36,095 nt of DNA from Candidatus Micrarchaeota archaeon (GTDB taxonomy: Archaea; Micrarchaeota; Micrarchaeia; Norongarragalinales; Norongarragalinaceae): positions 1 to 36,095 of the forward strand of contig JBBIMI010000008.1 of NCBI GenBank assembly GCA_037444485.1, written 5' to 3'. Both the position numbers and the translations under genes were made by a program. The notes under the pieces are model-generated. The model worked only from the letters and a program-made list of their open reading frames with translations. It made no database searches and was not told where the DNA came from. This document shows, in pieces, positions 1 to 36,095 of the stretch (positions are counted from its first letter, which is position 1; each line of letters begins with the position of its first letter).

Positions 1-201
1 AGTCTTCGCTTGTTCACCAATCTTCAAAACATAGGTTCCGTCACCATACTGTTTTGGTGATTGGTTTGCGTTAACGATAGCGAATTGCGAGTTGCTTTCG
101 TCAGTCGAACCACCGGGAAGCACTTCAAGAGCAGCTGCGAAAGGCAGCAGCATTACCGTAAAAACAACTGCAACAACTGCAAGCAAACCAGTTTTCTTCA
201 C
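1..201 (-). CDS. Secreted/surface protein, N-terminal part (runs off window)
   Basis: Manual translation from GTG at 201: MKKTGLLAVVAVVFTVMLLPFAAALEVLPGGSTDESNSQFAIVNANQSPKQYGDGTYVLKIGEQAKT; Sec-type signal peptide; SD GAGGTGG upstream; open to window edge. Confidence 0.75.
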   Translation of the reverse strand, partial: MKKTGLLAVVAVVFTVMLLPFAAALEVLPGGSTDESNSQFAIVNANQSPKQYGDGTYVLKIGEQAKT

Positions 202-739
202 TTCAAAACCACCTCTCACCAATTTTTTATTTTTTCTGGATTTTTTCTGAATTCATTCCGGATTTGATTTTCTGAATTTTGATTTTCTGAATTCAATGCA
301 GTACTGCCGAGGCGACTAGAAAGAAAAAAATTATCCAAGCGGAAACTGCGAGAACCAAGTCAACCTCCATTTTTCTTTTTCACCACGTTCTTGCTTTTAT
401 TATTCTTTCTTTTATTCTTTCTCGCTTTTCTTTCTCGCTTTCACTCAATTCTTGTTTTTTCGAGTTTTTTCGAGTTTTTTTCGACGTGATAGCAGTGATC
501 GCGAAAACATTTCCTACCGGCGCAAGAATTCCTTTAATTTTTTATTTTTATTTTTAATTTTTTATTTTTTTTTGCATTCTTGATTCGTTTTTCTTTTTCC
601 AATTTTCCAACCTACCGCAATTCAATGAAAAAACATTTATTTAATAATTGAGTGGTTCGATTAAAGCAAAAAACCGTCCAAAAAGCTTTTTTAGCCGAAA
701 AAATGTTTCTCCTGCCTTTTTCGAATCTTTTTTCGCGTT

Positions 740-1786
740 TTAAAGGTTTTTGAACCAGTCAGTGAACTCTACTATCTTGTGTTTTCCAAACGGCGTTGTT
801 TTCACTATGTTGCGTTTTTCGAGTGACTGCACCGCACGCAGAAGACTTGTTTTCGGCATTAGGAGTTCGCGCGCTATTTTCGCTTGCTTCATCCGCCCCT
901 CATTCGCGAGAAGCAGTTCGGCGACTGAGCGTTCGCGTTCATTCAACGCATTCAAAACCATGCGCTTTTTTTCTGTTAGCTTTCCAGACTTGACGCTTTT
1001 TTTTGCAGCGGATTCTCTTGGTTTTATTGCTTTCTCCGCGGTTGGTTTTGCGCGTTTGAAGTAAAAGAAAAACACTGTTGCGGCTAACAGGATTGCGAGA
1101 AGAATTAAGATAATGTTGAATTTGTTGAATTCTTCGCTGCCGCGGTCCACCATGTTTTTTAGTGTTATGCGGGTTTGCTTTAATTCGCCGCGCTTCAAGT
1201 TAACGTCGGCAAAACCAGTTTTAGAATCTAGTGACGCGGTAATCCTACACGCGCCTGTTGGAATGAATCGAAGCATGAAATTGCCGTTCGCGTCCGAAAC
1301 GAGTTTCTCTTTGTTTAACCACTGCTTGTCTAACACTCTAACGCATTCTATTTTCAACTGCGCGTTTGAAATCAAGTTTCCAAACTCGTCTGCAACCTCG
1401 CCCCTCACACTAGCAACTTCTTGAAAGTAAACGAGGAAGGAAGCATCTCTCGAAACATTAATTTCACCGACTGCTGTAAAATCTTTGCCCGGCGTTCCGT
1501 AATCGTCGGCTTCAGCTAGAAAACTCCAAACACCCGCATTCAAGTAAGCGGTCAACGAACCATTCGCGTCAGTTTGTTCAATCACAGTAACCGGAATACT
1601 TGAATTGTTTTTTTCTTGAAAGTAGTAAGTTATTAATTGGTTCGCAATCTCGTGGCCTGTCGAAGCATCTCGCGCGTAAAGACCGGCTATGTAGGCGCCA
1701 GTCGGAAACATGGGCGGCAAGTCCGCGGCTGTGAAAGCGCTTGCTGAAACCAAAAGAAAAAACGAGAATACGAGAGAATCTCTCAT
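740..1786 (-). CDS. Membrane-anchored protein: extracellular beta-sandwich (carboxypeptidase-regulatory-like) region, one TM helix, C-terminal winged HTH (COG2512-like)
   Basis: Signal peptide; TM IILILLAILLAATVFFFYF; C-terminal LNERERSVAELLL...QAKIARELLMPKTSLLRAVQSLEKRNIV HTH pattern. Confidence 0.7.
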   Translation of the reverse strand: MRDSLVFSFFLLVSASAFTAADLPPMFPTGAYIAGLYARDASTGHEIANQLITYYFQEKNNSSIPVTVIEQTDANGSLTAYLNAGVWSFLAEADDYGTPGKDFTAVGEINVSRDASFLVYFQEVASVRGEVADEFGNLISNAQLKIECVRVLDKQWLNKEKLVSDANGNFMLRFIPTGACRITASLDSKTGFADVNLKRGELKQTRITLKNMVDRGSEEFNKFNIILILLAILLAATVFFFYFKRAKPTAEKAIKPRESAAKKSVKSGKLTEKKRMVLNALNERERSVAELLLANEGRMKQAKIARELLMPKTSLLRAVQSLEKRNIVKTTPFGKHKIVEFTDWFKNL

Positions 1787-1826
1787 GATAAATAATTACT
1801 TAAAACTTGGTTTTAAAACCAGTTGT

Positions 1827-2477
1827 TTAAATCAAGTTTTTTCCTGAAACTATTTTCTTTAACTCGCGCAGCGAACGAATCCGCCGCGCCTTCAAGCCAG
1901 CGTTCCTCGCGCGCGCGAGGAGAATCGTCTTCACGCCAGCGCGCTCGCCAGCCAACACGTCAACGCGCGTGTCACCCACGTACAATGCTTCGCTTGGCTT
2001 TACGCCTAATTCGCGCACTGCCAGGCGCAGCAAGTCCGGCGCAGGTTTTGGTTTCAACCGCTTGCCTTGCGAATCCGTCGTCGCCACGAAGTCGACTGCA
2101 TTCAACCCAAACATTTTATCGAGTTCTTTGAATTGCCAGTAGTAACCGTTTGTTACGATTCCAGTCCTCACGCCTCGCGCGCGCAGTTTCTTGACGGTTT
2201 CAAGCGCGCCAGGCGTCACGCGCGCATAGCGCTTGTTGTAATCGGCGTAATGCGCCCAAAGCCAGTTTCGCGCGCGTTTCTTGTTCTTGTCGAAAAACTT
2301 TTTCGGCAAGAGGTGTGAAATCCACTGCAAGCCACTCAAGCCAGCGTAACGTAACACTTTCTCGCGCGGCGGGCGCGGAAAGCCGAAGTGTTGCACGCAG
2401 TCAGCGAAAAGCCGCGCTAGCGCCTCGTCGCTGTCCAAGAGCACGCCGTCAACATCGAATAGAATTGCTTTAAACAT
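1827..2477 (-). CDS. HAD-superfamily hydrolase (phosphoglycolate phosphatase-like)
   Basis: Motif I FDVDGVL, motif II VTN, KPAP, motif IV YVGDTRVD. Confidence 0.9.
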   Translation of the reverse strand: MFKAILFDVDGVLLDSDEALARLFADCVQHFGFPRPPREKVLRYAGLSGLQWISHLLPKKFFDKNKKRARNWLWAHYADYNKRYARVTPGALETVKKLRARGVRTGIVTNGYYWQFKELDKMFGLNAVDFVATTDSQGKRLKPKPAPDLLRLAVRELGVKPSEALYVGDTRVDVLAGERAGVKTILLARARNAGLKARRIRSLRELKKIVSGKNLI

Positions 2478-2698
2478 TAGTTATTACCAATTATTCAGCG
2501 TATTTTGGTTATGTAAGCTTTTTTTTCAAGAAGTTTAACAATTTTTAAACTTTTTTAAACGAAGAACTTTTTTGGTTATAGAGAAACGTATTTTCAATTC
2601 GAGTGGTTTCTCGATTTTCTCAATTTTTCAATATTTTTTTAAAGATTTTCAAGCAAAACCTTCAAAATTTTTTTTAATCACTTTTTGATCACTAAAAG

Positions 2699-2803
2699 TG
2701 CGGCCGGCGGGAGTCGAACCCGCGCCGTCAGCTTGGAGGGCTTATTCCCAACGCGTTTTCGAAAAACGCGTCGGTTGAAATCATACCGTTAGACCACGGC
2801 CGC
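2699..2803 (-). tRNA. tRNA-Gly(TCC) with 34-nt BHB intron at 29/30 (2742-2775)
   Basis: Acceptor GCGGCCG/CGGCCGC-A; T arm GCGGG-TTCGACT-CCCGC; intron removal restores anticodon stem TCAGC/GCTGA; BHB central helix ATTT/GAAT, inner helix CCGACGCGTTTT/AAAACGCGTTGG. Confidence 0.85.
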
Positions 2804-2830
2804 GTTCTTGAAATAAGTTTTTATGCGTTG

Positions 2831-2840
2831 GGTTATAAAA
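2831..2840 (-). promoter_or_regulatory. Probable TATA box of tRNA-Gly
   Basis: TTTTATAA on minus strand about 30 nt upstream of the tRNA 5' end. Confidence 0.45.
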
Positions 2841-2843
2841 AAG

Positions 2844-2985
2844 TGGGGCTGCCGAGATTCGAACTCGGGTCACAAGCATTCTGGAAAACGCGGAAAAGTC
2901 TTCGCGTTCGACCCCAAGCTTGCAGGATGCGTCGCCCGAAGCTCTCTGCAAACCAAAAAGCTTCGACAGGCTACCCTACAGCCCC
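2844..2985 (-). tRNA. tRNA-Pro(GGG) with two introns: 36 nt at 18/19 (2931-2966) and 33 nt at 37/38 (2879-2911)
   Basis: Acceptor GGGGCTG/CAGCCCC-A; anticodon stem CAAGC/GCTTG, loop TTGGGGT after splicing; 73-nt mature body; both introns are hairpins with BHB-like ends. Confidence 0.88.
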
Positions 2986-3080
2986 GCGAATAATTATTAT
3001 TAAAGTTATTATTGAAGTTCGCGTTTTTAAAACGCCGATAAAAAAGAAAAGGTAAAAAAAGAAGAAAAGGCAAAAAAGAA

Positions 3081-3300
3081 TCAGAATCTCTTGAAGGGCA
3101 GGATTTCATCAACGAGTTCCGCGCCGGTTTTCTCATCAAAGTACTGCGCGAGAAACATTCTCCTGCAGCAGTAGCGATCTATTCCCAGTTCGTCGAGCGC
3201 CTTTTCCTTGCTCTCGCCATTCAACACGCGCTCTTTGTAGTCATCCCAGTATTCCGCGACGGGCTTACCGCAACTGAAAGCATCTGACCGGAATCAACAC
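3081..3300 (-). CDS. rpoN: RNA polymerase subunit N (Rpo10), with apparent one-base frameshift at about 3277-3279
   Basis: Removing one base gives MLIPVRCFSCGKPVAEYWDDYKERVLNGESKEKALDELGIDRYCCRRMFL...; SD GGAGGTGG; canonical position after rps9. Confidence 0.92.
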
Positions 3301-3348
3301 GGTCAACACCACCTCCCAACCATTCTCAAAACGGTTTAACCTCTTTCT

Positions 3349-3654
3349 TTACCGCCTTACTTTCCTTTTTTTCTTAATGTAAGCGCTCAACTTGGCGGCC
3401 TTACTTAACGTCGTTGCGACCGGCAGGCCCGTAAAGCCGCATTTCCTGCAAGTGTAAATGCCTGCGATGTCGAAAGCTCCCGGCACAGCGCCGCGCAAAA
3501 CCGAAGGGCTTTCCACGTCGATTGACCCGCAGTTCACGCAAACCAAAACAATTTTTTGCAGAAGCTTTACAGCACGCGCTTTTACGCTCGCTTTTACGCG
3601 CGCTTTCTTTCCGTCGGCACGCGTCTTTTTCTTTGTTTTCTTCGTTTTCTTCAC
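3349..3654 (-). CDS. Small basic zinc-ribbon protein, unknown function
   Basis: Likely GTG start at 3654 just after rps9 stop; Lys-rich ends; CVNCGS...YTCRKCGF CxxC pairs. Confidence 0.65.
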   Translation of the reverse strand: MKKTKKTKKKTRADGKKARVKASVKARAVKLLQKIVLVCVNCGSIDVESPSVLRGAVPGAFDIAGIYTCRKCGFTGLPVATTLSKAAKLSAYIKKKRKVRR

Positions 3655-3661
3655 TTTTGGT

Positions 3662-4213
3662 TTACCTGTAGGATTTCGTAAACCTCGCGCGCGCCTTCGG
3701 ACCCTTAAACTTTTTGGGTTCGACGCGCCGCGGGTCTTCAACTAGCAGGGAACGGTCGAACTCCATAAAACGCTTGCGTAACTCTTCATCACCAGTATAC
3801 GCGACTAATGCGCGCGCTATTGCAGTGCGCGCGGCTTGCGCTTGCCCCATGCGTCCGCCTCCGCGCACGTTGACACTCACGTCTATCTTGCTTGCGTCAG
3901 TAAAGCGAAGCGGTTCGCTAATGATTTCGCGTTCTACCGGCGACGTGAAAGCGTTGATTCCGAGATTATTGATTTCGAGTATTCCTGTTCCTTCCCTGAT
4001 TGTCGCGCGGGCTATCGCGCGCTTGCGTTTTCCGCGTTCCACGAAAATTTTTTTTCTGCGCGAAACGCGTTGCTTTCTTTCCTTGAGTTCCTTCACTGCT
4101 TCGCCTGCCTTCGCTTCCTCGACTGCGGGCGGTTTTTCACGCGTTTTCCTGGGTGTTTTCGCTTTCTTTTCTTTCGCCTCGTCTTTCGCGGTTTCGCTTG
4201 TTTTTTTAACCAT
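3662..4213 (-). CDS. rps9: 30S ribosomal protein uS9
   Basis: GKRKRAIARA, VRGGGRMGQAQA, DPRRVEPKKFKGPKARARFTKSYR. Confidence 0.98.
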   Translation of the reverse strand: MVKKTSETAKDEAKEKKAKTPRKTREKPPAVEEAKAGEAVKELKERKQRVSRRKKIFVERGKRKRAIARATIREGTGILEINNLGINAFTSPVEREIISEPLRFTDASKIDVSVNVRGGGRMGQAQAARTAIARALVAYTGDEELRKRFMEFDRSLLVEDPRRVEPKKFKGPKARARFTKSYR

Positions 4214-4235
4214 TTTTTTTATTCAACTCGAAACA

Positions 4236-4661
4236 TCAAATATTTTTGTTCCAACCTAAATGCATGCACAATTCTTTTAGCGTGATGAATTTTGCGCCAA
4301 GTTTTTCAGCTGTTTTCACGGGCTTTTCCGCCTTCTTACCTTCGTACTCGCGAGGAACTCCCAGAAACGCTTTAATCGATTTTTCCGCCTTCGAGCCGCG
4401 CGGGCTTTTCGGAATCATTCCCTCAATCATTTTCTTGAGGAACAAGTCTGGCCTGCGCGGCGTTTTCGCGCTTTTCTCTGGATTAGCCTTGTTTTGAATA
4501 GAGCGTTTTTTGAAGTATTTTCTAACTACGTGTTCTGGGGCGCCGGAAATAACCGCCTTTTCAGCGTTTACTATTACCACAGTCTCGCCTGAAAGCGCTT
4601 TCTTTGCAGCGAAAGCAGCAAGCCGTCCTGCGACAGCGCTGTCAGCATCAATCAACAACAT
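4236..4661 (-). CDS. rpl13: 50S ribosomal protein uL13
   Basis: IDADSAVAGRLAAFAAK, VVIVNAEKAVISG. Confidence 0.97.
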   Translation of the reverse strand: MLLIDADSAVAGRLAAFAAKKALSGETVVIVNAEKAVISGAPEHVVRKYFKKRSIQNKANPEKSAKTPRRPDLFLKKMIEGMIPKSPRGSKAEKSIKAFLGVPREYEGKKAEKPVKTAEKLGAKFITLKELCMHLGWNKNI

Positions 4662-4697
4662 TTTTTCTCAACCAGCAACTTGTTTTTCAAACGATTT

Positions 4698-5087
4698 TCA
4701 AACAATTATCTTTATTTTCTTGCCTTCAGGATTTTTTTCAGCTAGTTGTTTGAGTGAAAGCACGTTCGAACCAGCAGCCTGCAATTGTTTCAATGCTCCA
4801 CTGGATATACTAAAACAACCGACTGCGATTTTTTTCTTGAACGCAAACCCCTTGCTCGAAACTACTTTCGCTGGAATTACCACAACGTCGCCGTCCGAGA
4901 CGAGCTTGTTTAACCTGTAGAGTGTCACTTCGCGACGCTTGCGAGCAGGCGTGCACAGCCTTCGCGCCGCCTCTAACCAAATTCGCGCCTTGCTTTTTTT
5001 TCCAACGCGTTTCAAGAAAAACACGAGGCTCTTCAACTCTGGGTTTTCAGGCCCGCGTGTTTTCGACAATCTTAACTTCAATTCCAA
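4698..5087 (-). CDS. rpl18e: 50S ribosomal protein eL18
   Basis: ARIWLEAARRL...RRREVTLYRL, VVVIPAKV, EKNPEGKKIKII; synteny with L13-S9. Confidence 0.95.
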   Translation of the reverse strand: MELKLRLSKTRGPENPELKSLVFFLKRVGKKSKARIWLEAARRLCTPARKRREVTLYRLNKLVSDGDVVVIPAKVVSSKGFAFKKKIAVGCFSISSGALKQLQAAGSNVLSLKQLAEKNPEGKKIKIIV

Positions 5088-5132
5088 TCAAACTCTTTTG
5101 AAACTCTTTCGTTTTTATTTCGTTTTAAAAAA

Positions 5133-5361
5133 TGCAGGGGCTGGGATTTGAACCCAGGCACTCCTAAGAGACAAGCACCTCAAGCTTGCGCAATGCCAAC
5201 CAATGGTTGTTTTCTCGAAACCACCTTGCCTGCAACCCTGCTGTACAGCGCTGCTGAGGACGGGTTTCTCAAGGAAAGTCAACCAAAAATTTTTGACCAA
5301 GCTCTGCCTTAGAGGGCGAACGAAAAAACAAAAAAACGAAAAATTATTCACCTACCCCTGC
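5133..5361 (-). tRNA. tRNA-Leu(GAG) with two introns: 45 nt at 8/9 (5309-5353) and 99 nt at 22/23 (5193-5291)
   Basis: Acceptor GCAGGGG/CCCCTGC-A; anticodon CAAGC-TTGAGGT-GCTTG; long variable arm; 85-nt mature body; BHB central helices AGGG/CTCT and GTCA/TGGC. Confidence 0.87.
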
Positions 5362-5408
5362 AGTCCCCTGCATCACCAATCCCAGTTTTTTTTCAACTTC
5401 TTTTTCAC

Positions 5409-5618
5409 TTATTCTTTGACGAGAACTTTCTTATCACGCGATTTCAACCCTTTTGCTATCAACACTTTGCTTCCTAGAATCTTTGAAAGCTCGCGGACAA
5501 GTTCATCGTTTGCCCTGCCTCCTTCGGCAGGCGCGCGCACGCGCGCTTTCAGCAAGCCATTTCCGAAACGAATTTCAAAGCGCTTCGCGTTCGGCGTCAC
5601 GCGAACCTTCAAAAACAA
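5409..5618 (-). CDS. DUF167 / UPF0235 (YggU-like) protein
   Basis: VRVTPNAK, VRAPAEGGRANDELVRELSK, GLKSRDK. Confidence 0.9.
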   Translation of the reverse strand: MFLKVRVTPNAKRFEIRFGNGLLKARVRAPAEGGRANDELVRELSKILGSKVLIAKGLKSRDKKVLVKE

Positions 5619-5663
5619 ATTTCTTGCTTCAACCCCGCTTGAAAAACTACTTGCTTGAAAAAA

Positions 5664-6419
5664 CTACTTTAATTCTTTTATTACTGAATCTATTTTTTCT
5701 TGGATGACCGTGAAAGCGCGTTCAAGTTGTTCGCGCGCGCTCAAGTTGTTGAATGACTCGATTGAGAAAACGAAAACGTTTTCCTCTTCCTTCTTTCTTC
5801 CAGCCTTCGCTTGCGCTTCCTTTGCGCATGAAGCGCATTGAAAACACGATTCCGGTGCTTTTTCTTTTAATGTTTTGAGTGCTTTTTCTGAAAGAAGCTC
5901 CCGCGGTTTCGGATTCAATTCGGTGCCGCACTTCCTGCATTTAGTCGCGAGCTTGAACTCGTCAAGCGCGCCGTAACTCGCTAACGCGCACTGGAATTTC
6001 GCATGCTGTTTTGCGGTGCCTTTCACTGCTAGCGCTTCAAGCCGCAGCTTTTGGCCTTTACCGAGTTTAATCAATGGAATTTTTTCTGCGAAAACCTTGA
6101 TTACTGGGTCAATGCTCGTCAACTCGCGCGAGTAAACAACTCTATCCACGTCCGCAGCCTCGACGTTCAACTCGAAAGCGATTTTCGCGTCGTCTGCAAC
6201 TCCTTCTTCGTACGAAAGAGGAATCAATGCGATTCTGTTCGCAACGTACTCGTTGAATAAGGGCGACGTGTTTTCGTAAATCGAAACCTCGTCGATTGCG
6301 AAGCAAGGTAAGTCGCTGATTACGGTTCTACGCAGCGAGTTAAGCAAATGCACGTCCGCGTTTTTTACGAGTAGGAACAGTTTCTCGCGCGATTCGCTCA
6401 AAACAGTAAATTCAAGCAC
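5664..6419 (-). CDS. rpoD: RNA polymerase subunit D (Rpo3)
   Basis: NSLRRTVISDLPCFAIDEV, ENTS, RIALIPL, KLGKGQKL, GTAKQHAKF; GTG start chosen behind SD-like AAGGTG. Confidence 0.97.
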   Translation of the reverse strand: MLEFTVLSESREKLFLLVKNADVHLLNSLRRTVISDLPCFAIDEVSIYENTSPLFNEYVANRIALIPLSYEEGVADDAKIAFELNVEAADVDRVVYSRELTSIDPVIKVFAEKIPLIKLGKGQKLRLEALAVKGTAKQHAKFQCALASYGALDEFKLATKCRKCGTELNPKPRELLSEKALKTLKEKAPESCFQCASCAKEAQAKAGRKKEEENVFVFSIESFNNLSAREQLERAFTVIQEKIDSVIKELK

Positions 6420-6512
6420 CAAAGCCGAACACCTTCCCAAAATTTTAGTTTTTTAACCTTTAATTTACCTTAAGTTTCTTAATCGCTGGTTAACCTACCT
6501 GCATTTAATTCC

Positions 6513-7031
6513 TTACACTCTGCGGCCCCTTTTTCCGCCAGGCCTCTTAGTAGTGTCAGTTGGAATGGGAGTGACGTCCTCGATTTTTCCGATGCGTAAT
6601 CCTGAACGCGCGAGAGCGCGAATAGCAGCCTGCGCGCCTGCACCAGGAGTCTTAGTCTTGTGTCCGCCTGGAGCGCGAACGCGCACGTGTACTCCGGTGA
6701 TGCCGCGTTCCTTAGCTTTTTCCGCAGCGCGGAAAGTTGCTTGCATCGCGGCGTAAGGGCTTCCTTCCTCGCGATCAGCTTTTACTATCATCCCGCCGCT
6801 TCCAGTCGCGATAGTTTCAGCCCCACTCAAGTCAGTAATCGTGATTATCGTGTCGTTCTTGGAAGAATAAATGTGTGCTACTCCCCACAATTCTTGTTGT
6901 GGTTTCGCGCGTGTTATCGTAGTTGTTGACCGGGTTGGCGTGGCCTGCGTTGGCGCTGTTGCTGCAAGCGCTTGACGTTGCGACTGCGTTTGTCTTGCTT
7001 GCTTTGATTCAACTTCAATCATTTTCTTCAA
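6513..7031 (-). CDS. rps11: 30S ribosomal protein uS11
   Basis: [44 protein letters not shown]. Confidence 0.98.
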
Positions 7032-7069
7032 CCAGTTTACTCGATTACTCCTTTCTTCTGCTTTATCGA

Positions 7070-7714
7070 TTATTCTGCTTGCCTTGCCTCAACGCTACCG
7101 GCTTTTTCAACGTGCTCCGCACTTGGTTTTATAACTTCGGTTTTCGACTCTGGCTCGCGCGACTCAGCCTTTCCTGACTCGGTTTTCTTTGCGTTCTTCG
7201 ACGCTGTTTCTTCTGCTTCGCCGCGTTCCACTCCAGCTACAGGTTTTTTAAACCAATTCACTTGCGTTTCTTCGTCAAAGCTAGTCAAGTATGATGGCAC
7301 CGTGACTTTTTTGCCGTTGATTGCGATGTGCCCGTGAACTATAAACTGTCTCGCTTGCTTCACAGTCCTTGCGAAACCCTTTTTTAAGACGATCGACTCT
7401 AGCCTGCGCGCGAGAATGTCGCGAGTCGTCAAGGCGAGAATGTCGTCGAGGCCAGCGTCTTGCTTGCTTATCAAAAACTTTTTCACGCGCTTCAAAAGCT
7501 TTTCCGCTCGTTCGTCAACGTTTTTGCCTTTTCGCGAGAGTAGGCGGCGTGCCTCACGCCGAATCTTGCGCAGAATCGTTTGCATTCTCCACAATTCGCG
7601 CGCGTTCTTCAAGCCGAACTCTTCGCGAAGGGATTTCTCTTCCTCGATGCGTTTTTCGTCCCATAGTTTCTTCGGCTTTTCGTATAGTTTTCTTTTTTTT
7701 CTAGGGTCACCCAT
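7070..7714 (-). CDS. rps4: 30S ribosomal protein uS4
   Basis: [36 protein letters not shown]. Confidence 0.98.
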
Positions 7715-7775
7715 TTAAATCACTTGCGAAACAATCACTTGCAAAACCACTTGCGAGAACTACTGCTTCAAATCA

Positions 7776-8423
7776 CTACTTTTTTTCTTCCTTCTTGCCG
7801 GCTTCCTGCGCACCGGCTGCTGCAGCCGCTTTTTGCGTCTTGATTGCCTTTTTCAGCACGCCGACGGTCAAGCCAGTGCGGCCGGTAGTGCGCGTGTGTT
7901 GTCCGCGCACGCGTTGGCCGAGGCTTCGCCTCCAGCCTTTCCAAGAGCGAGTGTTTTTCTCTCGCTCGAGGTCTTGGCGAGTCACAAAAACCAAGTCGTT
8001 CGCTATAAGATGACGCGATTCGCCTGACTCAGGGTCTCTTGCCCGGTTTAATTGAAAGCTCTTGAAATCGTGTTTCAATGGCTCGCGAGCGAACGCTTCA
8101 ATTGTCTGCAGCTGCTGGTCGTTCAAGTCACCAACCATCACGTCTGGCTTGACGCCTAATTCTCTTGAAATCGCGCGAACGAGATTCGCGGAAGCGTTAT
8201 GCCCGAAGCCGCGAATCTTGCGTAAAGCATTCTTGATAGTAGTATGCCCCTCGATGTCGCGGCCGAGCAAGCGAATGATTCCGCGGAAGTCTTTCGATTC
8301 CTTGCCAGTCATCTTTACGGCGTGCGCGCCGCCGTGCGGTGCCGCATGCGATGCGGCGCCTAGTTTTCCGCCGAATTGCTTCGCTGGCTGCGACTGCGTT
8401 TGTCCTTGCGTTTGTTGAACCAA
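7776..8423 (-). CDS. rps13: 30S ribosomal protein uS13 (start TTG 8423 or GTG 8429; the longer ORF overlaps tRNA-Ser)
   Basis: FRGIIRLLGRDIEG, SWKGWRRSLGQRVRGQHTRTTGRTGLTVGV. Confidence 0.96.
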   Translation of the reverse strand: MVQQTQGQTQSQPAKQFGGKLGAASHAAPHGGAHAVKMTGKESKDFRGIIRLLGRDIEGHTTIKNALRKIRGFGHNASANLVRAISRELGVKPDVMVGDLNDQQLQTIEAFAREPLKHDFKSFQLNRARDPESGESRHLIANDLVFVTRQDLEREKNTRSWKGWRRSLGQRVRGQHTRTTGRTGLTVGVLKKAIKTQKAAAAAGAQEAGKKEEKK

Positions 8424-8435
8424 AACCACACGCGC

Positions 8436-8471
8436 CCCTAATTCTTTTTTGAACCCTAATTCTTTTTTGAA
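8436..8471. repeat. Exact 18-bp tandem duplication
   Basis: ccctaattcttttttgaa x2 immediately 3' of tRNA-Ser. Confidence 0.9.
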
Positions 8472-8474
8472 AAA

Positions 8475-8631
8475 CGCCGGGACCGAGAAGCCCGCGGCTT
8501 CAACAACAAAAAGCCGTTTCGAACTCGGGAGGTCTTTCGACCACACGCTCAACGGTTTTTTCAGTGCGCCCAAAAAGAGGGCAACTGATAAAAAGCTCCA
8601 AGCGTGCGCATTACCACTCTGCCATCCCGGC
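8475..8631 (-). tRNA. tRNA-Ser(GGA) with two introns: 46 nt at 37/38 (8550-8595) and 29 nt at 59/60 (8489-8517)
   Basis: Acceptor GCCGGGA/TCCCGGC-G; anticodon stem CACGC/GCGTG; variable arm GGTC-GAAA-GACC; T-loop BHB TTCG/CGGG with inner CGGCTT/AAGCCG; 82-nt mature body. Confidence 0.9.
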
Positions 8632-8656
8632 GCGATTAAAATTTTGCGTTTTCTCG

Positions 8657-8667
8657 TTATAAAGCCT
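8657..8667 (-). promoter_or_regulatory. Probable TATA box for tRNA-Ser/rps13 operon
   Basis: CTTTATAA on minus strand about 30 nt upstream of tRNA-Ser. Confidence 0.45.
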
Positions 8668-8833
8668 TGCCAGAATTACAGAGCGAAAAGCTTCCTCGAG
8701 AAAAAGGCTTTTTCTTCTAGAAATATGTAGAAAAAGTATGCAGAAACTGGTTTAAAAACCCTTATTTTTAGAACGGCTTTACTACTAAAGTCGGTTTAGT
8801 AGCGTATATATTTGGAACGCCACTAAAGCAATT

Positions 8834-9077
8834 ATGGCTTTAGAACTCGTTAAACAATTCAACTTAAATAAAACTGAAACGATTTACGTCTTTAAAGGAA
8901 AGAAGAATCCTTTAGGCACCATAATTAGGCATCATAATAAAGTACCGCGATAAATATACGCCAAAATATACGCCAGCCCACTTTATGAAAGTAGGCACTT
9001 CAAAATCCGGAATTGCGTATCTGCACCATTCCCATTCTCAGTTGCATAACTTAAACAAAATAATTATTGATTTATAA
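8834..9077 (+). pseudogene. Possible decayed AT-rich gene fragment(s)
   Basis: 39-aa ORF 8834-8953 (MALELVKQFNLNKTETIYVFKGKKNPLGTIIRHHNKVPR) followed by a 12-bp tandem duplication and another short ORF; no recognised family. Confidence 0.25.
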
Positions 9078-9137
9078 ACTTGAGCCAACCTCGCTGCCGG
9101 CAAATTTTAATCCGAGAGTACGATTACCGATCGCCTC

Positions 9138-10055
9138 TTAAAAAGCGTGAATCACGCGCGTCACGTCGAACGCGATTCCGTTCCTGCGAGAAGCGATTTC
9201 CTCACTCGACAGCAATGCTTGCGCGAAGCAAACCAACTCGCCTTTTCCTGAAAGCACTTGAACGCTTTCGCCAGTCTTTATCCCCTCGTCCAGCAAAAGG
9301 ATTTCGGAAACCGCGAGGTTCGCGCCGGTTGAAATCGCGTGCAACGCCCCGTCACTGGCGACAACGCGCTTCAAGAAAACTGCTTTCTCTATTGGAAGAA
9401 CGACTTTCCGCAAGAGCTTGTCGTCACCCTCATTCTTCCAAAACCACGCGCGGTCCGCAAGGTCTTGAAGCGTGACGCACTGCCGTTCGCTGAAGCCAGC
9501 AGCGCTAACGCGGCGAAGTTCAAGCATTTCACTCTGCACTCCCAACACTTCGCCAAGGTCGAAAACAAGCTTGCGAACGTAAAAACCGCTTTCAACCTCG
9601 CAGGAAAACAAGGCATCCCGCCCATTAACCTCCAAAAGCTCGAGCGAGTAAACCTCGCGCATCCGCAGCCGCTTTACAACCGCGCTCTCGAGCGGAGGTG
9701 TTTGATATATCTTGCCGCGGAAGTGCGCGAGTGCCGCCAGCAAATTCTTTTCCGAAACCTTTTCTCCGAAACGCGCGACGCAAACATAACTTTTTCTCTG
9801 CTTGAGCATGAAGCCAGCTGCTTTGCAAGCATCTTCCAAAAGCACTGGAAGCACGCCGGAAACATTCGGGTCAAGAGTTCCAGAGTGCCCGGCTTTCTTG
9901 ACGCCGAGAATCCTGCGCACGAAAGCGCTTACTTCATGCGACGACGGCCCGCGCGGCTTGTCTAGAATTACTATTCCAAAACGCAGCAAGTCACACATGC
10001 TCCGCTCGCTTGGATTGACACCCAACCTTGCTTCCTCTGCACGCAACACTAACAT
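9138..10055 (-). CDS. cbf5: H/ACA RNP / tRNA pseudouridine synthase Cbf5 (TruB family)
   Basis: LDKPRGPSSHEV, GHSGTLDP catalytic Asp, IYQTPPLESAV, C-terminal PUA domain; follows cmk-L14e. Confidence 0.96.
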   Translation of the reverse strand: MLVLRAEEARLGVNPSERSMCDLLRFGIVILDKPRGPSSHEVSAFVRRILGVKKAGHSGTLDPNVSGVLPVLLEDACKAAGFMLKQRKSYVCVARFGEKVSEKNLLAALAHFRGKIYQTPPLESAVVKRLRMREVYSLELLEVNGRDALFSCEVESGFYVRKLVFDLGEVLGVQSEMLELRRVSAAGFSERQCVTLQDLADRAWFWKNEGDDKLLRKVVLPIEKAVFLKRVVASDGALHAISTGANLAVSEILLLDEGIKTGESVQVLSGKGELVCFAQALLSSEEIASRRNGIAFDVTRVIHAF

Positions 10056-10102
10056 TATTAAGATTGATGGCGGGCATTAAATTAAAAGCAAGAGGTTAAA
10101 TC

Positions 10103-10644
10103 ATGAAAACACAAACCATAACCTTGCGCGATGGAAGGCGCGTAAAACTGCGTGGACTCCGCGCGAACGAGAACGAGCGAATGCTGCGCGATTACATTAA
10201 TTCCTTAGTTAAAGAAAAAGCGTATCTGGTGAAGAACGAGTTGATTTCTTTAAAGAAACAGCGAGAGTGGTTGAAGAAAACTTTGGGTTACGTGCGTAAA
10301 GGAAACACGGTTTACTTAGGCGCTTTCTACGAAGGCAGGCTAGCGGGTTCTTGTGAAGCGCGCAGAGACTCTGGAATGATGCGGAGAAACGTCGAAATTG
10401 GTGTTAGCGTCTCAAAAAACTTCCGTCGAGCCGGTTTAGCATCGACGCTAAAATGAAGCGAGTAATTAGTTTAGTAAAGAAAAAATTGAAGCCGCGCATT
10501 ATTTACTTGAGGTGCTTGGAAGACAACAAACCGGCTAAAGCACTTTACGAAAAATTGGGTTTCCGTGAAGTTGCTCGCTTGCCAAAATGGTGTGACTATT
10601 ACAGCAAACTCCAAGACGTTATTTACATGGTTTTAATAAAATAG
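10103..10644 (+). CDS. GNAT N-acetyltransferase split into two frames (10103-10456 and 10453-10644)
   Basis: First half ends with motif A VSKNFRRAGLASTL; second half has motif B DNKPAKALYEKLGF; break at ctaaaatg. Confidence 0.8.
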
Positions 10645-10727
10645 TTTTATAAGAAAATAGTTTTAAGTTAATTAAGCCAAAATTTTCAGTAGGCTTTTAT
10701 TCGATTCGAATCCAATTCGGATTCGAT

Positions 10728-10895
10728 TCAATCAATAAACTCTAAATGCGCGATGTTGCAGCGTTTTTCCTTGCCCTTCTTGTCCTTCACTATTACGAAG
10801 TTCTTGTCAACGATTTTCGTGACGATAACCTCTTCACCTGCCTTCCGCCCTTTCGCGCGCACCGCCTTTTTTCCAACTTGAACAACTGAAGCCAT
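10728..10895 (-). CDS. rpl14e: 50S ribosomal protein eL14 (short, 55 aa; not in ORF track)
   Basis: MASVVQVGKKAVRAKGRKAGEEVIVTKIVDKNFVIVKDKKGKEKRCNIAHLEFID; SD GAGGTGA; follows cmk. Confidence 0.93.
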   Translation of the reverse strand: MASVVQVGKKAVRAKGRKAGEEVIVTKIVDKNFVIVKDKKGKEKRCNIAHLEFID

Positions 10896-10912
10896 TCAAT
10901 CACCTCTCCCCC

Positions 10913-11491
10913 TCATTTCATTATTTTAATTTTCATTATTTTAACAGCTGCCTCCACAATCTTGTCCGCAACTTGCCGCGCGTCGTTTTTCTCCACGTCG
11001 ATAACCAAATCAACCTTCGCTTTCGAAAAGTCTGCGATTCCGTAAGCCTTCCTGTAACGCACCTTATCTTTTGCGTCCCGCTCGCGCGTTTCCTCAAGCG
11101 CTTTGCGAAAACTCCCGCCTTCGCGTTCTTGAATGCGCTTCGCGCGCACTATGAGAGGCGCCGCAAGCCACACCTTCAAGTCGAAGTTGAAGCCGCCGCT
11201 CACGCCAGTTTTTTTCTTCACTTGCGGCGAGTCAAGCCACACCGCGAGCCGCGAGCCGAGAACACAATCTTTGTTCGCCGCCACCAACCGCGAGAGTTTC
11301 CTGTCGAGAGCGAAATCCATTTCAGGAAACTTTTTTTCAGCAAGCGCGTGAAACTTTTTGAATGGAACGCGTTTTTCTCGCGCCATATCGCGGAACGTGT
11401 AGTTGATGCGCTTCAACTTGAGTTTTCTCGCGACAAGCTTAGTAACCGTCGTGTTGCCGCAGCCGCTCAAGCCAGAAACAGCTATCCGCAA
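10913..11491 (-). CDS. cmk: Archaeal cytidylate kinase
   Basis: P-loop SGLSGCGNTT, FRDMARE, SRLAVW, RAKRIQERE; synteny L34e-cmk-L14e. Confidence 0.9.
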   Translation of the reverse strand: MRIAVSGLSGCGNTTVTKLVARKLKLKRINYTFRDMAREKRVPFKKFHALAEKKFPEMDFALDRKLSRLVAANKDCVLGSRLAVWLDSPQVKKKTGVSGGFNFDLKVWLAAPLIVRAKRIQEREGGSFRKALEETRERDAKDKVRYRKAYGIADFSKAKVDLVIDVEKNDARQVADKIVEAAVKIMKIKIMK

Positions 11492-11514
11492 CTCCGCGCT
11501 CGCCTCTTTTTTCT

Positions 11515-11841
11515 TCAGTCTTTAAGCGCTTGAACATACTTTAAACGCGTCAACGGAATTTCTTCCGCCTTAATCGCGCCTGACCGTAAACGCGTTTTGT
11601 CGATGATCACGCGTTGCGCGCAGTTCGCGCACAAGACGCCGCCGAACACGCGCTCGGGACGCTTTTTCGTCTTGGCGAGCTTGCGCAGTTCAGCGATTCG
11701 CTTGTTTGGAACTCCGTGCAAGAGCGCGCCGCACAATCCGCACGCCGCCTTGCCGGGCTTCCTGGCTTTAAATAACACAGTCTTCCTGCCGCTTACGCTC
11801 TTGCGGAAGAGTTTTCTTTTCCTTTGCAATGCGCGTCTCAA
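11515..11841 (-). CDS. rpl34e: 50S ribosomal protein eL34
   Basis: CGLCGALLHGVP, KRPERVFGGVLCANC. Confidence 0.96.
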   Translation of the reverse strand: MRRALQRKRKLFRKSVSGRKTVLFKARKPGKAACGLCGALLHGVPNKRIAELRKLAKTKKRPERVFGGVLCANCAQRVIIDKTRLRSGAIKAEEIPLTRLKYVQALKD

Positions 11842-11857
11842 AACAAAACACCTCTTT

Positions 11858-12397
11858 TTACTGCGCAGCTTGTTCTTGCTTCTGTTGTTGCTGTGGTTGT
11901 TGCTGCAGTTTTTGAAATATTTTTTTTTCGATTCTAGTAAAAACGAGTTCTACGAATAAACCGGCGAATACAGTCGCGTAGATGAACAAGCCGCGCGCGC
12001 CAAGCCAGTTTTTCCATGGTTGCCAGAACGCAATCGATGAAGGCACCGGGAACGGCATGTTTGTAAGAATGTAGTTTGAAAACAACGCTGGCAGGATGAA
12101 GTAAAAGATTACGAACCACAAGGGCAAGATTAACACCATCGTGCGCATTGGCAGGAGAGTCATTTGCTTCATGTGATCCATCATTTCCTTTTCACGCGCG
12201 CTCAACTCCTTGATTTTCGCTTCGTCCTTCCGCGCATAAGCGTCTTTCAACTCTTTCTGGTACTCGTTGACTTTCTTCTGTAAGTCTCTAACCTTGTCGC
12301 GGTGTCCGATTTTCTTGTTCAAGTAGTAAGAAAAGAAGGCGAACGCTATCGCGAAAACGATTATTTCGATAGTTTCGACTTCACTCAAGTAAATCAC
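11858..12397 (-). CDS. DUF106 / EMC3-TMCO1 family (Oxa1 superfamily) membrane protein
   Basis: TM-coiled coil-TM-TM layout; conserved position between secY and L34e. Confidence 0.88.
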   Translation of the reverse strand: MIYLSEVETIEIIVFAIAFAFFSYYLNKKIGHRDKVRDLQKKVNEYQKELKDAYARKDEAKIKELSAREKEMMDHMKQMTLLPMRTMVLILPLWFVIFYFILPALFSNYILTNMPFPVPSSIAFWQPWKNWLGARGLFIYATVFAGLFVELVFTRIEKKIFQKLQQQPQQQQKQEQAAQ

Positions 12398-12445
12398 TCA
12401 AGTAAAACGCGTTCTCTCCGACAACCATTAATTGTTTAACGTTGT

Positions 12446-13879
12446 TCAACGCACTAGCTGCTTTAGTGCTGGATACATTTCGAATAATTGTTGCTGCGCA
12501 AGGTCCTCGTAAAAGCGGTAGATTATTCCGACAGTCAAGAGAATGCCTGTGCCTGTGCCTAACGCGCCAGTAATGTCTGCAAACCAAGCTAGGACGCCAA
12601 CGAAAACACTCCCCAAAATCGTTATTACTGGAATATAGCGTTCAAGAATCTTTTGCGTAATGCGCGGGTCCTGCCTGAATCCCGGAATCTGTAGTCCAGC
12701 GCGTTCGAGTTGCGCCGCGACGTCGGCAGCGCCCATTCCAGTGCTCTCAATCCAAAACCATCCGAAAATAACGCATAGAATCACGAGGGCGATTCCGTAA
12801 ACGAGAATGTGCAGCAACTCGTTCGGCTGCGTTACGAGCTGCAAGTACGCCGGGTAACCGCCGGGAACCAGTAACGGCGACGGCAGCGCGGTAATATAGT
12901 AAACTGGTCCTGCGACCGGCTGGTTGTTTTGGTAAGTGCCGAAAAAACTTTGCTTCAAGCCAGGCGTGCCTGGAACCGGAGTCGCGGTAAACAATCCCAT
13001 TAGTTGAAAATTCAGCAAAACAGCGCTCGCGAGAATTACTGGAATGTTGCTCACATACAAAAACTTTATTGGGTAACGTGCACCTAACCCACGCGCTCGA
13101 CCGTACGCGAGTGGGAGTTCTATCTTCATTCCCTCGACGTACACCACTACCATGAAAACTATTATTGTGAAGAGAATTGGCGCGAAGTTCCAAACCGCAT
13201 TCGCAACGTCGCCGCTAGCAATCAAGTAAAAAGCGTTGGGAATTAGTCCTTGCGGTATTCCGGTAGCGCCTGGCGCGAGGCTGAACGCGCCGACAAAAAC
13301 AGTTTGGCTCACACCTGCTGCGATGAACAGCGAGATTCCGGAGCCTATTCCGTACTTCTGCACCACCTCGTCTAGGTACAACAAGATGATAGAACCTGCC
13401 GCGAGTTGCAGGACGAGAAGGAATTGAGTCAAGAAAAACGAGCCGAGAATCGTATTCGCTGTAGAAGCAGGCAAGTAACCGGAAAACACGTATACTCCGG
13501 CTTCAAAGAAGCTCAACGCAATCGACAAGAGTTTTTGAAGCCCTTGAAACGCTTTCTTGTGTTCTGGATTACTCAAATCAAGGGAAACGAGTTTCGCGCC
13601 TACAGCAAGCTGGAGGAAAATGCTTGCGAGCACGATGGGACCGATGCCGGTTGTAATGAGTGTTCCAGTCTTGCTTCCCAACAAAATGTCAAGGCGTTCA
13701 AACTGCGTCAAGCGCGACGCGTCGACGCCGATCGGGTAAATCTGGCCTAGAACGAAGAACAAGAGTAGTGCAGTGATCGTCCAACCAAGTTTTTCCTTCA
13801 ATCCCGGAATCCGTTGCGGGCGCTTTACTTCAGGCAGGATTGACAGTAAAGGCTTTAACGCGTTTAACAAAACAATCAA
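12446..13879 (-). CDS. secY: Preprotein translocase SecY
   Basis: GIGPIVLASI, LDEVVQKYGIGSGISLFIAAGV, YPIKFLYVSNIPVIL, IPGFR, GTGTGILL. Confidence 0.99.
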   Translation of the reverse strand: MIVLLNALKPLLSILPEVKRPQRIPGLKEKLGWTITALLLFFVLGQIYPIGVDASRLTQFERLDILLGSKTGTLITTGIGPIVLASIFLQLAVGAKLVSLDLSNPEHKKAFQGLQKLLSIALSFFEAGVYVFSGYLPASTANTILGSFFLTQFLLVLQLAAGSIILLYLDEVVQKYGIGSGISLFIAAGVSQTVFVGAFSLAPGATGIPQGLIPNAFYLIASGDVANAVWNFAPILFTIIVFMVVVYVEGMKIELPLAYGRARGLGARYPIKFLYVSNIPVILASAVLLNFQLMGLFTATPVPGTPGLKQSFFGTYQNNQPVAGPVYYITALPSPLLVPGGYPAYLQLVTQPNELLHILVYGIALVILCVIFGWFWIESTGMGAADVAAQLERAGLQIPGFRQDPRITQKILERYIPVITILGSVFVGVLAWFADITGALGTGTGILLTVGIIYRFYEDLAQQQLFEMYPALKQLVR

Positions 13880-13903
13880 TCCTCACTAATCAATCCTCTT
13901 CAC

Positions 13904-14332
13904 TCACACGATACTAACAGTTCCGCCCGCAGCCGTTATTTTCTCGACAGCCTTTTTCGAAAAACCTGACGCGCGCACCGCAAGCTTTACAGTCACTCTA
14001 CCTGAAGACAATACCTTGAACCCCTCCAAGTTTATAGAGTAAACGCCTTGCGCGTCTGGTTTGAACTCGCCTGCCGCGATTTTTTTGTTCAACTGTTTTA
14101 ATGAAATCTCGTTGAGCGTCTTGCGCGTCGGATTGAAAAAACCCTTGTTCCCGCGCTCCCGCTGACTCGTTCCCTCGAACTTGATTGTGTGAAGCCACTT
14201 GTGCTTATGAAAACCAGCTCTCCCCACGCCGCCGCGGTTGCCTTTCCCACGCCTATTCTTCGCGTTACCCCCGCCGAAACTGCGGTTGCCTAAATAACGC
14301 TTTCTCTTCTTGCTTTTTATCCGCCTAGCCAT
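13904..14332 (-). CDS. rpl15: 50S ribosomal protein uL15
   Basis: RRGKGNRGGVGRAGFHKHKW, FSKKAVEKITAAGG. Confidence 0.97.
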   Translation of the reverse strand: MARRIKSKKRKRYLGNRSFGGGNAKNRRGKGNRGGVGRAGFHKHKWLHTIKFEGTSQRERGNKGFFNPTRKTLNEISLKQLNKKIAAGEFKPDAQGVYSINLEGFKVLSSGRVTVKLAVRASGFSKKAVEKITAAGGTVSIV

Positions 14333-14368
14333 TCTACATGAACCACTCTCAACCCATTTTAATGCAAT

Positions 14369-14761
14369 TCATTTAATGTTGATTGGAAGCATTGCTTTAA
14401 GCAAGTCGTTAATTGCCTTGCCGCGGTAGCCGAGAGCTCCCTTCGGAAAACGCTTTTTAATTCCGCCCTTTAATCCCTTGCGAGGAGGCTGCAGCCGAAA
14501 AACCTTTCTGCTTCCCTGAAGCGCTTTAACTTTTTCTAGCAACGCGATAGTCTCGTCATCAACTTCACCCCAAGTCACGTAATCGCCGGTTTTCTTCAAC
14601 ATGCTTTTCGCTTTGTCAGCGTTTACGAGAACACAATGGTTTTTACGCGTCAAACCCAATTGCTTTAAAGCGCGTTCAACGTCGCTCCTAACACCCACCC
14701 TACCGCGAACGCGGATTACTGCAAGCAAACAATCTTTGTTTCCGCTTTTTTCTTTATCCAT
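14369..14761 (-). CDS. rpl30: 50S ribosomal protein uL30
   Basis: LAVIRVRG, DYVTWGE, FRLQPPRKG, GALGYRG. Confidence 0.96.
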   Translation of the reverse strand: MDKEKSGNKDCLLAVIRVRGRVGVRSDVERALKQLGLTRKNHCVLVNADKAKSMLKKTGDYVTWGEVDDETIALLEKVKALQGSRKVFRLQPPRKGLKGGIKKRFPKGALGYRGKAINDLLKAMLPINIK

Positions 14762-14823
14762 AACGAAAACCAAAAATTTTTCGATAAAGTTTCGATAAAT
14801 TAAGAAATTAAGAAAAATAATTT

Positions 14824-15525
14824 TTAAACGCTTTCCGCCCCCGCTTCTTTAACGCTCGCTTCTTTAACGCTTTCACTCACGCTTTCGCTTGCACCTTCTC
14901 CGCTTTCCTTACCTTTCTTTAAATGGTTGAGCGAGTCAAGCGCGTTTATCGTGGCGAGAACTATATTCAGAATGTTTCTCGTTCTCCCTCGGCTGAAAGT
15001 CCAAGCGTCTTCAACGCCGGCGAACTCGAGCACTTTCTTAGCGATTTCGCCAGCGACTAAGCCCACGCCCCGCGGCGCTGGCTTGATGAGAATCTTAGTG
15101 CTTCCATTGCTTCCGCGCACTTCCTGAGGCAACGAGTGAGGCAAACCGCATCCACACTCCCACGAACCGCAACCCAAACTTACTTTAATCAAGTGTTTTT
15201 TCGCATCGAGGATCGCTTCCTCAATCGCGTCCCTGCTTTCGAAAGCCTTGCCCACACCAACGCCTACAAAGCCGCTGCTTCCGAGCAAGACGACCGCGCG
15301 CATCAATTGTTTTCTCCCGCTTCCACTCATTCTCTGCGTGCTCGTGACTTCAAGCACTTCCTCTTTCTTTTGTCCCTTCAACAAAAAATCGATTATTTGC
15401 GGTTCCAACACTTTCTTCCCGGCAGCTAGTACTTCCTCGAGCGAAGTTATTTCGCCTGCCAAAACCTTTTTTCCTAAAACAGTTTTAGGAACCCATTCCC
15501 CATCGTTTCTATTTGTTTGAACCAT
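14824..15525 (-). CDS. rps5: 30S ribosomal protein uS5
   Basis: WVPKTVLGK, GCGSWECGC, PAPRGVGLVAG. Confidence 0.98.
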   Translation of the reverse strand: MVQTNRNDGEWVPKTVLGKKVLAGEITSLEEVLAAGKKVLEPQIIDFLLKGQKKEEVLEVTSTQRMSGSGRKQLMRAVVLLGSSGFVGVGVGKAFESRDAIEEAILDAKKHLIKVSLGCGSWECGCGLPHSLPQEVRGSNGSTKILIKPAPRGVGLVAGEIAKKVLEFAGVEDAWTFSRGRTRNILNIVLATINALDSLNHLKKGKESGEGASESVSESVKEASVKEAGAESV

Positions 15526-15531
15526 TTCACT

Positions 15532-16035
15532 TCAACCTGCAAGAATTTTTTGCTTCACTTCAAGAAAACTTTTTTGAACAGCTTCAGCCAAATGCTTTCC
15601 TTCAATGCGTTCTGCGCTCGGCATGATTTCTTCAGCGAAATTAGTTGCAAGCCCGGCGTCCACCGCGCCCTTCAAAGCAGCGAACAAAATGCTTCCCTTT
15701 GAAGCAGAATGCAGTCCAGCGTCTAAAACGAATTTTTTCACGCCTTTCGCTAGCGCGCGTTTGCCAGCAAGCAAGCCAGTCAAGTACGCTGAAGGCGTGT
15801 TGCACTTTCCCGCAAAACCTGACTTCCGCAACTCGCGCGAGCAAGCAGCCGCTATTGTTTTGTCGCCTTTCTCGCCGAATTCCACGAATTGAACGTAGAA
15901 AAACCTGTTTGACTTTCGCGCGACCAGCCGCGGTAAACGACTTTTCAACAATGCCAAGCGTTTTTTGTAATTCGTCTTAAACAGCCTGCGTCTCTTGAAG
16001 TGAACCACGTACAACGCTTGCTTAGCTCTCTTCAT
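15532..16035 (-). CDS. rpl18: 50S ribosomal protein uL18
   Basis: KTNYKKRLALLKS, RLVARKSN, NTPSAYLTG, KGAVDAGL. Confidence 0.97.
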   Translation of the reverse strand: MKRAKQALYVVHFKRRRLFKTNYKKRLALLKSRLPRLVARKSNRFFYVQFVEFGEKGDKTIAAACSRELRKSGFAGKCNTPSAYLTGLLAGKRALAKGVKKFVLDAGLHSASKGSILFAALKGAVDAGLATNFAEEIMPSAERIEGKHLAEAVQKSFLEVKQKILAG

Positions 16036-16172
16036 TTCAAACCACTACCGCAACACCTTACTTACCACAACACCTAAAACCAATCACAACACCCTAAAAC
16101 AACAACATAAACAACAATGCCGTAAAAACAATGCTTGAAAAAACCCAAGATTTTTTTACTTGAATGCTTTAT

Positions 16173-16601
16173 TTACTTGAATGCTTTATTTTCGCGCAAG
16201 TACTGTAAAAGCTGCGCTTTAGACTTGAAGTAGCCTCCCTTGATTTTCAAGTAAGCGTTTCTATAGTAACCTTTTTTCAGGGAAGGCTTTAACGCGGAAA
16301 GCGCGCGCCTCATGCCGCGCGTCAACGAAACCCATTTCTTTTTTTCCTTCGCTTTCCTTCCGCCTTTTCTGCTACCGTGTTGCCTGCGTCTTCCAGAATG
16401 CAGGCGCGCTTGCTTGAAGCGTGCTTTCGCGCGGCCTACGCCGACGCGTTGCTCTCCAACTATCACGCCTTCGGAAATCAGCGAACGCACGTCGTCACCA
16501 GTCAATGCTTCCCCAGCGCGTTTCGCGTCCAGGATTTTAATGTGGCTCTCGCCGACTCCAAGCAGTCTAGACGCCAAACGCCTTACTGTTTTCAAAGACA
16601 A
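16173..16601 (-). CDS. rpl19e: 50S ribosomal protein eL19
   Basis: RRLASRLLGVG, GRRRQHGSRKG, YLKIKGGYFKS. Confidence 0.96.
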   Translation of the reverse strand: MSLKTVRRLASRLLGVGESHIKILDAKRAGEALTGDDVRSLISEGVIVGEQRVGVGRAKARFKQARLHSGRRRQHGSRKGGRKAKEKKKWVSLTRGMRRALSALKPSLKKGYYRNAYLKIKGGYFKSKAQLLQYLRENKAFK

Positions 16602-16673
16602 TCTTCATCAACCTTCTTCAAAAATGCAATTCTTCAAAGAATCCAAAAAATTCAAAAATACAAAATTTAGCCT

Positions 16674-17003
16674 TTAAAGGACTTTCAAGCCGAGTTCAGC
16701 TGCTTTCTTTAAAATTGCTTGCCTTTTCTTTAACCCGACGCCAGCGGCAATCCGCACCGCCTGCGTTCGCGCGTCAACTTGCGCCAATTGCTTTTCGTTG
16801 AAAACCAACTTCTCGAAAAAACCGCTTGGATGCAGCCCGCGAGCGGCTTTCGGCGAGCGCCAGCCTACGCTTGGAAGCGCGCCAGCGCTTTTCAATTTTA
16901 AGCGCTGCTTGTTGTCTATACCTCGCGGTCTTCTCCACGAGAGTCCAACGCGTTTTTTCACTGCGGCGTTCTGCCGTTGAAACTTTGGGTGTTTTCTCCC
17001 CAT
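16674..17003 (-). CDS. rpl32e: 50S ribosomal protein eL32
   Basis: PKFQRQ, WRRPRGIDNKQR, RGLHPSG. Confidence 0.97.
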   Translation of the reverse strand: MGRKHPKFQRQNAAVKKRVGLSWRRPRGIDNKQRLKLKSAGALPSVGWRSPKAARGLHPSGFFEKLVFNEKQLAQVDARTQAVRIAAGVGLKKRQAILKKAAELGLKVL

Positions 17004-17060
17004 TTTATTCTCAACTCAAATTCTTGCATAATTTTTTCCCATTGATTTCTATGAGCATTT

Positions 17061-17594
17061 TTACGGGTAGTATATTCCGTCTTGAAAGACGCGTTCGTCG
17101 CGCGCCTTGATTTTCGTTGCTTTCACGATGTTTGAAGCTGTTTGACCAACTGCCTCCTTGTCGCTTCCCTTTACTATTATTTCTTGGCCTGACACTGAAA
17201 CGCTTGTTGTTCCAACAATTTTGGCCTTCCTCGGCTTTTTTTCTCCCAAAAAGTTTTTGATGATTACTTCCCTTTCCTTGACTTCGATCCCGATGGGAAA
17301 GTGAGCGAACACTACTTGCAGTTTCTTTTCAAAAGGCGCGTGCACGCCGGCGATCATGTTACGCACGTGCGCTTCCAACGCTTTCTTTGCGGCTAGAACG
17401 CGGCGCGTTTCACGCGTTTCCGCAGCGGTTTTTACTTCAAAATCGTTTCCTGACGCGCTTGGTTTAAGAATTTTTTCATTGAATTTTTTTTCAAGCGAAC
17501 CGCTCGGCCCAGATACTTTCACGGTTCCGCCTACGACTTCGATTTTCGTGTCTTCAGGAAACTTCAAATCCAACACCTTTACGGTTTCAAACAC
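17061..17594 (-). CDS. rpl6: 50S ribosomal protein uL6
   Basis: AHFPI, NFLGEK, VGQTASNI, RVFQDGIY. Confidence 0.97.
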   Translation of the reverse strand: MFETVKVLDLKFPEDTKIEVVGGTVKVSGPSGSLEKKFNEKILKPSASGNDFEVKTAAETRETRRVLAAKKALEAHVRNMIAGVHAPFEKKLQVVFAHFPIGIEVKEREVIIKNFLGEKKPRKAKIVGTTSVSVSGQEIIVKGSDKEAVGQTASNIVKATKIKARDERVFQDGIYYP

Positions 17595-17706
17595 TTTTTT
17601 CAGCTTTTTTTCAATTCGATTTGAATTCTGGTTCCAGATTTCGATTTTTGCTAAATTTTTGATTTTTGCTCGATTTTCGATTTTTGAGTCTTAAATTCGT
17701 GGTTTT

Positions 17707-18090
17707 TCAGTAAACGTAGCACAATAGCCTGCCGCCGGAGTTTTCTTTCTTCGCTTGAACGTGCGTTTTTAAGCCGTCCGGCGTGGAAACAATTATGAGG
17801 CCCACGTTTTTGGCGGGGAGAAAGCGTTGTTCATACTTTTCCCAATCGCTTGCTTTTACTGAAAAACGCGGTTTTATAATCCTGCAGTCGTTAATCTTCC
17901 CAAAAAGTTTTACTACGAATTCCCCGCTCTTGCCGTCGTCGATGAACTCGAACTCGCCCACAAAACCGTTCGCCTGCAGTATAGAGAGCACCTCGCGAAT
18001 CAACTTCGAGCCCGGCTTTATACGCGCTTCAGGCCTGCCTTTAACTTCAGCGACTTTAATCGAGTTTAAAGCGTTTGCAAGCGAATCCAT
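17707..18090 (-). CDS. rps8: 30S ribosomal protein uS8
   Basis: DSLANAL, IDDGKSG, IKPRF, GGRLLCYVY. Confidence 0.98.
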   Translation of the reverse strand: MDSLANALNSIKVAEVKGRPEARIKPGSKLIREVLSILQANGFVGEFEFIDDGKSGEFVVKLFGKINDCRIIKPRFSVKASDWEKYEQRFLPAKNVGLIIVSTPDGLKTHVQAKKENSGGRLLCYVY

Positions 18091-18165
18091 TTTTTATTAC
18101 CCCACGAACTGTTTTTTTTAACAAATTGTTTTCTAATGATTGTTTTTCACGCTAACGATTGTTTT

Positions 18166-18321
18166 TTACGAGTATTTCTTGAAACCCAGACCCCCAGCAA
18201 TTTCCCTGAAGCACTTTCGACAGACGTACAAGTCGTACTTGCGAATCAGACCCCGCGCGTTACCGCAAAACCTGCATTTTCGTTTCATTCTCTTCTTGAA
18301 GCGATTCTCAAGCTTGTTCAA
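18166..18321 (-). CDS. rps14: 30S ribosomal protein uS14 (Zn-binding; not in ORF track)
   Basis: [51 protein letters not shown]; between L5 and S8. Confidence 0.96.
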
Positions 18322-18408
18322 CCAACACCGCCTTACTTAAAATCATGAAAAAATTGGATACAAAATGCAAAACATGGTGCAGTGATTATTCTGCAAATTT
18401 TGTTGTGA

Positions 18409-18915
18409 TTATGAAACGATGCTCGCGCCGAATTGTTTTTGCATGAATTCGACGGCTTCGCTTTTTGAAACGCGTTGCTTGACCGGAAGCCTTCCCGCAG
18501 CAATTCTCCTGTAAGCGACTCGAACGCCTTTCTTTGCAAGCTTCACACAAACGTCGAATCCAAACATCCCAATCTTTGGGTCGTACTTCATGCCAGGAAA
18601 ATCGATGTATTCCTTCACGCCGAATGAGACGTTTCCGTAATCGTCGAAACTGCTTGCCTTCAATTGCTTGTCCACCGCGTCCAACGCGTTTTTCAAAACC
18701 TCTTCGGCTTTTTTCTTTCTTAAAGTCGCTTTCACGCCCAGCGGGTCGCCTTTCCGTATTTTGAATGAAGGGTTTCTAGCGTGGGCTCTAGTGACGACTA
18801 CTTTTTGACCGCAGATTTTCTCCAGTAATTCTCTTGCTTTCTCGAGAACTTCGCCTCCGCCGCCTACCCCGATGTTGAGCATTACTTTTTCTAAAAAAAC
18901 CTTGTTTAAAGCCAT
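18409..18915 (-). CDS. rpl5: 50S ribosomal protein uL5
   Basis: EKVMLNIGVG, FDDYGNVSFG, YDPKIGMFGFDV. Confidence 0.98.
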   Translation of the reverse strand: MALNKVFLEKVMLNIGVGGGGEVLEKARELLEKICGQKVVVTRAHARNPSFKIRKGDPLGVKATLRKKKAEEVLKNALDAVDKQLKASSFDDYGNVSFGVKEYIDFPGMKYDPKIGMFGFDVCVKLAKKGVRVAYRRIAAGRLPVKQRVSKSEAVEFMQKQFGASIVS

Positions 18916-18990
18916 TTTTTAAACCACGTTTTTCGCGCGTTCATTCTCCTACTTTCGCTTTTCTTTTCGCTTTTTTCTTTTTTTGTTTCG

Positions 18991-19737
18991 TTACTCTTTA
19001 GTTTGTTGTAGTTGTGTTTTGAAATCTTCGTCTACGACGAACAAGTAGTCTTGTAGCGTGATCAGCTCGTGGCCGCCTGCCTTCAACAACGCGTTGTTGC
19101 CTTCGCTGCCTTTGCGTTCGAGAATTTCTGCAAGCGTGGCGACTTCTCCAGAGTGTTTTCCGTACGGAATGTAGCATAAAGCGCCTTTCTCGCGTTTTAA
19201 TACGGCTTTAATTGATTGCTTGGGAACGCTTAATTTTACGGAATCGCCGGGCTTGAGCTCGCGCCCGCCGCCGTTTTTTCCAGTATTTTCGACTAAAATG
19301 CTTCTCCCGTCGTGAAACACTAGCTGCGTCTTGCCTTTTTTTGTGGTGAGTTTTCGAATTACTTTGCAGTACTTCCATGATGCTTGCTCCGCTGGAATTT
19401 GAATCAAGGAAAGTTTTTGCTTTACGAACACAATTCTGAAAGCTGTTTTGAGTTTGGGGATGGAAACCACGTCCATCAATCCGACTGGTCTTTTTTCGTC
19501 GCGAGCGAGCGCGCCGTCAACAAATAGTTCATTGTTTTTGATCAAGTTTTTCGCTTCCCTAAAATCGTCAGCCAACTTCAAGTAGTCTCTGACTATGAAG
19601 AGGAGGGGTACGGATGTTTTTTTCGAGTGCGGGCCTGGCTCTGTTTTCTTGAACCAAGTTTTTTCTTTTCTCGCGATTGCAATTATTGGCGGCGTTGAAA
19701 TGCGTTTCAAGTGCTTTGTTCCACCGTGTTTAGCCAT
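18991..19737 (-). CDS. rps4e: 30S ribosomal protein eS4
   Basis: KHLKRI, PGPHS, PVGLMDVVSI, HDGRS. Confidence 0.97.
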   Translation of the reverse strand: MAKHGGTKHLKRISTPPIIAIARKEKTWFKKTEPGPHSKKTSVPLLFIVRDYLKLADDFREAKNLIKNNELFVDGALARDEKRPVGLMDVVSIPKLKTAFRIVFVKQKLSLIQIPAEQASWKYCKVIRKLTTKKGKTQLVFHDGRSILVENTGKNGGGRELKPGDSVKLSVPKQSIKAVLKREKGALCYIPYGKHSGEVATLAEILERKGSEGNNALLKAGGHELITLQDYLFVVDEDFKTQLQQTKE

Positions 19738-19811
19738 TACTAAAACCACCATTCACTGTTTTTCGACTTGTTTTTCGACTTGTTTTTGGCTTCAAGTTTT
19801 CAGGTTTTAAT

Positions 19812-20204
19812 CTAGGTTGCTGGCTCCTGCACTACAGGCTTTTTTTGTTTTGGCGTTCTCTTCACCAATTCAGTCAACAGTAAGTTGGATGGGTGCAGGG
19901 GCGCGAGAACTTCTTTCCCGCCTTGCTTCTTCAACACGCATCCTTCCACGAACACCCGCATTTTAGACGAGTTGACTGAAACGATTTTGCCTTCTTTTTT
20001 CTTGAACTTGCCGCGCATTACCTTAACCTTGTCGCCTTTGCGTACTGGCAGCGAGCGTTTTTTCAACCTCGCGCGCAGTTCTTTACTTAAATGTGCTGCA
20101 ACCAGCTTTTGTCTCTTGTGCAGCGGGGCAGCGAATTCCAAGAGCCTCTTCTTGCGCTTTTTTTTTGATAAGATTTTGAACTTCAACTCGTTTTCACACC
20201 GCAC
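19812..20204 (-). CDS. rpl24: 50S ribosomal protein uL24
   Basis: APLHKRQK, LSKELR, VRKGDKVKVMRG, HPSNL. Confidence 0.97.
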   Translation of the reverse strand: MRCENELKFKILSKKKRKKRLLEFAAPLHKRQKLVAAHLSKELRARLKKRSLPVRKGDKVKVMRGKFKKKEGKIVSVNSSKMRVFVEGCVLKKQGGKEVLAPLHPSNLLLTELVKRTPKQKKPVVQEPAT

Positions 20205-20259
20205 CAGTGTTTTTTCCGTTTTTCATGCTTGTTTTTCGTGTTTGTTTTTTGTCTTTGTT

Positions 20260-20655
20260 TTAAACGACTGCGGAAGCGATTGCAACTACTTTTGGAAAGC
20301 CTTCGGCGATTTCGCGCGCTACACAACCCTTGATTTCGGTGCCTTTCGGCAGGTTTTGTTCGTCGATGAGCACGCATGCATTATCCTCAAATTTGACGCG
20401 TTCTTTTCCGCGCTTGAATTCTTTTTTTTGGCGGATTATCACGGCGCGCTCCTTTTTTTTAACCATTGCTGGCGTGCCTTTCTTGACCGAGACTATCACG
20501 ACGTCCCCTACTCCGGCGCGAGGATAACGCCTCAAACGCGCTTTAACCCCAACAACCCCAATTATCTCGACTATCTTCGCGCCACTATTGTCATCGCAGA
20601 CGAGGGATGTTCCCTTGTTTAACGCTTTCGTAACCCGCGCCGTCAATCCAAGCAT
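20260..20655 (-). CDS. rpl14: 50S ribosomal protein uL14
   Basis: CDDNSGAK, AGVGD, FEDNA, PKGTEIKG. Confidence 0.98.
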   Translation of the reverse strand: MLGLTARVTKALNKGTSLVCDDNSGAKIVEIIGVVGVKARLRRYPRAGVGDVVIVSVKKGTPAMVKKKERAVIIRQKKEFKRGKERVKFEDNACVLIDEQNLPKGTEIKGCVAREIAEGFPKVVAIASAVV

Positions 20656-20669
20656 TTTTAAACACGCTC

Positions 20670-20752
20670 TCTTTTTTTATTTCTTTTTTAATTTTTTTTA
20701 ATTTTTTTTATTTCTTTTTTTATTTCTTTTTTAATTTCTTTTTTAATTTTTT
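20670..20752. repeat. Low-complexity A/T tandem tract between rps17 and rpl14
   Basis: Reiterated tttcttttttta / atttttttta units. Confidence 0.8.
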
Positions 20753-20807
20753 AGTGCTTCCAGCATCGTTTCAGCATTATTTCTTCTCGTTTTTTTCTTT
20801 TTCATTT

Positions 20808-21137
20808 TCATTTCTTTTGATTTTCGTGTTTCACCATCACGTGGCTTTTCGTCTTGCTGATTTTCCTGCACTCTGCTGCCTTAATGATTTCGCCTTCCTT
20901 AACCTGCATACAAGGCGGAACATGAACGTGAATCTTGCTCCTGCGTTTTTCCAAACGCTCGTACTTGCGCACCTTATACAAGCGTTGGATTTCGATTACT
21001 GCAGTGTTCTTAGACTTGGCGCTGACAACGCGCCCCTCAAAAACCATTCCCCGCGTCTTTAGGCCGCCGTGAATAGGACAATTCTTGTCGTGACACTCCA
21101 AATTCAATCCACCCTCGTTTTTCTTTTTTTCTTTCAC
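20808..21137 (-). CDS. rps17: 30S ribosomal protein uS17
   Basis: CHDKNCPIHG, KYERLEKRRSKIHVH, AECRKISKTK. Confidence 0.97.
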   Translation of the reverse strand: MKEKKKNEGGLNLECHDKNCPIHGGLKTRGMVFEGRVVSAKSKNTAVIEIQRLYKVRKYERLEKRRSKIHVHVPPCMQVKEGEIIKAAECRKISKTKSHVMVKHENQKK

Positions 21138-21194
21138 TAACGTCTTTCTATTCGTCTCTCTGCTTTTTTCTTTCTTTTTTGTTTCTTTTTTCTT

Positions 21195-21533
21195 TCAACG
21201 CAGTTTCTTTGTTTTTTGAAGCATTTGAAACAATTTTTTTGTCCGCTCTTCGGGCCTGCACGCGAGAACTTCGCCTGAAACCCGCAGCGTTCCGAAAAGA
21301 AAAACGCTTCCTTTTTTCGGAATGCGTTTCCTGCCGCGCGACGTTTGAATCAGGAAAGTCGCGAGAGTCTCGTCAACAATTTCGCCTTCAATACCTTGCA
21401 GGCTTCTGCAAGCGCTTGAAACGACTTTTACTTTCTCGCCGATGAGTTCACCCAACAGGAAGCGAAAGCGAGAGTGAGAGTCGTGATGCGATTGCTTTAA
21501 GCCTGCTGGAGGAAAAGGCTTTTTTCCAGTCAT
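21195..21533 (-). CDS. rnp1: RNase P protein component 1 (Rpp29/Pop4)
   Basis: ELIGEKVKVVSS, GIEGEIVDET, IPK, RPEER; position between aIF1 and S17; ATG 21533. Confidence 0.93.
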   Translation of the reverse strand: MTGKKPFPPAGLKQSHHDSHSRFRFLLGELIGEKVKVVSSACRSLQGIEGEIVDETLATFLIQTSRGRKRIPKKGSVFLFGTLRVSGEVLACRPEERTKKLFQMLQKTKKLR

Positions 21534-21537
21534 GAAC

Positions 21538-21604
21538 GAAAAAACAAAAACAAAATAAAAAACAAAATAAAAAACAACAAAATAAAAACAAAAACTAAAA
21601 TAAA
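21538..21604. repeat. A-rich low-complexity tract (U/G-rich in transcript)
   Basis: Reiterated aaaac / aaaat units. Confidence 0.8.
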
Positions 21605-21677
21605 TGAGTGATGAAGGGCGAGTGAGGAAAATTCCACACGCCGCCACACCACTGCATTAAGCGTTCGGCGTCTGCAT

Positions 21678-21983
21678 TCAAGTCGCTTGAATTATTTCTT
21701 TTGAATAACCGAGTTTAGTCAAATACTCTACTACTTTCTCGCGGTGGCTTCCCTGCAGGACGATTACGCCGTTCTTGCTGCTTCCGCCGCACGCGAGAGA
21801 ACGCTTTAATTCCTTGAAAGTTCGCTCCAACTCTTCGCCTTTTAAGCCTTCAACAACAGTTACGAACTTGTTGAACTGCTTTTTTGTTACGTAAACCTTT
21901 ATCTTCACTACAGTTTCTTTCTCTAGAGCTTGGCATGCACAAATTTCTTTAGGCAAGCCGCACGTTGCACAAATTTCTCCCAT
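21678..21983 (-). CDS. sui1: Translation initiation factor aIF1 (SUI1)
   Basis: ICATCGLPKEICAC, LKRSLACGG, LQGSH. Confidence 0.96.
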   Translation of the reverse strand: MGEICATCGLPKEICACQALEKETVVKIKVYVTKKQFNKFVTVVEGLKGEELERTFKELKRSLACGGSSKNGVIVLQGSHREKVVEYLTKLGYSKEIIQAT

Positions 21984-22103
21984 TTTCTAGAAAAACAAAC
22001 CTCCTTTTTCTCTACTCTTTTTTTTCTTTCCCTTTTTTCTTTCTCTTATTTCTTTTTTGTCTTTTTCTCTAACTCTTTTTCCAGTATTTTTTTAAGTTTA
22101 AGC

Positions 22104-22310
22104 TTAAATCTTGTGCTTTCTTTGGTTTAAAATAGTTTTTATTCTGGCGCGCAAGCGCTTTAACTCGCGATAGCGGCCTGCGTTCGAAGGCTTTCCAGTA
22201 GTCTTTAACGCACCGTACTCCGCAATTATTTCTTGCTCTATTTCTTCGAGCGTCTTTAGCAAGTCAGGCGTGCTTGAAGCACGCAATTCCTTTACTCTCT
22301 TAATAGCCAT
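22104..22310 (-). CDS. rpl29: 50S ribosomal protein uL29
   Basis: MAIKRVKELR, NAGRYRELKRLRARIKT; follows S3. Confidence 0.95.
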   Translation of the reverse strand: MAIKRVKELRASSTPDLLKTLEEIEQEIIAEYGALKTTGKPSNAGRYRELKRLRARIKTILNQRKHKI

Positions 22311-22315
22311 GTTTC

Positions 22316-23038
22316 TCAACTTGTTTCAGCACTTTCAACGCCTTCAACGCTTCCAGCGGCTTTAGCTTCGGCGCTTTCGCCAACTGCTCCGATGCCCGAA
22401 GCTGTTGCGTCAGCAGTTGGCGTGGCAGGCTGTTTGACTGAAACATCTTGAATTATAATCTTGTCCGAAAAACTGGCATCCGGGGGAACGATTCTGACTT
22501 GAATGCCGATCGCGCCCGCATTCAAGTAAACAACGTAACGCCCTTCATGCACCACCTTCATCGACTCTCCGGATTTTTTCAAGTAACCGGCTCGCGCGGT
22601 CAACGCTTTCGCTTTCGCGCCCTTGCCTACGATTTTTCCTGCAACACGAATTTCTGCGCCTACTGCTCCAGAACCCATTATCTCGCGGATTGCTGAGCGG
22701 ATGATGGGTTTTATTGACGGATTCAACTCGATTTGTTTCCCTATCTTCTCAGCCATCAGCTTCGCGTCCAACTCTGGACGCGTGACTTCAACGACTTCGA
22801 TTTGCGGGTTTTCAATCCCGAAACGCTGCTGCAGCTCTTCACACAATTCTTTTATCGCTTTTCCTTTTTTGCCTACCACGATTCCAGGCCTGCGTACGAG
22901 AATGCTTATGCGCGTCGCTATAGGCGTTTTCTGAATCGATATCTCTGAAACTCCGGCGCGCTCGAGTTCTTTCTCTAAAAACCTTTTCACGTCGAAATCG
23001 TTCAACGCTTTCTTAACCAGTTTTTTTTCGACAGCCAT
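22316..23038 (-). CDS. rps3: 30S ribosomal protein uS3
   Basis: RPGIVVGKKG KH domain, ENPQIEV, GAVGAEIRVAGK, GYLKKSG. Confidence 0.97.
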   Translation of the reverse strand: MAVEKKLVKKALNDFDVKRFLEKELERAGVSEISIQKTPIATRISILVRRPGIVVGKKGKAIKELCEELQQRFGIENPQIEVVEVTRPELDAKLMAEKIGKQIELNPSIKPIIRSAIREIMGSGAVGAEIRVAGKIVGKGAKAKALTARAGYLKKSGESMKVVHEGRYVVYLNAGAIGIQVRIVPPDASFSDKIIIQDVSVKQPATPTADATASGIGAVGESAEAKAAGSVEGVESAETS

Positions 23039-23070
23039 TAGTTCACCTTTCCAAATGCTTCCGAATGATT

Positions 23071-23682
23071 TCAAATGGATGCTTCCGAACGATTCAAGTT
23101 TTCAGTTTTTTTACCTGTTTCCGCTTCCTTCTTTTTTTCTTTTTTTTCTTTTTCTCCCGCTTTTTCTTTTCGTTTTTCTTTTTCTTCAAAACTCTTTTCC
23201 GCCTCGCTCAACGCGAGCTCCGCGCGGCAAGTCACGTAATCGCTCCAAAGCGCGCGTTTTCCGTACCCGATGCTGCTGCCGCCAACCCAAAACTTGCGGT
23301 AGCGTTTGAAAGTATGCTGTTTGAATGCTGCAGCGTGGCGCACGAAAAGCTTGTCTTCACTCAAGCCCTTCTGCAGCGCGTTCGCTTCAGCGTTTTCTAA
23401 AAGCGCGAGCGCGAGACGCGCTTCCTTGATTGGATACTTGCCTTTCCTTCCGCCGAGTTCGCTGCGGTGGCCCATTCCCTTGTTGAATTTCTTGAACGGA
23501 ATTGGTTTTTTCTTCGCGATCACGTCTTCAAGAATTTTTTTTGCTTGCGCGAGCGGCTTGCCTTTAATCGCGCGGCAAGCTTGACTCAAGTCTTTATAGC
23601 TCGCGTCAACATCGTGGAATTGCGCAAACGCGCTTTTCTTCGTTTCCTCGGCACTCAATTTGATTGAGTAATTGTACGCCAT
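23071..23682 (-). CDS. rpl22: 50S ribosomal protein uL22
   Basis: CRAIKG, IPFKKFN, GKYPIK, LENAEANA. Confidence 0.96.
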   Translation of the reverse strand: MAYNYSIKLSAEETKKSAFAQFHDVDASYKDLSQACRAIKGKPLAQAKKILEDVIAKKKPIPFKKFNKGMGHRSELGGRKGKYPIKEARLALALLENAEANALQKGLSEDKLFVRHAAAFKQHTFKRYRKFWVGGSSIGYGKRALWSDYVTCRAELALSEAEKSFEEKEKRKEKAGEKEKKEKKKEAETGKKTENLNRSEASI

Positions 23683-23694
23683 TTTCTTCAGCCT

Positions 23695-24087
23695 TTACTT
23701 TAATTCAACGCTCTTGCTTCCACGCGTCGCGCCGATTCCCGGGCCGCTGTGTTTAACGGGCTTTACAGTAATAGCGTATTCGCCTAGCTTGTGTCCAAGC
23801 ATTTCTGGAACGATGTTCACGTCGGTGAACGCGTTACCTGAATGCACTTGAATCCTCGAGCCCACCATTTCAGGCAGCACGACCATTTCCCTGAAGTGCG
23901 TGCGCATAGGCTTTTGTTTCCCGCTTGCCTTGTGTTTTCGAAACTTTTCCAGAAACTTTTTCACTTGCGCATTCATTCGTTTGAGGAGCCTGCGCGACTT
24001 GGAGGGAACCAACTTCGCGAATTCCTCTATAGTCATTTTCTGCAGTTGCTCTAACTCGAAGCCCTTGTAAACGAATTTTTTAACCAA
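23695..24087 (-). CDS. rps19: 30S ribosomal protein uS19
   Basis: RTHFREMVVLPEMVG, EMLGHKLGEY, HSGPGIGATRGS; TTG start behind GGTGG. Confidence 0.98.
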   Translation of the reverse strand: MVKKFVYKGFELEQLQKMTIEEFAKLVPSKSRRLLKRMNAQVKKFLEKFRKHKASGKQKPMRTHFREMVVLPEMVGSRIQVHSGNAFTDVNIVPEMLGHKLGEYAITVKPVKHSGPGIGATRGSKSVELK

Positions 24088-24111
24088 TTCAAACCACCGT
24101 AAATTCAAGGT

Positions 24112-24849
24112 TTAAGCAGCCGACTCTATGGTTTTAGCCGCGCGGCCTTTCTTGCGGCCCGTCACGCGCGCCGCCAACTGTCCGACCTTGCGTCCAGGCG
24201 GAGTGCTTTTGCTGACAGTAGTTGACTTGCCGAAGCTCTTGCCGCCGTGCGGGTGGTCGTAAGCACTCATCGCGGTTCCACGCACTCGCGGGTAATACTT
24301 GTTTCTAGCCTTTAAAGCGTAATAACGAGCGCCTGCCTTTTTGAATGGCTTTTCAACGCGTCCACCTCCACAAGCGATTCCGATGGTTGCGAGGCAACGC
24401 GGGTCAAACGAAACTGTTTCTTTTGAAGACAAGTGCAGCGAAACGAGGCCGGTTTCTTCATCGTGAGCAATCACGTAAGCGCTCGCGCCGCTCGACCGCG
24501 CGATTCTCCCGCCGTCGCCTGGCTTGCGTTCGACGTTGAACACCGGCGTGCCGTCTGGAACGTTTGCGAGTTCGAGAACGTTTCCGACAGCGACTTGCGT
24601 GCCTCGCAGGGTGATAACGTCGTTTTTCTTCAAGCCTTCAGCTGCGATGAGGAAAATCTTGGATCCGTTTTCTAGGAGGATTTCTGCGAGAATCGCGTGC
24701 CGAGCTGGATCGTCAACAAAGCGCACTACTTGGCCTCGTGTTTCCTGCTGCGGAAATTCGTACCGCGCGTCAGCAAAAAACTTGTGGCTCGGCGCTTTAA
24801 ATGTCGGGCTGCCTTTCCCGCGCCTTTGTTGAATCAACTTCGTTCCCAT
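24112..24849 (-). CDS. rpl2: 50S ribosomal protein uL2
   Basis: QRRGKGSPTFKAPSH, PGDGG, PRVRGTAM..DHPHGG, PPGRKVG. Confidence 0.98.
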   Translation of the reverse strand: MGTKLIQQRRGKGSPTFKAPSHKFFADARYEFPQQETRGQVVRFVDDPARHAILAEILLENGSKIFLIAAEGLKKNDVITLRGTQVAVGNVLELANVPDGTPVFNVERKPGDGGRIARSSGASAYVIAHDEETGLVSLHLSSKETVSFDPRCLATIGIACGGGRVEKPFKKAGARYYALKARNKYYPRVRGTAMSAYDHPHGGKSFGKSTTVSKSTPPGRKVGQLAARVTGRKKGRAAKTIESAA

Positions 24850-24876
24850 CGCGTCAACACCTTTGCGTCAACACAC

Positions 24877-25128
24877 TTAAATTACTTTGAGTTTTGCAGC
24901 CAAATCGCTGGCTGCGCCAGGTCGTTTAAAACCCACTATCGCCTTCTTTCTGCCGTCTGCAGTAAAGCTAGTAGTTATCTTTTTTACTTTCTCTCCAAAG
25001 CGTTTCTCTATTTCTTTCTTTATTTCTCTCTTCGTAGATTTTTCTGCTACTATGAACGTCAGCTTGTTTTCCTTTTCAATCGCGCCGACTGCTTTTTCCG
25101 TAGTTAAAACGTGTAATACTAAAAACAT
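24877..25128 (-). CDS. rpl23: 50S ribosomal protein uL23
   Basis: TEKA, ENKLTFIV, GRKKAIV. Confidence 0.96.
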   Translation of the reverse strand: MFLVLHVLTTEKAVGAIEKENKLTFIVAEKSTKREIKKEIEKRFGEKVKKITTSFTADGRKKAIVGFKRPGAASDLAAKLKVI

Positions 25129-25217
25129 TTTCAACTCACTCTTTTTTCTTCTTCGATTGCGTTGTGTTAAGCGATTTCAGTTTCTCTACTGACTTTTCCA
25201 TCACCATCTTCTGGCCT

Positions 25218-25418
25218 TCAACTACGTATTCCTCCCTCGCCTTTCTTCAAGCGGTAGAGATCGTATCCCTCAATCGCTTTCTCTAGTTTTTTAAACGCAT
25301 TCTTCCCCGCATTCACTGTCTCAATCATCATTAATTCATTCGGGGAGGACGAGAGCTTCCACTTGCCGTGCGCTTCTGTGAGTTGTTTGACTAAAAGCGA
25401 TTTATAATCTTCAATCAT
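25218..25418 (-). CDS. Hypothetical 66-aa protein inserted between rpl4 and rpl23
   Basis: ATG-started ORF co-oriented with the operon, protein-like composition, unlike the low-complexity spacers elsewhere. Confidence 0.5.
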   Translation of the reverse strand: MIEDYKSLLVKQLTEAHGKWKLSSSPNELMMIETVNAGKNAFKKLEKAIEGYDLYRLKKGEGGIRS

Positions 25419-25461
25419 TCGTTGTTACCCCAGTTTCCACCAAGTTTTCCACCAAGTTTTT

Positions 25462-26289
25462 TCAAGCGTACAAGCCGTTTTCAGCGAGCTTACGTAAAGC
25501 ATTTTTCGTCCATACAGTAAGCCTGCCCGCGTTTCCGCCGGGCGCGAGTGCCTCTATAGTTAACTTGCTTGCCTTGACAGCGTCAACTCCAGGCAAGTTT
25601 CTAGTCGCCCGCCAAACTCCCTTGTCTTCGCCGAACACGATGAGCACGCTCTTTGGCTCGCGGTAGCCGCCCTTACGCATTCGCGCCCTGCCAGAGCGTT
25701 TTTTGCGCGTGCTGCTCGCGCGCTCTAAATCTCTCTCGAGGCCAAGCGCTTTAAGCGTTTTCAACGCGTCTTTAACGCGCGAAAGCGATTCAAAAGAATC
25801 GTCTACTACGAGTGGAACGCGAGTTTTTTCTGAAATCAAGTGCCCGCGTGCTTTAACGAGTTCAAAGATTGCGGTCGCGCTTATCGCGCTGCGAATCGCC
25901 TTATTTTTTTCCTTGAAGTTGATTCGTTCAAGCAAGCGTTTGACTGCTTTTGGCGGGTGTGCCCTGCGGCCTTTCACTGAATGCGGGACCATGCGCACGC
26001 GGCCGGTGCCTCCGCCGGGAATTTTTTCGCGCGGCAAGCGCGAGCGACCAGTGTTAATGATTTGCCTCCAACTCCTCCTGCGCCCGTAATACTTTGCGGT
26101 CGTCTGCATTCCAGCTAGCAGGAAAACGCCTTTAGGCTGCAAGCGCTTCGAAGCTTCAGAGTGGAAAGCGCGCCGAATCAAGTCTGGGCGGAAAGCTTCA
26201 TTGAACTGGACAGGCAAATCCACTTCGCCGACTGGCGAGCCATTCAAACCAAAAACTTGAACCCTCAAAAAATCAACCCTCACTGACAT
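25462..26289 (-). CDS. rpl4: 50S ribosomal protein uL4
   Basis: RPDLIRRA, GRRAHPP, INFKEK, RNLPGVD, LAPGGNAGRLTVWT; true start may be a few codons downstream. Confidence 0.97.
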   Translation of the reverse strand: MSVRVDFLRVQVFGLNGSPVGEVDLPVQFNEAFRPDLIRRAFHSEASKRLQPKGVFLLAGMQTTAKYYGRRRSWRQIINTGRSRLPREKIPGGGTGRVRMVPHSVKGRRAHPPKAVKRLLERINFKEKNKAIRSAISATAIFELVKARGHLISEKTRVPLVVDDSFESLSRVKDALKTLKALGLERDLERASSTRKKRSGRARMRKGGYREPKSVLIVFGEDKGVWRATRNLPGVDAVKASKLTIEALAPGGNAGRLTVWTKNALRKLAENGLYA

Positions 26290-26320
26290 GATTCTCGTTG
26301 GATGACTAATAGCGCGGTGA

Positions 26321-27295
26321 TTACGATTGTTTTATTATCATCTTTAACTCTGGTTTTTTAGGAGAGCGTTTGAACAAGGGCTTGCGTAACCGCACTATGC
26401 GCTTGTTCGGACCCGGAATGCTTCCCTCTAAGAGAATGAATTCGCCGCGTATTTTTCCGTAGTGCGCTGTTGCGCCAGAAGGCGAGATTTCGCTCGCGTC
26501 TTTAGAAATCTTGAGAATGCGTTTGTTGAATTCTGCCCGCCTGTGAAAACCTGTTTGACCAGCGCGGGGAACAGAGTAGAACACTTTCGCTTGGCGTTCG
26601 CTTCCGATGCTTCCGCCGTGCCTTCTTGCTTTAGTCGCTTTTCGCGGGTTTAACGCAACTCCAAAACGCTTTACTACTCCCTGCCAACCCTTTCCTTTAG
26701 TTACTGCGACAACATCCACAAAGTCGCCTTCAGAGAAAACTTGGTTGAACGAAACTTCTTTGCCTAGAAGTTCGCGCGCTACAGCGAGTTTTTCAGCAGC
26801 ATTCGAACCCCCAACACCGATTTCAAGAGGCTGTGGTTTCTTTGAACCGAAGCCGGTCTTGTAGGGTTGGGTGAATGCGAGAACGCGCGCTTCACTCAAA
26901 CGCCAAACATTTTTTTCGATTTCCTTAAAGCCTTTCGCGTTTTTCTTCGCGAGCGGAAAAACTTTTGAAAACGCTTTCGGCGCGTTCGGCGCGCAAACTT
27001 GCGTGAATGCTTTCAAACCATAAGGAGTGTTTTCGTAAGCCACAACCGCGTAAACAAACAAAGGCGGCACTTCTAGAATCGTGGCCGCGCGAGTCACTTC
27101 CTGACCCTTCGTCGGCGATTCACTGTCGTCAATCATCAAAACGTGCGTCATCCCGGCTTTAAAACCAGCGAAGCCAAGCAAGCCTTTCCCCGCGTTCCCG
27201 CCTGAAGGCCAGGAACGAATTCTGGGAACTAGTTTTGGAGCGCGCTTCCGACGCCAAAACGCGCGAGACCCGTGCTTCGGCGCTTTCTTACCCAA
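26321..27295 (-). CDS. rpl3: 50S ribosomal protein uL3
   Basis: GFKAGMTH, TKGKGWQGVVKRFG, VPRAGQTGFHRR, GSIPGP. Confidence 0.98.
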   Translation of the reverse strand: MGKKAPKHGSRAFWRRKRAPKLVPRIRSWPSGGNAGKGLLGFAGFKAGMTHVLMIDDSESPTKGQEVTRAATILEVPPLFVYAVVAYENTPYGLKAFTQVCAPNAPKAFSKVFPLAKKNAKGFKEIEKNVWRLSEARVLAFTQPYKTGFGSKKPQPLEIGVGGSNAAEKLAVARELLGKEVSFNQVFSEGDFVDVVAVTKGKGWQGVVKRFGVALNPRKATKARRHGGSIGSERQAKVFYSVPRAGQTGFHRRAEFNKRILKISKDASEISPSGATAHYGKIRGEFILLEGSIPGPNKRIVRLRKPLFKRSPKKPELKMIIKQS

Positions 27296-27310
27296 AAACC
27301 ATCAACCCTG

Positions 27311-27587
27311 AAAAAACAAACTAAAAATAACAAAAAAACAAAAAACCCAAAAAAACAACAAAAAACAAAAACAAAAAAAACAAACTAAAAATAACAAAAA
27401 AACAAAAAACAACAAAACAAACAACAAAAAACAAAACAACAAAAAACAAACTAAAAATAACAAAAAAACAAAAAACAACAAAACAAACAACAAAAAACAA
27501 AACAACAAAAAACAAAAACAAAAAAAAACAAACTAAAAATAACAAAAAAACAAAACAACAAAAAACAAAACAACAAAAAACAAAATT
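27311..27587. repeat. G-free A/C-rich degenerate tandem repeat (about 275 bp)
   Basis: Core caaactaaaaataacaaaaaaacaaaa at about 27317, 27381, 27447 and 27529, separated by aac/aaac units. Confidence 0.92.
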
Positions 27588-27591
27588 GTTT

Positions 27592-27723
27592 TTACTCTGC
27601 TTTCGTTTTGACTACCACCGGCGGAGTTTTCTTAAAGAAAACCTTGCTCCCGCAGTACGGACAATTTATGAACTCCATTTCTTCATTCTTGAATTCCTTC
27701 CCACACTTTGAACAAACGTACAT
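27592..27723 (-). CDS. rpoP: RNA polymerase subunit P (Rpo12; not in ORF track)
   Basis: MYVCSKCGKEFKNEEMEFINCPYCGSKVFFKKTPPVVVKTKAE; SD GGCGGTG. Confidence 0.92.
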   Translation of the reverse strand: MYVCSKCGKEFKNEEMEFINCPYCGSKVFFKKTPPVVVKTKAE

Positions 27724-27900
27724 GCGAACACCGCCTTCCAGACAAACAAAAATCAATCTCGATAGATGCTAAAAAACACGAATTACTTCCAATAAAGCTT
27801 GAAGCGAATCCACACTAAAATTAGTTTAAACGCGGAAAAACAGCGTTCAACTAACGCGCTTGCATTCTCCAAGCTCAAGAAAATAAAATGCGCGTACGGC

Positions 27901-27917
27901 TTATTAAACCTTTTCCA
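27901..27917 (-). promoter_or_regulatory. BRE-TATA, probable promoter of the rpoP-rpl3 operon
   Basis: GGAAAAGG-TTTAATAA on minus strand. Confidence 0.5.
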
Positions 27918-28004
27918 CGAAACCCGCGCTGCGAAAAAAATTAATTAAAATGATTCCGTTTCAAGAAAGCAGCTTGCTGCACCATTACCTTCAACATAAA
28001 GCGT

Positions 28005-28415
28005 TCATACGACTTTTTTCTTGTATTCCTCGCGTATTTCTTGCGTCAAGCGAAGCGCGTCGGACTGCACTAAAAAAAGTTTTTTCTCGACTGCAGCCAT
28101 CTTTTCCTTGAATTGCTTGACTTTATTCGCGTCAAGCCGGTTTTTCTTTTTCGACAACACTCCTTGCTTTACTAAAGAGTGAAACTCGTCTGCTTGTAGG
28201 ACGAGTTCTTCGAGCTCGAGCGCGACCGTCACGACGTCGAGATTTAAGAGAAAAATTTTCTTGTTCAAGTAATCGCTGAAGTACTGGTTGGCGCCTAAGT
28301 GCTGCGCGAAGTCGGCGAGCACGCGCAGCGAGTCTTTGAAGCCGCTGATTTTATCCAAATGCAAGCCGTACTCGCACACGAGTTCCTTCTCTATTTGTTG
28401 TTCTAACTTGCGCAC
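28005..28415 (-). CDS. Hypothetical helical/coiled-coil protein
   Basis: 136-aa ORF, GTG start after GGGGTG, host-like codon usage; no recognised motif. Confidence 0.7.
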   Translation of the reverse strand: MRKLEQQIEKELVCEYGLHLDKISGFKDSLRVLADFAQHLGANQYFSDYLNKKIFLLNLDVVTVALELEELVLQADEFHSLVKQGVLSKKKNRLDANKVKQFKEKMAAVEKKLFLVQSDALRLTQEIREEYKKKVV

Positions 28416-28439
28416 TTTAACACACCCCGATTTTTTCAG

Positions 28440-28553
28440 AGCCTCTGAGGGGATTTGAACCCCTGACTTCGTGCTTTACGGCGTCACGCCACGCATTTTT
28501 TGAGGGGACGCTGGTTACCATGCACGCACTCTGCCAGTCTGAGTTACAGAGGC
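28440..28553 (-). tRNA. tRNA-Thr(GGT) with 40-nt canonical intron at 37/38 (28476-28515)
   Basis: Acceptor GCCTCTG/CAGAGGC-T; anticodon stem CGTGC/GCACG; BHB central helix ATGG/CCGT. Confidence 0.9.
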
Positions 28554-28664
28554 GACGTAAAAGTTTTTTGATAAAGGTTTTTTGATAAAGATTATTAACA
28601 ACGATGTATAAAATGATTTACTTGAAAACATTCTGTTTTTTACTTCGAAAAGGGTTTAAAGTTT

Positions 28665-28823
28665 ATGGGAAAATTTCCGATTGCCGACAAAGCGTTGCTG
28701 CAAGTGTGGATTTGCCGCAAGTGTAAAGCCCGCAATCCGCGCGGCGCCGAGAAATGCAGAAAATGTTTTTCAACGCACTTGCGTCCCAAGCGCGCGAAGA
28801 AGAAGGAAGCGAAAGGCAAGTAA
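28665..28823 (+). CDS. rpl40e: 50S ribosomal protein eL40 (not in ORF track)
   Basis: MGKFPIADKALLQVWICRKCKARNPRGAEKCRKCFSTHLRPKRAKKKEAKGK. Confidence 0.95.
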   Translation: MGKFPIADKALLQVWICRKCKARNPRGAEKCRKCFSTHLRPKRAKKKEAKGK

Positions 28824-28891
28824 GCACGCCGCCGAAAGCAGTTTAAACTAGTTTTATTAGCGCGAGCAACACAAATTATTTTTGGTTTGGC

Positions 28892-29013
28892 GCAGGGGTG
28901 GCCGAGACCGACGTAAACGCGAATGATTCCGGCGGCGGCAGCCTGGTCAAAAGCGCAGGACTTAAGATCCTGTGAGGTTAGCCTCTTCGAGGGTTCAAAT
29001 CCCTTCCCCTGCA
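28892..29013 (+). tRNA. tRNA-Leu(TAA) with 35-nt intron at 15/16 (28907-28941)
   Basis: Acceptor GCAGGGG/CCCCTGC-A; CAGGA-CTTAAGA-TCCTG; variable arm GAGG-TTAG-CCTC; BHB central helix GCCG/CGGC. Confidence 0.9.
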
Positions 29014-29091
29014 CTCTACTCTTAGAAGCGTGTTGGAAGCAGGAAGAGAGTAAAAGAGTACTCGTTTCACGTTCCCAGCTTTCGAAGTCAT

Positions 29092-29733
29092 TCAAGCAAT
29101 TCTCTCGTAATAATCTAGATTTTGGCTTACGCTCTTCGCGTAAGCGTAAGGCTTTGCTTTGCCTGAAGAAACCGGGCAAAACATTCTATCGCCAGCGCTC
29201 GCGGTGCAGTGAACGTTTCGAGGCCCAGCGTTGTAAGCGCAAAAACCGTAAAACAAGTTGTTGTCACATAATTGCAAGTATTTGGCTAAAATCTTGGCGC
29301 CGCAGTGGACGTTCGCGTCCACGTTCCACAACTGGTTTGACTCGAGCCCGCACTCGCTGCGGCCAGTTGCAGGCAATATTTGCATTAACCCGACTTCGTA
29401 ATCCCCACCGAGTGAAGTCGCGTCAAACCCGCTTTCGCGTTTTATGATCGCGCAAATTGCGTAAGGGTCTATCTTGTAAAACTCGGCTGCTTTTTGAATA
29501 ATGGAATCCACCATGCTGCCTGGAATGAAGCCATTCCTCGTTTTTACTGTCGCGGGCGCGCACTTGACAACTTCTTTCCCAGTAGACGGCGGCTTTAAGT
29601 CGGCAGGCAGCGGCTTTACGACGCTTGGCAAGTAGTCAAAGCGAATCACGAGCTCGTTGAAGCCAGCTGCTGAAAAATTGTTCAACAAAAGCAAGAGCAC
29701 GAGCGCAACTGCAAGCGCTTTAGTCGATTGCAT
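29092..29733 (-). CDS. Secreted lytic transglycosylase (SLT / GH23 lysozyme-like domain)
   Basis: Signal peptide; AIIKRESGF (catalytic Glu-Ser), GLMQILPAT, NVHCGAKIL and AYNAG motifs in SLT family order. Confidence 0.92.
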   Translation of the reverse strand: MQSTKALAVALVLLLLLNNFSAAGFNELVIRFDYLPSVVKPLPADLKPPSTGKEVVKCAPATVKTRNGFIPGSMVDSIIQKAAEFYKIDPYAICAIIKRESGFDATSLGGDYEVGLMQILPATGRSECGLESNQLWNVDANVHCGAKILAKYLQLCDNNLFYGFCAYNAGPRNVHCTASAGDRMFCPVSSGKAKPYAYAKSVSQNLDYYERIA

Positions 29734-29789
29734 GAGGAATGAAGAGAATGAGGAAGTTAAAAAAGATTTTGAAAAAAAGAAAAAAAGCG

Positions 29790-30076
29790 TTTTACTGCCC
29801 GCGCTTACTTAATCGAACTTGCTTTATCGATCATACTTTAATAAGCTACGCTTAAAGGTGAAATTCCAGTAATTTTAGTATGCTGCCCAGCTTGCGTTGA
29901 CGGAAACCATTGTCTTTGCGCGTATAACGCGAGGCGTCGAGGCCCGCGCCGCCCACGCGAACGAAGCCAACCGCCCCGCAGGCGCCTGCAAAAACCGGCA
30001 AACAAGCGAAGCGAAACAATTACAAATATTAGGGTTGATTCGTCCCGCGACTGAACTCGCGGAATTTCTCAACCAG
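29790..30076 (-). ncRNA. Putative structured non-coding RNA of unknown family
   Basis: Multiple helices with many G-U pairs on the minus strand, an 8-bp long-range pairing and a downstream oligo-T tract; no convincing ORF. Confidence 0.45.
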
Positions 30077-30099
30077 ACATGTTTAGTTACTGTGTTTAG

Positions 30100-30429
30100 T
30101 TACTGGATGTACTTCTTGAGCAATTCGACAGCGCGTTTTATGCTTTGCGCAATTTGCCGTTCGCTCTTCGCGCCCGAGCATATCACCTTGCCGTTCTTGA
30201 AGAGCAAGAGAGTAGTTCCGATTTCCTTTAACCGCATTATCGCGCCCGGAAATTGTTCCGGTTCGTACTCGACGTTATTCACTTTCATCGCGATGTTGAA
30301 TAAGTCGAGTTCCACGTTCAAGTTCGCGCTCGCCACGATGTTTTCGACTTTGAAGCTCGTATTGATTTTCCTGCGAACTCCCTTCCTGGTTTTAACGATT
30401 TTTGTTCCACCCACTTCGCCGCCCACCAC
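30100..30429 (-). CDS. Single-repeat TATA-box-binding-protein (TBP)-like protein
   Basis: One TBP repeat: ENIVASA, YEPEQFPG, LLLFKNGKVICSGAK; in-frame stop upstream at 30487-30489; own TATA-like TATTAAAA at about 30456-30463. Confidence 0.9.
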   Translation of the reverse strand: MVGGEVGGTKIVKTRKGVRRKINTSFKVENIVASANLNVELDLFNIAMKVNNVEYEPEQFPGAIMRLKEIGTTLLLFKNGKVICSGAKSERQIAQSIKRAVELLKKYIQ

Positions 30430-30489
30430 CTGAGAAAAAGCCGATGAACCAGCCTTTTTAATAGTTAGAGTTGTGCTTGCAAGTGTTTA

Positions 30490-30506
30490 AAAACCTTTAT
30501 ATATTG
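30490..30506 (+). promoter_or_regulatory. Probable BRE-TATA of the rpl21e operon
   Basis: aaaaacc-tttatata. Confidence 0.45.
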
Positions 30507-30644
30507 CTTTCAGGAACAAGTAATAGGAAGGGTAATAGGAAAAAGAGAAAAGCGCGGGGGAAGCTGGCGGCAGGAAACACAACGAATTTTTTCTTGCACT
30601 AATTCTCTCAGTCTACAAAAAGAGGAGAAAAGGGGTTTAGAGGC

Positions 30645-30923
30645 ATGAAAAAATCTCACGGCGGTTATTCGAGCAGAAGCAGGCTGTTGAAAGCAAAGTC
30701 GCGCTTGAGCGCAGCAAGACACTTGCAAGAGTTTAAGGAAGGCGAACGCGTGCGCATAGACGTTAACCCTAGTTTTCTGCACGGCAAGCCAAACACGCTT
30801 CGCTTTAACCGCAGGGTAGCCCGCGTAGTGCGTAAGCAGGGAAGCGCTTACGTAATCGAATTGAATGACTTGGGCAAGAAAAAACAACTTGTTCTTTCAA
30901 ACATTCACTTAAAAAAACTTTGA
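30645..30923 (+). CDS. rpl21e: 50S ribosomal protein eL21
   Basis: SHGGYSSRSRLLK, FKEGERVRIDVNPS, DLGKKKQLV..IHLK. Confidence 0.96.
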   Translation: MKKSHGGYSSRSRLLKAKSRLSAARHLQEFKEGERVRIDVNPSFLHGKPNTLRFNRRVARVVRKQGSAYVIELNDLGKKKQLVLSNIHLKKL

Positions 30924-30975
30924 TTCAACTGGTTAAACAACGACGGCATTAAAACCGTTAGAGGTGTTTTAAGGC

Positions 30976-31314
30976 GTGAAAGTTATTTCTGAAAAAAATG
31001 TTTCACTGCGCGAAGCGCTTTCACTCTTGGAAAAAAGAAAGAAGGATGGCGAGCTTGGTTACGAACAACAAAACACGCTGGACTACCTGCAAGAGTTTGC
31101 TGCCCTCAACGAGAAAGACTCTAATGCGCTTGAAAAAGAACTCTGCGGGTTAGGTTTGACTGAAGAGCAAGCAATTTCTATAACAAACATCATGCCTAAA
31201 AAAGAGGAAGAAGTGCGCGCGGTTCTCGCCGGAAACAAAACCATTACTCTAGAACTCGTGAAAAACATCCTCAAAACCGTTAAGAAGTACAAGCCAGAAA
31301 AAAATAGGGAATAA
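30976..31314 (+). CDS. rpoF: RNA polymerase subunit F (Rpo4)
   Basis: LGYEQQNTLDYLQEF, ITNIMPKKEEEVRAV; L21e-rpoF-DUF655-ksgA synteny. Confidence 0.93.
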   Translation: MKVISEKNVSLREALSLLEKRKKDGELGYEQQNTLDYLQEFAALNEKDSNALEKELCGLGLTEEQAISITNIMPKKEEEVRAVLAGNKTITLELVKNILKTVKKYKPEKNRE

Positions 31315-31337
31315 ACTCAAGCACTCAAGCAAACCCG

Positions 31338-31392
31338 AAAAAACAAAAAACAACAAAAAACAAAAACAAAAACAAAAACAAAAAAACAAAAA
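31338..31392. repeat. A/C low-complexity tract
   Basis: Reiterated aaaaac units between rpoF and DUF655. Confidence 0.8.
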
Positions 31393-31456
31393 TTTGGGGG
31401 GAAAGGAAGAAATTTGTTTGAAGAAAATTTAGGAAAAACAGTGTTGGTGTATAAAA

Positions 31457-32020
31457 ATGTTTCAACGCGAGGAATACGCGATAGTCTTAGACTTTCTACC
31501 GCACGGCAAGGCAGGCGAAGCAGCCCGCGAGCCGGTAGCGCAATTGATAGGCGAAAACAAGTTCACTCTTCTTGAAGCCATCCCAAAGCCGGACGTGAAG
31601 TTAGAGGTCGGCGAACGCGTTTACATTGGGCGCGGCGTGCGCGATAAAATCGGGCGAATTCGCGGGCGAATCAACTTCAGCGATTTGACTAGCGCGGCGC
31701 AGAATGAAGCCAAACGCGCCATAAAACAATTAATCAAGGAACGTGAAGCGTTTTTCGTGGACTTCTTCAACAAAGCTGGACCCATAAACATTCGTGCGCA
31801 CACGCTTGAACACATTCCTTCAGTAGGCAAGAAACACTTGCAAGCAATTCTCGACGCGCGAAAACAAAAACCCTTCGAATCCTTTAAAGACATTCAAACG
31901 CGAGTGCCACACTTGCAGAAAATAGACGAGCTTTTGCTTGAACGAATTCTGCACGAGCTTACAGGCCACGCTAAGCATTACTTGTTCACGAAACCGCCTT
32001 CCAGACACTATGAAGAATAG
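31457..32020 (+). CDS. DUF655 family putative nucleic-acid-binding protein (HhH)
   Basis: EEYAIVLDFLPHG, FTLLE, GERVYIG, RAHTLEHIPSVGKK, PFESFKDI. Confidence 0.93.
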   Translation: MFQREEYAIVLDFLPHGKAGEAAREPVAQLIGENKFTLLEAIPKPDVKLEVGERVYIGRGVRDKIGRIRGRINFSDLTSAAQNEAKRAIKQLIKEREAFFVDFFNKAGPINIRAHTLEHIPSVGKKHLQAILDARKQKPFESFKDIQTRVPHLQKIDELLLERILHELTGHAKHYLFTKPPSRHYEE

Positions 32021-32835
32021 GAGGAAACCGGGCGAAAAAAAAAGCGAAAAGGCGAAAGCTTATTTTCAAGAGCAAGCCGAGCAAGGCGTTAAGCCAAGTT
32101 TTTCTCGTAGACCGCGAGTTCGTGGAAAAAACAGCGGACGCGCTGCCACTTAAAGGCAAGACCGTGCTTGAAATAGGTGCTGGCACTGGAGTGCTTACGA
32201 GCGCGCTCGCGCGCAGAGCAAAACGCGTCATCGCGCTCGAAATCGACTCGCGGCTGCGCGAACAACTCTTGAAGCGGACTGCAGAGTTCAAGAACGTTGA
32301 AGTGAACTTCGTCGACGCGCGAAAATTCGATTTCGCTGGTTTCAAAACTATTTTCGGCAACCTTCCATACCATGCGAGCACGCCCCTCTTGTTAAAGATT
32401 CTGGAAAGCGATTTCGAGGAAGCCGTCTTATGCCTGCAGAAGGAATTCGCGGAACGCCTGGTCGCGCAGCCGGGCTCACGCGACTGGTCGCGGTTAAGCG
32501 TTGCAGCGCAGGCGAACGCCGACGTCAAAATCCTCTTTGAAATTCCGCGCTTTGCTTTCACGCCCGTCCCGAAAGTCGACAGTGCAGTCGTGTTTTTAAA
32601 GAAAAACAAGAAATTCGAGCTTGACGCAACACTCGTGAACGCGTTGTTCCAACACAAGAACCAGACAGTCAAAAACGCTTTGCTTCACTCGACGCGCGCG
32701 CTGGGTTTGAAAAAAAAAGCGCTGCTTGCTGCGCTGGAGAAAATTGGGAAGGAAAAAGAAAAGAAAGTTAGGATGCTCACGCTTGGAGAACTGACCGAGT
32801 TGACCAGCCGCTTCAAGAACAGCCGGCCACGCTGA
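32010..32835 (+). CDS. ksgA: 16S rRNA m6,2A dimethyltransferase KsgA/Dim1; ATG 32010 appears separated from the main frame by a slip in an A9 run
   Basis: KALSQVFLVD motif lies upstream of GTG 32122 in the same frame; VLEIGAGTG, GNLPY, QKEFAERL, FTPVPKVDS. Confidence 0.92.
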
Positions 32836-34210
32836 TTGTCCGCGTTTCGGAAACTCCGGCATTGCCTGCAGCGTCGGCAGCGTACACCTTGTAGGAATAG
32901 CTTGTCACGCTGCAGTTTGCCGCAATCGTCTCGCTTTCTTCAAAGTTCATTCCGGTTCCAGTCATAGTCTTATTAAAGCCGTTCCACTCAAGCGTTGCTG
33001 AAGCTACTGACTCCGAAATCGTCACGTTAATCGTGACCGACTCGTTTGCCGAAGTGTTCGAGTAAGCGTTTGCAGGCGTTGGAGAGACGAACGTCACCGT
33101 CGGCGGCGTGGTGTCGATGTGCAGCGTTCGGTTGCTTGAGGCGAAAGCATTGTTGCCAGCCGCATCGAAGCAGCGCACGTTCCAAATGAACGAGCCTTGG
33201 GTGGCGAACGTGTAAGCAATAGAATTAGCAGTGTTGTTGCTTATGCTCGTTATCGTCTGCACCGCGCTCCAAGGACTGGTCGTGTTAACCCACAAGCTGC
33301 AGTTCGCGAAAGCGTTGTTGTCTACGGGCGTGAACGAGAAAAGCTGGCTTAACGCTTCAGACTGCGAGTTGTCCGCAGGCGAGTTGAGAGTCACCGTCGG
33401 CGCAGTAGTGTCTGGACCTGCTGTTGTAGTGAAAGTGTAATCCTGTGAAACGCCGCATACTGTGGTAGAAGAACAACTCCAAACGCGGTAGTGGTAAGTA
33501 GTGCTCGCAGCCAATCCAGTGACGTTAACATGGTGGCTCGTCACTCCAGTCTCGCTGGAATTACTCACGTTAATTCCGTAACTCGTGCTTAACCCGTACT
33601 CTACTTTCGTGTCCGAACTCTTGTCAGTACTCCAAGTAATGTAAGCACTCGAAGAAGTAGTGGAAGCAGTTACAGAAGAAATCGTGGGCGGCTGCGATTC
33701 ATTAACTTGAATAGTTACAGTGACAGTGCATGAAGCGCTGTCTGCGCTCGCGCTCGCGGTTTGCGTTGTTGTCGAAGTAACGTTCGCGTAATGGCAAGTG
33801 CGTCCAGCGCCGTTCTGCGCAGAAATTTCAACTGTTTGCCCGGAATCAGAAGAAGTACACTTCATTAGCGCGCTAGTCACGTTTGAAGGCTTGTTGTAGA
33901 AAGTCGCGAAAATCACGCTGTCAAAAGGACCAACTGAAGAAGCCGGGTTTGCTGTTATGGTGCACGAGAATGCTGCTGGCGAGGGAGAAGGAGAAGGAGA
34001 AGGAGACGGCGAGGGGCTGGGTGAAGGAGAAGGACTCGGCGACGGGAAGAGAGTGACTTCGAGCGTTGGAGAAGGACTCGGGCTAGGTGAAGGTAGAGTG
34101 ATTGGTGAAGGCGAGGGAGTAGCACTCCATTGTTTTTCTTGAAGGCAACCGAACGCGAGCAAAGCCGCGCCGACTACGAACAAAGCAACTAGTTTGTTTC
34201 CGAAACTCAT
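32813..34210 (-). CDS. Surface lipoprotein with Pro/Ser linker and FN3/Ig-like domains
   Basis: ATG 34210, lipobox LLAFGC; (SP)n tract; ITWSTD..VEYG..GLAASTTYHYRV FN3-like; DTTAP/DTTPP and DAAGN Ig-like repeats. Confidence 0.85.
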   Translation of the reverse strand: MSFGNKLVALFVVGAALLAFGCLQEKQWSATPSPSPITLPSPSPSPSPTLEVTLFPSPSPSPSPSPSPSPSPSPSPSPAAFSCTITANPASSVGPFDSVIFATFYNKPSNVTSALMKCTSSDSGQTVEISAQNGAGRTCHYANVTSTTTQTASASADSASCTVTVTIQVNESQPPTISSVTASTTSSSAYITWSTDKSSDTKVEYGLSTSYGINVSNSSETGVTSHHVNVTGLAASTTYHYRVWSCSSTTVCGVSQDYTFTTTAGPDTTAPTVTLNSPADNSQSEALSQLFSFTPVDNNAFANCSLWVNTTSPWSAVQTITSISNNTANSIAYTFATQGSFIWNVRCFDAAGNNAFASSNRTLHIDTTPPTVTFVSPTPANAYSNTSANESVTINVTISESVASATLEWNGFNKTMTGTGMNFEESETIAANCSVTSYSYKVYAADAAGNAGVSETRTISVAGCS

Positions 34211-34437
34211 TTTTTCCTTACCTCTCCAAGAATTCTTTCCAAAACGCTTGACCCTCCCTTTTCTGGAATCACGAGCCAAGCGATCAAGTACAACAACGCT
34301 CCGAAACCAAAACTCAAGAGCGTCAAGACAACCCACACCAAGCGCACTAGCGTCGGGTCGACGTTGAAGTACTCGCCGATTCCCCCGCACACGCCTGCAA
34401 TAACCTTATTCTTTTCGGATAAAAAAAGCTTTCGCAT
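34207..34437 (-). CDS. pspC: PspC domain protein
   Basis: KVIAGVCGGIGEYFNVDPTLVRL...LYLIAWLVIP. Confidence 0.93.
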   Translation of the reverse strand: MRKLFLSEKNKVIAGVCGGIGEYFNVDPTLVRLVWVVLTLLSFGFGALLYLIAWLVIPEKGGSSVLERILGEVRKK

Positions 34438-34446
34438 TCTTCAAAA

Positions 34447-35979
34447 TCACCCGCTCGCCTTCACCTTCGCGCCCGAAGCGGTTTCCGCCTCGAGTTCAGC
34501 CGGCTTGACGCGCTCCAACTCCTTACTCAACGAGTAATTTAATTCCCAGGTCGCGCCTTTCTTCAACTCGCCCTTCCTCCAGACCAACACGGTTCCGGAA
34601 ATCGTTTCCTTCACGCGCTCGGGCGCTTCGCTGTAATCGCTTGCTGAAACTTCTTCAGGCAAGTAATCCGTCAATGCGAGATTCTTCAAATCCGCGCGGC
34701 GGTTTGCGACGAGCAAACGAACGCTCTTGCCGTCGACAAACTTCCGCACGCGCACGACCGCGTAAAACAACTTGTACCACAAAAACGCGAGCAACGCGAC
34801 CAACAAAAACAATAATGCGAGCCACTCGGGCGCGACTCCCAGAAAAGCGAATCCAGTTACAGGCTCCACGCGCTCACCCAACTCGCCCAACGCAAGCGAA
34901 GGCGACGGCGTCGCGCGCGAAACCACCCGCGCCTTCTTCACCACCCCGCCGAACTCTACGCTCCACACTCCAGGCGCGTCGAAAAAGAATTCCACGCACC
35001 CGTCGTACAACTCACGCGAAAACACGCGGCCGTCAGGCGAGCGAATGACAATCCCGCCGCGCGCTGGCGAGCCGCCCACGAAAACGCAAACGCGCTGCGT
35101 CCCGACCTCGAACACTTCCAGAATGCGCACGTCAATCACTTCAAGCGACGGCGCAACCGACGGCGAAACAGAAGGCGACGGCGACGCAACCACAGACGGC
35201 GAAGCCGACGGCGATGCTGAAGGCGAAACGCTAGGCGAAGGAGAAGGCGTTGGTGAAACTGAAGGCGTCGGAGAAGGGGATGGCAAGGGGGTTGGAGAAA
35301 TTGAAGGAGAAGGCGAAGGAGATGGAGAGGTTGAAGGAGATGGGCTGGGACTCGCTGAAGGCGACGGTGATGGAGACGGAGTAGGAGAAGGACTTGGAGA
35401 TGGAGTTGGGCTAGGCGATGGGCTAGAAGAAGGCGACGGGCTTGGAGAAGGCATCGGAGTTTGGCTGGGAGTAGGAGACGACGACGGTGCCGAACTATAA
35501 TCGTAACTTATGGCAACGTCATATACGTAGTGAATAAAACCTGAGTTGATATTTCTGACTCCAAAGATTATAGAATTATCTGATTGTCGGTATATATCTC
35601 CGCATAATGTTCCGAAATTAGTAGTTGTTTGATCGTTTGATGGAAGCGAATAAATTGTAATGTAATTACCATCATTTTTCTTTAGTACATATGCTTTGTC
35701 ACCAGTGCCAGTGGAGTAGACTGTGACACAATTAAGCACACTATTTGTTGGTAAAGAAATAGAAAAATCTGCTCCTTCATTTAGATCTGAAACAAAACGC
35801 CAAAATGTTGTAGTATCATTTATTTGATTGTCAATAGCCGTGTTGGGAGTCGTACAACCAGGTGGAAAGCATTGAGGATCACCAATATACTGCCAAGAAG
35901 TAGGGTGAATTGGGCCAACAAAAGTGCTTGAAACAAAACTTATGAGGAATAGTATTATGGTAGAGGATACATATTTCAT
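34447..35979 (-). CDS. Single-pass surface protein: variable N-terminal domain, long Pro/Ser/Thr linker, beta domain, TM helix, C-terminal domain
   Basis: Signal peptide; roughly 115-aa SP/TP repeat; TM WLALLFLLVALLAFLWY. Confidence 0.8.
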   Translation of the reverse strand: MKYVSSTIILFLISFVSSTFVGPIHPTSWQYIGDPQCFPPGCTTPNTAIDNQINDTTTFWRFVSDLNEGADFSISLPTNSVLNCVTVYSTGTGDKAYVLKKNDGNYITIYSLPSNDQTTTNFGTLCGDIYRQSDNSIIFGVRNINSGFIHYVYDVAISYDYSSAPSSSPTPSQTPMPSPSPSPSSSPSPSPTPSPSPSPTPSPSPSPSASPSPSPSTSPSPSPSPSISPTPLPSPSPTPSVSPTPSPSPSVSPSASPSASPSVVASPSPSVSPSVAPSLEVIDVRILEVFEVGTQRVCVFVGGSPARGGIVIRSPDGRVFSRELYDGCVEFFFDAPGVWSVEFGGVVKKARVVSRATPSPSLALGELGERVEPVTGFAFLGVAPEWLALLFLLVALLAFLWYKLFYAVVRVRKFVDGKSVRLLVANRRADLKNLALTDYLPEEVSASDYSEAPERVKETISGTVLVWRKGELKKGATWELNYSLSKELERVKPAELEAETASGAKVKASG

Positions 35980-35988
35980 TTTGTTAGC

Positions 35989-36095
35989 TCAACACTCTAG
36001 TAAGTATAGTTTGGGAATCGGCGATTGCATAGTTTCAAAGAATGTTTCATTGATTATGGCGTTCCTTCCCAAGTAACCGCCGTTGTAAAAGTAAC
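35989..36095 (-). CDS. 3' end of an upstream hypothetical CDS (partial)
   Basis: Open frame YFYNGGYLGRNAIINETFFETMQSPIPKLYLLEC* ending 9 nt before the next ATG. Confidence 0.45.
   Translation of the reverse strand, partial: YFYNGGYLGRNAIINETFFETMQSPIPKLYLLEC

Follow-up and report, generated by a model that had tools for sequence, protein, structure and literature searches.

The gene at 29092..29733 (minus strand, ATG start; open reading frame call and PF01464 match) encodes a predicted secreted, single-domain, disulfide-stapled SLT/GH23 enzyme of 213 amino acids, which we hold, at a probability of roughly 60%, to cut the glycan strands of peptidoglycan and so to breach or weaken nearby bacteria, not to feed on their wall sugars. 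Positions refer to the window, the whole stretch of 36,095 nucleotides of archaeal DNA that was analysed. A single SLT gene alone is ordinary. The added result is positional: an order-wide slot with exchangeable heads, which sharpens an open question about how DPANN archaea live.

The host genome (G000) comprises 961,727 bases and is 95% complete. In a single-gene tree the rpL3 of the window falls within a 22-row clade (SH-aLRT 98), alongside the named genomes LFW-144_1, placed in Candidatus Norongarragalinales by PMC8561730, and LFW-156_1, for which the same text says ‘possibly’. On this single gene, the host groups with Ca. Norongarragalinales, Micrarchaeota. The only named close homologue of the SLT protein is NYZ78220.1 (61%), from a Ca. 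Micrarchaeota archaeon.

The predicted enzyme and its residence in the genome

A PF01464 search, the check proposed with an earlier sequence-only reading of this DNA, gave a match well over the cut-off (E 4.9e-19, 68.5 bits against a gathering cut-off of 21.3; residues 78–175, 29209..29502, minus strand). It was the sole Pfam match; no wall-binding domain was found in the protein, and none of the NCBIfam equivalog cut-offs was reached. A 136-row alignment bears out the SLT motifs that the same reading had called intact: E100-S101, G115-L-M-Q118 (29380..29391, minus strand) and A166-Y-N-A-G170 (29224..29238, minus strand) are all present, and E100, S101, G115 and Y167 are invariant. The predicted catalytic Glu100 (codon 29434..29436, minus strand) aligns with the ES of LtgA, and in the AF2 model E100-S101 stands at the end of the central helix (residues 90–101). 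The available text of PMC2976769 describes the catalytic role of that Glu in GH23, as well as the role of Asp97 in g-type lysozyme.

The N-terminus is signal-like by hydropathy, as had been claimed, with a single hydrophobic stretch (residues 3–22, Kyte–Doolittle peak 3.5) and no second one; the predicted Sec-type signal peptide takes up about residues 1–23 (29665..29733, minus strand), with its cleavage site inferred. A short leader (residues 24–34) and a Pro-rich linker of variable length (residues 35–57) follow (29563..29664, minus strand; low pLDDT in the structure model). The AF2 model, which was built on 136 rows and replaced a 5-row model of pLDDT 56.9, has a mean pLDDT of 87.7; in it the signal and linker are loose and residues 60–212 are mostly confident. 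A lysozyme-like, Slt/MltE-like fold is predicted. The best Foldseek matches are LtgA, Slt, MltC and MltE (E 5e-7 for LtgA and Slt), with g-type lysozymes and the Ralstonia GH23 chitinase lower, and profile scores for the Slt type (144) and chitinase (37) are more than 100 bits apart.

The count of eight Cys residues made earlier is correct (58, 94, 128, 144, 156, 165, 176 and 186), and their probable pairing was drawn from co-occurrence in 130 homologues. C128 and C144 occur together in 53 and alone in 0, C165 and C186 together in 19 and alone in 6, and C58 and C94, a weaker pair, together in 4 and alone in 10; C156 would pair with C176 by elimination only. Around the predicted cleft, the protein departs from most of the 130 homologues at G109 (Ser in 119), Y112 (Gly in 123), E113 (Ala in 119) and P195, which replaces the Thr (117) of the C-terminal T-x-x-Y, of which Y198 is kept (Tyr in 122). 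D111 and E113 add acids to the hairpin region before GLMQ and are invariant in the five closest proteins; the position two after GLMQ is Leu120, a register that we take to correspond to Asp97 of goose lysozyme. Because the cleft residues are altered, chemistry or activity may differ, and the protein could be either a lytic transglycosylase or a muramidase.

Few proteins make up the close family: four at 60–89% plus P0256, and P0257 and P0108 at about 40%. An alignment-A1 search of genome and metagenome contigs confirmed no close relatives, and P0257 as query returned one useful locus, L046, among 57 loci. Three unlabelled SLT proteins (P0112, P0113 and P0134) have a hydrophobic stretch at the N-terminus, resemble the window family in the acidic hairpin that precedes GLMQ and lie near that family in one tree (82/85). 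At a wider scale, PF01464 matches occur in 101 of 401 sampled Micrarchaeota genomes (95 over cut-off; the tally includes unpublished G028) and an order-level SLT profile matches in 43 of the 68 genomes of the order, so SLT is common in such archaea. G000 itself has a second SLT gene (G000:C14:16875-18251, plus strand; L001 1072-2448), the 458-amino-acid MltD-like product of which has a basic N-terminus, an RRxFL-type motif and a hydrophobic stretch, and groups with other SLTs of the order outside the slot.

The possibility that the gene is an artefact or a recent passenger, on a chimeric contig or as a phage or plasmid gene that landed at a tRNA, has been largely refuted already and is very improbable. 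The gene does adjoin a tRNA 3′ end, and phage tails commonly carry SLT domains, but contigs from two studies bridge it to L40e and tRNA-Leu, which rules out a chimera. A single contig from run X1, which may be the source sample, is identical over 27800-29959; another from run X2, of a different study, covers 28631-29730 (L40e, tRNA-Leu and SLT) at ~95% identity, with 49 other letters and an in-frame 21-nt deletion in the linker, and is independent support for this linkage. Synteny is identical at locus L046. The integrase, att repeat and viral neighbours of phage or plasmid cargo were all not found here: a profile search of the genome, which is 95% complete, found no PF00589, the SLT gene is not flanked by any att-like copy of the 3′ end of tRNA-Leu (T-arm matches lead to other tRNA-like places only), and 16 other window ORFs have no PHROG match at 1e-5, in agreement with the earlier remark that phage and integrase genes are absent nearby. 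The phage matches listed for the SLT protein are 33–43% identical, and 0 of 50 cover 80% of it.

Composition also speaks for residence. Codon-usage score and GC3 stand at the 29th and 55th percentiles of 504 genome ORFs of at least 200 amino acids, and the third-order Markov score at the 35th percentile of 600 random windows, so that codon usage, as had been noticed, and short-word composition are within the range of the genome. A TATA-like TTTTAA at −29..−24 from the ATG (29757..29762, minus strand; upstream-region statistics) matches the element previously reported about 25 nt upstream. TTTTAA starts peak at −32..−29 in 206 upstream regions of the genome, with the SLT site at the edge of the peak; among upstream regions it ranks at the 72nd percentile by score, a value that 2.6% of 504 coding windows attain. 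It is probably the promoter of the SLT gene itself, which would then be leaderless.

A chromosomal slot with exchangeable heads

In the window, the gene order is archaeal ribosomal-protein cluster, RpoP, a gene for a 136-amino-acid protein, intron-containing tRNA, L40e, tRNA-Leu, SLT, one-repeat TBP, L21e, RpoF, DUF655 and KsgA. The markers of the slot are the conserved 136-amino-acid protein, which has no Pfam match and stands between a tRNA and RpoP/rpL3 (28005..28415, minus strand), the intron-containing tRNA (28440..28553, minus strand; anticodon GGT (Thr) read from sequence) and ribosomal protein L40e (28665..28823, plus strand); tRNA-Leu(TAA) (28932..29014, plus strand), convergent with the SLT gene, forms one edge. 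A search for structured RNA near the SLT gene found these two tRNAs and nothing else. Upstream of SLT lies the TBP gene (30100..30429, minus strand; 109 amino acids, one PF00352 repeat), the single-repeat counterparts of which in genus g8 are 77–85% identical. Behind its stop codon, at about 29930-30085, is a dispersed repeat with many copies on other contigs and high contig depth. Farther on, 32813-35979 (minus strand) encodes two signal-bearing surface proteins that are syntenic in genus g8, one fn3-like with a Ser-Pro repeat and one of 510 amino acids without a Pfam match.

The layout seen most often in the order runs Trm61, hydrolase gene(s), tRNA-Leu, L40e, tRNA-Thr, the 136-amino-acid gene, RpoP and rpL3, with local rearrangements. 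Trm61 was located in 62 of the 68 genomes, three times at a contig end, which leaves 59 assessable genomes. A wall-hydrolase or LysM domain occurs in the first two genes downstream of Trm61 in 29 of the 59, from 8 of 11 families, and the slot hydrolases bear signals. Six further genomes have an SLT gene close by and bring the count to 35/59: G000, where Trm61 now lies on a different contig, four genomes of genus g8, which share its order of TBP then SLT, and G373 (SLT 1.3 kb upstream of Trm61). In the other 24/59 no hydrolase shows in the slot; every one of the 10 assessable f2 genomes falls here, mostly with an SLT elsewhere. Because 55 picked ORFs were scanned by Pfam and all ORFs by SLT profile and BLAST, the count is a lower bound; its weakest cases are G055 (BLAST only), G196 (LysM and likeness to G402) and G306 (a first gene without Pfam match, with a three-domain hydrolase 2.7 kb on), and G406 was left out. 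The slot genomes are kin and the counts non-independent, so no p-value is given.

The heads found in the slot differ widely. SLT stands alone in most cases from families f3, f4, f6, f7 and f10. Elsewhere there are M23+SLT fusions (genomes G145 and G147; loci L127 and L132), M23+Amidase_3 followed by SLT (G148; L125), M23 beside SLT (G297 and G417; L142 and L143), NlpC/P60 (G418, G337, G114 and G277; L187, L189, L194 and L134), NlpC+Amidase_3 (G385; L204), GH73-like heads (G242 and G337, and by BLAST G277, G114, G055 and G315; L137 and L187) and LysM with a lysozyme-like domain (G402 and G196; L175). As non-homologous enzymes replace one another in the same slot, it is the function, not the protein, that appears to be conserved. 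The sequence-only reading missed this order-wide slot, which is the stronger feature.

Position is also kept where the enzyme itself has diverged. P0257, the ortholog at L046, occupies the equivalent place, convergent on tRNA-Leu with L40e and the 136-amino-acid gene behind; identity to the window is 36% for SLT, 92% for L40e and 83% for the 136-amino-acid neighbour. These shared neighbours, together with the host-like composition, bear out the earlier view of a domesticated archaeal gene. Of the 39 order genomes with both matches, 11 have SLT no farther than 6 kb from rpL3; among SLT-bearing genomes of other orders the figure is 1 of 50 (chosen from 76, mostly with the strongest matches). None of 36 named loci outside the clade, each with at least 5 kb upstream of rpL3, matches any slot protein.

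The SLT proteins of the slot are scattered with weak support in FastTree and quick IQ-TREE trees. In a more careful tree, 21 slot rows against 24 others require 6 changes, of which starred branches force none; the other rows mostly have no taxon label, and this tree supports claiming neither monophyly nor a donor. At p-AU 0.058, the archaeal clade for which the sequence-only reading had suggested a phylogeny is neither established nor refuted. Near-duplicate loci and unpublished G028 were left out of the trees, and the careful tree also omits seven slot rows near kept ones. P0257 is sister to the window family in the FastTree and quick IQ-TREE trees and not in the careful one.

Same-genome paralogues in G337, G225, G277 and G390 share their first post-signal residues and differ in their heads, which shows local shuffling. 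A loose leader pattern occurs in 20/51 slot proteins against 15/126 of the background; an unsupervised leader search gave no stable register and was driven by Cys. With a matrix from 23 non-SLT slot proteins, 7 of 14 independent SLT proteins score above the background 95th percentile (shuffles 1.4, 0/500); its template was drawn after all sequences had been seen, and the score of the window protein is no higher than background. A slot-wide shared leader is thus no more than a lead.

Several other genes recur around these sites. A secreted protein of ~1,250–1,450 amino acids repeatedly adjoins Trm61 and the slot (G000:C3 about 12047-15934, minus strand; L125 1443-5786; L126, L129, L134 and L144); it is often paired with a membrane protein of 390–520 amino acids, may be a surface scaffold, and had no Pfam or Atlas match. 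Genus g6 has a second hydrolase site at the far end of the ribosomal cluster (L128 11642-14635, L130 10538-14920, L131 5743-8726 and L141 10644-13310), with M23+amidase+SLT proteins of 997 and 1,460 amino acids, and G404 carries YkuD+M23+SLT. In family f2 (L180, L183, L184, L196 and L182), what follows Trm61 is not a wall hydrolase but a Lon C-terminal protease domain on its own, the N-terminus of which is mostly signal-like. Small secreted proteins without a Pfam match occur at L192 3343-3864 and L198 4977-5507, and the C terminus of L125 6647-8488 is similar; judged by eye, all three may be RlpA/DPBB-type glycan cutters.

Substrate and function

Chitin has none of the stem peptides on which M23, NlpC/P60 and amidases work. 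Because the partners and fusions of the slot cut peptide and amide bonds, peptidoglycan would be the shared target; the peptidoglycan substrate assumed in the sequence-only reading is thus supported by association, through positional counterparts fused to or beside M23, NlpC/P60 and amidase domains. For the SLT of G000 itself, in which M23, Amidase_3, GH73, NlpC/P60 and LysM have no match, this argument rests on relatives. GH23 also includes g-type lysozymes and the Ralstonia chitinase, both of which are among the matches of the predicted fold, and this counts against a murein-only reading. Could the substrate instead be chitin or an archaeal surface glycan, of the cell itself or of a host? 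The extra acids D111 and E113 and the archaeal identity of known Micrarchaeota hosts (PMC12892359, available text) would suit such a substrate, but the profile scores favour the Slt type over chitinase and the slot partners are stem-peptide hydrolases, and we consider it improbable.

In the mechanism that we propose, the protein would be exported via Sec, stapled by four disulfides, and released or loosely associated with the surface. Glu100 would cleave MurNAc–GlcNAc bonds and open local gaps. Small single-domain bacterial lytic transglycosylases open such local gaps in murein. The glycan strands of a neighbouring bacterium would be nicked by the enzyme alone or near a pilus contact; three T2SSE/pilus-type ATPases are over the cut-off in G000. 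The target would most plausibly be cells without an outer membrane (monoderm), since an enzyme of 21 kDa would presumably not cross an outer membrane unaided. No Mur ligase (PF08245) was found in G000, so the cell would have no murein or pseudomurein pathway of its own to remodel. AnmK, GH3 and NagB were not found there by profile searches either, and AnmK is over the cut-off in 0/68 genomes of the order; the gain would therefore probably be access to cell contents or removal of competitors, although genomes without AnmK, GH3 and NagB may have unannotated salvage routes. The slot may represent an old inherited function with a catalytic module that is exchanged and evolves quickly, in the manner of a conflict with bacterial targets that themselves change. 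Because PMC12892359, in its available text, argues that Norongarragalinales may be host-independent, competition fits as well as parasitism if the order is so.

Two other uses of a wall-cutting fold deserve weight. The protein might loosen the walls of dead bacteria, with the archaeon or its partners taking up fragments or trapped contents. Habitat records are subsurface and sediment metagenomes, and the enzymes retained across the order are varied, with cutters of glycan and of peptide, as in a degrader; the missing AnmK, GH3 and NagB stand against this, and fast divergence with module swapping would be unexpected for a constant food polymer, which makes such necromass scavenging unlikely. 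Alternatively, the domain may bind peptidoglycan with little turnover and anchor the cell to a bacterial partner, as PMC8204110 proposes in its available text for Woesearchaeota and Pacearchaeota. The substitutions near the cleft and the long or degenerate form of some slot members (L125, 742 amino acids; L207) would agree with attachment, but the catalytic Glu and core motifs are intact, the protein has neither a membrane anchor beyond the signal nor a binding module, and catalytic domains non-homologous to SLT stand in for it in the slot; we regard this as distinctly doubtful. Of the interpretation offered in the sequence-only reading, then, the domesticated archaeal gene and the likely peptidoglycan substrate hold, and scavenging is weakened.

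We continue to prefer an enzyme that weakens nearby bacteria, and the pattern of genes suggests that attack on bacteria is likely a long-standing habit of these archaea. Tentatively, and with the odds against it, we extend this to the whole of Ca. Norongarragalinales as an order that would live by attacking bacteria. Its fixed core-genome slot would hold a polymorphic murein-cutting effector, in which a signal and short shared leader carry an exchangeable head (SLT, M23, NlpC/P60, amidase, GH73 or DPBB-like) tuned to the current prey, with the window gene as the minimal, one-domain form.

Known systems and the question of bacterial hosts

The nearest known enzymes are bacterial family-1 lytic transglycosylases (Slt70, 1qte; LtgA, 5mpq; MltE; MltC; and the small EtgA/IagB types), which the window protein resembles in predicted fold, Glu-Ser, GLMQ, AYNxG and the C-terminal Tyr. 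In contrast to theirs, its cell makes no murein and would have no self-remodelling to perform; its structural matches are 19–24% identical, and it has eight Cys, an altered hairpin and a last Tyr that is not preceded by ET.

That such enzymes point to bacteria is already in print for DPANN, Micrarchaeota and (as M23B) Norongarragalinales, so that the inference of the sequence-only reading has precedent; the surprise that it implied at an SLT gene in an archaeon is smaller, given the 101/401 genomes of the phylum and the same inference in the literature. In their available text, PMC5864196 reports a lytic murein transglycosylase in three acidophilic Micrarchaeota genomes, read as a sign of attack on bacteria, and PMC8561730 extracellular M23B and GH23 in two Norongarragalinales MAGs. 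These cases agree with ours in phylum or order, enzyme class and the guess of bacterial attack, but are, in those portions, single mentions in one to three genomes with no analysis of family, synteny or swapping. As far as their available text goes, PMC8204110 and PMC9723730 read fam00969, large murein-like lytic transglycosylase proteins of Woesearchaeota and Pacearchaeota, as a sign of bacterial hosts or prey, and PMC10936187 makes a similar case for other DPANN. Like the window protein, fam00969 offers an extracellular SLT domain in DPANN; its proteins, however, reach 3,000 amino acids and belong to other phyla, whereas ours is a single 21-kDa domain from Micrarchaeota in a fixed core-genome slot.

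Halophile archaeal peptidoglycan hydrolases that kill bacteria, such as Woldo of Halogranum salarium, are described in the available part of PMC12352652, which counts modular hydrolases in 175 of 3,706 archaea with a patchy, plasmid-biased distribution. They too are secreted, cut walls, derive from bacteria and show domain shuffling, but combine a catalytic with a wall-binding domain, which the window protein does not have, and unlike those patchy genes the slot genes sit among core translation genes across the order. The available main text of PMC12892359 does not mention peptidoglycan, GH23 or transglycosylase. Our literature search, which was thin for subscription journals, found no paper on the conserved slot; the hydrolase table of PMC12352652 may list members of the order.

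All cultivated DPANN archaea live on archaeal hosts (PMC11291902, available text). That some might live on bacteria has been argued at least as far back as 2017 from hints in the form of scattered SLT genes. Compared with these, a slot among core translation genes, found in 8 families and with interchangeable heads, is stronger evidence that cutting bacterial walls is a lasting function of the order and not a matter of stray transfer. With the slot, the question can be put to the test without cultivation: the enzymes are small and soluble and can be tried on walls of several types, the one they prefer would indicate the prey, and the 21-kDa member in the window is among the simplest to try. 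If the order does live by attacking bacteria, bacterial hosts would be known for a DPANN lineage for the first time, and the specificities of its enzymes would name them.

Follow-up and report, generated by a model that had tools for sequence, protein, structure and literature searches.

A single-repeat TATA-binding protein is the only TBP-domain protein detected in a Micrarchaeota genome and probably works as a homodimer

The window analysed here, a stretch of 36,095 nucleotides from a Candidatus Micrarchaeota archaeon (contig JBBIMI010000008.1), carries a gene for a TATA-binding protein (TBP) made of a single repeat, and this gene is the only TBP-domain sequence detected in the assembled genome. 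Sequence, fold, motifs and locus all place the protein in the TBP family, but it lacks the usual two-repeat architecture. The best reading, to which we would give about three chances in four, is that of a general TBP acting as a symmetric homodimer. It seems that a whole archaeal order relies on a one-repeat TBP for the transcription of all its genes, and an order of archaea without two-repeat TBP will be unexpected to a specialist. To our knowledge, all TBPs studied to date are fused two-repeat proteins; the homodimeric TBP ancestor is a textbook inference, of which we know no living example serving as a cell's own TBP.

The Pfam TBP profile (PF00352) matches residues 25-107 over its entire length (positions 1-85 of 85), with an E-value of 1.2e-28 and 99.2 bits against a cut-off of 22.9. 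The initial annotation, made from the sequence alone, had described one TBP repeat with a basic N-terminal tail that keeps the NIVAS asparagine and both intercalating-type phenylalanines, and all of this is borne out: the protein has N30 (in NIVAS), F60 (in EQFPG) and F77 (in LLFKNGK), none of which varies among the 52 single-repeat proteins that were aligned (52 of 53 single-repeat frames; L044 was left out because the start-codon rule found no start in it). We take N30 to be the minor-groove asparagine, F60 and F77 to be the kink-inducing pair, and the YEPEQ stirrup to be the TFB-binding element. The stirrup, YEPEQFPG, spans residues 55-62, and LLLFKNGK spans residues 74-81. Across the 52 proteins 27 columns are invariant, including N30, Y55-A63 (YEPEQFPGA), L75-F77, G80 and K81.

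Both repeats of archaeal TBPs have exactly the YEPEQFPG motif of the single-repeat TBP. The single repeat is 50-67% identical to the repeats of ordinary two-repeat TBPs, and such proteins crowd the top of a search of 5.8 billion proteins. Its best solved relatives are archaeal TBPs, both repeats of which align to the one repeat (71 and 60 bits for 1mp9). The single-repeat relatives also open on a basic stretch (MAKK..., with 8-25 basic residues), and a close one, 92% identical, carries a hypothetical-protein annotation in the public record. An AlphaFold model of the monomer, made with the 52-row alignment, has a mean pLDDT of 81.8, with values below 50 in residues 1-18 only. Its elements follow the order S1-H1-S2-S3-S4-S5-H2, with strands at residues 26-36, 53-55, 63-67, 72-76 and 81-85 and helices at residues 43-49 and 90-107. 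The model fits one repeat of 2z8u and of 1mp9 at 0.9-1.0 A over 76-80 columns, and TBP repeats overall with an rmsd of 0.9-1.5 A. All 44 Foldseek matches at E<=0.001 are TBPs. The family is ordinarily recognised by two tandem repeats; here there is one repeat per chain.

Table 1. Positions of the single-repeat TBP gene, its elements and its neighbours in the window
Feature	Position	Strand	Basis or remark
Single-repeat TBP gene	30100..30429	-	109 aa from GTG 30429 or 104 aa from GTG 30414
Stop codon TAA of the TBP gene	30100-30102	-	Translation of the open reading frame
The one TBP repeat, residues 25-107	30109..30357	-	Pfam profile, model, alignment
Basic N-terminal tail of the TBP	30358..30429	-	K/R-rich; residues 1-18 of low model confidence
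GGTGGTG, Shine-Dalgarno-like run	30424..30430	-	9 nt ahead of GTG 30414; by eye
TATTAAAAA, TATA-like box, promoter candidate	30455..30463	-	26-34 nt ahead of GTG 30429
TTTTTAAA, second AT-rich box, promoter candidate	30486-30493	-	Sequence only
Ribosomal protein L21e gene, divergent neighbour	30645..30923	+	First gene of the L21e-RpoF-DUF655 cluster
RNA polymerase subunit Rpb4/RpoF-like gene	30976..31314	+	Conserved neighbourhood
DUF655 gene	31457..32020	+	Conserved neighbourhood; independent marker tree

Two starts are plausible for the TBP gene. Translation may begin either at 30414, behind the Shine-Dalgarno-like run, or at 30429, on a leaderless transcript (Table 1). GGTG runs stand 5-10 nt ahead of the start in many TBP orthologues (read by eye), and 104 aa is the length given to this protein cluster in public gene calls. 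In several orthologues 26-34 nt separate a TTTTTAAA box from the start, matching the spacing between 30455-30463 and GTG 30429. Both candidate starts give the same single repeat with a short basic tail. The upstream in-frame stop noticed at first inspection is the TAA at 30487-30489, 19 codons upstream of GTG 30429, which leaves an open frame of 128 codons; the TATA-like box noticed with it has two AT-rich candidates on the same strand.

Some features of starts and promoters were recorded more widely. GTG or TTG rather than ATG is the apparent start of many single-repeat genes (L004, L006, L017, L021, L025, L027-L032 and L040), and promoters of orthologous TBP genes have GTTTTTAAAG boxes 24-34 nt ahead of the start. 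TTTAAA is the commonest non-homopolymer AT hexamer in the 643 upstream spacers of this genome, with 308 copies, 6.7 times the coding rate and about 5 times the number of either TTTATA (62 copies) or TATAAA (57 copies); these counts come from a crude gene set and the positional enrichment is weak. TTTAAA-type boxes are also present in archaea with ordinary TBP. For these reasons we rejected the abundance of TTTAAA as support for a symmetric TBP.

The TBP gene is divergent from a cluster that encodes L21e, the Rpb4/RpoF-like subunit, DUF655 and a KsgA-type rRNA dimethylase. An L21e homologue adjoins the TBP gene at all 20 loci read in the order. The Rpb4/DUF655 neighbourhood, often with L21e, also flanks the fused two-repeat TBPs of other families (L048-L053), and it surrounds TBP in many named relatives as well. 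This shared neighbourhood indicates that the single-repeat gene stands where relatives have their general TBP gene.

Directly downstream of the TBP gene, at 29092-29733 on the reverse strand, a 213-aa protein is encoded. Its N-terminus is hydrophobic and it has a lytic transglycosylase domain of the bacterial SLT type (68.5 bits), which makes it a surprising enzyme in an archaeon that has no murein. The GC-rich spacer between the two genes (29930-30085) holds a dispersed repeat, pieces of which (25-100 nt, 85-100% identity) turn up in about 20 further positions, spread over 12 contigs of this genome. A strong hairpin is present in it as well, with CCCGCGA..TCGCGGG nested within GGTTGA..TCAACC. 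In a public run contigs are interrupted here, and their depth climbs to 110-292, compared with about 25 on either side. A search of the window with Rfam gave two tRNA matches and none in this spacer. One of them, at 28440-28553 on the reverse strand (114 nt, 48.9 bits), was missed by ARAGORN and probably contains an intron; a tRNA-Leu(TAA) gene lies at 28932-29014 on the forward strand.

The genome assembly totals 961,727 bases on 58 contigs; its completeness is 95.07% and its contamination 0.2%. When all six frames were searched with PF00352 at E<=10, the single match was the TBP gene of Table 1. A permissive tblastn search of the genome likewise found no second half; its best other match (E 0.17), at C1:38047-38351, sits within a long frame that by eye resembles a superfamily-2 helicase, and it was rejected as a TBP half. 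Three profiles were built in addition, from single repeats, from the diverged "B" paralogues of sister families and from all repeat types, and were run with --max over the 12,498 frames of at least 40 aa; they too found only the TBP gene, with a next-best E of 0.33. The missing second repeat, first noted for the sequence downstream, is therefore missing from the whole assembled genome by Pfam, tblastn and the three profiles, and the same holds for a full-length TBP. A single TFB gene (C6:29129-29677) was found in the genome, and it encodes the two cyclin repeats typical of TFB. Some 5% of the genome is missing from the assembly and could, for this one genome, hold a second TBP gene.

The single-repeat state is not peculiar to this genome. 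In a first sample from its own family and order, 38 of 41 genomes gave a TBP match at E<=0.01, and the matches above the cut-off all lie in open frames of 101-182 codons. In the order as a whole a match at E<=1e-5 was found in 61 of 68 genomes, namely the genome studied here (G000), 23 of 25 others of its family and 37 of 42 in ten other families. Exactly one match was found in 60 of the 61; the exception is G207, where two matches lie on separate contigs, one in a frame of 134 codons and the other in one of 97. At all 20 order loci that were read there is a one-repeat frame, whose likely start gives a protein of 96-115 aa, mostly beginning with MAKK. Two long frames (182 and 206 codons) consist of open sequence upstream of an ordinary MAKN or MVKK start. 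Seven of the 68 genomes gave no TBP match, and five of them, searched again with the family alignment at E<=1, still gave none. Three of the seven are more than 90% complete. Two of these also have no DUF655, so the TBP region is missing from those assemblies; in the third, the contig ends about 640 bp upstream of L21e.

Selection on the single-repeat TBP gene is strongly purifying. When 20 orthologues were compared across 80 codons of the repeat (190 pairs), dS was estimable in 81 pairs, with a median dN of 0.119, a median dS of 1.51 and a median dN/dS of 0.087 (maximum 0.18); in the other 109 pairs dS was saturated and dN was 0.06-0.15. The initial annotation had named, as an outcome that would speak against it, relatives with a full-length gene at this locus together with relaxed selection on this copy. 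Relatives from other orders do have a fused gene here, but selection is not relaxed.

Data from sequencing runs bear on the assembly itself. One public run contains 93% of the sampled words of 29000-31500. An independent contig of 1,980 nt, with a depth of 22.7, follows 30034-31335 without a break and with one differing letter, and it spans both ends of the gene; a flanking contig has a similar depth of 27.5. The backward joint expected of a collapsed tandem copy was not seen in this one independent set, which consists of Logan contigs, not reads, and tests contig continuity only. A single low-depth joint, from 30201 to 31030 (depth 7 vs 23), has to be counted against the main reading. The gene is almost certainly neither an artefact nor a decaying copy.

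How could one repeat do the work of two? A model of two copies scored 0.72 (0.71, 0.72 and 0.80 in the separate runs) against 0.01 for the best control, passing a mark that is reached by 20 of 30 proteins solved as same-chain pairs and by 1 of 23 solved as single chains; the pass may, as the tool warns, come from likeness to solved TBP structures. It shows compatibility with a homodimer, not binding. The runs share at least 95% of their contacts, with a partner pLDDT of at least 77. The modelled interface comprises residues 20, 22-39, 82-84 and 90-108. In it residues 30 and 31 each meet their own counterpart (30:30, 31:31) at the dyad, the two S1 strands are antiparallel (33 with 27, 35 with 26), and H2 (90-108) packs on F26 of the partner. 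In solved structures of canonical TBP the two repeats meet likewise, at the pseudo-dyad.

A homodimeric, symmetric TBP had been the option named first at the initial inspection, and it is the one best supported by the sole gene, its TBP locus, the purifying selection and the dimer model with its S1-S1' interface taken together. The occurrence of unfused repeats elsewhere in the class (family f14, below) also counts in its favour. The gene would then encode the organism's general TATA-binding protein in unfused form. Two copies would pair through their S1 strands and H2 helices into a two-fold symmetric saddle of ten strands, and this saddle would bind and bend an AT-rich promoter box as canonical TBP does. 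Since each subunit would carry an acidic YEPEQ stirrup, either end of the saddle could take the single TFB, and it would be TFB, by reading the BRE, that sets the direction of the promoter. That promoter direction in archaea is set by TFB and the BRE is the accepted view, and the two stirrups of archaeal TBP are alike. A symmetric TBP has no intrinsic polarity, and it would be tolerable only if BRE and TFB fix the direction; we count this against the main reading. DNA binding, the recruitment of TFB and a role in initiation are thus all predicted for the single-repeat protein, as its dimerisation is predicted by the model.

The wider class shows several TBP architectures. A TBP match was found in 288 of 301 genomes (the counts include G297 and G112, which are flagged unpublished, and no claim depends on either). 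Short one-repeat frames occur in families f13, f15, f16, f19, f23, f24, f26-f28 and f30 and in part of f18, with one to three single-repeat genes per genome in f16; fused TBP genes occur in families f12, f22, f25 and f32. Among 80 named loci of a species-level collection, 29 have one repeat and 49 have two, one runs off the end of its contig and one has a frameshift. In family f14 matches were found in 45 of 46 genomes, exactly two in 41 of them, one in two, three in one and four in one, and two repeats in one frame occur only in G253 among the 91 matches listed. In the closed, one-contig f14 genomes G078, G116 and G223 the two TBP genes are 210-760 kb apart (C1:119095-119340 and C1:881769-882014 in G078). 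Five f18 genomes have two single-repeat genes each, on different contigs, and two genomes labelled Iainarchaeum and Nanobdellati have two unlinked single-repeat genes each. The syntenic A copy and the faster B copy of f14 and f18 form sister groups (support 93; 99 for the B clade). Judging from these sequences, the A/B pair of f14 may be a natural heterodimeric split TBP.

A few genomes combine forms. G106 (L055 and L056) has a single-repeat gene plus a classical two-repeat TBP; so has G253 (C43, C36, C31), with four matches in total. The halves of the classical two-repeat TBPs in genomes of this type are 37-44% identical and have long branches. In family f13, weak TBP matches of 26 bits lie within 273-codon frames (L155, G062:C1:118644-118868; L156, G052:C2:40922-41146) and may represent a TBP-like domain inside a larger protein.

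The fused genes differ greatly in the likeness of their halves. In 53 two-repeat proteins the identity between halves ranges from 30.5% to 91.9%, the highest value being that of P0003. Among the class's own fused genes the values are 74, 70, 68, 67, 60 and 50%, and 44% and 37% for the classical-looking ones. In the unusual fused genes both halves have FPGAI and LLFKNGK, as the single repeats do, in place of the classical FPGL(I/V)YR and LxFxSGK. In trees of repeat units (quick searches, with SH-aLRT support only), the single repeats cluster with both halves of the unusual fused genes and apart from classical repeats. This clade holds 118 of 165 rows in one tree (SH-aLRT 99) and 72 of 102 rows in a second (support 86), from which the fragmentary P0191 and P0215 were excluded; the two trees disagree on where the small-archaeon clade stands with respect to the classical N and C groups. 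A constraint that keeps all 30 first repeats together and apart from all 30 second repeats lowers the log-likelihood by 101 units and is rejected (p-AU 0.0001), so the sequences of the unusual fused genes lack an ancient N/C split. The cause would be either gene conversion between the halves or duplication of a single repeat on several occasions.

One case, in family f15, points to a direction of change. Six of its eight genomes with a match have exactly one, and another genome, G074, has a fused gene (L150, G074:C30, 1165-2085) that nests among the f15 single-repeat genes, as does P0003. At the DNA level the two G074 halves are 82.2% identical to each other but only 69-71% to the single-repeat orthologues of f15, a pattern that fits a recent tandem duplication; P0003 looks like another such case. 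A tree of DUF655 (77 rows, unrooted) has five changes between the single and the fused state, three of them forced by starred branches; one of the five is L081, a fused gene cut by a contig end and scored as single. Because this tree is unrooted, gain and loss look the same class-wide. It is tempting, if somewhat less than an even bet, to regard the single-repeat homodimer as ancestral for the FPGAI/LLFKNGK clade, with asymmetry acquired several times through fusion or unlinked duplication (f14, f18); the window gene would then have retained the pre-fusion state and would not be a reduced TBP. In that case the steps by which TBP has long been proposed to arise would be represented, as a series, among living Micrarchaeota.

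The f14 and f18 pairs raise the question of whether the window gene is likewise one half of a heterodimeric TBP, whose partner is too diverged to be recognised or lies in the unassembled 5%. The initial annotation had listed a split TBP among its options, and part of this stands: sister families apparently have it, with an A-type gene at the L21e locus and, at another place, a B type that evolves faster, and diverged extra copies occur in some genomes (for example G113, 42 bits, and G257, 41 bits). For the present genome, however, no partner appears. The profile of B-type paralogues finds just this one gene, with a next-best E of 4.8, and a partner overlooked in all of the 60 order genomes with exactly one match would need to escape even the Pfam search at E<=10. 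We regard a hidden partner as quite unlikely. A collapsed or truncated gene is most improbable. Fused TBPs with very similar halves do exist in the class (P0003, 92% at the protein level; G074, 82% in DNA), and short-read assemblers could collapse such repeats, an outcome of which the one independent contig set gives no sign: its contig spans both gene ends at flank-like depth and has no backward joint. The same one-repeat frame is found at every one of 20 order loci, whose proteins are 15-30% different in sequence, and single-repeat genes are present in the one-contig genomes G130, G140, G078, G116 and G223. Fused genes with halves 50-74% identical were assembled without trouble, and a dN/dS of about 0.09 is not that of a decaying copy.

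It has also to be considered that the protein is an accessory one, a regulator, a nucleoid protein or an RNA-binding protein, and that initiation proceeds without TBP or through an unrelated factor. The known monopartite TBP-domain proteins are accessory, being non-essential or of unknown role (PMC3597702, in the available part of its text), and the basic tail would suit general nucleic-acid binding. Those proteins, however, accompany a full TBP, which neither this genome nor 60 of the 61 matching genomes of the order was found to have. An accessory paralogue, also among the early suggestions, is unlikely because there is no other TBP in the genome for it to accompany. The protein's closeness to ordinary TBP repeats, its unchanged DNA-contact and stirrup motifs and its place at the TBP locus point the same way, as does the normal TFB kept in the genome; TFB requires a TBP-DNA platform. 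A homodimeric general TBP thus remains the preferred reading.

If so, the window gene would be a natural model of how the fused TBP arose, with other stages displayed by its relatives in their two unlinked single-repeat genes and freshly fused genes. These are natural proteins with which to ask whether a symmetric dimer binds and bends promoter DNA, how direction is set without asymmetry in TBP, and what fusion and asymmetry add. There is also a lesson for annotation, since presence/absence surveys hide this difference in TBP architecture and at least one member is labelled a hypothetical protein. In the full-text literature outside subscription journals we found no single-repeat protein described as an organism's only TBP, and no two-gene or re-fused TBP forms described in Micrarchaeota. 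Single-lobe archaeal TBPs were met there only in PMC3597702 and PMC7221094, whose available parts present none of them as a sole TBP and do not treat Micrarchaeota; single-lobe versions are mentioned in passing by Ravarani et al. 2020 (PMC7221094). As far as their available text goes, DPANN surveys record TBP merely as present (PMC8407392, PMC8204110), and the comparison of repeat distances by Adachi et al. 2016 (PMC4910066) includes no DPANN.

Compared with canonical archaeal TBP (Pyrococcus woesei, 1pcz/1ais; Sulfolobus acidocaldarius, 1mp9; Methanocaldococcus jannaschii, 2z8u), the window protein has the same Pfam family, repeat fold, NIVAS asparagine, two phenylalanines and YEPEQFPG stirrup, at 40-45% identity per repeat to the solved proteins, and its gene shares its genomic neighbourhood with the fused TBPs of related orders. 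It differs in having one repeat per chain, so that a saddle would need two chains, and its symmetry would be exact where that of canonical TBP is pseudo-symmetry. The window protein's N-terminal tail is basic, and it lacks the acidic C-terminal tail of many archaeal TBPs. Its FPGAI and LLFKNGK signature also sets it apart from the classical form.

Several other proteins use the fold in a single copy. RNase HIII and DNA glycosylases have an N-terminal alpha/beta domain of the TBP type, which binds nucleic acid in double-stranded form (PMC3597702 and PMC7221094, available parts). These domains are parts of multidomain enzymes and distant in sequence, and the window protein has no enzyme domain. 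Closer in size are the monopartite proteins of Thermococcales, which, in the available text of PMC3597702, have about 90-100 aa, a predicted TBP fold, strong divergence and no known function, and occur beside a normal TBP. The window protein resembles them as a small single-domain protein with a predicted TBP fold, but it is not strongly diverged, scoring 99 bits on the TBP profile, and it has no companion. The nearest parallel is haloarchaeal TbpA, a single TBP domain close to TBP that is reported to be non-essential and occurs beside several full-length TBPs (Brindefalk et al. 2013, PMC3597702, available part). Both are stand-alone TBP repeats near real TBP in sequence; unlike TbpA, the window protein is encoded by the sole TBP-domain gene of its genome, and the single-repeat state is fixed across its order.
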